Shown: in pieces, positions 1-64,000 of the stretch
How the letters are laid out: each line of letters begins with the position of its first letter
How positions within the stretch are numbered: the stretch's first letter is position 1
Assembly: GCA_963795085.1 (NCBI GenBank)
Contig: CAWCFX010000001.1
Coordinates: forward strand, 640,001-704,000
Direction: 5' to 3'
Source: an uncultured Gemmatimonadales bacterium
GTDB lineage: Bacteria > Gemmatimonadota > Gemmatimonadetes > Gemmatimonadales > GWC2-71-9
Length of the DNA: 64,000 nucleotides
Notes under the pieces: generated by a model
What the model was told of the DNA's origin: nothing
Database searches by the model: none
Seen by the model: the letters and a program-made list of their open reading frames with translations, nothing else
Position numbers and translations under genes: made by a program

Positions 1-21
1 GCCTCAACCACCACGCCGGCC

Positions 22-87
22 CCCGCCGCTCACCCCGGAAGCAACTCCCCTCTCCATGTAATGGAGAGGGGTTGGGGGTGAGGCGGG
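22..87. repeat. REP-like GC palindrome
   Basis: CCCCTCTCCAT(47-57)-GTA-ATGGAGAGGGG(61-71) nested within CTCACCCC/GGGGTGAG; same style as the repeats around 43.2-44.0 kb. Confidence 0.7.
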
Positions 88-114
88 CTGGGGATGAGAT
101 CCGCGCGGCGAATC

Positions 115-459
115 TCAGCCGGCGCCGCTTCCGCTCCGTTCCAGTTGGGACGTAAACCGCTCGGCCGCTCCCCGCAGCAGGGTCATCTCGTTGGCCTTGA
201 GCACCAGTTGCGGATCCTTCAGGTCCTCGGCCACCGTGTCCAGGATCTCCACCGCGCGGCGCATGCGGAAGCGCTTGAGGGCGGCGGCGCCGTCGGTCAT
301 GTTCTGGGCCGACTTGATGGCCCACAGCCGGAGCCGGACATCGTCAATCGCGCTTTTCAGGTCGTCGAGCCCCGGCGGGGTGAGTGTTCCGGATCCGATC
401 TGGGATTCAATCGTCTGCAGGCTCAAGCGCATCGAATGGACCGGATTCTCGGGCGACAT
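115..459 (-). CDS. Hypothetical helical protein (114 aa)
   Basis: ATG start with upstream GGAG; protein-like composition; no recognised domain. Confidence 0.7.
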   Translation of the reverse strand: MSPENPVHSMRLSLQTIESQIGSGTLTPPGLDDLKSAIDDVRLRLWAIKSAQNMTDGAAALKRFRMRRAVEILDTVAEDLKDPQLVLKANEMTLLRGAAERFTSQLERSGSGAG

Positions 460-601
460 GAGGGCATCTCCATGGTGAGTGAAAAGGGGCAGCTGCGTCC
501 TGCGATATGAAAGTCACGGCGAGGAACCGATGAAACAATATACGCTCCTCCCCCCGGACTGGATTGCTTCAGTGCCCCAACAGCTCACCGCAGAGGACGT
601 T

Positions 602-810
602 GTCACGAAAGCACGAACGACAAAATACGAACAAGAAGCACGAACAACAAAATACGAAACACAAACACGAACAAGACAGGGCATTGTGGGAAAGATGGGG
701 ACATCGTCGAGAATGGTAAACATCATCTTTGGGTCGTTTTGACCATTTCTCTCTTTGTTGTCCCCGCTGTTGTTGTTTCGGCTTCGTTTCCGAATTCGTG
801 TTTTCGAGAT
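602..810. repeat. AT-richer long imperfect hairpin built from micro-repeats
   Basis: A-rich arm with a 23-nt direct repeat (609-631, 636-658), T-rich opposite arm, inner pairs GGGGACA/TGTCCCC and GAGAATGGT/ACCATTTCTC. Confidence 0.6.
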
Positions 811-832
811 CCATCAGGGCTCGAATCCAGTC

Positions 833-1588
833 TTACTGCCAGTTCTGATAGAACACCAGCACCCCCACCACCACCAGGAACACGGCGAAGGCCCGGCGCA
901 GTTGCGCCGCGGGCACGAACTTCACCAGCCAGGTCCCCAGCAGGATGCCGCCGATCGCGACGCCGGTGAACCCGGCCAGGAAGCCCCAGTCGATATCCAC
1001 CTGGTCCATGTATCCCGCGAAACCCGCGGTGGTGTTGAGCGCGATGACCAGGAGGGAGGTGCCGACGGCGTGCTTCATCGGCAGGCGGGCCAGCAGCACC
1101 AGCGCCGGCAGGATGAGAAACCCGCCCCCGATCCCGACGATGCCGGTCAGCATGCCCACGCCGAGTCCGGCGCCCGCCAGCAGGAGCGGGTGGGCGCGGG
1201 GCGGGGCGTCGGGTTTCCCCGGCTGGTCCACCTCGGCCCGGCGGCGCAGCATGGCCACGGCGGCCACCAGCATGACCAGGCCGAGGAGGAGCAGCTGGAA
1301 CCGGCCGCTCAGGAGGGTGGCCAGCCGGGCCCCGGCAAAGGCGCCGGCCATGGTGAGCAGGCCGAAGAGTATGCCGGGCTTCACCTGGACGTTGCCCGCC
1401 CGCCAGTGTCCCACCGCGCCCACCAGGCTGGTGACGCCGACTACCGGCAGACTCATGGCGATGGCCTGCTTGGCGCCGAAGCCCAGCACGTACACGAATA
1501 TGGGAACGGTGAGAATGGACCCGCCGCCGCCCAGCATGCCGAGGGAGAGTCCCACCAGGGCCGCGAGGGCGAAGCCGAGGATGACCAC
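833..1588 (-). CDS. Sulfite exporter TauE/SafE family membrane protein
   Basis: GLSLGMLGGGGSILTVP and GIVGIGGGFLILPAL repeats; ~8 TM segments. Confidence 0.92.
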   Translation of the reverse strand: MVILGFALAALVGLSLGMLGGGGSILTVPIFVYVLGFGAKQAIAMSLPVVGVTSLVGAVGHWRAGNVQVKPGILFGLLTMAGAFAGARLATLLSGRFQLLLLGLVMLVAAVAMLRRRAEVDQPGKPDAPPRAHPLLLAGAGLGVGMLTGIVGIGGGFLILPALVLLARLPMKHAVGTSLLVIALNTTAGFAGYMDQVDIDWGFLAGFTGVAIGGILLGTWLVKFVPAAQLRRAFAVFLVVVGVLVFYQNWQ

Positions 1589-1589
1589 C

Positions 1590-2186
1590 TCAGCCCGGGT
1601 GAGCCGCGAGGGCGCGCACGATCTTGCCGATGTCGCACCCGGCGGTGCGGTTGTAGGGGAGCCTGGCGAGCAGCATGCCCATCATGCAGGTATCGCTGAC
1701 GCCGGCGAAGACCAGGCCGCTTCCCACCAGCGCGGGGAGCAGGGCGAAAAGCGGATGGACGGCCAGGGCGAGCACACCGCCGGCCCCCGCGAGGAAGCCC
1801 GCCACGATCCGGACCTGCCGTTCGAGCGATATCCGTTTGCGCCCGCGGGCCACCGGCCGGCCGGCCGCGAGCCAGGCGTTCACCCCGCCCTCGAGGACGT
1901 GGAGGTTGGTCATGCCGGTCGCCCGGAGCGCGGATTCGGCCTTCGCCGCCCGCTGCCCGGACTGGCAGACCAGCACCACGGGGACGCTCACGGTGCGACG
2001 GATCTCGTCGGCGTGCTCGTGCAGGGTATCCAGCGGGACGTTGTAGGCGCCCGTGATGTGCGCGTTTTCAAACTCGCCCGGCGTGCGCACATCGAGGAGG
2101 CGCACCGAGGGCTGGGAGGCCAGCAGGCCGGCCAGGGTATCGGCCGGCACGGCGGCCGGGTACAGAGGAGCGGTGGTCATTGTCAT
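1590..2186 (-). CDS. Rhodanese domain + DUF2892 (YgaP-like) sulfurtransferase
   Basis: LLDVRTPGEF..HI.GA.NVP, active-site VCQSGQRA, C-terminal ISLERQVRIVAG..GVSDTC.MG; start 2186 or 2180. Confidence 0.9.
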   Translation of the reverse strand: MTMTTAPLYPAAVPADTLAGLLASQPSVRLLDVRTPGEFENAHITGAYNVPLDTLHEHADEIRRTVSVPVVLVCQSGQRAAKAESALRATGMTNLHVLEGGVNAWLAAGRPVARGRKRISLERQVRIVAGFLAGAGGVLALAVHPLFALLPALVGSGLVFAGVSDTCMMGMLLARLPYNRTAGCDIGKIVRALAAHPG

Positions 2187-2212
2187 AGGCCCTTGAATAT
2201 TGGTTGCGATGG

Positions 2213-2542
2213 TCAGCCCGCCTTCTCCAGCTTCCCGGGCGCCCCGGTCCGGTCCAGCTGTCCGCACATGATGTCGCAGAGCCGGAACACTTCCGGGCCG
2301 GCCAGGGAGTAATGGGAGAAGAGCCCGTCCTTGCGGCGGCGCAGGAAACCGTGGAAATGGAGTACCTGGAGGTGCTTGGAGACGTTGGCCTGGCGGAGGC
2401 CGGTGGCGTCCACCAGCTCCGAGACGGTCAGTTCCCGGGAGCGGAGCAGGTGGAGAATCTGGAGCCGGGTCGGGTCGGCCAGCGCCTTGAACCGCGAGGC
2501 GACTTCGGCCATGACCGCGGGGGTTGGATCCTGCCTGGGCAT
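2213..2542 (-). CDS. ArsR/SmtB family transcriptional regulator
   Basis: FKALADPTRLQILHLL..ELTVSEL..QANVSKHL; C-terminal LCDIMC. Confidence 0.93.
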   Translation of the reverse strand: MPRQDPTPAVMAEVASRFKALADPTRLQILHLLRSRELTVSELVDATGLRQANVSKHLQVLHFHGFLRRRKDGLFSHYSLAGPEVFRLCDIMCGQLDRTGAPGKLEKAG

Positions 2543-2559
2543 GTCGGTCCTTGGGAAGA

Positions 2560-2587
2560 AACTATACTACCACACAGGAATATAGTT
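2560..2587. promoter_or_regulatory. Putative ArsR operator (inverted repeat)
   Basis: AACTATA-N14-TATAGTT in an AT-rich patch 18 nt upstream of the ArsR start. Confidence 0.55.
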
Positions 2588-2676
2588 CGGGGCAACGTCC
2601 CGGGCAACCCGGGCTGGCCTGCAACCCTTTTTCGCCCGGCAGCGTCTTCGGGGATACCCATCCCCTCGAGGCCTTC

Positions 2677-3930
2677 ATGCGGCTGATTGCTTCTCTCGCC
2701 CTGTTCTCCTTCTTCTTCTCGGTCGCCTGCGGCCCGCGCGAGTCGCGTCCCAGTCCCGATGCGCTCACCGTGGAGCGGGACACGATCGCCGACACCGTGG
2801 TGGTCCGCACCGTGAGTGGCAGCAGCTGGGGCGCGCCGGCCCGGCTGGAGCCACGGATGTCCATCGGCGTGGCCGAGGGCGAAGATGCGCTGATGCTGGG
2901 AGACATCCGGAGCCTGGCGGTGGCGCCCGACGGCTCGGTGTACATGATGGATGGCCGCACCGCGCTCAAGCAGTTCGGGCCCGATGGCAATTTCATCAGG
3001 ATCTTCGGCCGGGTGGGGAGCGGACCCGGCGAATACCGGCGCCCCGACGGCGGGCTCGCGGTGCTCGCCGATGGCCGGGTGGTGCTCCGCGACCCGGGCA
3101 ACGCCCGGCTCACGGTGTATTCGCCGGCGGGCGAGTACCTGGCGACCTGGCGGATCAGCGGCTCGCTGAACACCGGCCGCAAGCTCTACACCGACCGGAC
3201 CGGCAGCGTGCTCACCCTGGTCATGCTCGACCGGCCGGACGAGGCGAGCGGGGACTGGACCGCCGGGCTGTCCCGGTACGATGCCTCGGGCACGCCGCGC
3301 GACAGCATCCGCGCGCCTGAGTGGCCCTACCGACGGTCCAGCATCATCGGCCAGGCCGAGGGCAACACCTCGGTCAGCGATGTCCCCTTTGCCCCCGAGC
3401 TGGTCTGGACCTGGAGTCCGCTCGGCTACATGGTCGGCGGCGTGGGGAGCGAGTATCGCATCTACCTGCTGCGGCCGGGGGCTCCGCTGATCATCGAGCG
3501 GACGGTGACGCCGGTCCCGGTGCAGTCCGCCGAGGCGGCGGATCACAAGCGGGCCGCCACGAACTCGTTCCGCCGGCAGTTTCCCGGCTGGGTCTGGAAC
3601 GGAGACGATATCCCTGCCACCAAGCCGGCATTCCGGTTCCTGGCGGTGGGCGACGATGGCCGGATCTGGGTCGGCCTGTCACAGCCGGGGGAGAAGGACC
3701 CGGCCGTCACCGACTCGACCCAGGCGGGCTGGACCGAGCCGGTGGTGTTCGACGTGTTCGAGCCCGATGGACGCTACCTGGGGATGGTGGCGGCGCCGGA
3801 TGGGTTCCTCACCTACCCGGCGCCGGTGTTCCGCGGCGATACCGTCTGGGCCGCGGTCGAGGATGCCGACGGCGTGCGTTACGTCCGCCGGTTCGAGGTT
3901 CAGACCGTTGCGGACGCGGGCAAGCCGTAG
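2677..3930 (+). CDS. 6-bladed beta-propeller (NHL-like) lipoprotein
   Basis: Signal peptide with lipobox SVAC; FGRVGSGPGEY and FDVFEPDGRYLG motifs. Confidence 0.85.
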   Translation: MRLIASLALFSFFFSVACGPRESRPSPDALTVERDTIADTVVVRTVSGSSWGAPARLEPRMSIGVAEGEDALMLGDIRSLAVAPDGSVYMMDGRTALKQFGPDGNFIRIFGRVGSGPGEYRRPDGGLAVLADGRVVLRDPGNARLTVYSPAGEYLATWRISGSLNTGRKLYTDRTGSVLTLVMLDRPDEASGDWTAGLSRYDASGTPRDSIRAPEWPYRRSSIIGQAEGNTSVSDVPFAPELVWTWSPLGYMVGGVGSEYRIYLLRPGAPLIIERTVTPVPVQSAEAADHKRAATNSFRRQFPGWVWNGDDIPATKPAFRFLAVGDDGRIWVGLSQPGEKDPAVTDSTQAGWTEPVVFDVFEPDGRYLGMVAAPDGFLTYPAPVFRGDTVWAAVEDADGVRYVRRFEVQTVADAGKP

Positions 3931-4319
3931 ATCGCCCCCATCACGGCGCCGTACACCAGGTGGCCGATGAGGCTGCCCATCGCCATGACGGCGGCGCCGG
4001 CGAACATCGGCATGCCCATCATCGGCATCACGACGACCATCGCCATCAGCCAGGGCGCGATGCTGTAGATCGCCCCGCGCACCGCCGGCGGGCCGGGCAG
4101 CATTGGAGCCACGATGGCATAGATGACGGCGAGAATGGCGCCGATCATGAAGTGGCCCACCCAGCCCAGCATCATGTTGCCGCCCATCGCGCCGGCCAGC
4201 ATCTCCGCCGGGTTCATCCGCGGCATGCCCATCATCGGCGCCACGTACAGCCCCACCAGTGTCATCGCCGCCGTTCCCACCAGCCCGGCCACGATGGCCT
4301 TGCCCCAGTTCCGTGTCAT
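3900..4319 (-). CDS. Met-rich 4-TM membrane protein (DUF6789/DUF2938-like)
   Basis: AGLVGTAAMT, GWVGHFMIG, MPMMGMPMF, SLIGHLVYG; RBS GAGGAGG. Confidence 0.8.
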   Translation of the reverse strand: MTRNWGKAIVAGLVGTAAMTLVGLYVAPMMGMPRMNPAEMLAGAMGGNMMLGWVGHFMIGAILAVIYAIVAPMLPGPPAVRGAIYSIAPWLMAMVVVMPMMGMPMFAGAAVMAMGSLIGHLVYGAVMGAIYGLPASATV

Positions 4320-4328
4320 GCTGCCTCC

Positions 4329-5111
4329 TCAGAGAATGGAAAGTGCCACTGTCATGCCCATCTGCTGCATGCAGATGTGGGCAAGCTCCACCAGGCGCGC
4401 GTCCGGCAGGTTGCCGACCAGGGCGTGGAGCAGCCCCGGGTCCTCCCAGGTGACGACCGGGTACCCGGCCCAGCGGGCGGGGACCGGCGGTGTGAGCCGG
4501 CCCGGCGCGCTTCGCGCCCGGGGCAGGGGACTCACATAGTACGACACCGGCCGTCCATCAACGCGGTACAGGATCACCGCGGCCTCGCGCCCGTCCAGCA
4601 TGGCCACCCGGGCGCCCAGCAACTCGCCGCCCGGGAAGGCCGGAATGTGAACGGCGAACGCGAGCTGCTCCTCCAGCCAGCGGGCCGCCGTCGCGGTGTC
4701 GCCGGAGTTGATGCCGCCCGCCGTGGCCGCCCGCTGGTGATCGGTGACGACCAGCTCCGCCACGGCCTGCGGAGAAGTCGCCGCCGGACGGATGAACCAC
4801 CAGGCGCCCGCCGCCGCCAGCACCAGGAGTCCGGCGGCCAGCGCGCCGCGGGAGCGCCGGGTGCGGCGATGGGTACCCAGCCGGGCCTGGGCCACGGCCT
4901 GGAAGAGCCGGTCCCGCGCCGCGAGTGGTGCGGCTGGAGGCGGTGCATCGGTTCCCACCCGGGCCTGGATGTCGTGCATGTCCCGGAAGAACCGCCGGCA
5001 TTCCGCACACTCTTCCCGGTGCGCTTCGGCCGCCAGCCGGGCGTCGGTGACGACGTGGGGGCCGGCATCGCCCCAGAGGATCCTTCGCGCCTTGCCGCAG
5101 GACATGATCAT
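4329..5111 (-). CDS. Zinc-binding transmembrane anti-sigma factor
   Basis: N-terminal C..HxxxCxxC (HREECAEC), one TM, RsiW-like periplasmic domain; overlaps the sigma factor stop. Confidence 0.85.
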   Translation of the reverse strand: MIMSCGKARRILWGDAGPHVVTDARLAAEAHREECAECRRFFRDMHDIQARVGTDAPPPAAPLAARDRLFQAVAQARLGTHRRTRRSRGALAAGLLVLAAAGAWWFIRPAATSPQAVAELVVTDHQRAATAGGINSGDTATAARWLEEQLAFAVHIPAFPGGELLGARVAMLDGREAAVILYRVDGRPVSYYVSPLPRARSAPGRLTPPVPARWAGYPVVTWEDPGLLHALVGNLPDARLVELAHICMQQMGMTVALSIL

Positions 5112-5674
5112 CGTTGCTTCTCCTGCCTTTTCCAGTCCGGGTTGGGGGTGAGCAGGTGCCGGAGCGCGCGCCGCGCCCGGAAGAGCCGCGAGGCGATGGT
5201 ACCCTCGGCGACGCCGAGCATCTCCGCCGCCTCCCGCTGCCGGAATCCTTCGAGGTCCACCAGGATCACCGTGGCGCGCAGCTCCGGCTCCAGCCGGTCC
5301 AGCGCGCCGGGAACGTCGTCGGGCGCCGCACCGTCAGCGGCCACGCTCTTCTCATCGAACCATGCGGCGAGTGCCGCTTCGAACTCCGGCTCTCCCAGGT
5401 CGGTGACAAGCGTCTCACTCTTGCGCCGGGCGGTGCGCATCCGGTTGAGGTGGGTACGGGTGAGGATCGTGAACAGCCAGGCGCGGCCGGCGGCCGGGTC
5501 GCGCAACTGGTGATAGCGCTCGAATCCCTGCAGTACCGCCTCCTGGAGCAGGTCCTCGGCGTCGGCCTCGTGGCCGCCGCTGAGACGGACCGCGGTCCGG
5601 AACAGCGGATCCATCTGCTCGCTCAGCAACTCTTCGAACGCCCGGCCGGGCGCGGGGGGTTTCGGCAGGACCAT
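5108..5674 (-). CDS. ECF RNA polymerase sigma factor
   Basis: DAEDLLQEA, RAWLFTIL, region 4 EAAEMLGVAEGTIASRLFRAR; ATG 5674 with CAGGAG RBS. Confidence 0.93.
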   Translation of the reverse strand: MVLPKPPAPGRAFEELLSEQMDPLFRTAVRLSGGHEADAEDLLQEAVLQGFERYHQLRDPAAGRAWLFTILTRTHLNRMRTARRKSETLVTDLGEPEFEAALAAWFDEKSVAADGAAPDDVPGALDRLEPELRATVILVDLEGFRQREAAEMLGVAEGTIASRLFRARRALRHLLTPNPDWKRQEKQR

Positions 5675-5821
5675 CTCCTGGCGACCGTGGGACTGCAGCA
5701 ACCGAATGCGGCCTTGTTAACAGTAAGACACCTCCCGGGGAGGAATCCTTCCCGCCGGGGGTTACATTGGGAGTCCGGCCCCCCAGCGGCAGATGCTCAT
5801 CCTGTTCACCACGCAGGGCTT

Positions 5822-6379
5822 ATGGCATTCATACCCTATTTTTCCGACACGGACGTTCCGGCCGAAGACCAGGTGCCGGACCGGGACAACATCCTCCGGG
5901 TGCACACCGTCCACCCGCGGGTCATGCGGCAGCACTACGATCTCTACGTGGAGATCATGCACCGCCCCGGCCCCCTGACCCGGGTGCAGCGCGAGATGGT
6001 CGCGGTGGTCGTCTCGGCGACCAACGGCTGTCACTATTGAATCGTGCATCACGGAGCGGGGCTCCGTCGGCTGCTGGAGGCAGCCGGGTCGCCGGACGGG
6101 GAGATCGGGGGCCTGCTGGCGGGACTCGCGGAGGATTACCGGGCGCTGGAGCTGGCGCGGGCCGACCGGGCCATCCTGGACTACGCGGTCAAGCTGACCG
6201 TGACGCCGGCCCTCATGACCCGGGAGGATGCCGACCGGTTGCGGCAGGCCGGGCTCGATGACCTGGCGATCCACGATCTCTGCGCGGTGACCGCCTACTT
6301 CGCGTTCGTGAACCGGATCGCGGATGGGTTGGGGGTGGAACTGGAGACCCGGTTTGGAGAATCGGGGCCTCTTTCGTGA
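5822..6379 (+). CDS. AhpD/carboxymuconolactone-decarboxylase-family peroxidase-related protein, probable selenoprotein (Sec at TGA 6038-6040)
   Basis: One frame: ..QREMVAVVVSATNGCHY*IVHHGAGLRR..DYAVKLT.TP..TAYFAFVNRIADGLG; the stop sits at the second position of the AhpD CxxC. Confidence 0.88.
6051..6067 (+). promoter_or_regulatory. Putative bacterial SECIS hairpin
   Basis: ACGGAGC-GGG-GCTCCGT stem-loop beginning at the 11th nt after the in-frame TGA; G-rich loop. Confidence 0.7.
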
Positions 6380-6555
6380 TGGGGCTCCCCCCTTTGACGT
6401 GATCTCGGAACCAACCTCAGGGTCAGGCGGGACAACGTGACCTGCGACACTGGAGATCAGGGCCCGGACGACAAGATTGGGCACTGCCTCGGCCCCCGCG
6501 CCGGAGGTTAGGCACCTGAAACCCTGCGGGATCATGCTCAACTGGAGGGAGCCCC

Positions 6556-6753
6556 GTGCGCACCACGACGCTCTTGGCCGTCACGATCGCGGCGGCCGCG
6601 CTGATGGGATGTAAAAAGACCGGCGAGAACGAGTACGAGGTCGATAAGCCGGTCGTGACGACCGAGAAGGATACCGTGCACACCCCGGACATCGATGTCG
6701 GCACCACCGAGGACACCGTCGTGGTCAAGCGTCCGACCGTGGACGTGAACTAG
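6556..6753 (+). CDS. Small secreted lipoprotein (65 aa)
   Basis: GTG start with GGAGGG RBS, lipobox LMGC, acidic Val/Thr-rich tail. Confidence 0.8.
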   Translation: MRTTTLLAVTIAAAALMGCKKTGENEYEVDKPVVTTEKDTVHTPDIDVGTTEDTVVVKRPTVDVN

Positions 6754-6776
6754 GCCCGACCCAAGCGGTACGACCA

Positions 6777-6806
6777 CAAATGGGCGGCCCTGGAGCCGCC
6801 CGTTTG
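6777..6806. terminator. Bidirectional hairpin terminator
   Basis: CAAATGGGCGGC-N6-GCCGCCCGTTTG between convergent genes. Confidence 0.7.
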
Positions 6807-6807
6807 C

Positions 6808-8484
6808 TTACCTGCCCATCCCCGCCGCCATCCCGCCGCCGGCCGCCGCCTGGTCCCCACCCGACATCAGCAGGGCAATGGCCCGCTCATCGGTGCCGTA
6901 CAGGTCGGAGCGAAACCGCACCGCGCCATCCCGCACGAACGCGGTGAAATAGACGATATAGACGGGGATCTTCTGGCGGAGCCCGACCTGCCGGGTGGAG
7001 TCCCGCTGCATCGCCTGCCGGATCTTCTTGAGATCCCACTCCGTGTTCCGGGACAGCGCAAACTCGGCCAGCTGGTCCGGCCGTTCCACCCGGATGCAGC
7101 CATGGCTGGCCGCGCGGCCGGCACGGCGGAACAGCGAACGGGCCGGGGTATCGTGCAGGTACACGTCGTACTGGTTGGGGAACATGAACTTGACCAGGCC
7201 CAGCGAGTTGGCCGGGCCCGGCTTCTGCCGGACGTAGAAATTGAGCCGTGCGGTGTCCAGTCTGGCCCACTCGATGGAGCCCGGATCGACGACCTCCCGG
7301 CCCCGGAGAATCTCGTAGTTGTTCTTGGCCATGTACTCGGGATCCCGGCGGGCGGCGGGAATGATCTCTTCCTTGAGGATGCGCGCCGGCACGTTCCAAT
7401 AGGGCCGGAAGACCAGGTAACTCATCGAGTCGGCGAATACCGGCGTGGGATTGTCGAAGTCCTTGCCCACGACGACCCGCATCTGGATCACCTCCTTGCC
7501 GTCCTCATAGGCGTGGAGGTTGTAGTCCGGGATATTCACCAGGATGTGACGTGCCCCCAGGTTGTCCGGGAGCCAGCGGTAGCGCTCCATGTTGAGGATG
7601 ATCTGGCCGATGCGCATGGCGACCGGGACGTTCATCGCCAGGACGGTGGACCGGCCGATCACGCTGTCGGTCTCCAGCCCGTGGTGGTCCTGGAACCGCG
7701 CGACCGCGCCCGCCAGTACCGAGTCATACCGCATGGGGTCGGCCGTCGAGGCCTCGGCCAGCTCCCCGGTGACCAGCAGGCGGCGGCGAACGAGCGGGAC
7801 GATCGAATCCACGGCGCCGGGTTCCAGCTTGAGCCGAGGCGGCACCGGGATCGAGTCCCATCCGCCGCCGGCCTCCAGCGCGCGGTACGTCACCAGGGCC
7901 TGTACCAGCTTCTGGTAGGCCGGGTCCCGGGGATAGAGCGGCGCGACCATGGCGTCGAAGGTGTCCTGCCGCAGCGCGCGGTAGAGCAGTGAATCCACGC
8001 CGGTGCGCCGGTCCTTGATGAACCACCCGCGGTCCACGTCGGAAGGCTGGGTCCGGCCGGAGAAGATCTGGGTCCCGTAGCGGAGGAACCCGCTGGTCAG
8101 GAAGAACTCCAGCCGCGCGATGGCGGCGGGCACCGAGTCGCGGGGGAGCTTGGGGTCGTAGGCCCGGGCCAGCAGGGAGCGAAGCACTGGCAGGTCGAAA
8201 TCGGAGGAGCGGAGGCCCTGCGCCTCCGCGTTGGAGAGCGCGGCGACCAGTTCCGCTCCCCGCGGGGTGGGACCCTCGAGCGAGGTCCAGACGGGACGGT
8301 ACTCCCGTTCCCGGTAGGCGGCTTGAACCATCGGCCACCGGGGCTCCGCCGGGGCCGGCAGCGAATCCACGGTACGCCCCACCGCGGACACCACGTCGGC
8401 GTCCGTGACCTTCTTCCGGCAGCCGGCCACCACGATCGTAACCGTGGCGAGGGCGAGGAGCGTTCGAACCTGCAATCGGGACAC
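6808..8484 (-). CDS. L,D-transpeptidase (YcbB/LdtD-like) lipoprotein with peptidoglycan-binding domain
   Basis: Lipobox VAGC; AVARFQDHHGL PG-binding motif; VYLHDTP..ASHGCIRV catalytic motif. Confidence 0.93.
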   Translation of the reverse strand: MSRLQVRTLLALATVTIVVAGCRKKVTDADVVSAVGRTVDSLPAPAEPRWPMVQAAYREREYRPVWTSLEGPTPRGAELVAALSNAEAQGLRSSDFDLPVLRSLLARAYDPKLPRDSVPAAIARLEFFLTSGFLRYGTQIFSGRTQPSDVDRGWFIKDRRTGVDSLLYRALRQDTFDAMVAPLYPRDPAYQKLVQALVTYRALEAGGGWDSIPVPPRLKLEPGAVDSIVPLVRRRLLVTGELAEASTADPMRYDSVLAGAVARFQDHHGLETDSVIGRSTVLAMNVPVAMRIGQIILNMERYRWLPDNLGARHILVNIPDYNLHAYEDGKEVIQMRVVVGKDFDNPTPVFADSMSYLVFRPYWNVPARILKEEIIPAARRDPEYMAKNNYEILRGREVVDPGSIEWARLDTARLNFYVRQKPGPANSLGLVKFMFPNQYDVYLHDTPARSLFRRAGRAASHGCIRVERPDQLAEFALSRNTEWDLKKIRQAMQRDSTRQVGLRQKIPVYIVYFTAFVRDGAVRFRSDLYGTDERAIALLMSGGDQAAAGGGMAAGMGR

Positions 8485-8550
8485 GTCAACGTCCTTGGGT
8501 AGGGGCCTCCTCCGTGCCCGCGGCCGGGGGCACGGGGCAGCGGCTCAGGC

Positions 8551-8566
8551 GCAATACTAATGCCAA
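8551..8566 (-). promoter_or_regulatory. Putative sigma-54 (-24/-12) promoter of the L,D-transpeptidase
   Basis: Minus strand TTGGCATTAGTATTGC = TGGCA-N6-TTGC with correct GG-N10-GC spacing. Confidence 0.6.
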
Positions 8567-8714
8567 GAGCATGAAATTCGTATTGCCCTCTGGAGCAGCA
8601 GGTTGCCGGTCGTCGTCCGGCGGAGCGTGCTCGTCGTCACACCCGGGAGGCCCCCCGATGCGACATACTGTAGGAAGCAGGCGACCTGTGACCTTACCGA
8701 GAGGTGATTGGCCC

Positions 8715-9155
8715 ATGGCTTCACGACTGGAAAAAAATACGCGCCGGGTGGCGAGCGGCGTGAAAAAGGCGACCCGGACGGCCGCGGCGGCGACCCGGGG
8801 CGCGGCCCGGGTGATGGACCAGGCCGAAAAGGCCACCCGAGACCTGGATTCCCGGAAGAACGCGAAGAAAGTCAGCCGGGCGGCGAAGCGGGTGGCCCAG
8901 ACGGCCGCCGTCAGCGCGGCTTCGGTCGGGATCCGCCGGGCGGCGGACGCCATCCGGAAGAAAGTGGGTCAGAAGAAGAAGGCCCGGGCCCGGAAGAAGG
9001 CTCTCAAGGTCGCCGGGATGGTGGCCGCGGTCGCCGGCGTGGCGGTGGTGGCCGGCAAGGTGGTGAAGTCGCGGCGCGCGAAGCCGCCGGCGGTGCCGCC
9101 CGTGGCCCCGCCGCAGGCGGAGGACGACGAGATGGAGTCCGGTCCGGATTACTGA
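8715..9155 (+). CDS. Hypothetical Lys/Ala-rich basic protein with a hydrophobic segment
   Basis: ATG preceded by GAGGTG; KKKARARKKALK then VAGMVAAVAGVAVVAG; acidic tail. Confidence 0.6.
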   Translation: MASRLEKNTRRVASGVKKATRTAAAATRGAARVMDQAEKATRDLDSRKNAKKVSRAAKRVAQTAAVSAASVGIRRAADAIRKKVGQKKKARARKKALKVAGMVAAVAGVAVVAGKVVKSRRAKPPAVPPVAPPQAEDDEMESGPDY

Positions 9156-9202
9156 CCGGCGACGCGCGCGGGTTGCCCTCTCGACCTCCCGAGAGGGCCG
9201 CC

Positions 9203-9673
9203 CTAGGCCTGGCCCGCGGCTTTCTCCAGGGTCGAGGTGCAGTTGGGGCACCGGGTTGCCTTGATGGAAATCGTCGAGGCGCAGAAGGGGCATTCCCGGG
9301 TGACCGGCTTGGCATCGGGTGTCTTCTCCTCGTGCTGGAGCTTCTTGACCCCCCGCACCAGCATGAAGACGGCCAGCGCGACGATGAGGAACGCCACCGC
9401 CTTGGTGATGAACACGCCGTAGTTGATGGTGACGGCGCCCGCCGCCTGGGCATCCGCCAGGGTGGCGTAGGGTGGCGCCGCCTTGGTTCCCTCCTTGAGC
9501 ACCACGAACAGGTCCGAGAAGTCCACGTTCCCCAGCAGGAGCCCGATGGGGGGCATGACAATGTCGTTCACCAGCGAGGTCACGATGGTGCCGAACGCGG
9601 CGCCGATGATCACGCCGACCGCCAGGTCCACCACGTTGCCGCGGAGGATGAACTCCTTGAAGTCCTTGCCCAT
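9203..9673 (-). CDS. mscL: Large-conductance mechanosensitive channel with C-terminal Zn-ribbon
   Basis: FKEFILRGNVVDLAVGVIIGAAF, INYGVFI; tail CPFC..CPNC. Confidence 0.96.
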   Translation of the reverse strand: MGKDFKEFILRGNVVDLAVGVIIGAAFGTIVTSLVNDIVMPPIGLLLGNVDFSDLFVVLKEGTKAAPPYATLADAQAAGAVTINYGVFITKAVAFLIVALAVFMLVRGVKKLQHEEKTPDAKPVTRECPFCASTISIKATRCPNCTSTLEKAAGQA

Positions 9674-9809
9674 GAGGAAAGCTCCTGTTGTAGATTAGAA
9701 GGACAATGATGCCACTCTCCCGCGTCGCGCCGGGCCAGGCCGCCCGGCGTTTCCAAGGTATAGCCATGCCGCGCCGAATGCGCATCGGTCCCGCCGGACC
9801 GGAAGCCCG

Positions 9810-10178
9810 GTGATCTCGCGCGGCGGCGTCCCCGAGCTTCCCTGTTACCCCTGCCCGCACAACTCGGCCTGTTGCGGCTGGGGCGCCACCCTGACGGACG
9901 ACGAAGCCCGGGGCATTCGCGGCGCGTACGGCGAAGACAAGGCGTACCGGACGCGGTGGGGTGAGTGGCGGACCCGGGTCCGGGGCGGACGCTGCGTGCT
10001 CTGGAAGGACAACGCCTGCTCCATCTACCGGACGCCGTGGTATCCGGCGGTGTGCGCCGGGTTCCCCTGGACCGACGCCGAGACCGGCGGGCCCTACGAG
10101 TTCGACCAGACCATCTGTCCCGAGTTCATTACCCGCCCCGAGCTGGTGCAGCTGGGCCGCGGCAAGGCCCGGCCCTGA
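9810..10178 (+). CDS. YkgJ-like cysteine-cluster protein
   Basis: CYPCPHNSACC..CVLW..CSIY..PAVCAGFP pattern. Confidence 0.75.
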   Translation: MISRGGVPELPCYPCPHNSACCGWGATLTDDEARGIRGAYGEDKAYRTRWGEWRTRVRGGRCVLWKDNACSIYRTPWYPAVCAGFPWTDAETGGPYEFDQTICPEFITRPELVQLGRGKARP

Positions 10179-10209
10179 CGGGCCATCATCTATCTCCAGA
10201 GGGAGTGTC

Positions 10210-11481
10210 ATGCGCAAGTTTTTCGGCGGGTTTCTAGTGCTGGCCCTGGCGGGCGCCATCCCGGTCCTGCCGGCGCTGGCCCAGGAGGACGCGGCGCTTG
10301 CGCGGGCCCGCCAGTTGCTCCGGGCTCACCCCGTTATCGACGGGCACAACGACCTGCCCTGGGAGGTGCGAACCAGTGAGCGCGCCCCCGGTGACGTCGC
10401 GGCGTACGACCTCACTCGCCGCACCCCCGGCCACACCGACCTGGCGCGCCTGAAGGAAGGCGGCGTGGGGGGCCAGTTCTGGTCGATCTATGTCCCGGGC
10501 GAGATCCGGGATTCCGGGTATGCCCGGGTCCAGCTGGAGCAATTCGACATCGCCCGCCGCATCATCGCGCGCTATCCGGGGCAGTTGCAGCTTGCGCTGA
10601 CCGCGGCCGATGCCGAACAGGCCATGCAGCAGGGGAAGGTGGCATCGTTCCTCGGCATGGAAGGCGGCCATGCCATCGAGAACTCGCTGGGGGCCCTGCG
10701 GGCCTACTACGCGCTCGGTGCCCGCTACATGACCCTGACCCACAACGTCACCCTCGACTGGGCCGACGCCGCTCTCGACACGGCCCGGCACGGCGGGCTT
10801 AGCCCGTTCGGCGAGGAAGTAGTGCGGGAGATGAACCGGCTGGGCATGCTGGTGGACCTCTCCCACGTTTCGCCGGGGACAATGAGCGACGCGCTCAATG
10901 TGACACGGGCGCCGGTGATCTTCTCGCATTCGTCGGCGCGGGCCCTGGCCAACGTCCCCCGGAACGTGCCCGATTCCATCCTGGCGCGGCTTCCCGCGAA
11001 TGGCGGCGTGGTAATGATCACCTTCGTCAGCGGATTCCTGACCACCGAGATCAGCGACTCCATGGAAGCCTGGCGGCCCCGGATGCGCGCGCTGATGGAC
11101 GCGGCTCCCGATTCCGGCGCCCGGGCCCAGGCCCGCCGCGAGTTCATGGCGGCGCATCGCCTGCCCCAGGCCACTATCGCCCAGCTCGCCAATCATATCG
11201 AGCATGTGCGCAAGGTCGCCGGGGCGGACCACGTGGCACTCGGCGGCGACTACGACGGGACCAGCGAGTTGCCGGCGGGGATGGAGGACGTGTCCCGGTA
11301 TCCCTATCTCTTTGCCGAACTGATCCGCCGGGGCTGGAGTGACGGCGACCTCGCCAAGCTGGCCAATGGGAACATTCTGCGGGTACTCAAGCAGGCGGAG
11401 GCCGTGGCCGAACGGCTCCAGAAGGAGCGGGAGCCTTCCACCCGGACCATCCACCAGATGAACCGGGCCGCCACGCCCTAG
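10210..11481 (+). CDS. Membrane dipeptidase (peptidase M19)
   Basis: IDGHNDLP, GMEGGH, LVDLSHV, IFSHSS, GGDYDG; signal peptide. Confidence 0.95.
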   Translation: MRKFFGGFLVLALAGAIPVLPALAQEDAALARARQLLRAHPVIDGHNDLPWEVRTSERAPGDVAAYDLTRRTPGHTDLARLKEGGVGGQFWSIYVPGEIRDSGYARVQLEQFDIARRIIARYPGQLQLALTAADAEQAMQQGKVASFLGMEGGHAIENSLGALRAYYALGARYMTLTHNVTLDWADAALDTARHGGLSPFGEEVVREMNRLGMLVDLSHVSPGTMSDALNVTRAPVIFSHSSARALANVPRNVPDSILARLPANGGVVMITFVSGFLTTEISDSMEAWRPRMRALMDAAPDSGARAQARREFMAAHRLPQATIAQLANHIEHVRKVAGADHVALGGDYDGTSELPAGMEDVSRYPYLFAELIRRGWSDGDLAKLANGNILRVLKQAEAVAERLQKEREPSTRTIHQMNRAATP

Positions 11482-12476
11482 CCCGCGAGGATGGGGGCGA
11501 GGAACCCGGCGGCCCGCTCCTCGGCCCAGAAGGTGGGCGCCCAGGGGCCCGGCCCCGCGACAAAGCCCACGTGGCCGCCGGTGCTGGGGAAATCGGTGCT
11601 GAGGGCCGGGTTTGCGTCGATGGCCCGGTGGGGGATGACGCTGGCGACCGCGATCGGATCGTCCAGGCTGTGGACCAGGAGCGTCGGCACCGTGATCGAA
11701 GGCAGGAACGGTCCGGCGCTCGATTGCGTGTAGTACTCTTCGGCGCTGGTGAATCCGTGCAGCGGTGCGGTCAGCGCCGCATCGAATTCCCGGACGTTCC
11801 GGGCCTTGAGCACTCGCTCCACCTCGCAATGCTCCCCCAGCAGTCCCGCCTTGGCCCGCACCTTGGCCCGCAGCGAACGCAGGAAGAACGTCGCATAGAC
11901 CCGTCCCGTGCCGTCGCTCATCTGGTCGGCACAGGCCGCCAGGTCATAGGGCACCGAGATGGCCACCGCCGCCGCCACGTCTTCCCCAGCCCGGGCTCCC
12001 TCTTCGCCCAGGTATTTGAGCAGGACGTTCCCTCCCAGTGAGAATCCCAGGATCCCCAGCCGGGCCGCCGGAGTGGTCCGGCGGAGATGGCGCAGCACCT
12101 GGCGCAGGTCGCCGGTTTCGCCCGAGTGGTAGAACCGGGCCACCCGGTTCATTTCGCCGCCGCAGGACCGGAAGTTGAGCCCCACCGACCGGACGCCCCG
12201 CCGGGCCAGCGCGCGGGCCAGTTCTACCGAGTAGCCCGAGTGGGCGCTGCCCTCCAGCCCATGCAGCTTGAGCACCAGCGGGGCATCTTCGGGGACCGGG
12301 AACGAGGGGACCGTAGCGTACTCCAGCTCCAGGAAGTCTCCGTCCGGGGTGTCCAGCCGTTCCTTGCGAAAGGTGACGCCGGCCGTTTTCCGGAGCAGCC
12401 GGCCGCCCACGGTCTGGGCGTGGGCTCCCCGGATCCAGGCCGGCGCCGTAAAGGAGGCGTGCTCGTCCCCGCTCAC
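11478..12476 (-). CDS. YheT-family alpha/beta hydrolase
   Basis: HAQT, TPDGDFL, HGLEGS, GFSLGG nucleophile, GGHVGF; GTG start overlaps the SURF1 stop. Confidence 0.9.
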   Translation of the reverse strand: MSGDEHASFTAPAWIRGAHAQTVGGRLLRKTAGVTFRKERLDTPDGDFLELEYATVPSFPVPEDAPLVLKLHGLEGSAHSGYSVELARALARRGVRSVGLNFRSCGGEMNRVARFYHSGETGDLRQVLRHLRRTTPAARLGILGFSLGGNVLLKYLGEEGARAGEDVAAAVAISVPYDLAACADQMSDGTGRVYATFFLRSLRAKVRAKAGLLGEHCEVERVLKARNVREFDAALTAPLHGFTSAEEYYTQSSAGPFLPSITVPTLLVHSLDDPIAVASVIPHRAIDANPALSTDFPSTGGHVGFVAGPGPWAPTFWAEERAAGFLAPILAG

Positions 12477-13180
12477 GGCCGGCGGCGCAATACGAAGATG
12501 ACGCCGCCGGCGATCGCGATGGTGGCGAAACCGAACCACTGCAGCGCGTAGCTCAGGTGGGGACCATCGTCGAGGGCAGGGGCTTCGAGGCGGCGGGGAT
12601 AGAGCGGCAACGCGGTATCCGGTTGCTGCAGGATGTACACGTCCAGCAGCGGGTAGGGTATCCGCCGGCGGAGTTCGAGAAGGTCGAGCCGGCGCCAGGT
12701 CACCCGGCCGCGGGTGATGAGCCGCCGGCCGCTGTCCTCCGAGACCGGGATGAGGAAGGCGACACCCTGGACCCGGAGCGTCCCCGGTTCCGCCAGCGGG
12801 TCGGTCGCGGCCACGATCGCATCGGCCGCCGGCACGAAGCCACGGTTGACCAGCACCGCGCTGTCGCTTCCCTCGATGCGGAGCGGCGTCACCACCTGCA
12901 CCCCGGGGACTTCGCGGTGGACGAAACTCCGAAGCACGATCTCGTGCTCCCGGTCGTACACCCCGGTCACCGTCACCCGGCGGTCGGCCCGCGGGGCGGC
13001 CGGCCCCCCGCGGTTCAGGTCCAGCAGGGGGCCGGCCCGGAGCGTTCCAGCCACCTGGTTGGCCGCCCGCCGCTCCTGGAGGCGGGACAACTGCCAGAAG
13101 CCCAGGCGGGTGCAGACCGCGGCGACCAGGAGGCAGATGGCGAACAGGGCGTACCGGGATCGGAAGGACATGGCTGTCAT
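12473..13180 (-). CDS. SURF1 family protein
   Basis: LGFWQLSR, VLVNRGFVP, HLSYALQWF. Confidence 0.93.
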   Translation of the reverse strand: MTAMSFRSRYALFAICLLVAAVCTRLGFWQLSRLQERRAANQVAGTLRAGPLLDLNRGGPAAPRADRRVTVTGVYDREHEIVLRSFVHREVPGVQVVTPLRIEGSDSAVLVNRGFVPAADAIVAATDPLAEPGTLRVQGVAFLIPVSEDSGRRLITRGRVTWRRLDLLELRRRIPYPLLDVYILQQPDTALPLYPRRLEAPALDDGPHLSYALQWFGFATIAIAGGVIFVLRRRP

Positions 13181-13268
13181 TTCGGGTGGACAAAGCCGGG
13201 CGGGGGGAAAGTTATCGGGTTTGACCGGAAGCAGAAGCGGTGCAGCGATTTAGGCCGGCCGGACGGGG

Positions 13269-13285
13269 TTGGTACCGGGCTTGCC
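13269..13285 (+). promoter_or_regulatory. Possible sigma-54 promoter
   Basis: TTGGTACCGGGCTTGCC (GG-N10-GC) about 50 nt upstream of the beta-barrel gene. Confidence 0.4.
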
Positions 13286-13333
13286 TTGGGAGACGCTGTC
13301 CTCCGACCATCTTCCCTGACCGAGGGTACCCGC

Positions 13334-13951
13334 ATGCGTCACTTGCTCCGGATCCTGGCGATCGGCGTCCTGGCCGCCGCCATCGCCACCCCCGCGTTCG
13401 CGCAGCGCCACCATGGTTCCCAGCTTCGAGAGGTTACCCGCAACTACCGCGACGGATTCTGGCTGGGCCTGAGCGTGGGCGCCGGCGAGGAATCATTCCG
13501 CTACGAGAACGCGCCCGGCGGGTACAGCAACGACATCACCGCTCCCACGTTCTCCCTTCGGCTGGGCGGCACCCCCAGCCAGCGCTGGCTGCTGGGCGCC
13601 GAACTCTTCGCCTGGATGGACGGCGACTTCAACGATACCTACGACGACTACAGCAACGTCCTCAGCAGCGCCATGATGATCGCCCAGTTCTATCCCCTGA
13701 CCCGGGGCGGCCTGTACTTCAAGGGCGGCGTCGGCGTGGCCGGCAACTACCTGCGCACCGTGTCACCCGCGGGGTATATCGTGAAGGACGAGACCTCCGG
13801 GCTGGCCACCGTGTTCGGCGCGGGGCTGGATCTCCGGGTGGGGCGGAACGTGTCGATTACGCCGAGCCTGGACGTGCACCACCAGTTCTTTCATCGGGCC
13901 GACCTCCGGGAGCGCATCGTGTCATTGTCCGCGGGGGTGACATTCCACTAG
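13334..13951 (+). CDS. Outer-membrane beta-barrel protein
   Basis: Signal peptide (PAFA/Q), alternating amphipathic strands, C-terminal GVTFH. Confidence 0.82.
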   Translation: MRHLLRILAIGVLAAAIATPAFAQRHHGSQLREVTRNYRDGFWLGLSVGAGEESFRYENAPGGYSNDITAPTFSLRLGGTPSQRWLLGAELFAWMDGDFNDTYDDYSNVLSSAMMIAQFYPLTRGGLYFKGGVGVAGNYLRTVSPAGYIVKDETSGLATVFGAGLDLRVGRNVSITPSLDVHHQFFHRADLRERIVSLSAGVTFH

Positions 13952-13990
13952 TGGACTGTCTCACATGTTTCGATAGTCGCTGTCGAACAG

Positions 13991-14120
13991 CTCACCACGG
14001 AGCCACGAAGCACACGGAGGTAGCACGGAGCACCCACCGTAGCGGGCTCAGAGCCGCAATCCCAATACCTTGGTGGCAGCATGAAGCTTCTTCGTGCTGC
14101 CTTCGTGACTCCGTGGTGAG
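13991..14120. repeat. Inverted-repeat element made of CACGRAG micro-repeats
   Basis: 13991-14010 versus 14101-14120 form a 20-bp IR with 1 mismatch; further CACGGAG/CTTCGTG units inside. Confidence 0.75.
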
Positions 14121-14380
14121 TCAGCTCTTGCCCACCTGGTCGGAACTTTGGATACAGTCCACTGGACGCCAAGGCCGCCGGCCAAGCCAAGGGCCGTTTC
14201 GCGATAACGTTGTCCTGGCGGCCGAGCCGGAGTCCGTGCCGGGGAGCCACGAATGGCCAGGGAAGGTCGAAGGGTGCTACTGGCCTCCCGGCGCCAAGAC
14301 GCTACATTCCTTACCCCCGCTGGAATGTGCGGCCGGCGGGGTGTGATGCAGGCCATGGCCAGTAAGTCCAAAGCTCGTAT

Positions 14381-14393
14381 TATCAATGATTTA
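14381..14393 (+). promoter_or_regulatory. IHF-consensus site upstream of the giant Ig protein
   Basis: TATCAATGATTTA matches WATCAA-N4-TTR; flanked by AAAGCTC/GAGCTTT. Confidence 0.45.
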
Positions 14394-14452
14394 GAGCTTT
14401 TTTGCCGAACTTTTCGGGGCCGAGGGGCGTTCCCTCTGGCTCCAGAGACGTT

Positions 14453-17400
14453 ATGAGTCGTATGCGTTTCGCCAGCGCGGTTCCTCCGCGGTTCGCCCTC
14501 CTGCCGGTCCTCCTCGCGGCCGTCTCCCTCACCTGTAGCGGAGACGGCGTTGTTCTCCCCAGGGAGGGCGATCCATCCAAGGTCTCCGTCATGGGTGGCA
14601 ACAACCAGACGGGTACCGTGGCGGCCGCATTGCCCGAGAGCCTCACGGTACGCATCACGGACCCCAGCAACCGTCCGGTGGTGGGTGCGCGGGTCGTGTT
14701 CGTGCGCGGGACGAACGGGGCCGGGGCAGTGTTGTCGCCGGACACCGTGGTGACCACCACCGACGGCCAGGCCCGGTCGCGCTGGGTGCTGGGCACCGGG
14801 GCCGGCACCCAGACCGTGATCGCCCGGGTGGTCGGGTTTACCAACGTTTCCGCCGGTTTTTCGGCCACCGCGACCGCCGGGGTGGCCGATTCGCTATTCC
14901 TGGTACGGGGCGACGGGCAGACCGGCACGGCCGGCGCGGCGCTCGCGGAATCGCTGGTGGTGCGGGTGAATGACCGGTTCGGCAACCCGGTCGCGGGGAC
15001 CGTGGTGAGCTGGACGCTGAGCGGGGGCGGGTCGTTGAGCGCTGCCACGGTGCCGACCGCCGCCGATGGGCAGGCCGCCGTCCAGCGCACCCTGGGCCCG
15101 GCCTCGGGGCCCCAGGCCTCGGCCGCCTCGGCCACCGGGCTCAAGGGTTCGCCGGTGCTGTTCTCGCACACGGCCGGCTCCGGGGGGCCAGCCGCACTGC
15201 AGATCGTCCAGGGCAACAACAACACCGCCCCGGCCGGGTTTGCGCTGGCGGAATCGCTGGTGGTCCGGCTGGTGGACGCCAATGGCAACGGGGTGGCGGG
15301 GCGGGCCGTGGCGTGGGCGGTGACCGGCGGGGGGGGCACCCCGTCTCCGCTATCGAGTAATACCGACGTCAACGGCCTTGCGGCCACCCGGTGGACCCTG
15401 GGCACTACTGCGGGCCCGAATACCCTGATCGCCTCCGCGGCGGGGTTCGTGGCCAACTTCAGCGCCACCGGCACCAGCGACGTGCCCACCCGGATCTCCA
15501 TCTTCAGCGGCAACAACCAGTCGGGGCCGGCCAACCAGGCGCTGCCCAGCGATCCCACGGTGCTGGTGCAGGACGCCAACAACAACCCGGTCGCCAACGT
15601 GGCAGTGACCTTCGTGGTGACGGGGGGCGGCGGCACCATTGTTCCGACCACCTCGGTGGCCACCGGCACCAACGGCCGGGCGGCGCTGACGTCGTGGACG
15701 CTGGGCCCGGCGCTGGGCGTAAACACCCTGCAGGCCTCCGCCAGCGGACCGGGCGGTCCGCTCCAGGGCAGCCCCCTCACCTTCACGGCCACCGCGGTCC
15801 CCGGCGCGGCGGCGCAGCTCCAGATCGTGACGCAGCCGCCGGCCAACGCCGCCAGCGGAGCGGTGCTGAGCCCGTCCCCGGTGGTGGAGGTGCTGGACGC
15901 GAGCGGCAACCCGGTGAGCCAGGCCGGCATCAACGTCACCGTGTCCCTCGCCTCGGGGACCGGGGCGCTTGGTGGGACCCTGACCCGGGCGACCAACTCG
16001 AGCGGGCAGGTCACCTTCAGCGGGATCTCGATTAACAGCCTGGTGGGCAGCTATACCCTCGGGTTCAATGCGTCGGGGCTGACCGGTGCGACCTCGTCGT
16101 CCATTTCGCTGGGCGCCGGGGCGGCGACCCAGTTGGTCCTCACCACCCAGACGCCGGGCGGCGCCAGCAGCGGGGTGCCGCTCTCGCCGCAGCCGATCGT
16201 GCAGGTAGAAGACGCGGCGGGGAACCCGGTCTCCCTGGCGGGCGTTAACGTGACTGCCGCGCTCACCGGGGCGACAGGAACCCTGGGCGGCACCGCCACC
16301 ATCGTCACCAACCCCAGCGGCACCGCGGCCTTCACCAACCTGGCCATCACCGGCCCGTCCGGGGCGTACACCATCCGGTTCACTTCCACCAACCCGGTGC
16401 TGACCCAGGTCACCTCGGGCAACATCACGATCGGGGCCGGCGCCCCGACCATGATGGCCATCCAGGCCGGGAACAACCAGACCGTGACGTCCGGCTCGGT
16501 GCTGCCGGTGGATCCCACCGTGCTGATCACCGATGCCGGCGGCAACCCGGTCTCCGGCGTGACCGTGACGTTCGCGGTCGCCTCCGGCGGCGGCAGCGCG
16601 ACCGGCACCAGCCGGGTGACCAACGCGAGCGGTATCGCGACCGTGGGCAGCTGGACGCTGGGCTGCCTGGCGGGGAGCAACACCCTGACCGCCACGTCGC
16701 CGGGGCTGGTGGGAAGCCCGCTCACGTTCACGGCGACGGGGACCGCCGGCGCGGCCTCCCGGATCCAGATCGCGGCGGGGAACAACCAGACCGCGACGGT
16801 GGGCAACCCGGTGCCGGTCAATCCCTCGGTGCTGGTGACCGACGCCTGCGGCAATCCCATTGCGGGGATCGTGACCACCTTCGCGGTCACCGCGGGCGGC
16901 GGCAGCATCATCGGCGGCAACCAGACGACCGACGCGAATGGCCTCGCCACGGTCGGCTGGGTGCTGGGCGGCTCCGCGGGGACCAACACCCTGACCGTGA
17001 CCCGGAGCGGGCTGACCGGGAGCCCGCTGGCCTTCACCGCGACCGGGGTGACCGGGAACGCCAACAACATCGCGGTCAACGCCGGCAACAACCAGAGCGC
17101 AACCATCGCGACCACCGTCGCGGTGGACCCGTCGGTCATCGTCAAGGACGGCAGCGGCAACCCGGTTCCCGGCGTCCAGGTCACCTTCGCGGTGGCCAGC
17201 GGCGGCGGCAGCATCTCCGGCGCGGTACAGACCACGAACGCCAGCGGCATCGCGGAGGTGGGCAGCTGGACGCTGGGGACCATGGCGGGGACCAACACCC
17301 TCACGGCCACGTCGTCGGGGCTCTCCGGCAGCCCGGTCACCTTTACGGCCACCGGGACCACGGGTGCGGCGGCGACCATCGCGATCAACGCCGGCAACAA

Positions 17401-20400
17401 CCAGACGGCCACGGTGGGCGCCACCCTTCCGGTCAATCCCTCCGTGCTGGTCCGGGACATCGGGGGCAACCCGGTTTCCGGAGTCAGCGTTACCTTCGCC
17501 ATCACCTCGGGCGGGGGGAGCATTACCGGTGCCGCGGCGACCACCGACGGGAGCGGCATCGCCGCGGTGGGGAGCTGGACCCTCGGCAGCACGGCGGGCA
17601 ACAACACCCTCACCGCCTCCTCGGCCGGCCTCACCGGCAGCCCGATCACCTTCAGCGCAACCGGGGTGACCGGCGGGCCGGCGACCATCGCCATCAGTGC
17701 CGGCAACAACCAGTCGGCCCCGGCCGGCAGCATTCTGCCGGTGGATCCCTCGGTGCTGGTGACCGACGCGGGGGGCAACCCGGTGGCGGGGGTGAGCGTG
17801 ACATTCGCGGTGGCGTCCGGCGGCGGCAGCCTCACCGGCGCCACGCAGACCACCAATGCCAGCGGCATCGCCGAAGTCGGCAGCTGGACGCTGGGTAACA
17901 CCGCGGGGCCCAACACCATCACGGCCACATCCGCGGGGCTCAGCGGTTCGCCGCTGACCTTCACGGCGACCGGCACCGTGGGCGCCGCCGCGACTATCGC
18001 GATCAACGGCGGGAACAACCAGGCGGCCACCGCGGGGACCACCTTGCCGGTCAACCCGTCCGTCCTGGTGACCGACGCGGGCGGCAACCCGGTGGCCGGA
18101 GTCAGCGTGACCTTCGCGGTGGCCTCGGGCGGAGGCAGTATCGCCGGCGGCGCGCAGACCACGGATGCCGCGGGCATCGCGACCGTGGGGAGCTGGACCC
18201 TGGGCACGGCGCCGGGCACCAACACCCTCACCGCCACGTCGGCGGGGCTGTCGGGGAGCCCGCGCACCTTCACCGCCACCGGCACCACCGGTACCGCCGC
18301 CACTATTGCTGTGAACGGCGGCGACAACCAGACCCAGACAGTCAACTCGGTCCTGGCCACCGACCCGTCCGTGCTGGTGACCGATGCCGGCGGCAATCCG
18401 GTGCAGGGCGTGGCGGTCACCTTCGCGGTGGCCAGCGGCGGAGGAACGGCCAACGGGGTCAACCGCACCACTAACGTCAGCGGCATCGCCACCGTGGGGA
18501 GCTGGCAGCTGGGGACGGTCGCGGGGACCAACACCCTCACCGCGACCTCGGCTGGCCTGAGCGGAAGCCCGATCACCTTCACCGCGACCGGCACGCCGGG
18601 CGGGGCCAACGCCGCGCAGAGTTCCGCCACGGTGCCCAACGGGGCAGCCGGCCAGCCGACCGTGATCAGCATCCAGGCCCGCGATGTGTTCGGGAACAAC
18701 CGGACCACCGGCGGCGGGACGTGGACCGTCGCGGTCACCGGCGCCAATACCGCGTCCCCCGCCGTGACCGACAACGGCGACGGGACGTACACCGCGAGCT
18801 ACACTCCCACCGCCTCGGGCAGCGACCAGGTGGCGATCCGCCTGAGCGGTAGCCACATCGGGGGGAGCCCCTACACCAGCACGGTGGTGGCCGCCGGTGC
18901 TTCGACCATCGTGGTGAACGCCGGCAACAACCAGAGCGCCACCGTCAACACGGTGCTTTCCACCGATCCGTCGGTGAAGGTGACCGACACCAACAACAAC
19001 CCGGTGCCGGGCGTCGCGGTGACCTTCGCGGTCACCGGGGGCGGCGGCAGCGTGACCGGCGCCAACCAGGTGACCAACGCCAGCGGCATCGCGACCGTGG
19101 GCAGCTGGCAGCTGGGCACCACGGCGGGAACCAACACCATGACCGCCACGGCGCCCGGCCTGGCCGGCAGCCCGGTGACCTTCACCGCGACCGGGACGGC
19201 GGCGGCCGCCGACGCCGGGCAGACCACGGCCAACGTCCCGGCAGGCACCGCGGCGGCCCAGACCACCATCACGATCCAGAGCCGAGACCAGTTCGGCAAC
19301 CTGCGCACCAGCGGCGGGGCCTCGATCACCGTAGCGGTCACCGGCGCCAACACCGCCACCGGCAGCGTGACGGACAACGGCGACGGCACGTACACGGCGA
19401 CCTACACGCCGGCCGTTTCCGGCACCGACGTGGTCACGATCCGGCTGGGCGGAACCCTGATCAGCGGGAGCCCCCACAACAGCGTCGTCGGCAAGGCGGG
19501 GAGCTCCACCACCATCACCAGCCACTCGCCGGAGCCCTCGATTGTCGGGCAGGGAATCACCGTGGACGTGGCGGTAAGCGGGATCGGCGCCACCCCCACC
19601 GGCAGCGTAACGGTCAGCGACGGCACCGATAACTGCGTGGCCACCCTGAGCGGCGGGGCGGGGAACTGTGTGCTCACGCCCACCACGTCCGGGAGCAAGA
19701 CTCTGACCGCCACCTACGGTGGCAACGCCACCTTCAATGGCAGCGTCTCCCCCGGCGCCGCGCACCAGGTGAACGCGTCCGGCGGCGTGAGCCCGACCCA
19801 GTCCTCCCTGGGGGTCTCGGCCTCGTCGATCACGGCGAGCAGCGGTTCCACGCCGGTCACGGTGACCGTCACGGCGCGGGACGCCTTCAACAATCCGGTG
19901 GCCGGCGTCAGCGTGGTGCTCTCGGCCAGCGGAACCGGGAACTCGATCACCCAGCCGGGGCTCACCAATGCCAGCGGGATGGCGACCGGGACGGTCAGCT
20001 CGACGGTGGCGGAGAGCAAGACCATTTCGGCGGTGGTGGACGGGACCGGGATCAGCCAGACCCAGATGGTGACCGTGACCCCGGCGGCGCCGGCGGCGGC
20101 GACCACCACCGCGTCGGTCCCGCCGGGTAACGCCGGCTCCCCGACCACGATCACGATCCAGTCGCGGGACCAGTTCGGGAACCTGGTGACCACCGGTGGC
20201 GCCAACGTGGAGATCACGGTCTCCGGCGCCAATACGGCCGGGCCCATCACCGCCACCGACCTGGGCGACGGCACCTATACGGCCTCCTACACGCCGACGG
20301 TGTCCGGCGCCGACCAGGTCGATATCACGCTCAACGGGACTCCGATCAGCGGGAGTCCCTACGGCACCACGGTGGCCGTGGGGACCGCCACCCAGGTCCA

Positions 20401-21538
20401 GCTCTTCGCGGGCGACGGGCAGTCGGCGCCCATCGGCAGTACGCTCGCGATGGACCCGACAGTGATCGTGCGGGACGGCAGCGGCAACCCGGTTCCCGGG
20501 GTCAGCGTAACCTTCAGCGTGACGGGAGGTGGGGGAAACGTCTCCAGCGGTTCGGGCATGAGCGGCGCCAATGGCCAGGTCGGGGTAGCCTGGACGCTGG
20601 GCTCGACCACCGGTTCCAACACATTATCCGCCACCGCGGCAGGGCTCTCTGGGAGCCCTGTTTTGTTTTCCGCCACCGCCACGCCGGCTACCCCGGTGGC
20701 AAGCGTCATCGCCCACACTCCCGACCCTTCACCGGTGGGCGGCCTGGTCAGCGTGTCGTTCACGGTCACCAGCCCGGCCGGAACGCCCACGGGCAACGTG
20801 ACCGCCGGCGACGGAGTGGACAGCTGCACCGCCAGCGTGGCCGCCGGTAACTGCACCGTGGCGCTGACGACTCCCGGGCCCCGCACCCTCACGGCCAGCT
20901 ATGCCGGCGACGGCAATTTCAACGCCGTGGTGTCGGCCGGGGTCGGCCACACGGTGACAGCGGCGGTCACGGCGACGGCTATTACCGGCCATGCGCCGGA
21001 ACCGTCGGTCATCGGCCAGGGTATCACGGTGGACGTGAGTGTCAGCAGCGGGGGCGGTACCCCTCTGGGGAACGTCACGGTGAGCGACGGAGTGGACAGC
21101 TGCAACATCGGGTTGTCGGGTGGGTCGGGGAGCTGCGTGCTCACACCCACCACGGCAGGGCTCAAGACCTTGAGTGCCGACTACGGCGGCTCGGCCAGCT
21201 TCCAGGCCAGCTCCACCAGCGCCTCGCACCAGGTGGACGCCTTTGGCGCGGTGGATCCAGCCTCGTCCACGGCCACCGTGCCCGACGGGGTGAGCGGCGG
21301 CCTCACGACGATCCTGATCGTGGCCCGTGACCAGTTCGGGAATGCGGTGGGCACCGGGGGCGAGAGCGTCACGGTGGACATCACCGGTGCGAATCCCGGC
21401 AGCGCGACAGTAACCGACAATGGCGACGGCACTTACACCGCCGAGTACACCCCGGCGGCTTCCGGATCAGACACCATAACGATCCAGGTCAATAACATTT
21501 CAATCCAGGGGAGCCCGTTCACCAGCACCATCTCGTGA
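14453..21538 (+). CDS. Giant surface lipoprotein/adhesin with tandem bacterial Ig-like (Big_1/invasin, filamin-like, group-3) domains
   Basis: Lipobox SLTC; ~100-aa repeats GNNQ..DPSVLVTDAGGNPV.GV.VTFAV..GSWTLG..FTATG; filamin-like RDQFGN..DNGDGTYTA.YTP units; start 14453 or 14462. Confidence 0.92.
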   Translation: MSRMRFASAVPPRFALLPVLLAAVSLTCSGDGVVLPREGDPSKVSVMGGNNQTGTVAAALPESLTVRITDPSNRPVVGARVVFVRGTNGAGAVLSPDTVVTTTDGQARSRWVLGTGAGTQTVIARVVGFTNVSAGFSATATAGVADSLFLVRGDGQTGTAGAALAESLVVRVNDRFGNPVAGTVVSWTLSGGGSLSAATVPTAADGQAAVQRTLGPASGPQASAASATGLKGSPVLFSHTAGSGGPAALQIVQGNNNTAPAGFALAESLVVRLVDANGNGVAGRAVAWAVTGGGGTPSPLSSNTDVNGLAATRWTLGTTAGPNTLIASAAGFVANFSATGTSDVPTRISIFSGNNQSGPANQALPSDPTVLVQDANNNPVANVAVTFVVTGGGGTIVPTTSVATGTNGRAALTSWTLGPALGVNTLQASASGPGGPLQGSPLTFTATAVPGAAAQLQIVTQPPANAASGAVLSPSPVVEVLDASGNPVSQAGINVTVSLASGTGALGGTLTRATNSSGQVTFSGISINSLVGSYTLGFNASGLTGATSSSISLGAGAATQLVLTTQTPGGASSGVPLSPQPIVQVEDAAGNPVSLAGVNVTAALTGATGTLGGTATIVTNPSGTAAFTNLAITGPSGAYTIRFTSTNPVLTQVTSGNITIGAGAPTMMAIQAGNNQTVTSGSVLPVDPTVLITDAGGNPVSGVTVTFAVASGGGSATGTSRVTNASGIATVGSWTLGCLAGSNTLTATSPGLVGSPLTFTATGTAGAASRIQIAAGNNQTATVGNPVPVNPSVLVTDACGNPIAGIVTTFAVTAGGGSIIGGNQTTDANGLATVGWVLGGSAGTNTLTVTRSGLTGSPLAFTATGVTGNANNIAVNAGNNQSATIATTVAVDPSVIVKDGSGNPVPGVQVTFAVASGGGSISGAVQTTNASGIAEVGSWTLGTMAGTNTLTATSSGLSGSPVTFTATGTTGAAATIAINAGNNQTATVGATLPVNPSVLVRDIGGNPVSGVSVTFAITSGGGSITGAAATTDGSGIAAVGSWTLGSTAGNNTLTASSAGLTGSPITFSATGVTGGPATIAISAGNNQSAPAGSILPVDPSVLVTDAGGNPVAGVSVTFAVASGGGSLTGATQTTNASGIAEVGSWTLGNTAGPNTITATSAGLSGSPLTFTATGTVGAAATIAINGGNNQAATAGTTLPVNPSVLVTDAGGNPVAGVSVTFAVASGGGSIAGGAQTTDAAGIATVGSWTLGTAPGTNTLTATSAGLSGSPRTFTATGTTGTAATIAVNGGDNQTQTVNSVLATDPSVLVTDAGGNPVQGVAVTFAVASGGGTANGVNRTTNVSGIATVGSWQLGTVAGTNTLTATSAGLSGSPITFTATGTPGGANAAQSSATVPNGAAGQPTVISIQARDVFGNNRTTGGGTWTVAVTGANTASPAVTDNGDGTYTASYTPTASGSDQVAIRLSGSHIGGSPYTSTVVAAGASTIVVNAGNNQSATVNTVLSTDPSVKVTDTNNNPVPGVAVTFAVTGGGGSVTGANQVTNASGIATVGSWQLGTTAGTNTMTATAPGLAGSPVTFTATGTAAAADAGQTTANVPAGTAAAQTTITIQSRDQFGNLRTSGGASITVAVTGANTATGSVTDNGDGTYTATYTPAVSGTDVVTIRLGGTLISGSPHNSVVGKAGSSTTITSHSPEPSIVGQGITVDVAVSGIGATPTGSVTVSDGTDNCVATLSGGAGNCVLTPTTSGSKTLTATYGGNATFNGSVSPGAAHQVNASGGVSPTQSSLGVSASSITASSGSTPVTVTVTARDAFNNPVAGVSVVLSASGTGNSITQPGLTNASGMATGTVSSTVAESKTISAVVDGTGISQTQMVTVTPAAPAAATTTASVPPGNAGSPTTITIQSRDQFGNLVTTGGANVEITVSGANTAGPITATDLGDGTYTASYTPTVSGADQVDITLNGTPISGSPYGTTVAVGTATQVQLFAGDGQSAPIGSTLAMDPTVIVRDGSGNPVPGVSVTFSVTGGGGNVSSGSGMSGANGQVGVAWTLGSTTGSNTLSATAAGLSGSPVLFSATATPATPVASVIAHTPDPSPVGGLVSVSFTVTSPAGTPTGNVTAGDGVDSCTASVAAGNCTVALTTPGPRTLTASYAGDGNFNAVVSAGVGHTVTAAVTATAITGHAPEPSVIGQGITVDVSVSSGGGTPLGNVTVSDGVDSCNIGLSGGSGSCVLTPTTAGLKTLSADYGGSASFQASSTSASHQVDAFGAVDPASSTATVPDGVSGGLTTILIVARDQFGNAVGTGGESVTVDITGANPGSATVTDNGDGTYTAEYTPAASGSDTITIQVNNISIQGSPFTSTIS

Positions 21539-21637
21539 TGTGATGTCCGTCCTATGCCATCCGCTGCTACCTTCGCATGATGCTACTCCCGGGAGGGTAC
21601 CCGGGTTTCCAGCGCCAGTAAAGAAGGGCAGGGTACC

Positions 21638-23260
21638 ATGCGCCACCCATCCGCCATCGCCGCATTTCGACTCGCCGCCGCCGCCCTCGTGACCGCGGGA
21701 TGCGCGGCGGACTCCCTCACCCTGCCCCGCGACGGTGAGCCGGCCGCGGTGGTCATTGTGCACGGCAACGGCCAGCAGGGCATGGCGGGAAATCCCCTGG
21801 GCGACTCCCTGGTCATCAGCGTCACCGACGGCCAGGACCGGCCGGTCATCAACCGGTCGGTGGCGTTTGTCGTCCCTTCCGGCGGAACCGTGGTTCCCGC
21901 CACGTTACACACCAACGGCGAGGGCAAGGCGGTCTTCCGGTGGGTGCTGGGGCCGGCGGCAGGGGAGCAGACGCTTGAGGTGGGGCCGGATGCCGACGGG
22001 CCGCTCTCGCCCAAGGCCACCTTCCGGGCCACCGCGACGCCCGGCCCGGTGCACGCCATCAGCCTGATCAGCGGTGATGGGCAGACCGCGGCGGCGGGGA
22101 CGCCCCTGCCGCAGCCGCTGGTCGTGCGGGTGCTCGACTCTTTCGGCAATGGCGTGGCCGGCGAGACGGTGACCTGGCAGACCTCCTCCGGCGGTTTGCA
22201 GCCCTCTACCGCGGTCACCGGAGACGATGGTTCCACCACGGCCGTGTGGACCCTGGGGCAGGGTGTAGGCGTACAGACGGCCACGGCCCGGTTCAGCGGG
22301 GCGTCGGGCTCTCCCGTGTCCTTCAGCGCCAATGCCACCCAGGGGGCGTCGCCCAGGCTGAGTATCGTGACGCAGCCGTCGGCGACCGCGCAGGGCGGGG
22401 TGGCATTCAGCCGACAGCCGGCGGTACGCCTGGAGACGGCGCAGGGGGCTCCGATCCAGCAGGCAGGAGTATCGGTTACCGCGGCCATTGCCATCGGCGG
22501 CGGGACGCTGGGCGGTACCACTACGGTCCAGACCAACGGCTCGGGGATTGCTCAGTTCTCCGGCCTCGCGATTTCCGGGTCCCCCGGAGACCGCACCCTT
22601 ATCTTCGCGGCCGTCAATCACACCGCGGCCACCTCCGCCACCATCGCGGTCACGGGCCCCGTCGTCAGCCCGTCCCGTTCCACTGTCACGGCCGCGCCCG
22701 CGTCCATCCAGGCGGGTGGCGAGCAGTCGGTGATCACGGTGACCGCCCGGGACGCCTCCGGGAACCCGCTTTCCGGCCTGCAGGTTGTGATCACGGTCTC
22801 GGGAAGCGGCAACACGGTGACCCAGCCTGGCGGGATGACCAACACCAACGGGGTGGCCACCGGGACGCTGACTTCCTCGGTGACCGGAACCAAGACGGTC
22901 TCGGCGACCATTGCCGGGACGGCGGTTACCCAGACCGCCACGGTGACGGTGCAAGCCACGGGGCCCTCCGCCCAGCAATCCACGGCCAATGTCCCGGGTG
23001 GAAAACGGTTCCAGTGGACGACCCTGACCATCACCACCAGAGATGCCGCGGGCAACAAGCTCACCCGGGGCGGGTATGCCAACCAGATCCGGGTGTCGGT
23101 TTCCGGCGCCAACACGGCGTCAAACCTGTCGATTTTTGACCAGGGGGATGGGACCTACCAGGCCAGCTACTTCCCGGTATTCAAGGGGTCTGACGACATC
23201 ACGATCACGATCAATGGAACGGCGATCCAGGGAAGTCCGTACCGAAGCCAGGTCAAGTGA
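21638..23260 (+). CDS. Shorter paralogous Ig-like/filamin-domain lipoprotein
   Basis: Lipobox TAGC followed by LTLPRDGEP (compare VVLPREGDP upstream); same domain types. Confidence 0.9.
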   Translation: MRHPSAIAAFRLAAAALVTAGCAADSLTLPRDGEPAAVVIVHGNGQQGMAGNPLGDSLVISVTDGQDRPVINRSVAFVVPSGGTVVPATLHTNGEGKAVFRWVLGPAAGEQTLEVGPDADGPLSPKATFRATATPGPVHAISLISGDGQTAAAGTPLPQPLVVRVLDSFGNGVAGETVTWQTSSGGLQPSTAVTGDDGSTTAVWTLGQGVGVQTATARFSGASGSPVSFSANATQGASPRLSIVTQPSATAQGGVAFSRQPAVRLETAQGAPIQQAGVSVTAAIAIGGGTLGGTTTVQTNGSGIAQFSGLAISGSPGDRTLIFAAVNHTAATSATIAVTGPVVSPSRSTVTAAPASIQAGGEQSVITVTARDASGNPLSGLQVVITVSGSGNTVTQPGGMTNTNGVATGTLTSSVTGTKTVSATIAGTAVTQTATVTVQATGPSAQQSTANVPGGKRFQWTTLTITTRDAAGNKLTRGGYANQIRVSVSGANTASNLSIFDQGDGTYQASYFPVFKGSDDITITINGTAIQGSPYRSQVK

Positions 23261-23367
23261 ATTGAGGGAATGAGGGAATTGAGGGAATTGAAGGAATTGA
23301 GGGAATTGAAGGAATTGTGGAATTTTTCCCTTCAATTCCCTCAATTCCCTCAATTCCCTCAATTCCC
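23259..23367. repeat. Hairpin of tandem 9-mers (GAATTGAGG)n / (TCAATTCCC)4
   Basis: About 7 units on the left arm and 4 complementary units on the right arm, abutting the tRNA-Thr 3' end. Confidence 0.9.
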
Positions 23368-23369
23368 AG

Positions 23370-23441
23370 AGCCACTGGTCGGATTTGAACCGACGACCGC
23401 TCGATTACGAATCGAGAGCTCTACCCCTGAGCTACAGTGGC
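23370..23441 (-). tRNA. tRNA-Thr(CGT)
   Basis: GCCACTG acceptor stem, CTCGA-TTCGTAA-TCGAG anticodon arm, GGTTCAAATCC T arm; CCA not encoded. Confidence 0.96.
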
Positions 23442-23444
23442 AAA

Positions 23445-23527
23445 ATGACAAATACTGAGTGCCAGACACCGAGTGCTGAGCCGGTGACCGGCTGTCAGTA
23501 CTCAGTACTCGCTACTCAGTACTGGTT
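23445..23527. repeat. Hairpin of 7-mer micro-repeats between the tRNAs
   Basis: ACTGAGT/ACCGAGT units versus (ACTCAGT)n with inner AGCCGG-TGA-CCGGCT. Confidence 0.7.
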
Positions 23528-23532
23528 TACGA

Positions 23533-23614
23533 TGCCCTGGCGCGGATTCGAACCGCGACGCCTTACGGCACTACCCCCTCAAGATAGCGTGTCTACCAGT
23601 TTCACCACCAGGGC
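23533..23614 (-). tRNA. tRNA-Leu(GAG)
   Basis: GCCCTGG acceptor, CTATC-TTGAGGG-GGTAG anticodon arm, long variable arm, GGTTCGAATCC. Confidence 0.96.
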
Positions 23615-23707
23615 GAGGGTGGGAAAAGTACACCGGTCCCGCCCTATCCCTCAATCCCCCGGGCCGGTTTACATTTTCGCTCTTCTCGCTCGGAGACCGG
23701 TTGACCC

Positions 23708-26550
23708 GTGAGTAGACTCCCGATGGGGCCCCGAGCCCCCATGACCGCCTACCTCTGGGCTTTTTTCGCCGTCGCCGGGATGGGCGGTCTGCGTTGGCTG
23801 CTCACTCCGGTCGTACAGCTGGAATTCCCGTTCGTTACCCTGTTCTTCGCCGTCTTCCTGGGCGCCTGGCTGGGCGGGTTCTGGCCGGCCTTCATGGCCA
23901 CGGTGCTGAGCATGGTGGTGGCGGCCTATCTCTTCGTGCCGCCGGTGGGCGAACTGGGTGCCTTCCATACCCCCGACGCCTTCGGTTTCGGCATTTTCCT
24001 GGTGAGCGGCCTGGCCGTGGGCTGGATGGGGCATTCCCGGCTCCGCGGCCTGCAGGAATCTCGTCTGGCCGCCCGGCGGGCGGAGGAGGAACGGATTCGC
24101 GCGGAAGAGTCTGCCGCGATGGCGGAGGAGGAGGCCGCCCGGGCCGAGGAGGAGTTTACCCGTGCGGAAGAGGAGACGATCCGGGCCCAGGAAGCGGCGG
24201 CCCACGCCGACCGGCAGACGGAACGGATGCAGCGCATCCTCGCCAGCATCTCCGATTCCTTTTCGGTGATCGACCGCCAGTGGACCATCGCCTATGCCAA
24301 CGAGCAGGCTGCGGCGATCGTGGGGATGCGGGTCGAGGACCTGGTGGGCAAGAACCTGTGGCAGCTTTTTCCTGAATCCATCGGGAGCCCGTTCGACCAT
24401 GCCTATCGCCGGGCGCTGGAGACCAATACGGTGATTCGGATGGAGAGCTTCTATCCTCCCCTGGACAAGTGGCTGCGGATTGCCATCTACCCCGGCCCCG
24501 AGGGCCTGACGGTGCTGGGCCAGGACGTGACCGAGCAGCACCGCCTCGAGGCGGCGCTCCGGGAAAGCGCGGACGAGCTGGAAGCCTCGAACGAAGAGCT
24601 CAAGGCCGCCCTCGACGACCTGGCCGACCGGAGCGCCGCCGCCGAGGAAAGCCAGCGCCGGGTCGCCTCCATCCTCGAGAGCATCGGCGACGGGTTCTAC
24701 GCGCTGGATCGCGACTGGCGGTTCGTGTACGTGAACGACCGGGCCGTCGAGGTCATCGGCCGCCCTCGGGAATCGATCATCGGCCAGAACATCTGGCAGA
24801 TGTTTCCGGAGCTCGAGGGGTCGATGTTCCAGGTGGAGTTCGGGCGGGCCCTTCGGGAGCGGCGGATGGTGACCCTGGAAGAGCGGTCATTGGTGACCGG
24901 GGCCTGGATGTCGGTCCGTGCGTACCCCACCGAGGAAGGGTTGTCGGTGTTCTTCCAGGATGTGTCCGCCAAGCACCAGGCCGCCGAGGCGCTAAAGGCC
25001 AGTGAGGAACGCCTCCGGCTGGCCATGGACGTGGGCAGGTTCGGCATCTGGGACTGGGATATTCCCGGGAACCGGGTCACCTGGTCTCCCCGGCTCTATG
25101 AGTTCCATGGACTGGCCGAGCACGAGTTCGGCGGCCGGGTCGAGGATTTCCAGCGGCTGGTGCACCCGGACGACGCCGGCCCGGGTCGGGCAGGCCATCC
25201 AGACGCGCGCTGGCTGACGGAGTCGACTACCAGGCGGAGTTCCGGGCGGTGCGTCCCGACGGGACCATCCGCTGGTTGTTGACCAATGGCCGGGTGGTGC
25301 AGGATGGCGAGGGGAAGCCGGGGCGCATGCTGGGGGCCACCCAGGACGTGACCCAGCGGCGCGAAGGCGAAGAACGACTCCGCCAGATGCAGCGTATCGA
25401 GGCTGCGGGGAGGATCGCCGGCGGCGTCGCGCATGAAGTCAACAACCAGATGACGGTCGTCCTCGGACTGGCCGATTTCATGCTCCGCTCGCCCGACCTG
25501 ACTCCCGAACTGCGGGCCGATACTCTGCAGATCAAGCGGGCGGGCGACCGTTCCGCGCTGATCACCTCGCAGCTGCTGGCGTTCAGCCGCCGTCAGGTGC
25601 TCTGGCCAGCGCTGGTGGACCTGAACCAGGTCATCGCCGATTTCGAGCGGGTCCTGCGCAAGACGGCGGGGGAAACCACCACCCTCGTCCTCCGCCTGGC
25701 CCACCAGCTCCCCCGGGTGCTGGCCGACCGGGCCCAGATGGAGCAGGTACTGCTCAACCTGACGCTCAACGCCGTGGACGCGATGCGGCACCGCCCCGGC
25801 ACCATCACCATCGAAACCTCGGTCCAGGACTTCGACCCCCGGTACGCCTCGGCCAAGGCCGAGGTGGCCGTGGCCCTGGGCTCCTACGTGATGGTATCAC
25901 TGACGGATACCGGCGAAGGGATGACGCCCGAGGTGCTGGGCCACATGTTCGAGCCGTTTTTCACCACCAAGCCGCTCGGGCAGGGCAGCGGGCTCGGGCT
26001 CTCGTCCGTTTACGGCATCGTGAAACAGAGCAAGGGCTACATCTGGGCCTACAGCGAGCCGGGACGGGGAACCACCTTCAGGCTGTACTTGCCGGTCCCG
26101 GTGGCCGGGGCCCCGGCCGAGCCGCCGGACCGGGAGCTGGCGCCCGCCGCGGGCGGCTCCGAGACCATCCTGGTGGTGGAGGACGAGCCCGACCTGCGCC
26201 TGCTTTTCGTGCGGATCCTGCGCGAACTGGGCTACCACCCGGTGGAGGCGGCCACCGGCCAGGCGGCGGTGGCCATTCTGCGGGCCGGGGAGCCGCCGGT
26301 TCATCTCGTGCTGACCGATATCGCGATGCCGGAAATGAACGGACGGGAACTGGGAAGCCTCGTCGCGCAGGAGTTTCCCCATATTCCCGTCCTGTACATG
26401 TCGGGCTACACCGATGCGGACATCGTGGCCCGCGGACTCCTGGAGCGGGATGTGCCATTTATCCAGAAGCCCTTCATGCCCGACGTGATCGCCCAGCACC
26501 TCCGTCAGGTTCTCGACTCCTCTCCCGGCGCCGGGACTCCCCGGCCCTAG
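23708..26550 (+). CDS. Hybrid sensor histidine kinase (DUF4118 TM, 3 PAS, HisKA, HATPase, receiver), split by frameshifts at ~25178-25208
   Basis: AGGVAHEVNN, FFTTK..GSGLGL, LVVEDE..LTDIAMP; ORFs 23708-25282 and 25249-26550 join after removing two single bases. Confidence 0.88.
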
Positions 26551-27026
26551 CTCCCGCTGGGTCCAGTCAGGTTGCCGCACGCGACAATCGTCCCCAGTTC
26601 GGTGGGCGACGCGTGCACGTTGATCATGTACTCGCCGGTGCGGGGCATCGCCATGCCGATCGTGGCGACGCCGCGGGCCCGGCCATCGGTGCCGACTGTG
26701 AGAGGGGCATAACTGGACGCCTCCCCGACTACGCCCTGGTCGTTCCCGCAGGTGCCCCGGTGCAGGTGCCAGGGATGCCGGCCCTCGGGCGCGGCGCCGG
26801 CGAGTGAGACTTCGACCCGGGTCTGGGTGCTGTCCGCATTGCCCATGACGGTCCCGGTTCCCGACACCAGGGTGCCCGGCGCGCCGGGGGGCGACGTCAG
26901 CGTGGCGCTCCAGCGGGCTCCGAGAAATCCGACCGGGGCGGCATCGGTGGTGGAAGAACTGCTGTATCCTCCGCCGCACCCGGCGACGAGGAGGGATACG
27001 AGGGCGAGGCTGGCGCGTGCGTACAT
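26547..27026 (-). CDS. Cu/Zn superoxide dismutase-like (CHRD/SodC-like) lipoprotein
   Basis: Lipobox VAGC; HPWHLHRGTC, INVH, IVACG; CAGGAG RBS. Confidence 0.75.
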   Translation of the reverse strand: MYARASLALVSLLVAGCGGGYSSSSTTDAAPVGFLGARWSATLTSPPGAPGTLVSGTGTVMGNADSTQTRVEVSLAGAAPEGRHPWHLHRGTCGNDQGVVGEASSYAPLTVGTDGRARGVATIGMAMPRTGEYMINVHASPTELGTIVACGNLTGPSGS

Positions 27027-27052
27027 GGCAGAATCTCCTGGTTCAGAAAGGT

Positions 27053-27505
27053 TCACGGAGACCGTTGCTTGGGGATCACCGAGATCCCTCCACTGGCCTC
27101 CAGGATTGCGAATTCGATCTCGTCGAGCCCGGCCAGGCCATGCACCGACCTGGCGGCGTGCATGAGGTCGGCCATGTCCACCCGTTCTTTCTTCATGACT
27201 TCCTCGAGCGGCCGTCCCTGCGAGTAGATCAGCACCGGCTGCCCTTCGGCCAGCCGGTCCAATCGCGGGAACCGCTGTTTGAGCACCGAGAACAGGATGT
27301 CGAGCCCGACCAGGGTGAGGACCAGCAGGAGGGCATTGGTGAGCGAATTGTCATCGTTGACGAGCCCCTGCTGGATGGATTCGCTGATAATCAGCAGGAG
27401 CACAAAGTCGAAGGTGGTCACGTCGGACAGGGACCGCTTGCCGGCCAGCCGAAAGATCACGAGCAGGGCGGTATAGACCACGACCGCCCGGGCGACGCTC
27501 CACAT
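27053..27505 (-). CDS. DUF421/YetF family membrane protein
   Basis: RLAGKRSLS..TTFDFVLLL, AILEASGGISVIP. Confidence 0.92.
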   Translation of the reverse strand: MWSVARAVVVYTALLVIFRLAGKRSLSDVTTFDFVLLLIISESIQQGLVNDDNSLTNALLLVLTLVGLDILFSVLKQRFPRLDRLAEGQPVLIYSQGRPLEEVMKKERVDMADLMHAARSVHGLAGLDEIEFAILEASGGISVIPKQRSP

Positions 27506-27513
27506 GACACGGC

Positions 27514-28017
27514 TCAGGGATAGACGATCTGGGCAAACTCCAGGGCGGGGCCGTCCCCGACCGTCAGATAGCCGGTGTGCCGGCCGGCGGCATGGGGCTC
27601 CAGTTCCAGCACGACCGGCGTGGCCGCCCCCGCCGTGGCGGCGAATTCCAGCAGCAGGCGGCCCTCGACGCTCCGGGAGCGAAGTGGCGCGGGGAGAATG
27701 TCCCGGATCTGCATGGCGGCGAGATATTCCCAGTCGAGCGCGACCTGGATTTGGCCGTTGACCGCTGCTTCCGGGCCGATGACCAGGCGAAGATCGGTGG
27801 CGACGCCGTGGCGGACCAACCGGTCAAAATCGAGGTGCGCCGCACCAGCGGTTCGCGCCGCGTGGGCTATCGGACCGCCCCCGAGGCCCCCCAGCATCCC
27901 CGCCAGGAGCACCCCGGCAATGACCAGCCATCCGGCGCGCTCGATTTTCCATTCCCGGCGCTGGGCGACCATGACCTCGGGCTGTTGCAGTTCAAGCGGC
28001 GTCAGGGGGTAGGACAT
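27514..28017 (-). CDS. Conserved hypothetical membrane-anchored protein, co-oriented with DUF421
   Basis: QRREWKIERAGW then TM GGLGGGP; ends QIVYP. Confidence 0.8.
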   Translation of the reverse strand: MSYPLTPLELQQPEVMVAQRREWKIERAGWLVIAGVLLAGMLGGLGGGPIAHAARTAGAAHLDFDRLVRHGVATDLRLVIGPEAAVNGQIQVALDWEYLAAMQIRDILPAPLRSRSVEGRLLLEFAATAGAATPVVLELEPHAAGRHTGYLTVGDGPALEFAQIVYP

Positions 28018-28101
28018 GCGGTCGCTCCGGCTCGGCGTGACAGAAAACCCGATACATGATCGGGCATCCCGGGCCCCCGGTCTGTGCGGTGGAACACATG
28101 C

Positions 28102-28998
28102 CTAGTTCGCCCTGGCGGGCCGGGCCTCGCCCCAGTCGTCTTCGAAGGTCTGCTCCAGCTGGGCGATGATGGCCCGGTCCCTGACGATGACTCCGATTTC
28201 GCGCCGGCGCTCCAACTCGGTGCGGCGAAGGCTCTGGCTGCCCACGAACGCCCGGGTGCCGTCCCGGACGATCGCCCGGACGTGCAACCGTTCCCCCGCG
28301 TAGGGCGCGACCTGGACGTTGCGAAGCTTGCGCTCGGTCCGCCCGAGAACCCGGACGTCGACCCCGGCCAGGGCGCGCTTCTCGATGGCGCGGAGCATCA
28401 TCTTGTCAGTCAGCCGGTCGTCGTAGATGAGCAGCCGGGAATCGGCGCCCTCGATCAGGCGGAGCAGCACCGAGCGGGAATTGAGGGGGCTGACCACGAA
28501 GTCCTCCCGCCCCGGCGTGTACAGCTTGCGGTCGAAATCGCAGTCGAAGAGCCGCTGGCCTTCCGCCACCAGTCCCGGGTCGCACACGGCCAGCCCCAGG
28601 CTGCGGCTTCGGTCCACGTCCTTCCGGGTGAAGTTGTACCCCAGCACGTACATGGTGGCCCGGTCCACGATCATCATCTTGCCGTGGTAACGGAGGAGGT
28701 CTTCGTCGGTCCGGGAGACCGTGGCGCCGATGCCCAGCAGCCGCAGCTCCAGCTTGCGCAGCTTCTCATCGCCCCCGGTGCTGGTATGGGCGATCAGGGT
28801 GCGGACCACCACGCCGCGGGCGACCGCTTCTCCCAGGGCCTCCTCGACCTCCGCATAGGCCAACCGGAAGATGTACAGGTCGAGGGTCTTCCGGGCCCCG
28901 GCGATGGCCTCCAGCACCGGTTCCACGCTGTCTTCCGGCTGGACCAGGAGCCGCAGGGCCTTGCGGCCCCGCTTGCCGTTCGACTTCAGGGACTTCAT
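28102..28998 (-). CDS. Phospholipase D-like (cardiolipin synthase-like) protein
   Basis: YHGKMMIVD (HKD) and second degenerate LHVRAIVRD..FVGSQSL. Confidence 0.85.
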   Translation of the reverse strand: MKSLKSNGKRGRKALRLLVQPEDSVEPVLEAIAGARKTLDLYIFRLAYAEVEEALGEAVARGVVVRTLIAHTSTGGDEKLRKLELRLLGIGATVSRTDEDLLRYHGKMMIVDRATMYVLGYNFTRKDVDRSRSLGLAVCDPGLVAEGQRLFDCDFDRKLYTPGREDFVVSPLNSRSVLLRLIEGADSRLLIYDDRLTDKMMLRAIEKRALAGVDVRVLGRTERKLRNVQVAPYAGERLHVRAIVRDGTRAFVGSQSLRRTELERRREIGVIVRDRAIIAQLEQTFEDDWGEARPARAN

Positions 28999-29099
28999 CG
29001 GGGTGACGGGCGGCGGGGAGTCGGTGGGCAGGCAACCATGGACCTACTCTACACCCGGCAGGGGGCCGGGGCCGTGATCCCAGTCCCCCTGCCGAAGGG

Positions 29100-31061
29100 C
29101 TACGCCGAAGTGGAGTCGGTCTGGGCGAGCAGGGCGTCCCGGAAGAACCCCGGCGGGATGGTGCCCATCCGCATGAAGCGCTCGTGGAACCGGCGCGCGC
29201 CCCCGGCCGGGTCGCGGGATTCGACGTCCCGCCGGAGTTGCTGGATCAGGTTCTTGCCCAGGTTGTAGGTGACTGCCTGGGTCGGCCACTTGCTGTAGCG
29301 GTAAATGGCCCGGAGGGCACCGTCACAGACCGCCCGGGCCTCGAGGTCCTCGAGGCCGGCCTGACAGGCGCCGGGATGGAACTGGACGTGCTCGGTGTAG
29401 TAATCCATGGCCTCGGCGAAGCCCATCCGGCCGGTGTGCAGCCCTACGTCAATCCGGACCCGGGCGGCGCGCAGCAACTGGCCCTGCACTTCATAGATCC
29501 GTTCAGCGGCCGAGTAGAACCCGTGGGGTCGCCCCGCTACGGGCTCCGCCATCAACTCCTCGCAATAGAGGCCCCAGCCTTCCGTCGTCATCGAGTCCTG
29601 CCACATGGAGCTGGAATCCTCCACCGCCCCCGGGGTCAGCCACCGGATGTTGGAGATCTCCCCGGCATGCTGGGTCATGTACTTGAAGTGCCAGTCGTGG
29701 CCGGGGAAGCCTTCGTGCACCGCGGTGTCGGCGACCGAGGCCCGGTTGTTGAGCTTGAGCGCCGCCGGGTCGTTGTCCGTCGGGGTGAGGTAGAACCGGC
29801 CGACGCCGGCCTTCTTGAACGGCGGGGCGGGGTAGTACACCGCGTCGATGGTGCTGCGGAGCACGGGAGGGGTGGGCATCACGTCAAGGCGGTAGTCGGC
29901 GGGAATGTCGAACATCCGGTGCTCCCGCCCATAGGCGACCGCCCGCTCCCCGGCGCTTCGGTACCAGCGGAACAGTTCATCGTCGTTGGCCGGCGAGTCC
30001 TGGGAAAGAAAGGCCATGACGGCGCGCACCGACCTCCGCCGATCCTGGTCGGAGCCGAACGGCAACGCCAGCTGGGCTTCCCGCGAGACTTCTTCCGCCA
30101 CCTCGAACATCCGGGCCTCGTACATCGCCACCTGTTCGGCGCCGTAGTCAAACAACTCCCCCGGCGTCCGCTGGACCTGGAGACAGTTCGCCAGCCGCCA
30201 GGCGTATTCTTCCTCGCCCGCGGCAAACCGGTCGGCCCGGTCGGCGGGGTCGTAAGTCTCGTGGAAGAAGGCGGCCAGTCCGTGATACGCCGTGGCGGCG
30301 GCCGCAGCGGCGGCGGCGAGATCGCCCAGGGTCGCGGCGGCAAAGGGCCGTGACCCGAGGTACGTGCGGGCCTGGGCAGGCAGGGTGTCGCGGAAGTATC
30401 CGGCATTCGATTCGCTGCCCGAGATGCCGTCCCGCTGGATCATGCGCCGGTCCGGCAGGTTTCCGTTGCTCTTTCCCGCCAGCAGGTTGGTCCGGGCGGT
30501 GTCCACGTACGCGGGAATGGCCCGGAGCCGGCGGATGACCAGTTGCCATTCCTCCAGGCTGCCCAGCGCACCGCCGTCGAAGGGCTGCATCTGCTGGATT
30601 TGCCAGTCGATCCCCCGGAACGGTTCGGCCACATAGGTATCCACTGCCCGTTCTTGGTGACGACGGGCATCCTGGTGCAGGAGAAATCCGACCTGCGCCG
30701 CGAGCACGCCGTGGTCGATCCGGGCCTGGGGGCTCAGCGCCGTCGTGTCGATGGTGGCCAGTTCCCGCTGCACATCCTGGTGGAACCTCGTTTCCAGCCC
30801 CAGGGTTGCCGGGGTCCAGTCGCGCAGGCGCCCGTTGACCTCCGCGAGAGACGGGTGATAGCCATCGCCGCCCAGATAGGTCGAGGTGACCGGGTTGTAC
30901 TCCAGCTCCTTGAGGAAGTACCGGTCCCGGAGCGAGGTCAGGGCGGGGTCGGCCTGGTGCACGGCCGGGGTTTCCTTGGGGGCGCAGGCCCCGAGGTGGC
31001 GGAGCACGCCGAACGCGGCGGCGGTCTGGGCGGAGCGATACAGAAAGCTGCGGCGGCGCAT
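29100..31061 (-). CDS. DUF885 family Tat-exported metallopeptidase-like lipoprotein
   Basis: MRRRSFL Tat motif, LGAC lipobox, HEGFPGH, EGWGLYCE, RIDVGLH. Confidence 0.9.
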   Translation of the reverse strand: MRRRSFLYRSAQTAAAFGVLRHLGACAPKETPAVHQADPALTSLRDRYFLKELEYNPVTSTYLGGDGYHPSLAEVNGRLRDWTPATLGLETRFHQDVQRELATIDTTALSPQARIDHGVLAAQVGFLLHQDARRHQERAVDTYVAEPFRGIDWQIQQMQPFDGGALGSLEEWQLVIRRLRAIPAYVDTARTNLLAGKSNGNLPDRRMIQRDGISGSESNAGYFRDTLPAQARTYLGSRPFAAATLGDLAAAAAAAATAYHGLAAFFHETYDPADRADRFAAGEEEYAWRLANCLQVQRTPGELFDYGAEQVAMYEARMFEVAEEVSREAQLALPFGSDQDRRRSVRAVMAFLSQDSPANDDELFRWYRSAGERAVAYGREHRMFDIPADYRLDVMPTPPVLRSTIDAVYYPAPPFKKAGVGRFYLTPTDNDPAALKLNNRASVADTAVHEGFPGHDWHFKYMTQHAGEISNIRWLTPGAVEDSSSMWQDSMTTEGWGLYCEELMAEPVAGRPHGFYSAAERIYEVQGQLLRAARVRIDVGLHTGRMGFAEAMDYYTEHVQFHPGACQAGLEDLEARAVCDGALRAIYRYSKWPTQAVTYNLGKNLIQQLRRDVESRDPAGGARRFHERFMRMGTIPPGFFRDALLAQTDSTSA

Positions 31062-31161
31062 GGGACGCTCGGCGGATGCGGGAACCTTGAAGCTAGGGGA
31101 GACCGGGGGCGCCGGCAAACCCGATTATATTGTCACGGTCCATACCACGGAATTCGGTACC

Positions 31162-31551
31162 ATGAAGCTCGGATGGATGCTCGCGCTGCTGGCCGCTGTC
31201 CCGCCGGGAACCCTCTCTGCCCAGTCGCCGGGAGATTCGCTGCCTCCGGGGGTGACGGCGGAGATGGTTGCCCGGGGCAAGAAGGTTTTCACCGGGGCCG
31301 GTGTCTGTTTCGCCTGCCACGGCACCGACGGCGAGGGGGTCAGTGCCCCGTCACTGACCGACAGTGTGTGGATTCACAGCCGCGGCGAGTATGCCCGGAT
31401 CGTAGAAAATATCCGGACCGGGTTTGACGCAAAGGCTTCCCAAACCGGTGTGGTGATGCCGCCCCGGGGCGGCTCAGCCATCAACGATGAAGACTTGCAT
31501 GCGGTGGCCGCCTATGTATGGAGCCTGAGCCGCCGCCCTCCCAGCCCCTGA
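31162..31551 (+). CDS. Monoheme c-type cytochrome
   Basis: Signal peptide, CFACH heme motif, distal MPPRGG. Confidence 0.9.
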   Translation: MKLGWMLALLAAVPPGTLSAQSPGDSLPPGVTAEMVARGKKVFTGAGVCFACHGTDGEGVSAPSLTDSVWIHSRGEYARIVENIRTGFDAKASQTGVVMPPRGGSAINDEDLHAVAAYVWSLSRRPPSP

Positions 31552-33003
31552 TTGGCCACTCCGCTCGAACTCTCCCACGATGAAATGGTCCGGCTGGGCA
31601 CCCGGGTCACCGAGGTGGTGGCCCGCCACCTCGCGAGCCTCCGCGAACAGCGGGTCTTCACGACGCTGACCCGGGTCGAGGCGGAACGGCTGGTCGGCGA
31701 AACGGCTCCGGAGCAGGGCACCGGTTTCGAGCAACTGGTGACCCAGCTGGAGGAACGTGTCCTTGCCTACTCGGCCCGGGAGCCGCATCCCGGGTTCATG
31801 GCCTACGTTCCCAGTTGCCCCACCTTTCCCGCCATCATGGGCGACTGGCTCGCCGCCGGGTTCAACTGCTTTGCGGGAGTCTGGTCGGTGGCGGCCGGCC
31901 CCAACGCGCTGGAACTGACGGTCCTCGACTGGTTCCGCACCTGGCTGGGAATGCCGCTGGGAACCTCGGGGTTGCTCACCTCCGGCGGCTCGGCGGCCAC
32001 CGTCACGGCCGTGGTGGCTGCCCGGCACGGCGTGGTGCAGGACCAGCCGGGGCGGCTGGAGCGCACCGTCCTCTACACCTCGACCCAGGCCCACTCGTCG
32101 GTGACCCGGGCGGCGTGGATCGCGGGGATTCCCCGCGGTAACGTCCGGGCTGTTCCGGTGGACAGCGAATTCAGGATGGATGCCGGCGGGCTGCGCCGCG
32201 CGATCGCCGCCGACCGCGCCGCCGGATTGCTGCCCTGCTGCGTGGTGGCGAGCGCCGGGACGACCAACACCGGGTCCGTGGATCCATTACCGGAGATTGC
32301 CGGCATTTGCGAGGAGGCCGGCACCTGGTTCCATGTTGACGCCGCGTATGGCGGGTTTGCCGCGCTGACCGACCGGGGGCGGGCTCTCCTCGATGGTATC
32401 GAGCGCGCCGATTCGGTGACCCTGGACCCCCACAAGTGGCTGTTCGTCCCCTTCGAGTGCGGCTGCCTGCTCGCCCGCGAGCCGGCCCGCCTCAGCGATG
32501 CGTTCCGGATTCTGCCGGAATACCTGCGGGACGTGGAGACCGACGGCGTGGAAGTGAATTTCGCCGACTACGGCGAACAGCTGACCCGCTACAGCCGCGC
32601 GTTCAAGGTTTGGCTGCCCATCCAATATTATGGCCTGGGTGCGCTCCGTTCCGCGATCGATACCGGCATCAACCTCGCGGTCCACGCCGAGCGGCGGCTG
32701 CGCGAGGACCCCGCGTTCGAGATCCTTTCCCCCGCGAAGCTGGGGATCGTCTGTTTCCGGGCGCATCCTCCGGGCATGGACGACAATGTCGCGCTGGATC
32801 GGCTCAATGAGCGCCTCAACCAGGATGTCAACGCGGGGGGCCGCCACTTCATTTCTTCGACCCGGATAAACGGCTGCTTCTCTCTCCGGATTTGCATCCT
32901 GGGTTTTCGCACCCTGGAACAGGATGTGGACGATCTGGTTGCTGCTCTGCGTGACGCGGCTGCCCGCCTTCAGGCCGAAAGCGGCCGGCCGGACCTGCCC
33001 TGA
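31552..33003 (+). CDS. PLP-dependent group II (aromatic L-amino acid-type) decarboxylase
   Basis: HPGFMAY, TSGGS, HVDAAYGG, LDPHKW PLP lysine; TTG start. Confidence 0.93.
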   Translation: MATPLELSHDEMVRLGTRVTEVVARHLASLREQRVFTTLTRVEAERLVGETAPEQGTGFEQLVTQLEERVLAYSAREPHPGFMAYVPSCPTFPAIMGDWLAAGFNCFAGVWSVAAGPNALELTVLDWFRTWLGMPLGTSGLLTSGGSAATVTAVVAARHGVVQDQPGRLERTVLYTSTQAHSSVTRAAWIAGIPRGNVRAVPVDSEFRMDAGGLRRAIAADRAAGLLPCCVVASAGTTNTGSVDPLPEIAGICEEAGTWFHVDAAYGGFAALTDRGRALLDGIERADSVTLDPHKWLFVPFECGCLLAREPARLSDAFRILPEYLRDVETDGVEVNFADYGEQLTRYSRAFKVWLPIQYYGLGALRSAIDTGINLAVHAERRLREDPAFEILSPAKLGIVCFRAHPPGMDDNVALDRLNERLNQDVNAGGRHFISSTRINGCFSLRICILGFRTLEQDVDDLVAALRDAAARLQAESGRPDLP

Positions 33004-33020
33004 TCGCCCTCCCGGATTTC

Positions 33021-34568
33021 CTAGGGTTGCAGCTCCTGGGCAAGGAAGGCCAGGGTCGTGCAGCTCCCCGGCATCGCCTGCGCGGTGGTCCCCAGGATCT
33101 GGAGGCTGTGGTCCAGGCCCTGGAGCGGGAGGTAAGTCGCCGGCACCCCGGCCAGGTTGAGCGCGGACTTGAGCCAGGAAGAATGGCTCGGCGGCACCAC
33201 CGGGTCGGCGGTGCCGTGGATCAGCAGCGCCAGGGGGTCGCCCGCGCTTGTATGCTGAATCGGGGAAGCCTTGGCTGCCACCGACGGCACATTGGCGGGG
33301 TTCCCACCCAGGAAGTCGATCACCATCGGCAGGCTGGCGGACGGAAAATTACCGGTCTGGCGCAGGTCGGAGGCGCCGGCATAGGCGACGACCGCCTTGA
33401 TCGTGATCATCGCGCCTGAGGTGCCGCAGGGCCCGTCGAGGGACGTGACGTTGGCAGCCAGGCCCATCAACTCGGCGAGATGCCCGCCGGCCGATACCCC
33501 GAGCGCGGCGCCCCGGTTAGGGTCAAGGCTGTAGCTGGAGGCGTTGGACCGGATCCACCGAAGCGCGCACCTGAGGTCCTGGATTGCCGCTGGGAACCGA
33601 TTGGTGTTCCCGGACACGAGGCGGTAATTCACCGAGAGCGCGGTATAGCCCGCCGCCGCAAGCTGCAGAATCTCATTCCGTAGGCTGGATTTGTCTCCCT
33701 TGAACCACCCACCGCCATGCACGAGGATCACCACCGGGTGAACACCGGGGGTCTTGGGCCACGCCACGTCCAGTTTCTGGGGAACACCGCCGGTGGTGGT
33801 GTAGGTGACATCGGTCGCCAGGTTGACACTCCCGGCTGCCGGCACCGCCGGGATCGGGCAGTTGGTGACGACACTGACGGCCTCGGCTGGATTCCGCACC
33901 GTGACCGTGGCCGTCTGGCTCAACGCCACGCCGTTTGCGGTGACGCTCAGGGTCCGGGTACCGGCCACGGTGGCGGAGAACCGTGCGGTTGTTATTCCGG
34001 ACCCATCGGTCGGCGCCGGGGCGGTGATCTGGTTGCCCGTGCCAGTGGCGCTGACGGTGACCGCCGCGTTGACAACAGGCTGGCCCCCGGCATCGCGCAC
34101 GATAACCGTGACAATCGCGACCCCCGAATCCTGGGCGATGGACGACGGGTTGACGGTGATCGTAGATGCGGTCGCGCTGGGCGGGTTGGCGGCTCCACCC
34201 TGGAGCGTAATGGCGGCGGTGTCGGCCTTGCCGCCCGCGGTGGCGGTGATGAGGGCTTGCCCGCTGGTAGCCAGGCTGGTCACCCGGCCGCTACTGTTGA
34301 CGGAAGCCCGCGCCGGGTGCAGCGACTGCCAGGCGACCCCCACGTTTGCGGGTGGGATGGTCTTTCCTGCCTGGTCCTTTACGCTAACGGTCAGGGTCAC
34401 CGAACTGCCCTGTCCGACAATCGTGTCAGCGGCCGGAGTGACCCGGACCGCGCTGACGGTAACGGCCTGGGCAATGACAGAGTGTGGCTCGGATGGTCCG
34501 CTACGGTCAGCGTTTTCACAGCCCAGCGCGGCTAGCGCAAGGCATACTGTGGCAATCTTTGAACCCAT
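33021..34568 (-). CDS. Lipoprotein with Ig-like domains fused to an alpha/beta hydrolase (esterase)
   Basis: Lipobox ALGC; Big_2/Big_1-like N-half; HGGGW, GVSAG, HGTADPVV, H in GLDH. Confidence 0.88.
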   Translation of the reverse strand: MGSKIATVCLALAALGCENADRSGPSEPHSVIAQAVTVSAVRVTPAADTIVGQGSSVTLTVSVKDQAGKTIPPANVGVAWQSLHPARASVNSSGRVTSLATSGQALITATAGGKADTAAITLQGGAANPPSATASTITVNPSSIAQDSGVAIVTVIVRDAGGQPVVNAAVTVSATGTGNQITAPAPTDGSGITTARFSATVAGTRTLSVTANGVALSQTATVTVRNPAEAVSVVTNCPIPAVPAAGSVNLATDVTYTTTGGVPQKLDVAWPKTPGVHPVVILVHGGGWFKGDKSSLRNEILQLAAAGYTALSVNYRLVSGNTNRFPAAIQDLRCALRWIRSNASSYSLDPNRGAALGVSAGGHLAELMGLAANVTSLDGPCGTSGAMITIKAVVAYAGASDLRQTGNFPSASLPMVIDFLGGNPANVPSVAAKASPIQHTSAGDPLALLIHGTADPVVPPSHSSWLKSALNLAGVPATYLPLQGLDHSLQILGTTAQAMPGSCTTLAFLAQELQP

Positions 34569-34802
34569 GTGCTGAAACCTCTATGCTAATGGCTCCCGCC
34601 TCGTGGAGTGCATCGCCCTCCGCGATACGGAATTCCCGGATTTGCAGGCAGGCACAGGCGCGCTTTCCCCGCCCGGCGATAGTGAATTTCCTGCACCAAG
34701 TTGTTCGCATCCAAGTTGATACATGCCGTACGCAGGGGCTGTGGCGGATGACCCGACTGGCCTGGGATCAGGGAACTCCCCATGGGATTGCCTGGCAGGG
34801 TG

Positions 34803-34842
34803 AAAAAGACCGCGCCCGCCGAATGCCGGCGGGCGCGGTTTT
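34803..34842. terminator. Rho-independent terminator
   Basis: 14-bp GC stem (34808-34821/34827-34840) with A-tract and T-tract flanks. Confidence 0.85.
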
Positions 34843-34862
34843 GCTACGGTCTGGTCAGCGGA

Positions 34863-35711
34863 TCAGGGGCAGTGCGAAAAGCCCTCGTTGCCGTTGTTGT
34901 AGCTGTCCAGGAGGCTGGAGAGGGCGGTGAGTTGGCCCTTGCTGAGCGTTGAGCCGCCCGGGTTGAGGAAGTAAGCCGTGGCGTCGTCAAGCGCGCTCTG
35001 GATGTGCGCCGGCACCCCCGCCCCGTTGGCCTTGTTCAGCGTGGCGGCAATGAACTGGTGGCCCAGGATGTAATAAACGTTGCCGCCCTTCGGCGCCGTT
35101 TTCAGGACGTTGAGCCAGCTCTGGCCGCTGCCGTAGAAGGTCGCGTTGGGAGAATGGCTCTGGGGCCAGGCGCTGGAGTGGTTCTTCCAGTAGCCCTGGG
35201 TATACGTGCAGCCACCGGGGGGCGGCGGCGGCGGAGGGACAACCGAGTTATAGAACTCCACCAGGACGCCCCGGTCGCCATTGAAGGCCGAGGTGTAGGT
35301 GGTCGTGCCGGTGATCGGCGAACCCCGTACCCCGGTGGGATTCCGGATGGTGTTGATCGTGGCCACGATGGAATCCAGAACAATCCCGGGATCAGCGGTT
35401 TCCGTCGTGGTTACCGAGATGGTCCCGGCCCCCAGGATCTCGGTACTGGCCAACACCGCGCACTCACCTGCCGCGAGGGTGACGGAGGTGACCGGGCCGC
35501 TATTGATGCTGTATTCGAACGTGGCCGCGGTGCCGTGTTTGCAGACCTCGAACTCGCCGGTGTCCACGACACCAGGCGTCCCGCCGCCCACGGCAAACTG
35601 GGGGGTCATACCGCCGCCGGGCGCGGTGGGGTTGGAAACCTCGCTACAGCCGGCGAGGGCTGCGCCTAGAAACAGGATGCATCCTGTTCCCCGAACTGCG
35701 GATCGGAGCAT
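34863..35711 (-). CDS. Hypothetical lipoprotein with Pro linker and C-terminal GCTYTQGYWKNH domain
   Basis: Lipobox LAGC; PPPPPPP linker; HQFIAATLN. Confidence 0.78.
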   Translation of the reverse strand: MLRSAVRGTGCILFLGAALAGCSEVSNPTAPGGGMTPQFAVGGGTPGVVDTGEFEVCKHGTAATFEYSINSGPVTSVTLAAGECAVLASTEILGAGTISVTTTETADPGIVLDSIVATINTIRNPTGVRGSPITGTTTYTSAFNGDRGVLVEFYNSVVPPPPPPPGGCTYTQGYWKNHSSAWPQSHSPNATFYGSGQSWLNVLKTAPKGGNVYYILGHQFIAATLNKANGAGVPAHIQSALDDATAYFLNPGGSTLSKGQLTALSSLLDSYNNGNEGFSHCP

Positions 35712-36146
35712 ACTTGGCCTCACGGTATCTGGGGTGTTGAAACATCTGGGGTGGACGCCGGGCCATGATCGCAAGAGGAATACCGCAGTCGATGGCCGTT
35801 GCCATTTCTAGCTAAGCTGTTGTTATTCAACGATATCCATCTACCAAAACGAGAAACGTGGCCCCGGCTGTTGTGGCGGACCTCTGACAGGTCGGGGCGC
35901 CCGCGCTCCTGCAGTGCGCCCCAGTCGCCTCGCGGTTCTCGCGGTTGTGGATCGAAACGACGGACGCCGGAACCGGTCCTGGCTCCCGGGGGAAAGGCCT
36001 GGTCCGCAACGATGTTGGCGGGTTTTCAGGGGGACCCGTCCCGGCCTCGGTTGTATCGGCTCTCCATGATCGTTACATTGGTGCCGCCATCCCCCTGTCA
36101 TGACCAGGAGTTCCACTCTGTCACACTCCACCCACGTTCGCTCCCG

Positions 36147-38177
36147 GTGGTGGGTCCGGTGAAAGAATCGGAGACGGCTCCGGCGCCGACGCTGCCGGCC
36201 GAACTGGTCCAGATTCTCGTCGAGCTTAGTAACTCCCTCAACAAGCACACCATGTATCCTGCCGGCCATCCCATGCTCGTGGGAGCGGCTGACAATTTCC
36301 TCGGGCTCCTGAACAAGCTGTTTGAAACCCGCGCGGCTCTCGCTCTGGGCGTGTCGCCCAGCCAGCTGATCGCCGGCGGCATTGCCACCGACCCCAGTCA
36401 TATCATCCTGCGTGAACTGGCCGCCCGTCTGCACCGCCGGAATATCGGCGCGATCAAGTTCTACCGGGGGGTTCACCGCGACGAGCTGGTGGAAGCGCTG
36501 CTGTTTCTCTCGGCCGAGGACCGGCTGCAGGAAGGGGAATCGGCGCGGCGCTGGGCCCATATCCGCCTCCACCCGCTCTCCTACAGCGCGCTCGAGTTGA
36601 TTGGCGAGGGCGGCCAGGCCGGCGGCAGCTCCTGGGCCGCCAAGCTGTGGCTGGACCTGAGCCGCGCCGCGCTGGAACGCGCGGACATGGTAGAAGGGGC
36701 CACCGATCCCGCCGGCATGGCCCGCGCGATCGACGCCCGGCAGTGGGATGACCAGTACGGCCAGCGCATCGCGGAGACCCTGACCGACCTGATGGAGGCC
36801 TGCCGGGCCCGGGGCGGGGCCGAAGCCATCGCGCTGCAGAGCCAGATTTCCCGGTTGATTTCCTCCATGTCGCCGGAGACGCTGGAGCGGCTGGTCATGC
36901 TGGAGCGCAACGAGGTAGAACGGCAACGGTTCCTGCTGGAGATCGCCCAGTCCATGGCGGTGGACGCGGTCATGGACCTGGTGCAGGCCGCCTCCCGTGC
37001 CACCGGGCGAAGCATCTCCCCGGCGCTGGTGCAGTTGCTCGAAAAACTGGGCGAGCACAGCCGGCAGGGATCGGAGGCCACCCGGGAACGCGCCGAGTTC
37101 GCCTTTCGCAACCAGGTGCGGGAGTTGATCACCGGGTGGGAGGATTATGAATCCCGGGACCCGGCACCCCGCGATCATCAGCGCACCCTGGCCCACCTTC
37201 ACCTGGCCGGGATGAGTCCGCTGCGCGGTCATTCGTCGACCTACGAATGCGAGCCGGAGCGGATCCTGGCCATGAGTCTCGAGCTGGGCACCGCCAACCA
37301 GTCTACCTACGCGGCTGCCGCCTACCTGATTCACCAGGGTAAGACCGCCAGGCTCAAGGATTACTTCGCGCGCTCTCCGTCGCCTGGCCTGGCTGGGGAG
37401 ATCCTGAACGCGGTGGCCACCCCGGAATCCTTTCGGGCTCTGCTGGGCCGGGACCCGCTCGACATGTCGGGTCTCGAGTTGCTGGTGCCGCTCCTGGCGG
37501 AAGGGGCGATGGGTCCGCTGCTCGACGCCCTCGCGGCGGCGGAACCTCCGGAGCGACGGGACCAGTTGATCCGGATCCTGGTGCCGTTCGGCGAAACGGC
37601 CGGGGCGGAAGCACTCACCCGGCTGGAGGGCGCCGAATGGGCGGCCCAGCGCAACCTGCTCACGCTGATCACCCGGATGCCGGCCCCGCCGCGCGGGTTT
37701 TCTCCGGCCCTGTTCATCGATCACGCGGAGCCGAAAGTGCGGTCCGAGGCACTCCGAATTCTGTTCCGGGGGCCGGCCACCCGGACTCGCGCCATCTGCG
37801 AAGCGCTTTCCGCGAAGGACCCGGGGACCGTACGGCTCGGGGTCTTCGCCGCGGCCGAAGATTGTCCCGTGGCGGCGGTCCCCCTGCTGATCCCGCTGGT
37901 CGAACGGAGCGCCTTCGAGCCCGGTATCAAGGCCACGGCCATCCAGGCGCTGGCCCCGGTTCCCCAACCGCTGGTGCTGGAATGCCTGGTGGGTCTCTGC
38001 CTGATCCGGGGCCGCTGGTTCCGGCGCAGCCGGATCGCGGGGAAGTCGCCCCTGGTGCTGGCGGCGCTGACGGGCCTCAACCGTTACTGGGCCGACCACT
38101 CCAGGGCCCAGGAGCCGCTGGCCCTGGCCGCGGGCCATCCCGACCGCGATATCCGCGCGGCGGCGGAACGAAAATGA
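36147..38177 (+). CDS. HEAT-repeat protein (start uncertain, 36066-36159)
   Basis: N-terminal MYPAGHP domain; C-terminal HEAT-like repeats (DHAEPKVRSEALR, HPDRDIRAAA). Confidence 0.8.
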   Translation: MVGPVKESETAPAPTLPAELVQILVELSNSLNKHTMYPAGHPMLVGAADNFLGLLNKLFETRAALALGVSPSQLIAGGIATDPSHIILRELAARLHRRNIGAIKFYRGVHRDELVEALLFLSAEDRLQEGESARRWAHIRLHPLSYSALELIGEGGQAGGSSWAAKLWLDLSRAALERADMVEGATDPAGMARAIDARQWDDQYGQRIAETLTDLMEACRARGGAEAIALQSQISRLISSMSPETLERLVMLERNEVERQRFLLEIAQSMAVDAVMDLVQAASRATGRSISPALVQLLEKLGEHSRQGSEATRERAEFAFRNQVRELITGWEDYESRDPAPRDHQRTLAHLHLAGMSPLRGHSSTYECEPERILAMSLELGTANQSTYAAAAYLIHQGKTARLKDYFARSPSPGLAGEILNAVATPESFRALLGRDPLDMSGLELLVPLLAEGAMGPLLDALAAAEPPERRDQLIRILVPFGETAGAEALTRLEGAEWAAQRNLLTLITRMPAPPRGFSPALFIDHAEPKVRSEALRILFRGPATRTRAICEALSAKDPGTVRLGVFAAAEDCPVAAVPLLIPLVERSAFEPGIKATAIQALAPVPQPLVLECLVGLCLIRGRWFRRSRIAGKSPLVLAALTGLNRYWADHSRAQEPLALAAGHPDRDIRAAAERK

Positions 38178-39346
38178 GCGTCCGTCTCGCGGTGCTCTTC
38201 CTCAACTCGTTCGTGCAGACCCTGGCGACGATCCGGCTGTACAGTCCCGGGCATCCCCAGCGGTCCCGGGCGGTGGACGCGTCCTTCGCCCAGTTGGCCA
38301 ACCTGCTGGAGTCAGACCCCTATCCCCGATTCTCCTTCCTCGAGCAGAGCGTCATCTATGGCGACAAGCCGGTGCACGATCTGCCCAAGTGGCCCTGGGC
38401 CCAGCGGCTGGCGGCGGTGGGCGTGCAGCGCATGGAGTTCGACAAGAATATCAGCCGGGAGGACTACGAGGGCTTCCTCGACCACGTCCTCAACCTGCTG
38501 ACGACGACCGACGAGGGATTCCGCGCCAAGGGCCGGCGCACCACGGTCAAGTTCGGGCAGGTGGGGTTCCGCGAGGGCGAAGAAGTCGTGAAGGTCGAGA
38601 AGATCGCGGCCATCAAGAAAGCCTACACGCTCGATGAAGAGGTCGGCGTCGTCCAGTACCTGCAGCAGCGGGTGGCCGAGGGGGGCAAGATTCCAGCCGC
38701 CGAGGTGGAGACGGTGGTGCGGTCGCTGGCGGTGGCCATGCGGGAGGAGGACATCCTGATGGCGCCGCTGCTCGAACTCAAGAACATCGAGGAGTACGCC
38801 TCGGTCCACGCCGTCAATGTCGCGCTGCTGACCATGACCTTCGCCGAATCCATGGGCCTGGCCGAGGCCGACGTCCATGAATTCGGGGTGGCCGGGCTGC
38901 TGCACGACACCGGCATGATCCTGGTCCCGGCGGAGCTGAGCGCCAGGAAATCGCTGACCCCGGAGGAACGCGCCATCATGGAGGGGCATCCGGTGGAAGG
39001 CGCCCGGTTGATTCTCAAGCAGCAGGGCTCCGACCTGGCGGCGGCGGTAGCCTACGAGCACCATGTGCGGCCGGACGGCAACGGCTACCCCCGCTTCGTG
39101 TTTCCCCGCGAGTGCCATTTCGCCAGCAAGATCGTCGGGGTCTGCTCGGCGTACGACGCCCTCCGGATGGCGCGGCCCTACCGTCCCGCCTGGAACATGC
39201 ACCGGGTGCTGGAATACGTGTATGAAGGGGCCGGGACCGTGTTCGACAAGGACGTGGCGTGGCACCTGGTGGGGATGATGCAGCGGCTGGAGAGCCGGAT
39301 CGCGGGGCGGGGAGAGGTCAGGAATCCAGGGGAGCCGGGGGCGTAA
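38174..39346 (+). CDS. HD-GYP domain cyclic-dinucleotide phosphodiesterase
   Basis: HAVNV, LLHDTG, HPVEG, EHHVRPDGNGYP, YDAL..RPYR; ATGA overlap with the upstream gene. Confidence 0.92.
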   Translation: MSVRLAVLFLNSFVQTLATIRLYSPGHPQRSRAVDASFAQLANLLESDPYPRFSFLEQSVIYGDKPVHDLPKWPWAQRLAAVGVQRMEFDKNISREDYEGFLDHVLNLLTTTDEGFRAKGRRTTVKFGQVGFREGEEVVKVEKIAAIKKAYTLDEEVGVVQYLQQRVAEGGKIPAAEVETVVRSLAVAMREEDILMAPLLELKNIEEYASVHAVNVALLTMTFAESMGLAEADVHEFGVAGLLHDTGMILVPAELSARKSLTPEERAIMEGHPVEGARLILKQQGSDLAAAVAYEHHVRPDGNGYPRFVFPRECHFASKIVGVCSAYDALRMARPYRPAWNMHRVLEYVYEGAGTVFDKDVAWHLVGMMQRLESRIAGRGEVRNPGEPGA

Positions 39347-39391
39347 GCACCGGTTCTATTGCCCCGGGACGGGAACCGGGCCGCCGGCCGT

Positions 39392-40819
39392 TCAATGCTC
39401 GCCGTTCGCGAGCCGTTCCCGGATCCGCCGTGCCGCCTCGATCCCGCTGGCGTTGGTGGGGTCCAGCGCCACCGATTTTTCGTAGTTCCGCAGCGCCGGC
39501 TCCAGCTGCCCGTCCGCCAGGTATGCCTCCCCCAGGCTGTCGTAGGGGTTGGGTCGATCAGGATACTCCTCCACGTTCAACTCGAAGATCGCGATAGCGT
39601 CCTTGACCTGCCGAGCCTGCAGGAGGTCATACCCCAGGGTGTTCAGCAGGAACTCGCTGAACCCAGCCGTAGAGCCGGCCCGTTTGAGTTCGTGGTACCG
39701 GACAATCGCGGCCGGCGCCCCCTGCCGCCGGAGTACATCCGCCATTTCAACGCGTACGCGCCGGGCCGGCGAGTCGTACTGCTCGTACCTGAGCCAGGCG
39801 GCTCCCGGCTGATCCTCGCCGGCCAGGCTCAGGATCGCTCGTTGCAGGGCAAGACCGTTGTCGCTGTTGGCGAAGTACACCAGGCCGGACTTCCGCGAAG
39901 GATCGGCCAGCAGGTACCCCTTGTAGCCGCCGTTGTCCCCCCACTGAAAGAATTCCAGGCCCCGGGCCGTGCGCTGGAGCCCGACGCCAAGACCCCAGGA
40001 TACTCCGGAATCCACGGAGACCTGGGGAACCATCATCGCGGCGACCGTCGCCGCTTTGAGGCCCCGGTGATTCAGGAGCGCGGCCAGGAAGCGGCCGTAG
40101 TCGGGGCCGGTGGTGTGCAGGCTGGCCGCCGCGTTCGCAGTGCCGGGGTGCGCCTTGGGCCGGGGCGAGGCGGCGGCATTGTGGGGCACTGCCACATTGT
40201 CGTCGAACCGGGATTCCCACGTGAGGCTGCTGCGGACCATTCCCAGGGGCGCAAACACCTCCCGCCGGGCCAGGTCGGGCAGGGAGAGCCCGGTAAGTTT
40301 TTCCATGACGAGGCCGAGATAGACGAATCCTTCGCCGGAATAGCTGAACCGGGCGCCAGGCTCGAACTGGATGGTGAGGTTACCGCCCCGGGGCCGCCAG
40401 TTGGGGAATCCGGAGGTGTGGCTCAGGATCATGCGCGCCGTGATCCGCTGATATCGTGAATCGTCGGCGATGTCAGGATAGGGAAGGTACCTGGCGAGGG
40501 GCCGGTCGAGGTCGAGCAGTCCCCGATCCATCAGCCGCAGGGCCGCATAGGCCACCACCTGCTTGGTGAGCGAGGCGGCCTCAAAGACCGTGGCGGTGTC
40601 GGCCGCTACCCGGGTTTCCGCGCTCCGGACGCCAAAGGCGCGGGCGTAGACCAGCCGGCCGTTCTCCACGACGGCGAGGGTCAGCCCCGGCACCCCGGCT
40701 GAATCCATGATGGCGGGAAGCCGGCGCTCGAGTTCGGCCGTTCGTTGAGCAAGGGGAACCTGGCCCTGGAGCGGGCTGGCGGCGAGCAGAACGAGGGGGA
40801 GCCAGTGAATGAGGCGCAT
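39392..40819 (-). CDS. Serine hydrolase (beta-lactamase/PBP class C family) with C-terminal TPR
   Basis: FEAASLTK (SxxK), LSHTSG, FSYSGEG; LNTLGY..YDSLGEAY TPR. Confidence 0.92.
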   Translation of the reverse strand: MRLIHWLPLVLLAASPLQGQVPLAQRTAELERRLPAIMDSAGVPGLTLAVVENGRLVYARAFGVRSAETRVAADTATVFEAASLTKQVVAYAALRLMDRGLLDLDRPLARYLPYPDIADDSRYQRITARMILSHTSGFPNWRPRGGNLTIQFEPGARFSYSGEGFVYLGLVMEKLTGLSLPDLARREVFAPLGMVRSSLTWESRFDDNVAVPHNAAASPRPKAHPGTANAAASLHTTGPDYGRFLAALLNHRGLKAATVAAMMVPQVSVDSGVSWGLGVGLQRTARGLEFFQWGDNGGYKGYLLADPSRKSGLVYFANSDNGLALQRAILSLAGEDQPGAAWLRYEQYDSPARRVRVEMADVLRRQGAPAAIVRYHELKRAGSTAGFSEFLLNTLGYDLLQARQVKDAIAIFELNVEEYPDRPNPYDSLGEAYLADGQLEPALRNYEKSVALDPTNASGIEAARRIRERLANGEH

Positions 40820-40952
40820 TTGTTCGTGATGGGGGCTGGGGAAACGAAGACCTCGCGGTCACTGGAGTAGATACGGAATAGCGCTGGAAAGGTTTGCAGG
40901 CGTTCACGCGGAGGGCGGCAGGACAGGACGGCGATTCGGCCGCGCAGAGACG

Positions 40953-40980
40953 AAAACGCCCCCGCCGGTGGCGGGAGCGT
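40953..40980 (-). terminator. Terminator downstream of tRNA-Pro
   Basis: Minus strand ACGCTCCCGCC-ACC-GGCGGGGGCGT followed by TTT. Confidence 0.7.
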
Positions 40981-40982
40981 AA

Positions 40983-41056
40983 TCGGGACGGCGGGATTTG
41001 AACCCGCGACCCCCTGAACCCCATTCAGGTGCGCTACCGGGCTGCGCTACGTCCCG
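40983..41056 (-). tRNA. tRNA-Pro(GGG)
   Basis: CGGGACG acceptor, CCTGA-ATGGGGT-TCAGG anticodon arm, GGTTCAAATCC. Confidence 0.96.
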
Positions 41057-41063
41057 TGGAACA

Positions 41064-41135
41064 GCAGAGTGCAAAGTACAGAGTGCAAAGTACAGAGTGC
41101 AAAGGACAGAGTGCAGAGTGCAGAGTACAAGGTGC
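41064..41135. repeat. Tandem 7/14-mer repeat (CAGAGTG CAAAGTA)n
   Basis: About 10 heptamer units directly upstream of tRNA-Pro. Confidence 0.85.
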
Positions 41136-41243
41136 GGGCGCCCTGCCTGACTGCGCTACGGCCCGTCACTCCCCTGGATCCCGCACTGGGCGAGGCGTAA
41201 GGTAGCCGATCCCCGCCCATCCCGGTAGGCCGGGCGTCGGGCC

Positions 41244-41714
41244 CTACCTTCCCCGCTGCCTCATGTCCAGGCTGGTCAGGCCGCCCCCGAAGTAGGCAAT
41301 CATGAGAGCGCCACCCAGCATGGCCAGGTTCTTCATGAACATGGCCTGTTGGACCCCCACTGCCGCGGGGTCCGACAGGGTCCAGAACTGGTGCATGGTG
41401 AACGTCACCGGGACCAGGAACAGCACGATCAGCCAGGCCCCGAGCCGGGTGTGGAATCCCAGCAGGATGCAGAGGCCGCCGGCCAGGGCCACCACACCGG
41501 AGACGGGCACCAGGATCTCCGCCAGGGGCACGCCCTGCTGGGCAGCAAATCCGATGGTGGCCCGGGAAAAATGCCGCAGGCCCGACATGATGAAGATCGC
41601 GGCGAAGAGCGCCCGGGCAAGCGGGATGACGATCCGCCAGTGTTCCCCCACCGGGATGTGCGCCGGCAGTCGAGTGACCCGCCGCTCGACGAGCGGTTCG
41701 GTGTATGAGGTCAT
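41244..41714 (-). CDS. DoxX family membrane protein
   Basis: ARALFAAIFIMSG, LGFHTRLGA, HQFW, FMKNLAMLGG; GAGGAG RBS. Confidence 0.92.
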   Translation of the reverse strand: MTSYTEPLVERRVTRLPAHIPVGEHWRIVIPLARALFAAIFIMSGLRHFSRATIGFAAQQGVPLAEILVPVSGVVALAGGLCILLGFHTRLGAWLIVLFLVPVTFTMHQFWTLSDPAAVGVQQAMFMKNLAMLGGALMIAYFGGGLTSLDMRQRGR

Positions 41715-41885
41715 GATTTCTCCTCGCTAATCCTCGGGTCCACTATGGGTCCTGGTACTCGTTATAGATGTGACCACCGTCAATGACGTTCCTTAACGCA
41801 TTGTCCCGGCACGGGATGGGTAAGATGTACCTGTTCAGCGTATATTCCGCTGCCCGTCCTTTATCCCAGCCCAGAGCCGGCCTCC

Positions 41886-43193
41886 ATGACTGAGACCTCA
41901 CCGAATCCAGACGCCCTCCTGGTGCGTGAGCTGGGCACCCGCCAGCTGGCCGCCGGCATTTTCAACTATGTCGTCGGGAGCGGCATTTTCGCCCTCCCCG
42001 CCATCGCGATGGGCATGCTGGGACCTGCGGCCCCGGTGGCCTACCTGGCCTGCGCCATCCTGATGGGCATGGTGGTGCTCTGCTTTGCGGAGGCAGGGAG
42101 CCGGGTGGTAGCGTCGGGGGGGCCGTATGCCTACGTCGAGGTGGCGCTGGGCCCGTTCGTCGGCTTCATGGCCGGCGCGCTCAACTATCTCACGCAGATC
42201 GCCGCGACGTCCGCGGTGACGGCCCTGCTCGCCGATTCGGTGGCCCGGCTGGCCGGCATTGAAGGATCGTTCGTCTTTCGCGCCGTGTTTGTGCTCGTCA
42301 CCCTGGCCCTGCTCGCGTGGGTCAACATCCGCGGGGTCCGGACCGGCGCCCGGGTCCTGGAACTGGTGACGGTGGCTAAGCTGGTGCCGCTGGTGGGATT
42401 CGTCCTGATCGGAATGTTTTTCGCCGATGGTGGCAACCTCGGATGGACCGAGACTCCCAGCGTCAAAGGGGTGCTCGGCGCGGCGGGGATCCTGATCTTC
42501 GCCTTCGCCGGCATCGAAGGGGCGCTGGCGCCGAGCGGGGAACTGAAGGACCCAAACCGCACGGTGCCGCGGGCGGCGTTCCTTGCCCTGGGCCTGGTGA
42601 CGGTACTGTATATCGCCATTCACCTGGTGGCCCAGGGGATCCTGGGGCCGGAGCTGGCCGTGGACAAAGTGACCCCGCTCGCCACCGCGGCGGCCCGGTT
42701 CGCCGGTCCGGCGGGGTTCACGATCATGGTGGTGGCCGCGTCCATTTCCATGCTGGGACACACCAGCGGCGCCATCCTGGCCACCCCGCGGATGCTGCTG
42801 GCCTTCGGCCGGGACGGTTTCATTCCCCGCTGGTTTGCCACGGTACATCCCCGCTTTCGCACTCCCCACGTCGCGATCGTGATCCACACCGCCGTGCTGG
42901 CCGTGGTGGCCCTCTCCGGCACCTTTGCCCAGCTGGCCATCCTCGCCAACGTCGCCGTACTGTCGCTCTATTTTCTCTGCGCGATCGCGGCCCTGGTGCT
43001 TCGGCGGCGGGACGTGCGGCAGAGCGGGGCACCGTTCGAAACGCCGGGCGGCCCCCTGGTCCCGATTCTTACCTGCGTTGCCATCACCTGGCTGCTCTGG
43101 GCCACCGTCACCCGCCGCGAATTCGTGGCCCTGGCCGCAGTGCTGGCGATCGCGGTGGTAATGTACGGGGTACGCCGCGCGCGGGGGGCCTGA
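41886..43193 (+). CDS. APC family amino acid permease
   Basis: VGSGIF, FAEAGS..SGGPY, FAFAGIE, HPRFRTP; ~12 TM. Confidence 0.93.
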   Translation: MTETSPNPDALLVRELGTRQLAAGIFNYVVGSGIFALPAIAMGMLGPAAPVAYLACAILMGMVVLCFAEAGSRVVASGGPYAYVEVALGPFVGFMAGALNYLTQIAATSAVTALLADSVARLAGIEGSFVFRAVFVLVTLALLAWVNIRGVRTGARVLELVTVAKLVPLVGFVLIGMFFADGGNLGWTETPSVKGVLGAAGILIFAFAGIEGALAPSGELKDPNRTVPRAAFLALGLVTVLYIAIHLVAQGILGPELAVDKVTPLATAAARFAGPAGFTIMVVAASISMLGHTSGAILATPRMLLAFGRDGFIPRWFATVHPRFRTPHVAIVIHTAVLAVVALSGTFAQLAILANVAVLSLYFLCAIAALVLRRRDVRQSGAPFETPGGPLVPILTCVAITWLLWATVTRREFVALAAVLAIAVVMYGVRRARGA

Positions 43194-43199
43194 TCTCCG

Positions 43200-43276
43200 T
43201 TCCCTTCCCTGTCGGGAAGGAGGTTGGGCTTCAAACTACCTAACCCCTACCCCCTTCCCTATTGGGAATGGGGTTT
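43200..43276. repeat. REP-like palindromes downstream of the DUF559 gene
   Basis: CCTTCCC-TGTC-GGGAAGG and CCCCTTCCC-TATT-GGGAATGGGG. Confidence 0.65.
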
Positions 43277-43691
43277 GATCATCATCTGGATTGGGGAAGG
43301 GCACGTGGCTGACAGTCGGGTGATCCGCAGGCTTCTCGAATTGCCGCAACCACGACCTCCAGTCTTTCCAGGACATCCAGGTGCTGAAGTGCACCACCCG
43401 GATGTGCCGTCGGCTTAGCGCGGCATCACGGTCACGATCATAGTCGCCTTGGTTGTCATGAATGTCGCCGTCCAGCTCGATGGCTAGCCGTGTGCTATGA
43501 CAGTAAAAATCCACAATGAACCCGGCGATGACCTGCTGTCGACGAATGTGAAGCCCGCCAAGCTGATTGCGACGGACCGCTTGCCACAGCGTCCGTTCGG
43601 CGGCCGTCATGTTTCGCCGAAGCTCCTTCGCGAGCTCGACCTTCGCGCGGTCCACTCGCTGGCCGATAATGACACGGTTGCTCTCCCGCAT
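43236..43691 (-). CDS. DUF559 (Vsr-like PD-(D/E)xK) endonuclease, apparent frameshift near 43382
   Basis: AKELRRNMTAAERTLW, RRQQVIAGFIVDFYC, LAIELDGDIH, DRDRD; the typical helical C-terminus continues in another frame. Confidence 0.85.
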   Translation of the reverse strand: MRESNRVIIGQRVDRAKVELAKELRRNMTAAERTLWQAVRRNQLGGLHIRRQQVIAGFIVDFYCHSTRLAIELDGDIHDNQGDYDRDRDAALSRRHIRVVHFSTWMSWKDWRSWLRQFEKPADHPTVSHVPFPNPDDDQTPFPIGKGVGVR

Positions 43692-43735
43692 GCCATAATC
43701 TGATCTGCATGCCAGCAGAAGTCGTCATCCTTTTT

Positions 43736-43960
43736 CCGCAGAGCCCATGAATACCCCCTTCCCAGCAGGAAGGGGACAGGGGTAGCCAGGTCACGCACCC
43801 TTTGCCCGCGGAGCCTGTCAAAACCCCCTTCCCAGCAGGGAAGGGGGCTGGGGGTTAGGTCCTTCCCTGCAGCGAGGGGACGGGGTAGCAGGCCACGCAT
43901 CTTTCTCCGCAGAGCCTATGAATACCCCCTTCCCAGCAGGGAAGGGGGCAGGGGGTGAGG
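43736..43960. repeat. Three ~55-bp direct repeats, each containing a CCCCCTTCCC-AGCA-GG(G)AAGGGG hairpin
   Basis: Copies start near 43736, 43807 and 43907 (CCGCRGAGCCY..ACCCCCTTCCCAGCAGG..GGGGGT). Confidence 0.85.
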
Positions 43961-44082
43961 TCCCCGCTTGCGCTCCTCCGAACCACCCTGCACACTCCCA
44001 GGGTGCAACCAAACGGCCGTCTGTTGCGTCTATAGGTTCAGCCGGCTGAGCCGCGCCCGGTTCATTTCCATCAGGATCCGAC

Positions 44083-45477
44083 ATGTCATTTCCCAATCCC
44101 GTCCGCCTGTTGAGGGCGGTTCGCTGGCCGCGTTCCCGGACCAACCGGGCGCTGCTCGTGGTCGGGGCGCTGGCCGTCCCCGGCGTCTGGCTCTTTGCCC
44201 GCAGCCCGGCCGCCTCCGATGCCTCGCTCGTCGCCCGGGTGAAGCACGGGAAGTTCACCCAGACCATCACCTCGAGCGGCGAGCTCCGGGCCCGCGAGTT
44301 CGTCGAGGTCACCGGGCCGGCGAACGCCCAGCAGGCCGGGGCCTACCAAATGAAGATTTCCTCGCTGGTGCCCGAGGGCACACTCGTCAACGCCGGCGAT
44401 GTCGTCGCGGAACTGGACCGGTCCACCCTGGCGAATAAGCTCAACGAGGTCTCCCTCGCGCTTCAGAAGGCCCAGGCCCAGTACGAGCAGGCCATGCTCG
44501 ATTCGACCCTCAATCTCTCTACCGCGCGCGAGAATATCCGCACCATGGAACTGACGCTGGAAGAGAAGCGGATCGCGAAGGAGCAATCGGTGTACGAGGC
44601 GCCCTCGGTGCGGCGGCAGGCGGAGATCGACTACGAGAAGGCCGAGCGGGCGCTGGCCCAGGCCCGCTCCGACTACGTCACCCGGGAGGAGCAGGCCAAG
44701 GCCAAGATGCGGGAGGTCGGCGCCGACCTGGCCCGGCAGCAGGGGCTGCTCAAGGTGGTGCAGGACGTGATGGAGGCCTTCACCATCCGGGCGCCCTCGG
44801 CGGGGATGGTGATCTACGTCAAGGAATGGAATGGCCGCAAGCGGACCTCGGGCTCCCAGGTCAGTTCCTGGGACCCGGATGTCGCCACGCTTCCTGATCT
44901 CTCCCGCATGGAGTCGGTCACCTACGTCAACGAGATTGACGTCCGCCGGATCCAGGCCGGGCAGCCGGTCACCATCACCCTGGATGCCGATCCCGCAAAG
45001 CGGCTGAACGGCACCGTGGCCGCGGTGGCCAACGTGGGCGAGCAGCGGCCCAATACCGACGCCAAGGTCTTCGAGGTGAAGGTCACCATCACCGAGTCCG
45101 ACACCACCCTCCGCCCCGGGATGACCACCGGGAACTCGATTGAGACCTTCACCACCGATGACGTGCTGTTCGTGCCGCTCGAGGCGGTCAACAGCGAGAA
45201 CGGGATTCCCTATGTGTACCGGGTGAACGGCGGCGGCATCGAGAAGCAGGAAGTGGTGACCGGCGCGCTCAACGACGACGAGGTGATCATCGCGCAGGGT
45301 CTCACCCAGGACGACCAGGTCCTGCTCACGCCGCCCGCCGACGGAGGCCGTATGACCATCAAGCGGCTGCCCAATTCTCCGGTTCCTCAGGCGCCCGACA
45401 CCACCGCGCCCCCCGCCGGCGGCGACACCGCGGCCGGTCCCAGGCCGGTGGCGAATACCGGGCAGCGGGCTCCCTGA
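44083..45477 (+). CDS. Efflux periplasmic adaptor (MacA/HlyD family)
   Basis: N-terminal anchor, LVPEGTLV..GDVVAELD, coiled coil, IRAPSAG, LRPGMT. Confidence 0.92.
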   Translation: MSFPNPVRLLRAVRWPRSRTNRALLVVGALAVPGVWLFARSPAASDASLVARVKHGKFTQTITSSGELRAREFVEVTGPANAQQAGAYQMKISSLVPEGTLVNAGDVVAELDRSTLANKLNEVSLALQKAQAQYEQAMLDSTLNLSTARENIRTMELTLEEKRIAKEQSVYEAPSVRRQAEIDYEKAERALAQARSDYVTREEQAKAKMREVGADLARQQGLLKVVQDVMEAFTIRAPSAGMVIYVKEWNGRKRTSGSQVSSWDPDVATLPDLSRMESVTYVNEIDVRRIQAGQPVTITLDADPAKRLNGTVAAVANVGEQRPNTDAKVFEVKVTITESDTTLRPGMTTGNSIETFTTDDVLFVPLEAVNSENGIPYVYRVNGGGIEKQEVVTGALNDDEVIIAQGLTQDDQVLLTPPADGGRMTIKRLPNSPVPQAPDTTAPPAGGDTAAGPRPVANTGQRAP

Positions 45478-45496
45478 CCGGGCGCCGAGATCATCC

Positions 45497-46899
45497 ATGA
45501 ACGAGCGATTCAACCGCGAGAATCTCGGCGAACTGCGGGCCATCATCGTCGGGCATGTTCTCTTCAGCATGCGCACGGCGCTGGAGGCCGTGCGGGTCAA
45601 CAAGCTGCGGGCCGGCCTGACTTCGCTGGGATTCTCTTCGGGGTCGCCTCGGTGATCGCCATGCTGGCCATCGGCAAGGGCGCCGAACAAGAGGTGCTGG
45701 AGCAGATGCGCCTGTTGGGATCCAACAACGTGGTGGTCACCCCCCTGGTAGAACAGAAAGAAGGCCCCGCCGCGGAAGAGGACAAGCGGGACGTCAAGAA
45801 GTTCACCCCCGGGCTCACCTACGCCGACGCGCAGTCCATCCTGCGGGTGGTGCCCGGCGTCGAGGCCGCCAGCGCCGAAATCGTGCTCAACACCACGCTG
45901 AGCCGGGAGGGCCGCCGCCGGTCCGGCAAGGTGGTGGGGGTGGATACCTCCTATTTCAGCCTGACTAACCTGGAACTGCAGCGGGGGACCTGGTTCCGGT
46001 CGCTGGAGGTGGAACGCGGGCTGCCGGTGGCGATCATCGGCCAGGGCGTCCGCACTCGTTTCTTCACCACCGAAGACCCCATCGGCAAGCCGCTCAAGGT
46101 GGGTGAGACCTGGGTGACGGTGGTGGGCGTGCTCGCCGACCGCCACGTCGCTGACAACTTCGCCGGGCAGCTCGGCATCCGGGACGCCAACATGGACGTG
46201 TACGTTCCGGTCCGGTCCCTGCTGCTCCGCTACCGGAACCGGGCGCTGGTCACCGCGCAGGACGTCCAGGAAGCCTCCCGCGAGGGCAACTTCGTCTCCA
46301 ACGACGAACAGCCCGAGTCCGAGGAACAGCGTGCCGAGCGAACCAACTATCACCAGCTGGACCGGATCATTGTCCGGGTCAGCGAGTCCACCCTGGTGCC
46401 CGCGGTGGCCACGGTGCTCAGGAAGATGCTGGAGCGCCGCCACAACGCGGTGGTGGACTTCGAGGTCACGGTCCCCGAGCTGCTGCTGCAGCAGGAGCGC
46501 CGCACCAAGACCATTTTCAATATTGTGCTGGGGGCCATCGCCTCCATCTCGCTCATCGTCGGCGGCATCGGCATCATGAACATCATGCTCGCCTCGGTGC
46601 TGGAGCGGATCCGGGAGATCGGCGTCCGCCGGGCGATGGGCGCCACCCAGAAGGACATTCTCTACCAGTTTCTGAGCGAGGCGGTCCTGATCAGCGTGGC
46701 CGGCGGGGTCGCCGGCATCCTGGTCGGTGTCGGGATCAGTGCCGGCATCGAGAAGCTGGCCGGTATCGCGACCATCGTCTCCTTCGTCTCGGTAGGTCTC
46801 GCGTTCGCGGTTTCGATTACGGTGGGGATCGCCTTCGGCATCATGCCCGCCTACCGGGCAAGTCTGCAGGACCCGGTGGTGTGCCTGAGATATGAGTGA
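45497..46899 (+). CDS. MacB/FtsX-type ABC transporter permease, frameshift at G-run 45628-45630
   Basis: NKLRAGLTSLG|ILFGVASVIAM joins with one extra G; SLIVGGIGIMNIMLASVLERIREIGVRRAMGA. Confidence 0.9.
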
Positions 46900-46954
46900 G
46901 AAGTGCAAAAGTGAGAAGGCGCCGTCAACCCATAGCGATCAGGGCAGGAGGCCG

Positions 46955-48412
46955 GTGAGAACTTCGATTGGGAGAGCTTCCCTCATCGTGGCGGGGCTGG
47001 CGGGCTGGGCGGGGACGCTTGCGGCCCAGCGTGCCGTCACCCTGCCGGAGGCCATTGCGCTGGCCCAGCAGCAGGGACTCCAGGCCCGGGCGGCCAATGC
47101 CTCGCTGGCGGCGGCCCGGCACAACGATGCGGCGTTCAACGCCCGGCTGCTGCCCCAGCTCTCGCTGAGCGGAAACCTGCCCCGCTACAACCGGTCCATC
47201 ATCCCGGTCATCCAGCCGGATGGCAGCACCCAGTTCCGGGCCCTGACCCAGACCACGACCGACCTGGCGCTTACCATGTCGCAGCAGATCCCCGGCACCG
47301 GGGGCACCCTGTTCGTGTCCTCGTCGCTGGAGCGGTTCACGGTCACCGGGCAGCAGGACGTGCGGACCTGGTCTTCCACGCCGGTGCAGATCGGCGTCCG
47401 GCAGGACATCCTGCGCCCCAACACCGCGCGCTGGAACCAGCGCCAGCAGGCTGTCCAGGGCGAACTGGCCGAGCGGCTCTACCTGGAGAGCATGGAGGAG
47501 ATCGCGCTGCAGGCCACCCAGGCCTTTTTTGATGTGTATGCCGCCCGCACCGGCCTGGCCAATGCCGTGACCAACGCGGCCGTCAACGACACCCTGTTCA
47601 CGCTCAACAAGGGGCGCTACGAGGTGGGGAGAATCGGGGAGAACGATCTCCTCCAGAGCGAGCTGGCCCTGCTTCGCGCCCGGGCGGCGGTGCAATCGGC
47701 CCGGCTGGAATACGACCGGGCCACGGCGGCGCTCCGGCTGATCCTGAACCTCCCCCCCGGCACTGACCTCCAGGTGGTGGTGTCGCCCGAGGTCCCGGAG
47801 GTCGCGGCCGATACCGCGAAGGCGGTCGCCGAGGCGATGCTGAATCGCGCGGCGGTCAGCGACGTGGCGCTGCAGGATGTGCAGGCCAGGCGCCGGGTGG
47901 CCGATGCCCGCCTGGCGCAGGGAATCGGAGCGACGGTGCAGGCGAGCTTCGGCCTCAACGCCTCGGCGCCGGAGGCGAGCCTCGCCTACCAGAACCTGCT
48001 CCAGTCGCGGGCCTTTTCGCTCTCGGTCGAGATGCCGCTGTGGCAGTGGGGCGCCCGGTCGCAGTCCGTGCAGGCCGCGCGGTCCGACCAGGAACGGGTC
48101 GAGAGCAACGCCGAGGCCACCCTCCGGCAGACCGCGCACGAGGCGCACTTTGCGGTCCTGGAGCTGGAGCAGGCCAAGATCAACCTGCTGATCACCGCCA
48201 AGGCCGACACGGTCGCCGGCAAGCGATTCGAAGTGGCCTATAACCGCTACGTGATCGGCCGCATCCAGATCGATAACCTCTACCTGGCGCAGTCCGAGAA
48301 GGACCAGGCCCTGCTGCAGTACGTGCAGGCGCTGCGCGGATACTGGCTCGCCTATTACCGGCTGCGCCGCGCCACGCTGTTCGACTTCGCCGCGGGCCAG
48401 CGGATTCACTGA
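46955..48412 (+). CDS. TolC family outer-membrane efflux protein
   Basis: GTG with AGGAGG RBS, signal peptide, TLPEAIALA, LLPQLSL, RYEVGRI repeats. Confidence 0.92.
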   Translation: MRTSIGRASLIVAGLAGWAGTLAAQRAVTLPEAIALAQQQGLQARAANASLAAARHNDAAFNARLLPQLSLSGNLPRYNRSIIPVIQPDGSTQFRALTQTTTDLALTMSQQIPGTGGTLFVSSSLERFTVTGQQDVRTWSSTPVQIGVRQDILRPNTARWNQRQQAVQGELAERLYLESMEEIALQATQAFFDVYAARTGLANAVTNAAVNDTLFTLNKGRYEVGRIGENDLLQSELALLRARAAVQSARLEYDRATAALRLILNLPPGTDLQVVVSPEVPEVAADTAKAVAEAMLNRAAVSDVALQDVQARRRVADARLAQGIGATVQASFGLNASAPEASLAYQNLLQSRAFSLSVEMPLWQWGARSQSVQAARSDQERVESNAEATLRQTAHEAHFAVLELEQAKINLLITAKADTVAGKRFEVAYNRYVIGRIQIDNLYLAQSEKDQALLQYVQALRGYWLAYYRLRRATLFDFAAGQRIH

Positions 48413-48475
48413 ACGGCAAGAGGCCAGAGGCCCAGGGACAGGTGGTGAACGGTTCCCGCCGTTCTATATTCGGGG

Positions 48476-50077
48476 GTGACCACCGCCATCCCGTCCGACC
48501 TTAGCAGCGCGCTCGCCGACCGCTATGCCCTGAGCCGGGTGCTGGGCCGGGGGGGGATGGCGACCGTTTACCTCGCGCGCGACCTGAAACACCACCGCGA
48601 GGTCGCCATCAAGGTGTTGTTGCCCATGCTGGCCGCCCAGCTCGGGGTCGAGCGGTTCCTGCAGGAAATCGAGATCGTCGCCCGGCTGACCCATCCCCAT
48701 ATCCTTCCGCTCCACGATTCCGGCGAGGCCCGGGTCCGCGATGGCCTCGATGGCGAGGCCTCCTTCCTCTACTACGTGATGCCCTTCGTGCAGGGCGGAT
48801 CGCTGCGCGACCGGATGGCGGAGCGGCGGCCCATGGTCCTCCCTGATGTCCTGACGGTTCTCCGGCCGGTGGTGGATGCCCTGGGTTACGCGCATCGCAT
48901 CGGCGTCCTGCACCGGGACATCAAGCCCGAGAACATTCTTTTTTCGCAGGGCCACCCGATCGTCGGAGATTTCGGGATCGCCCGCGCCGTCACCACAGCG
49001 GGCGGGACCAACCTGACCCGCACCGGTTTTCCCATCGGGACCCCCGGATACATGAGCCCGGAACAGGCCGCCGGGCTCACCGATCTCGACCAGACCACCG
49101 ATGTCTATAGCCTGGCCGTGGTGACCTACGAACTGCTCACCGGTGAACTGCCGGGGCGCTGGCCCACCGAGGAAGCAGTGCGCCGGGGCCGTTTCGAGGG
49201 GCTCTCTCCGCGCGCCCGCGCGGCCCTCACCGGGGCCGGCCCCGCCGCCGAAGAGGCGCTGGTCCGCGGGCTCTCGGTCCGCCAGGACCAGCGCACGGGC
49301 ACCCCCGCTGCACTGATCGAGGAACTGGCCGGGGCATCGACACGACGCCCCCGCTACAGTCCCGGCCAGGTGCAGGAGATCGTCGGGCGGGCCGCACAGT
49401 TGGAAGCCACCGTCCCTACCCTCGGCGGGGAGATGACACTCGGCGGGGTGGAAGCCCTGGGTGCCGAAGTCGGCATCGCCCCGGACCGGATCCGGGAAGC
49501 CGCCCTGGCCGTGCGCCGGCCCGGCGATGGGTCCGCCCTCGCCACCAGCGCGTCCGAGGCCAACAACCGGTGGCTCAACGGGCCCACCCGCATCGCCCTG
49601 GAACGAGTGGTGGATGGAGAGCTGCCGGAGGCGGAGTATGCCAGCCTGGTGGACGAGATCCGCTATCTGCTCAAGAACGGGGGCCAGGTGAGCCAGCTGG
49701 GCCGGTCTTTTGCCTGGTCGCCCTCCCGAAGCGAGTATCTCAGGCGCGACCTCGAGGTCGTGGTGACGGTGCGGGGCGGCAAGACCCGGATTACCGTGAT
49801 GGAAAACCTGAAGGCGCTGGCGGGGTCGATCTACGGGGGAATCGGCGGCGGGTTGGGCGGCGGCGGGATGGGGCCGATTCTCGGCGTCACCATCGGCGCG
49901 CTGAGCATGAACCCGGTTTTTCTGATCGGTCTGATCCCGGCCTGGTTGGGCGGCGTCTATGCGACCGCTCGCACGGTGTACGGACGACAGTCCCGGAAGC
50001 GGGCGGTCGAGCTTGAGGAACTGGCGGACCGGCTGGCCCAGGTGGCCGGAGACCTGATGGGTCCCCGGACGCGGTAG
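48476..50077 (+). CDS. Hanks-type Ser/Thr protein kinase with C-terminal membrane domain
   Basis: LGRGGMATVY, VAIK, HRDIKPEN, DFG, GTPGYMSPEQ. Confidence 0.95.
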   Translation: MTTAIPSDLSSALADRYALSRVLGRGGMATVYLARDLKHHREVAIKVLLPMLAAQLGVERFLQEIEIVARLTHPHILPLHDSGEARVRDGLDGEASFLYYVMPFVQGGSLRDRMAERRPMVLPDVLTVLRPVVDALGYAHRIGVLHRDIKPENILFSQGHPIVGDFGIARAVTTAGGTNLTRTGFPIGTPGYMSPEQAAGLTDLDQTTDVYSLAVVTYELLTGELPGRWPTEEAVRRGRFEGLSPRARAALTGAGPAAEEALVRGLSVRQDQRTGTPAALIEELAGASTRRPRYSPGQVQEIVGRAAQLEATVPTLGGEMTLGGVEALGAEVGIAPDRIREAALAVRRPGDGSALATSASEANNRWLNGPTRIALERVVDGELPEAEYASLVDEIRYLLKNGGQVSQLGRSFAWSPSRSEYLRRDLEVVVTVRGGKTRITVMENLKALAGSIYGGIGGGLGGGGMGPILGVTIGALSMNPVFLIGLIPAWLGGVYATARTVYGRQSRKRAVELEELADRLAQVAGDLMGPRTR

Positions 50078-50169
50078 TCCCATCCCTCCTGCCCGGGCAC
50101 AACCCCAGCGGGCTTGGGGACGTCTACCACGAGTCGGGATTTCAGGTCACCGTCTCCTGGAGCCGGGTC

Positions 50170-51192
50170 ATGCCAGGGATTCTTCCGCTTCTCCTCCCGC
50201 TCGCCTTCGGGGCTGCAGCGTTCCAGGCCCCGGTCGTGCGCCCGGTTGTCTCGATTGGATGCGGCGACTGCGGTGGCGCCGCCCAGTTTACCGCCGTGGC
50301 CGATGTGGCCGTGAGCCCCAACGGCACCGTCTGGGTGGCCGATCGAGAGGACCCCCAGGTCCGGATATTCTCTCCGGACGGCCGGCACGTCCGCGGTTTC
50401 GGTCGGCGAGGCAGGGGGCCGGGAGAATATTCCGGAATCGCGAAGATGTTTGTTGGCGGGGATGGAACGGCCGCCATCGTCGACATGGGGTCCTTCCAGC
50501 TGACCCGGGTGGACAGCACCGGCCGGCTGCTCTCCACCACGCCGCTCCACGCATTCCCCCTCGATGCCGGCGCGGCGCCGGGCTCCCTTGCGATCCATCT
50601 CCTGTTCAGCCGCTTCCAGCCGGGGACGAGCCTGGTGCGGCTGGCCGCGCCGGGAAGCGACAGCTTGCGCCCCGTCGCGATCCACCTCGGCACCTTTCCG
50701 CGGCCCCAAGCGCCGGCGGAGATTCACAGCCTGGCCATCGGGCCCGATGGCTCCGTCGCCGTGGGCGATGGCGGAACCGAGTACCGGATCCGCGTCTACC
50801 GGCGGTCAGGTACCCACGACATCGTGCGCGATATCCCCCTGAGCCGGCGGACTCCCCGGGAACAGGCTGCGCTGCTGGCCGGTATGCGGGGCGCCGCGCA
50901 ACTGGGGCGGATGGAAGGCGGCACCGCTCATCCCGCGCCGCCGCCGCTGGAGAAGCCACACTTCGACTGGCGAGGGCTGCGCTACGATCCGCGGGGGAGA
51001 CTCTGGGTGAAAACCGGGCGGGGCACCGACACACGAACGATACTCGACGTCTTTGCCCCGTCGGGAGATTTTCTGGGGGAAGTCCCCGTTCCCGGGAAGG
51101 TGACCGGGTTTGCCTTCGGGGGGAACTACCTGGTCACCGCGGCGGAGGATGCACAGGGGACGCCGCGGGTGACGCTGTGGCGGGTGAAGTAG
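50170..51192 (+). CDS. Secreted 6-bladed beta-propeller protein
   Basis: Signal peptide, IGCGDC, FGRRGRGPGEY, LDVFAPSGDFLG. Confidence 0.82.
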   Translation: MPGILPLLLPLAFGAAAFQAPVVRPVVSIGCGDCGGAAQFTAVADVAVSPNGTVWVADREDPQVRIFSPDGRHVRGFGRRGRGPGEYSGIAKMFVGGDGTAAIVDMGSFQLTRVDSTGRLLSTTPLHAFPLDAGAAPGSLAIHLLFSRFQPGTSLVRLAAPGSDSLRPVAIHLGTFPRPQAPAEIHSLAIGPDGSVAVGDGGTEYRIRVYRRSGTHDIVRDIPLSRRTPREQAALLAGMRGAAQLGRMEGGTAHPAPPPLEKPHFDWRGLRYDPRGRLWVKTGRGTDTRTILDVFAPSGDFLGEVPVPGKVTGFAFGGNYLVTAAEDAQGTPRVTLWRVK

Positions 51193-52300
51193 GGCCTGGC
51201 TGGAGCGGATATCGATCGTCCATCGGGAACCCGCTCCCTTCCATTTCCTTTCTCACCCAGGCACCCACCCGCTGCCGCACGTCGGCCGGCACATCGAGGT
51301 GCCGGTCGGCGCTGCCCCGCACGAACAGCTCGGCGTTGGTCTGGAGCAAGTGGGGGGGATGCATCTCGAAGGCCTCCTGGTGCTCCTGCATGTAGGCAAA
51401 ACTGCATTTCCGGACCACGTCGGCGACCTCCGCCTCGCTGAGCGGGGCCACGCCGAGGAACCCGGCGACCTGGCGCACCGTGGCGGCGAGGTCGCGCTTC
51501 ATGTCTTCGAAGAAGACGAAGAGCACGTTGCGTCCCTCGCGGGACCGGTTCCACCATCCCTTCACATGGTTGGGCCAGCTGCCCCACCACATCATGTCGT
51601 GCCGGCAGTACCACTCCTCGAAGAGCGGGAGGGGCGGCGCCATCGCGCCGGCGTTGGTGTTCACGAAATCGATGCAGCTGGCGAAGCAGGACACCGGGTG
51701 CCGAGCGACATAGATGTACTTCGCCGCCCCGCTCCAGGGACACAGGTCGGCGGGCAGGTGGGTCTTGATGATCCGCGCGGGACGTTCCGTCCCGATGATG
51801 GGGGACTGCTCGACCGGGACGCTCTTGATGGCCTCGATCCAGGGAGAGACGGCGTACATCGCGGTGCCCGATTCCACCAGGTTGCCGCGTCCGCGGAGCA
51901 GCACCTCGTACACCACGTGCTGCATCCAGGTGGTTCCGCACTTCATCTGGGTCACCACGAAGACATCCTCGGCGCGGGCCTGGTAGGTGTCCGCCCGGGC
52001 GAAGCTGGCCGGGCTGCAGCTCCCCATCGGGGCGGCGACACCCCGGTGGATAAAACTGGCCCGGGAGAAGGTGAACTTCGACAGCCGGGCCGACAGCCAG
52101 AGAACCGGGGCCAGCAGCACCGCGTGGAGCTTGAGCCGTCGCTTGAAGGCGGCCCGTCCCCCGGGCGGCAGACCGTAGTAGGCCAGCCCCACCGACTGCT
52201 CGTGTTCCCACTTCAGCACCGTCGAGAGATAGACGAACTGCACGATAAGGAGCGCGAACGCCGCCCCCAGAATGGTGCCGATCCAGCCCAGAATTCCCAT
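51134..52300 (-). CDS. PAPS-dependent sulfotransferase with N-terminal membrane anchor
   Basis: TQMKCGTTW 5'-PSB loop, IIKTHLP, YVARHPVSCFAS 3'-PB, FVRGS. Confidence 0.88.
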   Translation of the reverse strand: MGILGWIGTILGAAFALLIVQFVYLSTVLKWEHEQSVGLAYYGLPPGGRAAFKRRLKLHAVLLAPVLWLSARLSKFTFSRASFIHRGVAAPMGSCSPASFARADTYQARAEDVFVVTQMKCGTTWMQHVVYEVLLRGRGNLVESGTAMYAVSPWIEAIKSVPVEQSPIIGTERPARIIKTHLPADLCPWSGAAKYIYVARHPVSCFASCIDFVNTNAGAMAPPLPLFEEWYCRHDMMWWGSWPNHVKGWWNRSREGRNVLFVFFEDMKRDLAATVRQVAGFLGVAPLSEAEVADVVRKCSFAYMQEHQEAFEMHPPHLLQTNAELFVRGSADRHLDVPADVRQRVGAWVRKEMEGSGFPMDDRYPLQPGPTSPATASPAASPVHPPPR

Positions 52301-52366
52301 GCCTGGCCTCGTCCTGATACGATGGGTAGGTGAGCGCGATCCGGTCCCGCGACCGCCGCCGGAATG

Positions 52367-53593
52367 TTAACGCGAAGCTGGCGGTGGATCGAGTTGGGGG
52401 CGCTCGAAGCTGGCCGGCATTTCCGCGTGGGTCGGCTCGAAGCCCGGGGGTGGGTCGAGGTGGGGCGTTTCAAAGTTGGGTGGTGGCACCTTGAGGACGA
52501 ACCCGGGGAACAGGGTATTGAGAATGGTGTAGATAATGACCCCCCCCAGCAGGTACTCTGGCACGATAAAGCGTTCCCGGAGCAGCTCGGTGCAGACCAG
52601 CGAGAACACCAGCGTCGGGAGCAGGGCGACCCCGATCTTGGCGCCCTCCTGGGGGCGCTCTTTCAGTACGATGCGCCGGTGCAGGGCGACCTCGCCCAGC
52701 CGGAGGGAAATGAACACCACCGTGATCGCGAGGCCGGAGAGGATTGCCCAGCCATCCAGCCCCGCCAGCCGGATCTGCTGGCCGGCCTTGAAGAAATAGA
52801 ACGGGATGAAGACCGAGGCGAACGCCTCCACCGCGCCCAGCATACGGTCGGAGGACATGGCGGGGAGCAGGTCGCGGAACTGGCGGGCCGCCACGCCGGC
52901 GACGAAGGCGCCGACCAGGTAGTACACGCCCAGGTGCCGGGTGACATAGGCGCTGATCATCGCCACCAGGATGAGAAAGGCGAACTCCGACCGGGGCGCG
53001 TAGGGCGAAATGGCCGCGGCGAACCAGCGGAACATCGGCGGCAGCAGCACCATGAGCAGCACCAGCGCCAGCAGGCTCAGGCCGAGTTCCTGGAATGACC
53101 CCGAGCGCAGGGCAATGAACATGACGCCCAGCGCGAACAACTCGGAGCTGATGGCCTTGGCCTTGGTCCAGCGTTTTTCTCCCGGGCTCAGGCCGAACCG
53201 GTCCAGCGAGTCGAGGATGAATCCGGTCGAGGGCGTCACGATCGCCAGGGCGAGCAGGATCGCCGCACGGGGCGAAATAGCGAAGAACCAGACGCCCGCG
53301 CCGGTCGTCAGTGCCAGGGTAATGGCCCAGATGATCAGGTGCTGGCCCAGCACCTTGGCGTCCGGCCGCAGGTCCTCGAGGTCCACCTCCAGTCCCGCGA
53401 ACAGGAACAGTGTGACGATGCCCAGGGTGGAGAGCAGGGCCAGCGTATCGTCATGCTGGAACAGGACCAGCGCGGTGGCGCCGATCCCCAGCAGCAGGCT
53501 GGTGATCGCCGCCGGCAGCCGGTACCGCTGCATGAACCGGGGTACCACGAACAGGACGAAGAAGAGAACCAGGTAGGAAATGTCGTTAGGCAT
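52367..53593 (-). CDS. Cation:proton antiporter (CPA2/KefB-like)
   Basis: LGIVTLFLFAGLEVD, TPSTG, VGAFVAG, FIPFYFF; ~12 TM. Confidence 0.88.
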   Translation of the reverse strand: MPNDISYLVLFFVLFVVPRFMQRYRLPAAITSLLLGIGATALVLFQHDDTLALLSTLGIVTLFLFAGLEVDLEDLRPDAKVLGQHLIIWAITLALTTGAGVWFFAISPRAAILLALAIVTPSTGFILDSLDRFGLSPGEKRWTKAKAISSELFALGVMFIALRSGSFQELGLSLLALVLLMVLLPPMFRWFAAAISPYAPRSEFAFLILVAMISAYVTRHLGVYYLVGAFVAGVAARQFRDLLPAMSSDRMLGAVEAFASVFIPFYFFKAGQQIRLAGLDGWAILSGLAITVVFISLRLGEVALHRRIVLKERPQEGAKIGVALLPTLVFSLVCTELLRERFIVPEYLLGGVIIYTILNTLFPGFVLKVPPPNFETPHLDPPPGFEPTHAEMPASFERPQLDPPPASR

Positions 53594-53632
53594 GGAGGGA
53601 TTCTAGTCCATGCCCGCAGGGAAGGCCATTGC

Positions 53633-55717
53633 TCAGCGGGTAGTTCGGACCCTGACCGACGCAACGGCGTCTCCCGGCAGAATGCGCTCCACCCCCTCCA
53701 TGCCCCCGATGACCTGCCCGACGACGGTGTACTCGTGGTCGAGTTGCGGGTTGTCCACCAGGTTGATGAACAGCTGCGCATCCCCGGTGTCGCGGCCCCG
53801 GGTGCTGATCCCCAGGGTGCCCCGGGCATGGGTGCGGAACCCCAGTTCGTCCCGCATGAAGCGGTCATCGCCGATGTATTCCGAGGCCCCGGGCCCGCCG
53901 CCCTGGATCACGAAATTGGGTTCCACCCGCTGCCACAGCTTGCCGTCATACCAGCCTTCGCGGGCCCGCCGGACCAGCCGCGCGATGGCCGCCGGTGCTT
54001 CCCGGCTGAACAGCCGCACGAGGAAGGAGCCGCCGCCGCTCTCCGCCGCCATGGTCACTTCGAGTTCGAGGCTGTCGCCGAGAAAGATGTCGGCCAGCGG
54101 CTCCGGTTCGATCGCCAGGGGGACCGGCGCCGCCTCGGCCGGCGCGCCCGTCCACCGGGCCAGCATGGCGGCCGCGGTGTCCGCGACCGTGGTGTCGAAG
54201 TCGCTGAGGTAGGGCTGGAGCCGCGCCGCCACCGCCGGGGTGCCCATCTCGCCGATCCGGGAGAGCAGCGCGAGCCGGGGATCCCGGGCGTTTTCGCTGC
54301 GCCGGCGGCTGACCCGGTCGAACGCGTTGAGTAATGCTTCCACCGCGCGCGGATGCTCCGAACCCGCCAGCGCCTCCGCCGCCGCGAGCAGGACCTGGTT
54401 CCCGTCCGACGAGAGCGCCGCGAGAAAGGTGGTGTCCGCCGCACGCTTCTCCGTGGCGGCCAGGCCGGCGATAGCCGCTTCGCGGACGTTATCGTCAGCG
54501 TCCCGGGCCAGCCGGTAAAGGACGCCGGGGGCGCTCACCAGGGCGGCTGCGCGGGCGGCGAACTCGCGGTTCTGCCATTGGCGAGCGCCGGCAAATCGCG
54601 CCAGCAACGGGGTGGCCCGGGCGGAGTCGATCCGGGCCAGGGATACCAGCGCAAACGCGCTGGCCTGCCAGTCGCGGCTCGAGGTATCGGTTTCGTCCGC
54701 GCGAAAACCCGCGACGGTGGCCAGGACAGATGCCGCGGCCTCGCGGTCCGCGCAGGGCTGTCCCAGGGCGGTTATCGCGACGAGGATAACATAGGGATGC
54801 GGATCTTCCAGCGCGGAAACCAGTGGGGCGCAGTCCGGCGCGGGCGCTCCCGCTCCGGTTCCCGCCCGGGCCGCGGCGACCGCCGCGATCCGTACCATGA
54901 AGCTGGAATCGGCGAACGCCCTGCGCACCAGCGCCGTCCGGGCGGCCGGCGGGAGCCCGGCCGCGCCGGCCATTGCCAGCCGGCGAACCTGCGGGTCGGG
55001 ATCCCGGCTGGCCGCCCGCGTGGTGGCGGAGTCGAGCGCGCCCGCCCGGGCAAGGGTCACCACCGCAAGTCGCCGATGCAGGGTGTCCTTCGAAGACCGT
55101 GCCGCCTCACGCAGGAGTCCGAGCGCCGGCGCCGGGAGATTGCCGAGGACCCGACGTCCCGAGGCCAGCCAGAAGAGCCCGTGAGTCATCCCGTAATCCA
55201 GCGTGCCGTTCGCCCGGGCCACGATCGCCTGGGTCGCCCAGCGGGCCTGCGCGCTGTCCCTGAGTTGGAGACGCCCGATCGCCTCGGCGATGACCCCGGC
55301 AACGCTGTCGTCCGATTCCCGGGCGATGGCCTCGGTGAGCACCCGGAGGGCGACCGGGACATCCAGGTGGGAGGGATCCCCGGCCGCCTGACCGCGCGGC
55401 TGGTCGCGCAGAGTCTGCGCCAGCGCGATGGCCGCCTCGGCGCGGATCGCCGGGAGCGGGTCCACCAGGAGGGGGAACAGCGCGCTCCCCAGGTCGGGCC
55501 GCTGCAGCCGGCCGACCGCGCGCGCCGCCACCCGGCGGATCAGGGTATCCCGGCTTTCCAGTCCTTCCATCAACGGCGCAATGCGATCGCTGCCCTGTCC
55601 GCGGGCGTCTTCGGCAATCAGCAGCCGCTGCAACGTGGCGCGTTGGGCCGCCTGAGCGACCGCCCCGCCAGGCAGAGCGGCGACGAGGGCAAGTGCCAGG
55701 GCAAGAGAACGTTTCAA
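53633..55717 (-). CDS. Secreted HEAT-repeat protein with C-terminal cyclophilin-type peptidylprolyl isomerase
   Basis: Signal peptide after TTG (alternative ATG 55765), HEAT repeats, RVEPNFVIQGG, RGRDTGDAQLFIN. Confidence 0.9.
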   Translation of the reverse strand: MKRSLALALALVAALPGGAVAQAAQRATLQRLLIAEDARGQGSDRIAPLMEGLESRDTLIRRVAARAVGRLQRPDLGSALFPLLVDPLPAIRAEAAIALAQTLRDQPRGQAAGDPSHLDVPVALRVLTEAIARESDDSVAGVIAEAIGRLQLRDSAQARWATQAIVARANGTLDYGMTHGLFWLASGRRVLGNLPAPALGLLREAARSSKDTLHRRLAVVTLARAGALDSATTRAASRDPDPQVRRLAMAGAAGLPPAARTALVRRAFADSSFMVRIAAVAAARAGTGAGAPAPDCAPLVSALEDPHPYVILVAITALGQPCADREAAASVLATVAGFRADETDTSSRDWQASAFALVSLARIDSARATPLLARFAGARQWQNREFAARAAALVSAPGVLYRLARDADDNVREAAIAGLAATEKRAADTTFLAALSSDGNQVLLAAAEALAGSEHPRAVEALLNAFDRVSRRRSENARDPRLALLSRIGEMGTPAVAARLQPYLSDFDTTVADTAAAMLARWTGAPAEAAPVPLAIEPEPLADIFLGDSLELEVTMAAESGGGSFLVRLFSREAPAAIARLVRRAREGWYDGKLWQRVEPNFVIQGGGPGASEYIGDDRFMRDELGFRTHARGTLGISTRGRDTGDAQLFINLVDNPQLDHEYTVVGQVIGGMEGVERILPGDAVASVRVRTTR

Positions 55718-55777
55718 GGTCGCTCCGGGACGGGGGTGGTTGCGGAAATCCGGTCGTGTCTGCATTGTAGTGGCCAC

Positions 55778-55915
55778 AGGCGGGGTTCCACGCCTAACCT
55801 CTTCGGCTCTCCCCCAGCGGGAGCCCACGGGAGGCAAAGGGGGGCAGACCCTCGGATCGCAGGGCCAAACCTTTGGCGCCGCCGCCGGCGACGCTGCTGG
55901 GGAGCGTGCCGGAGG
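55778..55915 (+). ncRNA. Putative structured cis-regulatory RNA (multi-stem, possible pseudoknot)
   Basis: Six nested helices plus a loop-to-junction pairing GGGTTC/GAGCCC; ends ~21 nt before ATG 55937. Confidence 0.6.
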
Positions 55916-55936
55916 CCCGTCCAGAGGATCCTTCCG

Positions 55937-56617
55937 ATGACCACCAACAAAGACTATAAGCGTATCGTGCGCGCCCGCATGGTCCGAACCGGCGAGTCCT
56001 ATACTGCCGCACGGGCGCACCTCCAGGCTCAAGCGGATCCCGCACGGGCCGCCCTTCCCCGGGTCGCGGACCATGCCACCCTTGCCGGGATGAGTGACGC
56101 CGCCATCAAGGCCGGGACCGGCTGTGACTGGCGGAAGTGGGTCGAGGCCCTGGATTACAGGAAGGCCCACGAGTGGTCCCACCGCGAAATCGCCGCGTAC
56201 GTCCGCGAGAAGTTCAGGCTCTCCAGCTGGTGGAGCCAGGGTGTCACCGTGGGTTACGAGCGCATCAAGGGGCTCCGGGCCATCGGCCAGCGCCGCGGCG
56301 GCGACTTCGATGCGAGCAAGAGCAAGACATTCAACGTCGCCCTGAGCCGCTTGTATAACGCGTTTGGCGACAAGCGGAACCGGAACAAGTGGCTCGGTCC
56401 CGTGGAGCTGACGGTGAAGACGGCCATCCGGGGCCGGTCCATGCGGATCACCTGGTCCGACGGCAAGCCGGTGGAGATGTCGTTCGTCGCCAAGGCGCCC
56501 GGCAAAAGCACGGTCACCGTCACCCACCACAGGTTGCCGGATCGCGCCGCGGTGGACCGGGTCCAGGCCGAGTGGGCGGCGAGGCTGGAAGCCCTCGGAG
56601 CACTGCTGTCGCGCTGA
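55937..56617 (+). CDS. Protein with Arg/Lys-rich N-terminal motif + DUF4287-like + SRPBCC-like domains
   Basis: MTTNKDYKRIVRARMVRTGESYTAARAHL; MSDAAIKAGTG..W..H.EIA..WWSQGVTVGYER; C-terminal START-like fold pattern. Confidence 0.85.
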   Translation: MTTNKDYKRIVRARMVRTGESYTAARAHLQAQADPARAALPRVADHATLAGMSDAAIKAGTGCDWRKWVEALDYRKAHEWSHREIAAYVREKFRLSSWWSQGVTVGYERIKGLRAIGQRRGGDFDASKSKTFNVALSRLYNAFGDKRNRNKWLGPVELTVKTAIRGRSMRITWSDGKPVEMSFVAKAPGKSTVTVTHHRLPDRAAVDRVQAEWAARLEALGALLSR

Positions 56618-56623
56618 AGGCGC

Positions 56624-58177
56624 TCAGTGGGTGCCGGCCGGGGCGGGTTTCCTCGGCATCATCCCGTCCCGGTTGGCCAGGCTGTACACCGTCCAGGCCA
56701 CGATAGTCGCGGCCTGCTGGAGGTCTTCGAGCACCAGCCGCTCGTAGGTATCCACGTGCGAGTGGTGGGAGCGGATCCCGTATTCCAGCGGATCCTGGAT
56801 GAACTGAAACCCAGGAACTCCGGCGGCATCAAAGGAAAGATGATCAGTGCCGCCGGTGGGATGGAGCCGGCTGGCGACGAATCCCACGTCGCGGAAGGGC
56901 AGCAGTAGCTGGTCAAAGACCCGCACGGCTGCTTCGTTATGCTGGCCCCACACGCCGCGGATTCGTCCCGATCCGTTATCGATGTTCAGGTAGGCCGAGA
57001 TTCGCGGCATCTCTGCCCGGTGCCGGCGCACCCACGCCCGGGAGCCGAGCAGGCCCTGTTCCTCGCCGCTCCAGAGGGCGATTCGCACCGTGCGCCGGAG
57101 CGGAAGGTCGAGGGACTTGAGAATACGCATGGCCTCCATCATGGCGAGCGACCCGGCGGCGTTGTCGGTCGCCCCGGTCCCGCTGTACCAGCTGTCGAAA
57201 TGGGCGCCGATCATCACCACCTCGTCCCTGAGGTCGGTGCCGGGGATCTCGCCGATCACGGTGAACTCGCGCTGGTCGGGATTGGTCCACCGGTTCTGCA
57301 CGTTCACCTCCAGCCGGGCGGCGACCCCGCGCTTGGCCAGCCGGTACAGCTGCCCGTACTGCTCGTGGGTCACCATCAGTGCCGGTGTCGGTTCGTAGGC
57401 GCTGTCCCTGGCCACCCGCCCATCGGGGTGGCCGCCGGTGCGGAGCAGGCCGTAGGTCCAGCCGGAGGGGATCAGCAGCATGGCCGGATGTTCCCGGCGG
57501 AGAAACCGGGTCACCGCCTGGTTGCGAGCCTGCGCTTCCCGGAAGCGGGCCTGCTGTTCCGGGTTCGCCTGGTTCCCGCCAGCCGGGGGTTCCGGCCGCT
57601 GGTTGCTCCAGGTGATGAGGGACTCAGCCGCGTGGCGCCGGGGACGGGAATCGAATTCAGGCCCGATCGGGTTCCAGGGCTGGGTCATCACGCAGGAGTT
57701 GCGGAGCTTCCCCGCATACTGGGCCAGGTCCGTGGTGTCCCGGATCTCCAGGAGGACGACGTCACAGGCGACGGTTCCCCGGGTACTGCCGCTCCATCCC
57801 ATGGGCTCGGCCCGCAGCGGTTGTTCAAAGGGGGCCAGGAAACGCCCGTGGTAGCTGACCCGTTCCCAGCCCCGGCCAAAGGTCGAGTCCCACGGCTCCA
57901 GCGCCACGTTCGTCAGGCCCCAGCCGCGGAGTGCGGCCGCCGCCCATTCCTGGGCCCGTCGCATGCCGGAGGAGCCGGTGAGCCGGGGGCCGATGCCGTC
58001 GAGCAGCTGCTGCGCAAGAGTATCCACCCGGCTCCGGGTGAGTCCCTCGTCCCGGATCCGCTGGAGCACCGCGAGGTCCAGCCGCTCCTGTACCACCTGG
58101 GCCGGCAGGGCGGCGGTCCCGGCGGGCAGCGCCAGCATTGCCAATAGCAGGCCGCGCACGACGATTCGAGATACCAT
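56624..58177 (-). CDS. M28 family aminopeptidase/carboxypeptidase
   Basis: IGPRLTGS, GAHFDSW, GATDNAAG, GEEQGLLGS, GTDH, HHSHVD. Confidence 0.94.
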   Translation of the reverse strand: MVSRIVVRGLLLAMLALPAGTAALPAQVVQERLDLAVLQRIRDEGLTRSRVDTLAQQLLDGIGPRLTGSSGMRRAQEWAAAALRGWGLTNVALEPWDSTFGRGWERVSYHGRFLAPFEQPLRAEPMGWSGSTRGTVACDVVLLEIRDTTDLAQYAGKLRNSCVMTQPWNPIGPEFDSRPRRHAAESLITWSNQRPEPPAGGNQANPEQQARFREAQARNQAVTRFLRREHPAMLLIPSGWTYGLLRTGGHPDGRVARDSAYEPTPALMVTHEQYGQLYRLAKRGVAARLEVNVQNRWTNPDQREFTVIGEIPGTDLRDEVVMIGAHFDSWYSGTGATDNAAGSLAMMEAMRILKSLDLPLRRTVRIALWSGEEQGLLGSRAWVRRHRAEMPRISAYLNIDNGSGRIRGVWGQHNEAAVRVFDQLLLPFRDVGFVASRLHPTGGTDHLSFDAAGVPGFQFIQDPLEYGIRSHHSHVDTYERLVLEDLQQAATIVAWTVYSLANRDGMMPRKPAPAGTH

Positions 58178-58321
58178 GGGGACGCTCCGTGTTGGGTAAG
58201 TGGCACCGGGCTGGCGGTGGTAAGGTAATATCCGGAGTAGGGAAATAAACCCGACCGCCATCCGTGGCATCCAAGCGGTTGACCCGTTGAAGATCATCTT
58301 CTCCTGCGCTGGAGTCGTGTC

Positions 58322-60172
58322 GTGACCCGAAGCGTCCTGCTGGCCCTGCTTTCAAGTGCGATTCCCCTCGCTGTCACGGCTCAGCAGCCTTTCGATCACT
58401 ATGCCGAGGCCGTGGCGCTTCGGTACTCGGCCGGGCAGCCGGTGGTGAGTTATACCCTCCGCATTGACTCCACCGATCTTCGCTCCTGGTCCGTGGCGAT
58501 GACTCTGCGGAACCTGCCTGACACCTTTCACCTGGCCATGGCCGCGCACCCGGAGTATGACGACCGGTTCTATCGTCAGGTCACGGACATCGCGGTCACT
58601 TCCTCGGAAGGAACCGGGTCGGTGGCACGGTCGGACAGTGCAGTGTGGCGAGTGGTGGCGCCCGGAGGAGCCGCGCTGGTCCGCTACCGTATCACCCTGC
58701 CAGCGCCCGCGACGCCTCCCCGCGGGGCCTGGCGGCCCTTTCTGACGCCGACCGGCGGTCTCACCGGCGGTCCCCACGCCTTCATGTACGTACTCGGCGG
58801 AGAACTGGCTCCGGCTCACGTGCGGCTCGATCTGCCTCGTTCGTGGGATGTGGCCACCGGCCTCGAGCCGACAGCGGATCCCCTGGTCTTTCATGCACCA
58901 ACCGTGCACGTCCTGGTGGAATCTCCGCTGCTGGTCGGCCTCTTCAGCGAGTGGCATTTCATGGTGGACGCGGTGCCCCACCGGGTTGTGTACTGGCGGA
59001 GCCCCACCGGGACGCCATTTGACACCGTCGGCTTCGTCGAGGGCATTGAGCGGCTGACCCGCGAGGCAGTCGCTCTTTTCGGGCGCCCGCCGTACCGGGA
59101 GTTCACGTTCCTGTTTCAGGATGACGCCTACGGTGGCCTGGAGCATCCCAACTCGGTCACCCTGGGGGCGGAGAGCCGCCTGCTCGCCCGGGACCCCCTC
59201 GCCACGCTGGACGAAACCAGCCACGAGTTCTTTCATACCTGGAACCTGATGCGCATTCGTCCCGAGGAGTACCGGGACGTCTCCCACCAGACCCAGCCGC
59301 CCACGGCGGGACTCTGGTTCAGCGAGGGACTCACCATGTACTACGCGGACCTGCTGCTGCGGCGGACCGGCCTCCCGGTGCCCGGTACGGACCGGATCGA
59401 GCATCTGCAGGCGCTCATCACCCGGTATCTCGCCTCGCCCGGCAACTATCGCTTCTCGGCGGAGTCGTTGAGCCGGGTGGAATACAATGTGGGGCCGATA
59501 GCCCTGGGCGATTATACGGCCAGCACCCACCTGGTGGGCGAGCTGCTGGGCGGCATGCTCGACCTCGAGGTGAGACGGGCAACCGCCGGCGGCCGCTCCA
59601 TGGACGATGTGATGCGGCTGATGCTGGCGCGGTCCGGCGGCCCCCGCGGGTTTAACGGGAAGGATGTGGAGGATGTGGTGGAGGAGGTCTGCGGCTGCGA
59701 GGTCTCGCCGTTCTTCGCGCAGCACGTGCGCGGGGGCGGATCGCCCATCGATTTCGATCGCTACCTCGCCGCGATCGGCATGCGGGTCGAAGTGAAGTGG
59801 GAGCCCGCGTTAGTGAACGGACTGCCCGAACCCGACCTCCGAATCTGGGCCTGGGAGCCGGAGGGGGAGACCGGTTTGCGGCTGATCGTCGGTCACCCCG
59901 AAACCTCCTGGACCCGCGCCGGGCTGCACAGTGGTGACCGGGTGATCTCGATCGACGGACGTCCGGTGCGGACCTGGCCCGAGTTCCGTGGTGCGCTGAG
60001 GCAGAGCCGGATCGGTGACACGCTCGCCTTCGAGATCCGGGGGGAGCGCGGGCCCCTTACCCGGCTGGTGACCGTCTCCGGTTACCAGCGTCCCGCCGTA
60101 TCCCTCATTCAACTGGCCGAGGCCACCCCGGCCCAAATCGAATTGCGCAGGCGATGGCTCAGTGCCCGCTGA
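58322..60172 (+). CDS. M61 glycyl aminopeptidase-like metallopeptidase with PDZ domain
   Basis: GGLEH, HEFFHTWN, LWFSEGLT.YY, AGLHSGDRVISIDG. Confidence 0.92.
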   Translation: MTRSVLLALLSSAIPLAVTAQQPFDHYAEAVALRYSAGQPVVSYTLRIDSTDLRSWSVAMTLRNLPDTFHLAMAAHPEYDDRFYRQVTDIAVTSSEGTGSVARSDSAVWRVVAPGGAALVRYRITLPAPATPPRGAWRPFLTPTGGLTGGPHAFMYVLGGELAPAHVRLDLPRSWDVATGLEPTADPLVFHAPTVHVLVESPLLVGLFSEWHFMVDAVPHRVVYWRSPTGTPFDTVGFVEGIERLTREAVALFGRPPYREFTFLFQDDAYGGLEHPNSVTLGAESRLLARDPLATLDETSHEFFHTWNLMRIRPEEYRDVSHQTQPPTAGLWFSEGLTMYYADLLLRRTGLPVPGTDRIEHLQALITRYLASPGNYRFSAESLSRVEYNVGPIALGDYTASTHLVGELLGGMLDLEVRRATAGGRSMDDVMRLMLARSGGPRGFNGKDVEDVVEEVCGCEVSPFFAQHVRGGGSPIDFDRYLAAIGMRVEVKWEPALVNGLPEPDLRIWAWEPEGETGLRLIVGHPETSWTRAGLHSGDRVISIDGRPVRTWPEFRGALRQSRIGDTLAFEIRGERGPLTRLVTVSGYQRPAVSLIQLAEATPAQIELRRRWLSAR

Positions 60173-60201
60173 GGCCGGCGTTGCCTGGCCCCGTGACGCA
60201 G

Positions 60202-60233
60202 CATGCCCCGCTTGCTCAGGCAAGCGGGGCATG
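60202..60233. terminator. Perfect 14-bp hairpin between convergent genes
   Basis: CATGCCCCGCTTGC-TCAG-GCAAGCGGGGCATG. Confidence 0.75.
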
Positions 60234-60257
60234 TTGTAGCCATCGCGCGAACCAGGT

Positions 60258-60842
60258 TCAGGTGGCGGGAACCAGGCCGACCTGCATCGAGAACCGGACC
60301 AGTCCCGCCAGGTCCCGGATACCGACCCGCTTCATCACCTGTGCCCGGTGGGTCTCGACGGTCTTCACGGACAAATTGAGACGTTCCGCGATCACCCGGG
60401 TCGATGAGCCAGACGAAAGCAACTGCAGGACCTCCATCTGGCGGTTGGACAGCTTGCGGAGGGGGGCCCGCTCTTCCAGCGCCTCCTGGATGGCCGGCCG
60501 GAGGCGGGCCATGTCGCCGACGCTGATAAAATCGGCGGCCCCCGCCTTCAGGGCCTCAATGGCGGAGGCGTTGCAGTCCCGGGCCACAATCAGGAAGGGA
60601 CTGCCGGGCCGCCGCCGCTGCGCCATGCTGAGCGCTTCCAGGAGCGGCGGTTCGCCCTCCGGCGTGGCGAGAATGACGTGAGGCGCGAAGGCCTCCAGCG
60701 CGCCCTGGTACGCCGCGGCGGAATCCGCCCGGCGCACAACCCAGGGCTCTTCACCTTCTTCCAGGACGCGGAGAACCTCCTCGGCAATCCCGTCACTATT
60801 GGCGAGCAGGACTCTGAGGTCCCGCGAGGCGTCGTTTGGCAT
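60258..60842 (-). CDS. LuxR/NarL family regulator with atypical receiver domain
   Basis: LSNRQMEVL..IAERLNLSVKTVETHR HTH; receiver lacks the usual acidic residues. Confidence 0.9.
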   Translation of the reverse strand: MPNDASRDLRVLLANSDGIAEEVLRVLEEGEEPWVVRRADSAAAYQGALEAFAPHVILATPEGEPPLLEALSMAQRRRPGSPFLIVARDCNASAIEALKAGAADFISVGDMARLRPAIQEALEERAPLRKLSNRQMEVLQLLSSGSSTRVIAERLNLSVKTVETHRAQVMKRVGIRDLAGLVRFSMQVGLVPAT

Positions 60843-60925
60843 GGCTCAACATGGAGCACTGCAGGTCCGGGAACCGTGATGTTGGCTACATTTCGTGGAA
60901 GGTTTTACCCCAAAAAGTGTGATCT

Positions 60926-62251
60926 ATGTTGCGTTGGAGTGGCTTAGGCGCCTGTTTGGCCATGTTGACCGCCGGCTGCGGCGCGGGGCTGACACCGCCC
61001 GGACCAGTCGGGGAGACCCCCTGCTACGTGGCTGGGGAAGCCGGCTTTCGGGATACGGTCACCATCGCCTTCACCGACGTATTGCATCCCGCCCACCAGC
61101 CCGTTCCCCTGAACGACGCCGAACGCCTGCTCTTTCGGCACCAGTACGCCACCTTGATCCGGCTGGACTGCCAGGGCCGGGCCACACCGGATGCGGCCGT
61201 CACCTGGTCGCGCGACTCCACGGGGTACTCCTGGTCGTTCACCCTCGACAGCCTGGCACTGTCCGGTGGGGCGCCGCGTAATGCCGCCGATATGGTGACG
61301 GGATGGGACAGCCGCAGGACCGAAGGGCTCTGGCCCTGGCGCAGGATCCTATCGGTGCGGGCTACCGGACGGTACTCGATTGAGATCCGGCTCGATAGCA
61401 TCTTCGGGACAGTGCCGGAGGTTTTCGCCGACCTTGCCCTGGCCATTCACCACCCCGCGCCGCCCGGCCGCACGCCGCCGCCATCCGGCCGGTTTCGCGA
61501 GTTCCTCCACGCCCGACCCACCACCGGTCCGATCCTGGATCTGATCCTCCTGGTGCCCGCCGATACCCCGGCCCGTTCGCCGGTGCTCCGGTTTCAGGGC
61601 CTTCGGCGCGGACTCGATCCCCGTGATCTCCTGGACCTGCCGGCCGTGGGCGCGCTCCGGCCCGCCGATTTCGTGATCACCCGGGATGCCGATGCCGTGG
61701 CCTATGCCGGTGCTCGCGCCGGGTTCCGGACCATCCCGCTGGCGTGGGACCGGTCCTACCTGCTCGTCTCCCCTCTCGCCCTGGACGCCCTGGACGGTAT
61801 CGAGAGCCCGGACTTCCGGGAGTCGCTTGCCCGGGAGACGCTGCGCGACGAGGCCCGGCCGCCGGCGCCCCCGTTTACGTGGAATAGCCAGGACTGCAGC
61901 ACCCGGCCGCTCCGTCCCATGGGCCGACTGTCCCAGGTTGTTTACCCGCTCGACGATGACGTGGCTCGGCAACTGGCCGAACGGCTGGTCGCTCTCCGCT
62001 TTCCCGCCTACCGGGCGCTAGGCCTGTTGCCCGATCCGTTGGCGGCGTCACTCGCCGCCGGTGAGGCGGCGCTGTACGTGGTCCCCGTGAACCGCACCCC
62101 CGCGGCGGGTTGTCACGGATTCCCGGCATCGCCCGCCGGGTCCAGGGTGATTCCGCTGGTGGATTCCCGGGCCCATGCCATCGTTCGCGACGGCGTCCCT
62201 CCCTTCTATATCGAAGCGGATGGATCGGTGCGATTCCCGGTTGCCCCATGA
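60926..62251 (+). CDS. Lipoprotein resembling a degenerate family-5 solute-binding protein
   Basis: Lipobox TAGC; LFRHQYATLIRLDCQG..A..W..WSFTL pattern. Confidence 0.7.
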   Translation: MLRWSGLGACLAMLTAGCGAGLTPPGPVGETPCYVAGEAGFRDTVTIAFTDVLHPAHQPVPLNDAERLLFRHQYATLIRLDCQGRATPDAAVTWSRDSTGYSWSFTLDSLALSGGAPRNAADMVTGWDSRRTEGLWPWRRILSVRATGRYSIEIRLDSIFGTVPEVFADLALAIHHPAPPGRTPPPSGRFREFLHARPTTGPILDLILLVPADTPARSPVLRFQGLRRGLDPRDLLDLPAVGALRPADFVITRDADAVAYAGARAGFRTIPLAWDRSYLLVSPLALDALDGIESPDFRESLARETLRDEARPPAPPFTWNSQDCSTRPLRPMGRLSQVVYPLDDDVARQLAERLVALRFPAYRALGLLPDPLAASLAAGEAALYVVPVNRTPAAGCHGFPASPAGSRVIPLVDSRAHAIVRDGVPPFYIEADGSVRFPVAP

Positions 62252-63891
62252 CCTTCCGCACCCGGGTCGCCCTGGCCGTCGCCGTCGGGTCGTTGCTGCC
62301 TCTCGTCCTTCTCGCCGTGGGCGTCCGGCGCGAGATGACCTCCCGGCTGGAACGCCAGGCCGAGCTGGAGGTGCGTCGCCAGGCGGGGGAGATCGGCCGC
62401 CGACTGGCCTCCCAACACTCCGCCACGAGCGAACAACTGCGGCGGCTGGCGATAGCCCTGGCTGACGACAACCGCTTCCGGCTTGCGATCGCCGCCGATC
62501 CGGCCGACGCGTGGATCCGCGATTGGGCCTCCCGGGCGATGGAGCCGGCCGGTCTGGCGGTGCTCGAGCTGCAGGACAGCGCCGGCCGGGTCCTGAGTTC
62601 GGGGCACTTCCGGAACGAGTTCGGGCTGGACCATCGCGGGTTGGTCACGGCGCTGACCACGACCGGCACGCCGCCGGTCCTGATTCGGGCCAGCACACCC
62701 AACGGCCCGGTTGAGGTGCTCGGCGTGGCCCACCGGTTCATGGTCGCCGGCCGGAGCTACCTGCTCCTGGGGGGCCGGGGACTGGATCTTGCGCCGGGGG
62801 GAGACGGATCGGATGTCGCGGCCACTCTGCAGCTTGAAGCGCCACCGCCCGCGCCGACCCCCGCCGTGGTGGCGCGGTTTCCGTTGCGGCTGGTGGCCAG
62901 CGCCGAGCCGCATGCTATCCGCGATGTGGCGGTCGTCCTGACCCGGGACCTTTCATCGCTTGCCGAGCTTCGCCGGGGCGTGGATCGCTGGTTTCTGATC
63001 GCCGCCGCCGTGCTGGTTGCCCTGGCGATCCTGCTCTCGCTCTGGTTGTCCGACCGGGTGACCCGGCCCATCGCCGAACTGGCGGCCCGGACCTCCCACG
63101 TCGATCTGGACCGGCTTGACCAGACTTTTTCGACGGGCCGGGATGATGAGATTGGTGGCCTGGCCAAACTGCTCGATGCCATGACCGCCCGGCTGCGGGC
63201 CAGCGCCGCCCGGCTGCGCGAATCCGAGCGGCGCGCCATCACCGGCGACCTGGCCCGGCAGGTCAATCACGACATAAAGAACGGGCTGGCACCCATCCGG
63301 CATGTGCTGCGGCACCTGGGCCAGGTGGCCCGGGAGCAGCCGGACCGGCTGGCCGCCGTGTACCGGGAACGGCAGGGAACTCTGGATTCGAGCACTGAGT
63401 ACCTGGAGAACCTGAGCCGCAATTATGCCAGGCTGTCGCCTGCCGCCGGGGAGGGGACCGCCGATGTCCGCCAGCTGTTGGCGGAGATGGCAACAGCTCA
63501 TGGGCAGGACGGGGTCGCGGTGCAGGTGCTGGCCGGGCCTGCCAACCTGGAGGCGGGGGCCGATCCGGTTATTCTCAGGCGCATCATGGAGAATCTGTGC
63601 CGGAACGCGGTGGAGGCCGCCCGGGAAACCGGCGGAAGGGTCACTTTGCAGGCCGAGTCCCCTCATGCAGGCTCCCTGCGCCTTACCGTGGAGGATGACG
63701 GTCCGGGCATGACCGAAGCGCAACTCAGCCGGGCCTTCGACGATTTCTACACGACCCGGGCCGGCGGAACCGGCCTGGGGCTCTCCGTGGTCCGGCGGCT
63801 GGTGGCCGACCTCGGCGGTTCGCTCCGGGTGGAAACCGCTCCCGGCCGCGGCAGCCGCTTCATCGTCGAACTGCCGGCGGTGCCGGCATGA
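62248..63891 (+). CDS. HAMP-domain sensor histidine kinase
   Basis: 2 TM, HAMP, ARQVNHDIKN, NLCRNAVEA, DDGPGM, GTGLGL; ATGA overlaps on both sides. Confidence 0.93.
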   Translation: MTFRTRVALAVAVGSLLPLVLLAVGVRREMTSRLERQAELEVRRQAGEIGRRLASQHSATSEQLRRLAIALADDNRFRLAIAADPADAWIRDWASRAMEPAGLAVLELQDSAGRVLSSGHFRNEFGLDHRGLVTALTTTGTPPVLIRASTPNGPVEVLGVAHRFMVAGRSYLLLGGRGLDLAPGGDGSDVAATLQLEAPPPAPTPAVVARFPLRLVASAEPHAIRDVAVVLTRDLSSLAELRRGVDRWFLIAAAVLVALAILLSLWLSDRVTRPIAELAARTSHVDLDRLDQTFSTGRDDEIGGLAKLLDAMTARLRASAARLRESERRAITGDLARQVNHDIKNGLAPIRHVLRHLGQVAREQPDRLAAVYRERQGTLDSSTEYLENLSRNYARLSPAAGEGTADVRQLLAEMATAHGQDGVAVQVLAGPANLEAGADPVILRRIMENLCRNAVEAARETGGRVTLQAESPHAGSLRLTVEDDGPGMTEAQLSRAFDDFYTTRAGGTGLGLSVVRRLVADLGGSLRVETAPGRGSRFIVELPAVPA

Positions 63892-64000
63892 GCCGGATTC
63901 TCCTGGTGGACGATATGGCGGCAATGGCCGACCAGTATGCCTACGACCTGCGTCGGCTGGGGGGCCACGAGACCCTGGTGGCCACCAATGGCCCCGCGGC
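63888..64000 (+). CDS. Response regulator, N-terminal fragment (runs off the window)
   Basis: MSRILLVDD.. start overlapping the kinase stop. Confidence 0.8.
   Translation, partial: MSRILLVDDMAAMADQYAYDLRRLGGHETLVATNGPA

Follow-up and report, generated by a model that had tools for sequence, protein, structure and literature searches.

Why should a large structured RNA accompany a peptide of 30 residues, and not a protein family or a pathway? This is the defining oddity of the locus described here. In the window (the whole stretch of DNA analysed, 64,000 nucleotides from an uncultured Gemmatimonadales bacterium), a gene at 55937-56617 encodes a protein of 226 amino acids that begins MTTNKDYKRIVRARMVRTGESYTAARAHL. 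The sequence AGAGGA lies at 55923-55928, 8 nt ahead of the ATG at 55937. Across a short gap, a divergent gene whose product contains HEAT repeats and a cyclophilin domain starts at about 55765 according to the ORF table. An earlier note on this DNA had proposed that the gap forms a pseudoknotted leader RNA, that the N-terminal peptide of the downstream protein binds it, and that the two make up a portable module. Culturable and harmless hosts, Rhizobium, Sinorhizobium and Streptomyces among them, lend themselves to asking whether a 160-nt RNA is recognised by a short basic hairpin that thereby controls the translation of the protein to which it is fused.

Fold of the leader RNA

Folded alone, positions 55778-55937 of the window have a minimum free energy of -78.5 kcal/mol, against -77.94 ± 4.44 kcal/mol for 200 dinucleotide shuffles (z -0.13). 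The shuffles fold as well as the natural sequence in 86 of 200 cases, and the minus strand gives a z of -0.19. The earlier note had argued from dense folding and had named folding no better than shuffles as a result that would count against it; formally, this is the result obtained. The single-sequence test is, however, uninformative for GC-rich RNA and can miss a genuine one.

The seven complementary segment pairs on which the original fold was built are all present, each base pair being standard or G-T. As a set, its six helices fared poorly: in 28 related sequences they pair at 67.1%, against 66.3% in shuffles, and show 9 double-change pairs against 6.3 ± 1.5, a value that 38 of 500 shuffles reach. 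Two of the six helices stand and four do not. AGGCG/CGCCT is retained as P1, and the core of CCCCAGCGG/CTGCTGGGG as PK2 (98.9% paired), whereas TTCGGC/GCCGGA (58.6% paired), CCCT/AGGG (32.0%) and CGCC/GGCG (54.2%) are not kept, and the CCTTTG box thought to pair with CAAAGG has the ribosome-binding site as its partner instead. The pseudoknot GGGTTC/GAGCCC (59.3% paired) had been given the wrong partner, as PK1 uses GGATC.

The revised structure (Table 1) bears out a densely structured, pseudoknotted leader by comparative covariation. Among 100 sequences, 96.8% of 4384 cells pair compared with 90.6% in shuffles, and there are 22 double-change pairs compared with 14.0 ± 1.7; 322 cells have changes on both sides, compared with 64.7 ± 14.2. 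None of 500 shuffles reaches the observed pairing, double-change pairs or cells, with the nested helices counted on a model-fitted alignment and relatedness inflating such shuffle tests. Slid controls are 38-55% paired and contain 15-40 both-side-change cells.

Table 1 Features of the locus, in positions of the window
Feature	Position	Strand	Details
-35-like hexamer TTGCGG, putative leader promoter	55740..55745	+	pattern TTGNNN-16..18-NANNNT
-10-like hexamer CATTGT	55763..55768	+	spacing to the -35-like hexamer: TTGCGG-17-CATTGT
Structured 5' leader RNA	55776..55936	+	match to model R1 at 55776-55939 (164 positions, ATG included)
P1 hairpin	55778..55795	+	AGGCG (55778-82)/CGCCT (55791-95), loop GGGTTCCA; inner four pairs invariant in 98/98 distinct rows
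PK1	55785..55858	+	P1 loop GTTCC (55785-89) with GGATC (55854-58); covariation
P2	55798..55834	+	CCTC (55798-801)/GAGG (55831-34), around P3; 100% paired; U-A to C-G in 2 rows
P3 hairpin	55805..55825	+	GGCTCTC (55805-11)/GGGAGCC (55819-25), loop CCCCAGC; 95.2% paired
PK2	55812..55902	+	P3 loop CCCCAGC (55812-18) with GCTGGGG (55896-902); covariation
Invariant junction and P4	55835..55853	+	CAAA (55835-38); GGGGG (55839-43)/CCCTC (55849-53); P4 100% paired
Anti-SD helix	55870..55927	+	CCTTTGG (55870-76) with SD region CCAGAGG (55921-27); 97.9% paired; both-side changes at 5/6 pairs
P5	55881..55916	+	GCCGCC (55881-86)/GGAGGC (55911-16), around the PK2 3' strand; 96.5% paired; both-side changes at 5/6 pairs
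N-terminal basic helical hairpin (modelled)	55937..56035	+	residues 1-33, MTTNKDYKRIVRARMVRTGESYTAARAHLQAQA; AlphaFold2 helices 5-18 and 22-33
Variable linker	56036..56071	+	residues 34-45; pLDDT < 50 at 37-41; no secondary structure 34-45
Body	56072..56617	+	helical DUF4287-like (~residues 46-110) and AHSA1/SRPBCC fold (~124-226), stop

Comparative support for the two pseudoknots is strong. PK1 and PK2 covary though both are absent from the search model: in 100 sequences the middle pair of PK1 is A-U in 79, G-C in 9, G-U in 6 and something else in 6, and the variable pair of PK2 is A-U in 89 and G-C in 8. The PK1 of the window itself has one U-U mismatch (55786/55857). Read by eye, pseudoknot complementarity persists with entirely different letters in locus L206, Rhizobium, Streptomyces and Nonomuraea. 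PK1 becomes GGCCU/AGGCC in Rhizobium, CGUCC/GGGCG in Nonomuraea and CCCC/GGGG in L206, its partner lying directly 3' of P4 in these variants too; PK2 becomes CCUGCGC/GCGCAGG in L206 and another wholly different 7-nt complement in locus L174. These statements on distant variants are by-eye readings; when the ten members that differ most are aligned with MAFFT, the 3' half is registered too poorly for pairs to be counted formally. Scored sequence by sequence, pseudoknot complementarity was equalled by 2 to 1000 of 1000 shuffles, in a test of low power in which RNAfold redefined several loops.

Among the nested helices, P3 has changes on both sides at all seven of its pairs, and P5 has one G-A mismatch in the window. 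The junction and P4 region GAGGCAAAGGGGGG is unchanged in 10/10 sequences of alignment A2, and P4 carries a G-U at a fixed position (94/98 at one pair); the P4 region was part of the pattern used for the metagenome scan, which biases the metagenome loci towards sameness there. In distant members P4 covaries by eye (GGGAC/GUCUC; GGGAGG/CCUCUC). The frequent G-U pairs in the leader helices fit an RNA read from the + strand.

The 3' end of the structure reaches further than first thought: it had been said to stop before the ribosome-binding site, which in fact lies within it, in the anti-SD helix. The CCTTTG box varies in 32 of 100 sequences; of these, 17 keep all six positions paired with the SD, and one keeps them paired with the upstream CAAAGG, which is itself invariant. 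As a conserved alternative (ON-state) pairing, CAAAGG/CCTTTG finds no support where the box varies; it may form in the 68 of 100 sequences whose box matches the consensus. No anti-SD helix was seen in the subtype that precedes CN-hydrolase genes. A conserved upstream ORF inside the leader was rejected because the lengths of the variable regions shift by one or two bases between members.

Strict consensus promoter and terminator scans of 55600-56100 gave no match, and the interval from RNA to ORF yielded neither a terminator nor a processing signal. A less strict promoter pattern, positioned relative to P1 and applied across loci after the strict scan, ends 2-12 nt 5' of P1 in 95 of 99 loci, compared with 1.04 ± 0.98 when shuffled. 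In the window, the -10-like hexamer overlaps the putative start codon (CAT 55763-55765) of the divergent HEAT/cyclophilin gene. On comparative grounds we regard the fold, its conservation, its strand, the promoter-like pattern and, for this subtype, the SD pairing as established.

Model R1 matches the leader with 160.6 bits (E 3e-33), and the window's genome holds a single copy of the RNA (R1) and of the peptide. The earlier note had assigned the leader to no named Rfam family, and it matches none in Rfam 15: at E<=10, positions 55300-56400 match only CRISPR-DR20 (15.7 bits, gathering 42), at 55567-55605 and outside the element. With a cut-off of E<=1, loci L176, L177, L174 and L052 give a single match, to a snoRNA at 23 bits, and it falls within the L052 ORF. 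A literature search found nothing on the motif. In the parts of PMC11109978 that were searched, 'Streptomyces' occurs at 7 places with no passage describing the motif, and there is no mention of nitrilase, carbon-nitrogen, AHSA1, SRPBCC or Rhizobium. Likewise, the searched text of PMC8632094 has no mention of nitrilase, carbon-nitrogen, AHSA1, SRPBCC, Sinorhizobium or Streptomyces, and that of PMC5737381 none of nitrilase, hydrolase, Gemmatimonadetes, Rhizobiales or DUF4287. All three were searched outside their supplements, which could list the motif. The leader thus appears to be an undescribed RNA class, with no Rfam 15 match and not found in print.

The peptide and its association with the RNA

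The N-terminal peptide is of the type KDFKRLVRARMxKTGESYTxAR, with K5, K8, R12, R14, M15, G19, E20, Y22 and T23 invariant in 26 diverse copies. AlphaFold2 predicts two helices, a low-confidence linker and then the body, in support of the separate module described earlier; the linker differs in length and sequence between homologues. The peptide profile has no meaningful match in Pfam or among PDB sequences, and so none that would mark it as RNA-binding. Residues 1-40 of the window peptide gave no match in proteins longer than 396 aa, which is weak evidence, and when a set of 5.8 billion proteins was searched for longer proteins, most of the best 120 of 5602 matches belonged to the same family of 215-250 aa or were short. 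The peptide and a conserved block of the body have synonymous codon identities of 0.606 and 0.544; RNA-level constraint on the peptide codons is rejected by this comparison, and the peptide is, judged from its codons, under selection as protein.

For the window protein, DUF4287 (PF14117) scores 14.7 bits (E 0.032), under the 27-bit cut-off. The domain is probably a distant DUF4287 member, because the L174 paralogue reaches 27.3 bits. The AHSA1 part has no Pfam match in the window protein and is assigned to PF08327 in some homologues; NCBIfam gave no match for the window protein. In the AlphaFold2 model (pLDDT 93), the body has the helix-grip fold of the Aha1/START superfamily, with 2m89, 4fpw (CalU16), 2kte (YndB) and Aha1-type structures as top Foldseek matches (probability 1.00, E down to 7.8e-5).

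RNA and peptide occur together. An ORF that begins with the peptide lies within 150 nt downstream in 100 of 107 model matches; four of the remainder are cut by contig ends and three are decayed, giving 100 of 103 assessable matches with the peptide. The metagenome loci were retrieved by an RNA pattern blind to the ORF. Among 151 sampled genomes of Gemmatimonadota, the peptide occurs in 19, the same 19 that have a full RNA match; the RNA class occurs in 19 (full match) to 20 of the 151. Two additional peptide loci, L174 and L206, have diverged RNAs in the same layout, and genomes G058 and G083 each carry two diverged RNA-peptide pairs.

Behind the cassette stand four different bodies (DUF4287-like plus AHSA1, BtrH_N plus DUF4872, CN_hydrolase, and a 354-aa body without Pfam match), in agreement with the earlier note's statement that the peptide is fused to varied domains. 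The cassette occurs in Gemmatimonadota, Actinomycetota and plasmids of Rhizobiaceae, in at least three phyla. RNA and peptide are found together in 28 plasmid records of Rhizobium, Sinorhizobium, Phyllobacterium, Microvirga and Streptomyces, and the metagenome stretches with a match number more than 120 at the least. In Nonomuraea the RNA scan covered a 2.5-kb locus, and a related-locus search of genome contigs yielded one locus only.

Six of six homologous bodies that lack the peptide also lack the RNA (L010, L170, L168, L183, L184, L185). Conversely, three related peptides come without the leader RNA (L178 in Euzebya, L179 in Streptomyces, L181 in Frondihabitans), which means that the hairpin also has a function apart from this RNA. 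Their net charges are 0, +1 and +2; the 92 distinct peptides linked to the RNA range from +3 to +8, with a mean of 5.55, and the five variants from +5 to +8. This difference in charge is the one indirect support for the predicted binding of the RNA by the peptide. By these comparisons the RNA tracks the peptide whatever body follows, which establishes association and modularity and vindicates the idea of a portable RNA-plus-peptide module. Part of the association needs no explanation beyond co-inheritance, since RNA and peptide lie side by side, and the body swaps may represent few events (three or four).

Candidate mechanisms

The reading we favour, with confidence a little short of even, is that RNA and peptide form a portable cassette for the control of translation, the basic helical hairpin being predicted to bind its own leader. 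A sigma-70-like promoter directly upstream would make the leader the 5' UTR of the gene. The RNA folds into P1, P2 around P3, P4 and P5, with two pseudoknots locking its 5' and 3' halves together: the P1 loop with bases 3' of P4, and the 7-nt P3 loop with a strand inside P5. The closing helix pairs the anti-SD box with the ribosome-binding site. RNA and first ~30 codons are inherited and exchanged as a single unit, those codons specifying a Lys/Arg-rich helix-turn-helix hairpin on a floppy linker to whichever enzyme follows. The hairpin of the finished or nascent protein may then bind the folded leader and keep the SD-sequestered form, so that each cassette-bearing protein would limit its own translation. 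Control could be repression or activation, and its direction may differ in the CN-hydrolase subtype; as no anti-SD helix was seen there, the members need not all share one mechanism. Slightly more guardedly, we suggest that promoter, double-pseudoknot leader and RNA-recognising hairpin constitute a transplantable block. At least four unrelated enzyme genes, spread over three phyla, would have acquired it, as would conjugative plasmids, and pairs that coexist in one genome would not cross-react.

The opposite view, that there is no functional RNA and that chance GC-rich complementarity, a DNA-level site or a mobile-element end accounts for the locus, is barely credible. Single-sequence folding does equal shuffles on both strands, and the region also holds the divergent gene's promoter; yet mean column identity is 80% over 164 nt in loci whose proteins are 50-57% identical and whose flanks are unalignable, compensatory changes occur in eight helices, G-U tolerance is strand-specific, and the element keeps a constant distance to the start codon in three phyla. 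The covariation results already contradict it. An RNA that acts as part of a stable ribonucleoprotein is easier to imagine, if still improbable: the leader, perhaps processed, would stay on the hairpin as scaffold, chaperone or tether for the enzyme, much as with RNAs whose genes adjoin that of their protein partner. The strict one-to-one pairing of RNA and peptide over bodies and phyla suits such a particle, the two diverged pairs per genome would suit pair-specific recognition, and masking of the SD would not by itself call for so elaborate an RNA. A ribosome-binding site inside the conserved fold of the main subtype, however, points to translational control, and the scans noted above found no signal by which the RNA would be separated from the ORF.

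A riboswitch or other sensor of a trans-acting factor is unlikely, though the most serious of these competitors. On this view a small molecule or ion, bound by the double-pseudoknot domain, would switch the ribosome-binding site between open and closed, and the peptide would be an N-terminal module without relation to the RNA (serving, for instance, in oligomerisation, localisation or DNA binding) kept by recombination that leaves the 5' end of the gene intact. A conserved, covarying domain in a 5' UTR with SD masking as expression platform is what such a sensor would look like; the RNA resembles known aptamers in size, in having two pseudoknots and in its long invariant junctions (AACCUC, GAGGCAAAGGGGGG), it is larger and more intricate than most protein-binding leaders, and a conserved core is joined to a variable platform (the Gemmatimonadota type has the anti-SD helix, whereas none was seen in the type that precedes CN hydrolases). 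Enzymes or small-molecule binders make up the bodies (SRPBCC near CalU16, CN hydrolase, BtrH_N), which one compound class could link, and related peptides exist without the RNA. Against this, the peptide is present in all 100 assessable intact members while the bodies come from four unrelated families, and the peptide-less, RNA-less homologues (6/6) belong to two of the body families. The RNA always precedes a single gene, in one copy per genome (R1, phylum sample), and none of the 107 matches was found to have transporter or biosynthesis genes downstream. RNA-linked peptides are, moreover, markedly more basic than RNA-less ones.

If the hairpin binds its leader, as the translational cassette predicts, the locus would represent a new and compact natural pair of RNA and peptide in which recognition comes with gene control built in, and an autoregulation module that can be carried from gene to gene. 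We know of no report of such a pair. If peptide binding is false, an orphan riboswitch candidate in an unusual gene context would be left.

Comparison with known systems

The rpsO/S15 and rplT/L20 operon leaders of E. coli are autogenous and pseudoknotted; their proteins are rRNA binders, and the leaders mimic rRNA sites. Like them, the RNA described here is a pseudoknotted 5' leader that includes or abuts the ribosome-binding site and occurs only before the gene of its presumed basic binder, a role predicted for the hairpin; in both, control would act on translation. Unlike in these operons, the presumed binder is a 30-residue hairpin on unrelated enzymes, and it travels between genes with its RNA. 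Neither in sequence nor in Rfam was a relation to ribosomal-protein leaders found.

Phage lambda N/boxB and HIV Tat/TAR pair arginine-rich-motif peptides with small RNA hairpins in antitermination or activation. They share with our predicted pair a short, basic, helical and modular N-terminal peptide and a structured RNA encoded nearby. In contrast, the leader has ~160 nt and two pseudoknots and masks its own SD, and the peptide is modelled as a two-helix hairpin.

SAM-II, preQ1-II/III and guanidine-III are pseudoknotted translational riboswitches. The leader resembles them in its 5' UTR pseudoknot, highly conserved junction bases and SD sequestration; it differs in that its genes share an N-terminal peptide and not a pathway, and in having no Rfam match. 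Genome surveys by the Breaker laboratory (PMC11109978) read a motif that is confined to genes for a single protein type, and lies upstream of them, as suggestive of autoregulation by that protein; the same gene-association logic applies to the leader.

A structured, pseudoknotted 5' leader RNA

The leader (55776-55936, plus strand) is a structured, pseudoknotted RNA, and in the window's subtype the ribosome-binding site (SD) is paired inside its conserved fold. AGAGGA lies 8 nt before the ATG at 55937 of the gene that follows, which stands alone because the next gene downstream, for an M28 peptidase, is convergent. On the other side about 170 nt separate its start codon from that of a divergent HEAT-repeat and cyclophilin gene, and the two genes have a very tight control region in common. 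The -10-like hexamer of the leader promoter (55763-55768) overlaps the putative start codon of the divergent gene. Open reading frames of 965 codons (53633-56530, minus strand) and 754 codons (54353-56617, plus strand) cross the intergenic region; they are artefacts of the GC-rich window and not genes.

Features of the leader, its gene and the encoded protein (nucleotide positions are window coordinates)
Feature	Position	Strand	Remark
Promoter-like hexamers	TTGCGG 55740-45, CATTGT 55763-68	+	match in the window
P1	55778-82 / 55791-95	+	
PK1	55785-89 / 55854-58	+	one U-U mismatch in the window
P2	55798-801 / 55831-34	+	
P3	55805-11 / 55819-25	+	
PK2	55812-18 / 55896-902	+	
P4	55839-43 / 55849-53	+	
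Anti-SD:SD helix	55870-76 / 55921-27	+	
P5	55881-86 / 55911-16	+	one G-A mismatch in the window
Gene of the leader	55937 (ATG)-56617	+	226 aa, P0001
HEAT-repeat + cyclophilin gene, divergent	53636-55765	-	start ~55765, chosen by reading the ORF table
Predicted helices	residues 5-18, 22-33		AlphaFold2
Linker	residues 34-45		no secondary structure; pLDDT under 50 at 37-41
Helical domain	residues 46-110		AlphaFold2
Helix-grip domain	residues 124-225		Foldseek: Aha1, CalU16, YndB, other SRPBCC chains

Among 6893 candidates, 5555 are relatives of the window protein at E<=0.001, a separate search gives 2295 cluster representatives, and 10 of 41 related genomes contain a relative. Across nine loci the upstream 170 nt show a mean column identity of 77-80%, with proteins 50-57% identical over their full length, and about 45 nt upstream of the element this conservation breaks off sharply. 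RNAalifold yields P1, P2 enclosing P3, P4, a long-range P5 and the anti-SD:SD helix. The covariance model R1 (164 positions, 33 base pairs, pseudoknots left out) matches a single copy in the window's genome with 160.6 bits and one copy each in 20 of the 151 genomes of the phylum sample. A pattern of 24 nt taken from the RNA's invariant centre matched at least 120 metagenome stretches; 80 loci were fetched, and R1 matches 79 of them. The 80th (L084, 1001-1024) is a chance pattern match, apparently within the coding region of an unrelated gene.

Alignment A4 (100 sequences, 98 distinct rows, 4384 cells) was compared with 500 shuffles. The structure pairs 96.8% of cells versus 90.6% in shuffles, with 22 versus 14.0+-1.7 pairs changed on both sides and 322 versus 64.7+-14.2 cells with double changes, values that none of the 500 shuffles reached, although nested helices were counted on a model-fitted alignment, kinship of the sequences inflates such tests, and the metagenome scan pattern covered P4 and some of PK1. 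When the 3' partners were slid by 1-3 columns, 38-55% of cells paired and double-change cells fell to 15-40. The 28 genome-derived sequences give the same pairing picture.

PK2 joins the entire 7-nt P3 loop to a strand inside P5. At its single variable pair 89 of 100 rows have A-U and 8 have G-C; of the others, two are misaligned and one has A-C. PK1 joins the P1 loop to five bases directly 3' of P4 (A-U 79, G-C 9, G-U 6, other 6). Both pseudoknots are settled by distant members, which by eye keep the complementarity with different letters. The diverged locus L206 has CCUGCGC/GCGCAGG in PK2 and CCCC/GGGG in PK1; Rhizobium and Streptomyces have GGCCU/AGGCC (or AGGUC) in PK1 and GGGAC/GUCUC in P4; Nonomuraea has CGUCC/GGGCG and GGGAGG/CCUCUC, respectively; and in L174 the PK2 complement, again perfect over 7 nt, differs once more. 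Two contributing genomes are unpublished: G018 supplies one of the ten seed sequences of alignment A2 and R1 (L003), and G083 supplies L174 and L027, one row of alignments A3 and A4. All main conclusions hold without them; L206, in G058, makes the same points. The many G-U pairs are consistent with a plus-strand RNA.

Single-sequence folding gives a different verdict, which the comparative evidence overturns. Folded alone, 55778-55937 reaches a minimum free energy of -78.5 kcal/mol; 200 dinucleotide shuffles average -77.94 +- 4.44, and 86 of them are equally stable (z -0.13); the minus strand scores z -0.19. The earlier note had made folding no better than shuffled controls a ground for dropping its finding, and on this measure chance does as well. 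Its helices are all complementary where it drew them, but as a set they pair 67.1% of cells versus 66.3% in shuffles. The first is P1. The core of the CCCCAGCGG/CTGCTGGGG helix is real and corresponds to PK2, but drawn as a nested helix it would exclude P3, whose seven pairs all covary. The proposed pseudoknot of the P1 loop with GAGCCC is not conserved, nor are the remaining helices; CAAAGG/CCTTTG fails in the rows that allow a test, since among 32 with a variant box, the box pairs fully with the SD in 17 and with the invariant upstream CAAAGG in one. The note had assigned no Rfam family, and Rfam 15 at E<=10 likewise returned none for the leader, its one match being a sub-threshold CRISPR-repeat hit outside the element.

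In 95 of 99 loci, versus 1.04+-0.98 in shuffles, the last base of a promoter-like pattern (TTGNNN-16..18-NANNNT) falls 2-12 nt upstream of P1, and from its position the entire fold should lie in the 5' UTR. By eye, Rhizobium has TTGACG-17-CAATTT at the equivalent place.

Joint inheritance of leader and peptide

The AlphaFold2 model of the window protein, built on 80 homologues (mean pLDDT 93, pTM 0.70), places a helical hairpin ahead of the linker and body; the DUF4287 match of the body is weak (Pfam, 14.7 bits). K5, K8, R12, R14, M15, G19, E20, Y22 and T23 are invariant in 26 diverse peptides. Synonymous-site identity is 0.606 in the peptide codons and 0.544 in a conserved body block, not unusual conservation, so that selection acts on the protein. 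For the first 30 residues, net charge averages 5.55 (+3 to +8) across 92 distinct peptides linked to the RNA; five variant cassettes range from +5 to +8, and a small group (n=3) of peptide relatives without the RNA has 0, +1 and +2.

Leader RNA and N-terminal hairpin are gained, lost and transplanted jointly. R1 gave 107 matches, 28 in genomes and 79 in metagenome loci. In 100 of them an ORF bearing the motif R.R[MA]..[TS]GE.[YF] begins within 150 nt after the RNA; four are cut by contig ends and three (L031, L051, L057) are decayed. The bodies are of the AHSA1 type in 92 and BtrH_N+DUF4872 in three, unreadable for lack of DNA in nine and absent in three. A peptide profile finds 19 of the 151 genomes, exactly those 19 with a full RNA match; the 20th genome with an RNA match, G043, holds a remnant. 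Two extra peptide loci in this sample, L174 (DUF4287+AHSA1) and L206 (BtrH_N+DUF4872), have diverged RNAs with the layout of the main type, and L206 (folding z -3.21) keeps the order P1 / P2(P3) / P4. A tblastn search of plasmids with the peptide gave 34 records. Of these, 28 come from Rhizobium, Sinorhizobium, Phyllobacterium, Microvirga and Streptomyces; in them the peptide stands at the head of a carbon-nitrogen (CN) hydrolase, intact or broken, and blastn with the Rhizobium leader recovers the same 28; R1 scores 51.5 bits in Streptomyces, 44.7 in Rhizobium and 38.2 in S. meliloti. In Nonomuraea the protein behind the cassette has 354 aa and matches no Pfam family. Conversely, no leader RNA accompanies AHSA1-family bodies without the peptide (L010, L170, L168) or CN hydrolases without it (L183, L184, L185; 39-50% identity). 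The preceding gene lies only 66 nt from L184.

Several loci are degenerate or atypical. Of the three decayed copies, L031 (1501-1700, in G043) retains the 3' half of the RNA together with a truncated peptide ORF. In L051 the gene carries a frameshift and the RNA lacks its 5' part, and the L057 RNA, truncated in its 3' part, is followed by an unrelated frame. Upstream of a peptide-less body homologue (L168 1250-1510, in G170; 54% identity) are apparent leader scraps, consistent with joint decay of RNA and peptide. In six Sinorhizobium meliloti/medicae plasmid records the matches (hits H27-H32, H44-H48, H60) fall in DNA without an annotated feature. One of these, L180 (1042-1290, S. meliloti RU11/001 plasmid pSmeRU11c), has an intact leader (38.2 bits) but resembles a pseudogene, with ATA at the start codon and a truncated CN-hydrolase frame. 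In L046 (minus strand) the RNA (924-1081) precedes a 56-codon ORF with a GTG start that encodes peptide and linker only and could be a free-standing peptide or what a deletion has left; the next gene encodes a cysteine-rich (CxxCxxC) protein, possibly a ferredoxin. L020 (1660-1700) has ACG in place of the ATG of all other members, with the peptide frame open; the start may be non-canonical, or the ACG an error or a recent mutation. G058 (L028/L204 and L206) and G083 (L027 and L174) each hold two cassettes in which RNA and peptide have both diverged, in G058 on different bodies (AHSA1 type versus BtrH_N+DUF4872).

Possible function and relation to known leaders

We consider that the hairpin may bind the leader and set translation of its own mRNA, a proposal given somewhat less than an even chance. 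Its grounds are that the gene association is with the peptide and not with a pathway, that RNA-linked and RNA-less peptides differ in charge, and that two diverged pairs coexist in single genomes. Caution is needed because the leader matches a riboswitch in apparent elaborateness, because adjacency by itself yields co-inheritance and because loosely related peptides exist without the RNA (Euzebya, a Streptomyces plasmid, Frondihabitans). Of the rival readings, we regard a riboswitch as unlikely, and a stable ribonucleoprotein appears less probable still; that the RNA has no function is scarcely credible.

The CN-hydrolase subtype also calls for caution about binding by the hairpin, as no anti-SD helix was seen in it (L176 1352-1503, L177 1350-1503, L180 1042-1194). 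By eye, the P1 loop GGCCU and the SD region of this subtype, AAGGCC, are complementary, so the SD could compete with the PK1 partner. This suggests a different switch logic, and control logic may differ between subtypes.

Literature searches did not find the leader RNA described, and term look-ups in the main texts of Breaker-laboratory surveys (PMC11109978, PMC8632094, PMC5737381) gave no description of it; the RNA class appears to be new. Leaders of its kind, which act in cis and may be autoregulated by the gene product, are already known. What is new is the portable pairing of such a leader with a 30-residue peptide across unrelated enzymes.
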